Made by a program: the position numbers and the translations under genes. Below, piece by piece: positions 1-5,232 of a DNA stretch of 5,232 nucleotides. The stretch spans positions 1 through 5,232 of the forward strand of contig JBHLRO010000063.1 in the NCBI GenBank assembly GCA_048882505.1, in the 5' to 3' direction. Under the pieces are notes generated by a model. The model saw nothing but the letters and a program-made list of their open reading frames with translations, searched no databases and was not told the origin of the DNA. Source of the stretch: Candidatus Thorarchaeota archaeon. Lineage in GTDB: Archaea > Asgardarchaeota > Heimdallarchaeia > Hodarchaeales > Hodarchaeaceae. How positions within the stretch are numbered: position 1 is the stretch's first letter; each line of letters opens with the position of its first letter.

Positions 1-663
1 ACATTAACAACAGCGACCATTGGTACCTATATCGATATAGTAAGTATGTCCCAGAACACCAATATCTTTAGTTTCGCTGTTCTCCCCCTGATCTCTCTTA
101 TTTTGGGGATTTCGGCAATAGCAGATGAAAAGGAGAATAAAACCATTAGTCAACTCCTTTCAAGACCCGTTCGCAGAGAAGAAATCGTAGTGGTCAAATG
201 GATAACAGTAATTGTGTTAGGTGTCGTTATCGTGAATCTGGATGCCACAATAATACTCCTGGGAGTATCTTTTATTGTTCAAGACTTTTCCTTGCTCTTT
301 AACAATTTTAATGTTCTCTTTGGGGTGTGGCTCTATCTAGGATTGTGGGTGAGCGTCTATGGCACAATCTTTCTTTTCTTGGGAATCATTTTCGATAAGA
401 ATGCGCTAGGCTGGGGACTAGCCGTGGCATACTTCGAGGCTTTTTTTGGACAGTTTATCTTTGGGATTGCCGCAGGTGGAAATTCACCGTACTCTATAGC
501 TAACCATTTGAACTATGTTGCAGCTGAATTCTTTCTTGCAAATTACATTGATTTTCAGATACAGGACCTTGATCCCTCAACCTCTTTATTAATATGCATA
601 GGATTGATAATTGGTTTTTTATTATTGGCTGTATTCACGATGAGAAAAAAAGATTTCCCCTGA
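1..663 (+). CDS. ABC-2-type transporter permease (NosY/ABC2_membrane-like), probably 5'-truncated by the window edge
   Basis: The frame has no stop from base 1 (TLTTATIGTYIDIVS-MSQN...), so Met46 is probably internal. It has several hydrophobic TM-length segments. The segment LILGISAIADEKENKTISQLLSRPVRREEIVVVKW matches the 'G...I..E.E..T...LL..P..R......K' signature typical of ABC-2 permeases. Stop TGA at 661-663. Confidence 0.78.
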   Translation, partial: TLTTATIGTYIDIVSMSQNTNIFSFAVLPLISLILGISAIADEKENKTISQLLSRPVRREEIVVVKWITVIVLGVVIVNLDATIILLGVSFIVQDFSLLFNNFNVLFGVWLYLGLWVSVYGTIFLFLGIIFDKNALGWGLAVAYFEAFFGQFIFGIAAGGNSPYSIANHLNYVAAEFFLANYIDFQIQDLDPSTSLLICIGLIIGFLLLAVFTMRKKDFP

Positions 664-807
664 TGCACGTATCATCAAAACTAGCTCATCTAAGGTGATT
701 TGTAACCTATCCAAGACCCCATTTATCATTACTCGTCACTTAAAATGACTTATCATCCGAATGCCAGGATAAAACCCAGCACTTGCATTCTCGGCAAGAC
801 AACTTAT

Positions 808-1149
808 CTATTCAGACCAAACCCAGTTGCAAGCTGTACATTTGTAATAGGTGGTCGTTTCCCATTCCTCTTTTTTGCGATTTTCAGCTTCCCAATACCG
901 GGCTTCATGGTTTGAACAGCGGGGACAGGCAATACGAGTGGTAGGCCTTATATCAAAGTCTACCTGATCCTCAATAACAGTCAATAAATCCTCTTCCGTG
1001 TGCCGAATCTTAGATTTCACTTGGTAGGAATTTTCAGTGAACTGATCTTCAAATTGGGTGTCGCATACCTTGCAATAAAGGATTACCTTACCATCATCTT
1101 TCCTTTGTGGAAGAAGTAAAGAACCACAGTTCTTACAAAAGCTTACCAT
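808..1149 (-). CDS. tfs: Transcription factor S / RpoM (Rpb9-RPA12-RPC11) family double zinc-ribbon protein; atypical paralogue with altered catalytic hairpin
   Basis: 113 aa. N-terminal ribbon FCKNCGSLLLP...LYCKVC. TFS-like linker (KSKIRHTEED). C-terminal ribbon PTTRIACPRCSNHEARYW...YYKCTACNWVWSE. All four CxxC pairs are present. An in-frame upstream stop at 1171-1173 bounds the start at Met 1149. Confidence 0.9.
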   Translation of the reverse strand: MVSFCKNCGSLLLPQRKDDGKVILYCKVCDTQFEDQFTENSYQVKSKIRHTEEDLLTVIEDQVDFDIRPTTRIACPRCSNHEARYWEAENRKKEEWETTTYYKCTACNWVWSE

Positions 1150-1260
1150 TTTGATACTTTCTCGATTTTTTTATCTCGAAGGATTATTCTTAGCGCTGGG
1201 CACTGAAGAGTTGACGAATCGGGTTCATAAGTAATGTTTTAAATTTGGCGAAACGAAATA

Positions 1261-1449
1261 CTACAGCTCTGACCCACTTTTAAATATCTCATGCTCAACT
1301 GGAGAAAGAAGAGTCGATCTTTTTATAACGGGATTCTTGCCCTGAAAAATCACTTGATATGTTTGTACTGTGTATTTCAACCTCAGGTAGCTATCAACCA
1401 ATTCTTTCTTTGTTTTCTCCATTTCTCTAGAAAATATGGAGGGAGGCAT
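1261..1449 (-). CDS. Possible small hypothetical protein (62 aa, or 53 aa from Met at 1422)
   Basis: It is co-directional with tfs and ends 111 bp upstream of it. The composition is protein-like (MEKTKKELVDSYLRLKY...). There is no recognisable motif and no clear SD. Confidence 0.22.
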   Translation of the reverse strand: MPPSIFSREMEKTKKELVDSYLRLKYTVQTYQVIFQGKNPVIKRSTLLSPVEHEIFKSGSEL

Positions 1450-1499
1450 GATTATAGCCCTAACCTCATTACAATGAGGTTATGGCTGATAAAGAATCA
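1449..1499. repeat. Long inverted repeat / hairpin
   Basis: Perfect core TAACCTCATT (1461-1470)-AC-AATGAGGTTA (1473-1482). After one mismatch it extends by AGCC (1456-1459)/GGCT (1484-1487). Further outer pairing is possible between TGATT (1449-1453) and AATCA (1495-1499). Confidence 0.85.
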
Positions 1500-1529
1500 A
1501 GACAACAGAAGGAATTTAAAGCTGGTGGT

Positions 1530-1584
1530 ATGGCCCTTATTCGATCAACATAGGTATTTAACTTTGGCCAAATGGCCCTTATTC
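1530..1584 (+). repeat. 13-bp direct repeat ATGGCCCTTATTC x2
   Basis: Exact copies at 1530-1542 and 1572-1584, 42 bp apart. A perfect palindrome TTTGGCCAAA (1563-1572) runs into the second copy. Confidence 0.8.
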
Positions 1585-1759
1585 CCTTTAATTGATCATG
1601 AACTGCATTAAGATAGAAGTTCGATAATTATTTTTTTAGTCATTACAGGTGACTAGTTGGATGACAGTTCCCTGTCAAGACAAAACCGTGACAATCTATC
1701 AGCAGGAGGATTATTGAACCCAATTTTGCAATTGGATATAAATCGGAAAGAAACTAATT

Positions 1760-1764
1760 AGGAG
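1760..1764 (+). promoter_or_regulatory. Shine-Dalgarno site of aclB
   Basis: AGGAG lies 8 nt upstream of ATG 1773. Confidence 0.7.
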
Positions 1765-1772
1765 CTGAAAAA

Positions 1773-3056
1773 ATGGCCCAGAAATCTATTTATGAGCTTG
1801 CAGCAAAACAATTGCTTGCAAAGGAACTTCCAAAGTATTACCCCGACTTTCAATATCATGGAAAGGTCGTTGTGGTTACACCAGAGACTGATCTTGACCA
1901 ACTTACAGGTAAATACCCTTGGTTGAAAACCGAGAGATTGGCGGCAAAACCCGATCAACTCTTTGGAAAAAGAGGTAAAGCCGGATTATTGTTGCTTAAT
2001 GCGGGCTTTAATGAACTAAAAACGTTTCTAGACGAGAAGTTGGGAAAGGAAATAGCGGTCAGCGGAACAACTGGAGTTCTTAATCGTATTCTGGTAGAAC
2101 CTTTTGTTCCTCATGAAAAAGAATTCTACGTTGCTTTCACTTCAGATCAAGATAACGATATAATCCACTTCTCTTTTGAGGGAGGAATATTCGTTGAAGA
2201 GAATTGGGATAAGGTCACTCATGTCCCTATCCCTATTGGGACGGACATCAGCGCGATTAATTTGACCGAAAAGCTGCCAGATCTTGGAGATTTAAGAGAT
2301 GCACTCATTCCGTTTATAAAAGGCCTTCTTCAAGTCTATATAGATCAGGATTTTGCTTTCCTGGAAATAAATCCCTTCGCAGTTACTAAAGATAAAGAAA
2401 TCGTTCCCTTGGATCTCAAAGCCCGTTTGGACGATACTGCGGCCTTTTTACACATGGATTCCTGGGGAAATCCCGACAATCCGATAGAATTCCCACGTGG
2501 ATTTGGGCAGGTGTTATCAAAAGAAGAGGAGTTTATCCGATCGCTAGATGAGCAAACGGGAGCCTCGCTTAAACTTACTATTCTAAATCGAGACGCCCCT
2601 ATTTGGACCATGGTTGCCGGAGGCGGTGCTAGTGTTATATATACGGATACAATAGCCGATCTGGGCTATGCTAGGGATCTTGGAAACTATGGGGAATATT
2701 CGGGCAATCCAAATCGAGAGCATACCGAGCTCTATGCCCAGACATTAATCGATCTCATTACTGAAAAGCCAGATCCTCAAGGAAAACCTAAGATTCTTAT
2801 CGTTGGGGGTGGCATTGCCAACTTTACCGATGTCAAGGCCACCTTCACGGGAATTGTTAGTGCCTTACGAAAGTCTGCAGATAAGCTCAAGAAAGCAAAC
2901 GTGAAGATTTTTGTAAGACGGGGGGGACCAAATGAAAAAGAGGGTCTCAAGCTAATGGAAGCGGTAGGAAAAGAAATCGGAGTCCCTATTGAAATCTATG
3001 ATCGCTATACCCATATGACTCGGGTTGTCCCACTGGGTATAAAGGCAAGAGAATAG
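1773..3056 (+). CDS. aclB: ATP-citrate lyase, ATP-grasp/citrate-binding subunit (AclB in Chlorobium naming; ACLY-A/plant ACLA; equals the N-terminal part of human ACLY)
   Basis: 427 aa. ATP-grasp motifs: KPDQLFGKRGK, EPFVPH, FLEINP, LDLKARLDDTA. Citrate-binding domain motifs: IWTMVAGGGASVIY, NYGEYSGNP, GGGIANFTDV (N350/T352), FVRRGGPN (R383), THMT. These ACL-specific motifs distinguish it from succinyl-CoA synthetase beta. Confidence 0.97.
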   Translation: MAQKSIYELAAKQLLAKELPKYYPDFQYHGKVVVVTPETDLDQLTGKYPWLKTERLAAKPDQLFGKRGKAGLLLLNAGFNELKTFLDEKLGKEIAVSGTTGVLNRILVEPFVPHEKEFYVAFTSDQDNDIIHFSFEGGIFVEENWDKVTHVPIPIGTDISAINLTEKLPDLGDLRDALIPFIKGLLQVYIDQDFAFLEINPFAVTKDKEIVPLDLKARLDDTAAFLHMDSWGNPDNPIEFPRGFGQVLSKEEEFIRSLDEQTGASLKLTILNRDAPIWTMVAGGGASVIYTDTIADLGYARDLGNYGEYSGNPNREHTELYAQTLIDLITEKPDPQGKPKILIVGGGIANFTDVKATFTGIVSALRKSADKLKKANVKIFVRRGGPNEKEGLKLMEAVGKEIGVPIEIYDRYTHMTRVVPLGIKARE

Positions 3057-3063
3057 AGGAGGT
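3057..3063 (+). promoter_or_regulatory. Shine-Dalgarno site of aclA
   Basis: AGGAGGT immediately follows the aclB stop and lies 6 nt before ATG 3070. The 13-bp gap between genes supports one operon. Confidence 0.85.
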
Positions 3064-3069
3064 TACAAG

Positions 3070-4905
3070 ATGGACAACTATGAATTGTTTACAGAAGATA
3101 CACAAGCAATTGTATACGGTTTTCAAAGAAATGCAATTCAAAGGATGCTGGACTTTGATTTTGTGTGCAAAAGAAAGAAACCTTCAGTCGCGGCAATAAT
3201 CCGCCCTAGTCAAGCAGGCGCGGTAGGTTACCACAAGGTTTTTTGGGGTGGTACAGAAATCGTGATCCCAATTTACCGGCGTCTTTCTCTTGCACTGAAG
3301 AATCACCCTCAGGTAGATGTGATGGTGAATTTCTCTTCGTTTCGATCGGCCTTTCCTACCTCCAAGGAAGCTCTGGAATCGGATACAATCAAAACTGTGA
3401 CTATCATCGCAGAAGGGATTCCCGAACGTCAAAGCAGAGAACTGAAAAAACTTGCGGACGAAAAGGGTAAAATGATCATTGGACCAGCAACAGTCGGAGG
3501 AATGAGAGCTGGCGCTTTCAAGATTGGAAACACAGCTGGTACTATTGAGAACATTGTTTTATCCAAGCTTTACCGTCCAGGAAGTGTGGGATTGGTTTCA
3601 AAAAGCGGTGGTATGAGCAACGAGCTCAATTTTATGATTTCGCAGAATTCCGATGGAATATATGAGGGAATAGCCATAGGAGGAGATCGATATGCAGGAT
3701 CTTCTCTCCTAGATCATTTGATGCGTTATGATGCCAATCCCAAAATTAAAATGAGTGTTTGTCTCGGAGAAGTTGGAGGGACTGGAGAATTAGAGGTTGC
3801 TGAGGCTTTGAAGGATGGCAGAATCAAAAAACCATTGGTAATGTGGTGTATTGGCACAGCAGCAAAGCTCTTACCGTCCGGACTGCAATTTGGCCATGCG
3901 GGCGCTATGGCAGGCACTGATCGGGAGACTGCAGATTACAAGAATAAGGTATTGGCGGAAGCAGGAGCTATTGTACCCCCAACATACGATGAACTAGGTG
4001 CGAAAATTAATGAAACTTTCAAAAAACTACAATCTGAAGGTAAGATTGATCCTGTTGAAGAATTTGAACCTCCAAAATTGCCTATGGATTATGCCCAAGC
4101 ATCTAGATTAGGTATCGTGCGGCGTCCTACTGATGTAGTATGTACAATCAGTGACGAGCGGGGAGATGTTCCGATGTTCTCAGGAGTAGGTTTAGACACA
4201 ATTGTACGTGAGAAAAAATCCATCGGATATGTGATTGGGCTTTTATGGTTAAAGCGTGAACTCCCACAATTCGCTCAGGACTTCATTGAGATGACTGTGA
4301 AGTTAACCTCTGACCATGGGCCCGCAGTCTCGGGAGCTCACAATGCAATCGTAACGGCCCGAGCCGGGAAAGACCTAATGTCATCTCTTGCGACGGGTAT
4401 TCTAGCAATAGGCCCAAGATTCGGTGGCGCAATTGCGGGAGCGGCACGGTACTTTAAGGAAGGACGTGATAAAGAGATGCATCCGATTGAATTTGTAGAT
4501 TATATGAAAAATGTAGTTGGAATCAATATTCCAGGAATCGGGCACCGTATCAAGTCACTTCAAAATCCAGATGTCCGTGTACAGCTACTTAAAGAGTTTG
4601 TGTTCGAAAACTTTGAAAAACATCCCTATCTTGATTTTGCCCTCGAGGTCGAGTTACTAACAACTCAAAAACGTAACAATCTGATTCTCAATGTTGACGG
4701 TTGTATCGGTATAACCTTCCTGGATCTTATGGAAAATCTCGATATGACTCCAGAAGAGAAACAGGATGTAATCGAGAGCGAAGTATTAAACGGACTCTTT
4801 GTACTTGGTCGTTCAATTGGGATGATGGGGCACGTATTCGATCAAAAACGCCAACGAGCAGGGCTTTACAGACAACCGTGGGATGAAATTCTCTTTGCAG
4901 AATAA
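3070..4905 (+). CDS. aclA: ATP-citrate lyase, CoA-binding/phosphohistidine + citryl-CoA lyase subunit (AclA in Chlorobium naming; ACLY-B/plant ACLB)
   Basis: 611 aa. Motifs: QRMLDFDFVC, NFSSFRSA, IIAEGIPE (E115), IIGPATVGG, SKSGGMSNEL, GGDRY, LGEVGG, QFGHAGA (phospho-His H276), PMDY stalk, DHGPAVSGAHN (H416), PGIGHRIKS (H492), LNVDG (D543), GRSIG, DQKR, LYRQPWD (R601). These positions map to human ACLY E599/H760/H900/H975/D1026/R1085 (numbering from memory) with a constant offset of 483-484. Confidence 0.98.
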   Translation: MDNYELFTEDTQAIVYGFQRNAIQRMLDFDFVCKRKKPSVAAIIRPSQAGAVGYHKVFWGGTEIVIPIYRRLSLALKNHPQVDVMVNFSSFRSAFPTSKEALESDTIKTVTIIAEGIPERQSRELKKLADEKGKMIIGPATVGGMRAGAFKIGNTAGTIENIVLSKLYRPGSVGLVSKSGGMSNELNFMISQNSDGIYEGIAIGGDRYAGSSLLDHLMRYDANPKIKMSVCLGEVGGTGELEVAEALKDGRIKKPLVMWCIGTAAKLLPSGLQFGHAGAMAGTDRETADYKNKVLAEAGAIVPPTYDELGAKINETFKKLQSEGKIDPVEEFEPPKLPMDYAQASRLGIVRRPTDVVCTISDERGDVPMFSGVGLDTIVREKKSIGYVIGLLWLKRELPQFAQDFIEMTVKLTSDHGPAVSGAHNAIVTARAGKDLMSSLATGILAIGPRFGGAIAGAARYFKEGRDKEMHPIEFVDYMKNVVGINIPGIGHRIKSLQNPDVRVQLLKEFVFENFEKHPYLDFALEVELLTTQKRNNLILNVDGCIGITFLDLMENLDMTPEEKQDVIESEVLNGLFVLGRSIGMMGHVFDQKRQRAGLYRQPWDEILFAE

Positions 4906-4934
4906 GATCTCTGCATTTCTCTCTTTTTTCTTTT
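4896..4934 (+). terminator. Probable aclBA terminator: short hairpin plus pyrimidine/U-rich tract
   Basis: TGCAGA (4896-4901)/TCTGCA (4910-4915) form a stem around the aclA stop. It is followed by 19 consecutive pyrimidines TTTCTCTCTTTTTTCTTTT (4916-4934), consistent with U-tract archaeal termination. Confidence 0.6.
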
Positions 4935-5100
4935 ATATAAAATATGGAAGGTTCCAAGATACTTTGTCGCGAATTATTTGGGCTTTAAACCCATATCTAT
5001 CCAAATTATTTTGATTTCATCGTAATATTGCCAACTACCATATTTGATGAAGATATTTTTTCTAATTTCGCTAATAGGTATGAAAACAGAAATATTAATG

Positions 5101-5136
5101 ATTAATTAATACAACCAAAAGGTTGTCTTTATAAAG
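5101..5136. promoter_or_regulatory. Three contiguous palindromes including a TATA-like box; possible promoter/operator
   Basis: ATTAATTAAT (5101-5110), ACAACC-aaaa-GGTTGT (5111-5126) and CTTTATAAAG (5127-5136). The last contains TTTATAAA on both strands. No target gene is visible in the window. Confidence 0.3.
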
Positions 5137-5232
5137 GGAAACCTGAAGTGTAAATCAGAAGTAGATAAGAGATTAGAAGTTGTGGGGATTCATTCGGAGT
5201 TATTCACACCTTTTAATTTTAATATCAAGACA

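Follow-up and report, generated by a model that had tools for sequence, protein, structure and literature searches.

[quoted passage not shown] The locus thus raises the question of whether this protein is the housekeeping TFS of its host, a redundant copy of it, or a factor that does something else to RNA polymerase (RNAP). The window analyzed here is the whole of the contig, designated C63, and the assembly comprises 4.3 Mb in 83 contigs. The features of the gene are listed below.

808..1149, (-) strand: coding sequence of the TFS paralogue (113 amino acids plus a TAG stop at 808-810), above the cut-offs of both PF02150 and PF01096
1063..1137, (-) strand: N-terminal C4 zinc ribbon, C5-x2-C8 ... 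C26-x2-C29 (Pfam, alignment, AF2)
928..1062, (-) strand: linker, residues 30-74, with the conserved motif SYQ..SKI.H..(E/K)D..TVIE..FDIRP
829..927, (-) strand: C-terminal TFIIS-type C4 zinc ribbon (C75, C78, C104, C107) bearing the β-hairpin (Pfam, alignment, AF2)
859..879, (-) strand: hairpin tip R91-K92-K93-E94-E95-W96-E97, read directly from the DNA, the counterpart of the canonical R-S-G/A-D-E
1165..1174, (-) strand: A/T-rich TATA-like box (sequence only), ending 15 nt before the ATG

Overall architecture of the paralogue

Translation of the open reading frame at 808-1149 gives a 113-residue protein with two zinc ribbons. The scores are 31.5 bits for PF02150 (cut-off 25.2) and 29.9 bits for PF01096 (cut-off 21), and the Foldseek matches are chains of C11, Rpb9, A12.2, and TFS4. 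Membership in the fold class of the two-ribbon TFS / RPA12-RPB9-RPC11 superfamily is confirmed. The N-terminal ribbon, whose strands in the AF2 model run from 13 to 16, 22 to 26, and 31 to 33, carries the FCxxCG signature seen in most TFS proteins and in Rpb9, and its four cysteines, C5, C8, C26, and C29, are invariant in the alignment of orthologues. Residues 37-68 of the linker are disordered in the model, as expected of a free linker. Judging from the TFS4-RNAP complex, in which the jaw contact of the linker is seen (PMC8448823), this is probably the part of the protein that would add strands to the RNAP jaw.

The C-terminal ribbon reads C75-P-R-C78 ... YWEAENRKKEEWETTTYYK-C104-T-A-C107, with model strands at 83-90 and 97-104, and the hairpin itself is YWEAENRKKEEWETTTYYKC. 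Between W86 and C104 there are 17 residues, as compared to 16 both in the canonical TFS of the same genome (W-QVQTRSGDEASTTFYR-C) and in PDB 1qyp. In place of the canonical Q-T-R-S/x-A/G-D-E at its canonical length, the paralogue displays E-N-R-K-K-E-E-W-E. An earlier note on this DNA had described the altered hairpin, with its 17 versus 16 residues and its RKKEEW tip, and both the translation and the DNA agree with that description in every detail. In the AF2 model the hairpin loop contains six residues, versus nine in canonical TFS, and the strands pair nearer the tip; little weight is placed on this predicted difference, as the pLDDT of the tip is only about 65.

Upstream of the start codon lies the TATA-like box (ATAAAAAAAT), from which a transcript with a short leader, or with none, might be initiated. 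Many of the orthologues have instead a GGTGA Shine-Dalgarno-like motif together with a TATA-like box about 50 nt upstream.

TFS copies in the genome

The genome holds three TFS-like genes, namely a canonical one, the present paralogue, and a third copy of 154 amino acids on contig C16. The canonical gene is located on contig C18, adjoining the gene for fibrillarin. Its product contains the hairpin YWQVQTRSGDEASTTFYRC (QTRSGDE) and scores 76.7 bits on TIGR01384, the equivalog model for canonical archaeal TFS, which is above the cut-off of 64.75, whereas the paralogue, at 59.4 bits, falls below it. The earlier note had regarded the protein as a paralogue rather than the housekeeping factor and had suggested a search for a separate canonical TFS in the same genome; the copy on C18 is that gene, and the assignment stands.

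There is one gene for Rpo2 and one for Rpo1, with no second copy of either, and therefore all of the TFS copies would have to act on the same RNAP. The N-ribbon and the KIxH...TVIE core of the linker are common to the paralogue and to the canonical TFS of the genus. On the basis of these shared motifs the two proteins would be expected to use the same lobe/jaw docking site, and thus to compete for it.

Several features of the other two copies were also recorded. In the canonical TFS of the genus (L001:1495-1854 (-), L042-L051) the first knuckle of the N-ribbon is C-x-C (FC(D/E)CG) and not C-x-x-C. A C-x-C first knuckle is also present in 8 of 150 representative TFS-like proteins and is, accordingly, not unique to the genus. 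The third copy (L003:1420-1884 (-) on C16) has orthologues of 135-155 amino acids (L074-L089) in essentially all genomes of the genus. The N-ribbon of this copy is of the C4 type, its C-ribbon has one cysteine changed to histidine (C-x-H ... C-x-x-C), and its hairpin, FQGFYQFS(R/S)GDEASRKYW(Y/F)C, keeps the D-E pair but is one residue shorter after the arginine. Its linker is rich in proline (EPPPIP), and its C-terminal tail is basic.

Conservation and distribution

Of the 21 other species in the GTDB genus, 20 carry an orthologue of the paralogue, with identities of 58-97%. The exception is G005, a fragmented genome in which only a match at the level of the canonical protein was found. A collection of 5.8 billion proteins contains 24 related clusters whose names, where given, are Hodarchaeales, Hodarchaeota, or Heimdallarchaeota. 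From the names of its close homologues, the genome is assigned to Hodarchaeales, which belongs to the Heimdall group of Asgard archaea. An exhaustive search of 1.84 billion representatives returned just three proteins at E-values up to 1e-30, and the family is therefore narrow.

Within an alignment of 22 sequences, the hairpin is the best-conserved segment of the family. Four of its residues, R91, K93, W96, and E97, do not vary at all, and position 95 is occupied by an acid in every sequence. All eight cysteines are likewise invariant among the orthologues, and the reading frame is intact. From 19 orthologous coding sequences, 1564 synonymous versus 350 non-synonymous pairwise codon differences were counted in hairpin codons 82-104, as compared to 4748 synonymous versus 4902 non-synonymous differences in the rest of the gene. 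R91 is encoded by all six arginine codons across the orthologues. Purifying selection is centered on the hairpin tip throughout the family, and a sequencing or assembly error is therefore excluded. The rewired hairpin defines a conserved family; recurring as it does in 20 of 21 species and in the 24 clusters, it did not arise by chance or through misassembly.

Neighborhood of the gene

The remaining genes of the window are as follows.

1-663: ABC-2 permease fragment
1773-3056, (+) strand: AclB-like gene of a two-subunit ATP-citrate lyase, with ATP-grasp and citrate-binding domains
3070-4905, (+) strand: AclA-like gene of a two-subunit ATP-citrate lyase, with CoA-ligase and citrate-synthase domains

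These neighbors, the ATP-citrate lyase and the ABC permease, recur only in the relative at 97% identity. Near the other orthologues lie genes for an unknown 350-residue protein, a DUF6125 protein, and a CMP-kinase-like protein. The neighborhoods of the orthologues showed no link to transcription or defense and gave no hint as to function. Neither the Rfam nor the tRNA scan of the window gave a match. PADLOC likewise gave none, PHROGs gave only a zinc-ribbon match at 0.0012, and a scan for sigma-70 promoters and terminators was uninformative.

As regards the arrangement of these neighbors, in most genomes of the genus the gene immediately upstream of the orthologue, and co-oriented with it, encodes the conserved protein of ~350 residues (L021:249-1328 (+), with equivalents in 16 loci), for which Pfam, NCBIfam, PADLOC, and PHROG gave no match. 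The DUF6125 and CMP-kinase-like genes are downstream of, and convergent to, the orthologues. In the window itself, a 620-nt spacer (1150-1772) separates the divergent TFS paralogue and aclB genes, and its only open reading frames (62 and 106 amino acids) recur just in the 97%-identical relative.

A sister paralogue and related tips

A sister paralogue, referred to as A2, is present in eight of 21 genomes of the genus (L034-L041: G009, G012, G011, G021, G002, G015, G007, G019) at 44-55% identity. It is about 115 amino acids in length and more basic overall, and its tip reads R-R-K-x-E-W-E-S. The first acidic position varies (Q/P/E/S/D), whereas E-W-E is fixed. A degraded extra copy of A2 in G009 (L052) has lost the cysteines of its C-ribbon. 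Tips of the same design and length are found in a few other Asgard metagenome-assembled genomes, among them two from a sister family of the same order (L064, L065) and ones labeled Odinarchaeota. The variant Asgard tips include K-V-E-E-F-E, K-G-I-E-Y-E, K-A-E-E-Y-E, R-Y-E-G-E, K-E-D-F-E-E, and T-D-E-Y-D-E; in the related variants an E-[W/F/Y/G]-E tip is retained, and in most of them a lysine or arginine stands a few residues ahead of it.

A maximum-likelihood tree was calculated from 117 columns; its backbone is unresolved and its bootstrap not fully converged. In this tree the paralogue family and A2 form a clade (100/97) that is nested in a group with four Asgard variants (100/84), apart from Rpb9; the eukaryotic sampling consists mostly of metazoan Rpb9, with two plants, one heterolobosean, one RPC10, and no RPA12. 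A tree joining all of the acid-acid-aromatic-acid tips is as likely as the free tree in the AU test (p-AU 0.532), a comparison that includes the hairpin columns and is partly circular.

Other variants were encountered outside of the genus. A sister family in the same order is devoid of the E-W-E-tip paralogue. It contains variant TFS copies (L064 and L065, in G023 and G022) with tips T-D-E-Y-D-E and K-E-D-F-E-E, and copies of 133-135 amino acids (L071, L072) with the tip V-(V/S)-T-R-G-D-E-P-G-K. In other Heimdall families, proteins of ~80-95 amino acids (L090-L093; G038, G026, G031, G024) are devoid of a C-ribbon, and their TFS-type N-ribbon and linker lead into an acidic tail. Proteins like these (P0128, P0170) are among the matches of the exhaustive search. 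They may be binders of the RNAP lobe or jaw, or decoys.

Proposed function

We propose, at about even confidence, that the paralogue is a lineage-specific, secondary-channel competitor of the housekeeping TFS that re-tunes or blocks catalysis by means of its rebuilt tip. By homology, its N-ribbon and linker would dock on the lobe and jaw of RNAP, and its C-ribbon would enter the NTP-entry funnel, or secondary channel. Bound in this manner, it would act on the single RNAP of the cell in competition with the housekeeping TFS. The arginine of the hairpin contacts RNA in TFIIS-type factors, and this residue is kept as R91. In the rebuilt tip, the acids that flank the invariant tryptophan (E95-W96-E97) are preceded by K/R-K. 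From the retained arginine, the two carboxylates, and the longer hairpin with its possibly more regular β-ribbon, we infer that the tip extends to the active site, where it would continue to bind the catalytic metal, albeit with a changed geometry. Possible stacking partners of the invariant tryptophan are a base and residues of the trigger loop or the bridge helix. The paralogue would then not simply duplicate TFS but would be either a modulator in the style of Gfh1/DksA or a cleavage factor whose properties are altered. Families of secondary-channel factors are known to diversify into non-cleaving regulators, as exemplified by TFS4 and Gfh1/DksA (PMC8448823).

Alternative explanations

The strongest alternative, to which we assign about half the weight given to the competitor model and which is thus unlikely but far from negligible, is that the protein is an ordinary and partly redundant cleavage factor in which E94-E95 replace D-E, with a difference only in expression or in fine kinetics. 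Both zinc ribbons are intact, and the TIGR01384 score of 59.4 is barely under the cut-off. In addition, the acidic pair occupies R+3 and R+4 relative to the invariant arginine, as in canonical TFS, a spacing that would be equally compatible with ordinary cleavage stimulation. The replacement of the TFS4 tip by that of TFS1 confers cleavage activity, and thus tip chemistry decides function (PMC5715097). In the paralogue, however, E-A-E-N/D stands in place of Q-x-Q-T, two lysines have been added, and the loop is longer. In A2, moreover, the first acid is freely replaced by Q, P, or S, while W96 and E97, neither of which is found in canonical TFS, are invariant. Jeon et al. (1994) reportedly found even conservative changes of the TFIIS D-E dipeptide to abolish activity.

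Considerably less probable is an allosteric inhibitor of the TFS4 type, the analogy drawn in the earlier note, whereby the lysines would drive binding in the funnel, the clamp would open, and transcription would be shut down, possibly during virus infection. Such a role would have a precedent in an inhibitory TFS paralogue (PMC5715097, PMC8448823), and two basic residues, K/R92 and K93, do lie beside the tip. The hairpin of the paralogue, however, is longer, not shortened, and its acidic residues are invariant. The net charge of the C-ribbon is -1 (family mean -0.6), as opposed to +4 in the canonical copy of the genome and a mean of +2.8 for the canonical proteins of the genus, whereas TFS4 is strongly basic. 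On the TFS4 model NF047723 the paralogue scores 21.7 bits against a cut-off of 120. Furthermore, no PADLOC or PHROG matches support this role, there is no defense-island context, and the gene is near-universal in the genus with promoter-like elements of its own. A TFS4-type mechanism is therefore unlikely, and the analogy is not supported, although inhibition of another kind is possible.

The Rpb9 question

A further alternative, and one that is more doubtful still, holds that the paralogue is Rpb9-like in being a stable RNAP subunit whose C-ribbon remains outside of the pore, and that it may share descent with eukaryotic Rpb9. When the paralogue is compared to the PDB with phmmer, Rpb9 ranks first (3e-14), followed by RPC10 and RPA12, whereas the canonical TFS of the genome finds 1qyp and RPC10 first. 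Rpb9 tops this ranking because the PDB is without a full-length canonical archaeal TFS. Both proteins contain R-[RK]-x-E-E and terminate in W-[ST]-E, and the host lineage, Hodarchaeales, is in keeping with the idea. By the AU test, a constrained tree joining the family and Rpb9 is no worse than the free one (p-AU 0.515; 117 columns), a value that shows only an unresolved backbone.

The broader comparisons point the other way. In the exhaustive profile search, archaeal proteins with QTRSxDE hairpins appear from about 5e-19 down, and Rpb9 first at ~1e-8 (RPC10 at 3e-8), which is more than 100 places below archaeal TFS. By hhalign, the paralogue family scores highest with A2 (284), followed by archaeal TFS (190), the canonical TFS of the genus (177), Rpb9 (103), and the third copy (86). 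By these sequence measures the paralogue is nearer to archaeal TFS than to Rpb9. On the strength of the exhaustive search, the names of the matches, and the hhalign scores, Rpb9 as the nearest relative was set aside as a bias of PDB content. The free tree likewise places the family within the clade of Asgard variants and away from Rpb9. Finally, the tip of the paralogue is far more constrained than that of Rpb9, which argues for a working tip.

The PDB sequence matches of the third TFS-like copy are also almost only to Rpb9 (4e-9), and in the tree this copy (T3_L003) grouped with Rpb9 at 97/82. This grouping was rejected as a probable long-branch attraction, the end branch being 2.2; by hhalign the third copy scores 68 to Rpb9 versus about 100 to TFS.

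In eukaryotes the family is split between a permanently docked subunit of the Rpb9 type and a transient cleavage factor of the TFIIS type. The expansion of TFS in Hodarchaeales, with a canonical protein, the E-W-E paralogue, A2, and a third copy of 140-155 amino acids for one RNAP, might conceivably represent an archaeal stage of this split, with the paralogue as a functional, or even genealogical, counterpart of Rpb9, but we regard this as a long shot. A 2026 review still refers to Rpb9 as the sole eukaryote-exclusive subunit (PMC13257274).

That the gene is an artefact or a decaying pseudogene is scarcely credible, for while its TIGR01384 score is below threshold and one A2 copy in G009 (L052) is degraded, its frame is intact, its eight cysteines are invariant, and it is under strong purifying selection across at least 20 species.

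Comparison with known systems

Secondary-channel factors have repeatedly become regulators, as in the passage from Gre to Gfh1/DksA in bacteria and from TFS1 to TFS4 in Sulfolobales. The genomes of this Hodarchaeales genus hold three to four TFS-like genes per one polymerase. Eukaryotes likewise expanded the family, giving rise to Rpb9, A12.2, C11, and TFIIS. If the tip of the competitor proposed here modulates catalysis, it would offer a new and natural means of probing the active site of archaeal and eukaryotic polymerases, and it would bear on the origin of the eukaryotic division of labor. If the protein simply cleaves, it would be an ordinary lineage-specific duplicate. The earlier note had spoken of an undescribed class. 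For the tip motif this is fair, as no description of the E-W-E tip or of the family was found in the literature searched. It is less so for the multiplication of tfs genes, given that Fouqueau et al. (2017) had already reported that these genes multiplied independently in Heimdall-, Loki-, and Thorarchaea (PMC5715097).

The closest known system is canonical archaeal TFS, as represented by TIGR01384, the C-domain of Thermococcus celer TFS (PDB 1qyp), and Sulfolobus TFS1. The architecture, the length, the linker core, and the invariant hairpin arginine are the same. The paralogue differs, however, in that Q-x-Q-T-R-S-A/G-D-E is replaced by E-A-E-N/D-R-K/R-K-E-E-W-E, the loop is one residue longer, and the C-ribbon is acidic rather than basic. 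It also lies below the equivalog cut-off and coexists with a true canonical copy.

[quoted passage not shown] TFS4 has a shortened hairpin with three lysines (KKK) and without acidic residues, and its strongly basic C-ribbon binds acidic patches at the rim of the funnel, short of the active site (PMC5715097, PMC8448823). By contrast, the Asgard paralogue combines a longer hairpin and invariant glutamates with a C-ribbon net charge of about -1, and two basic residues are positioned beside its arginine. The origins of the two are independent, one being in the Asgard archaea and the other in the Sulfolobales.

Eukaryotic Rpb9, along with RPC10/C11 and RPA12, shares with the paralogue the fold, the length, the FCxxC(G/N)..L.P motif, a stretch resembling R-[RK]-x-E-E, and the W-[ST]-E C-terminus. 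There is no special profile affinity between them (103 versus 190 for archaeal TFS), and the tip of the paralogue is much more conserved.

Bacterial Gfh1 and DksA, with their unrelated coiled-coil fold, are non-homologous and offer only a possible functional analogy. As paralogues or analogues of cleavage factors, they retain acidic residues at their tips, but their effect on RNAP, exerted by way of the secondary channel, is one of modulation or inhibition (cited in PMC8448823).
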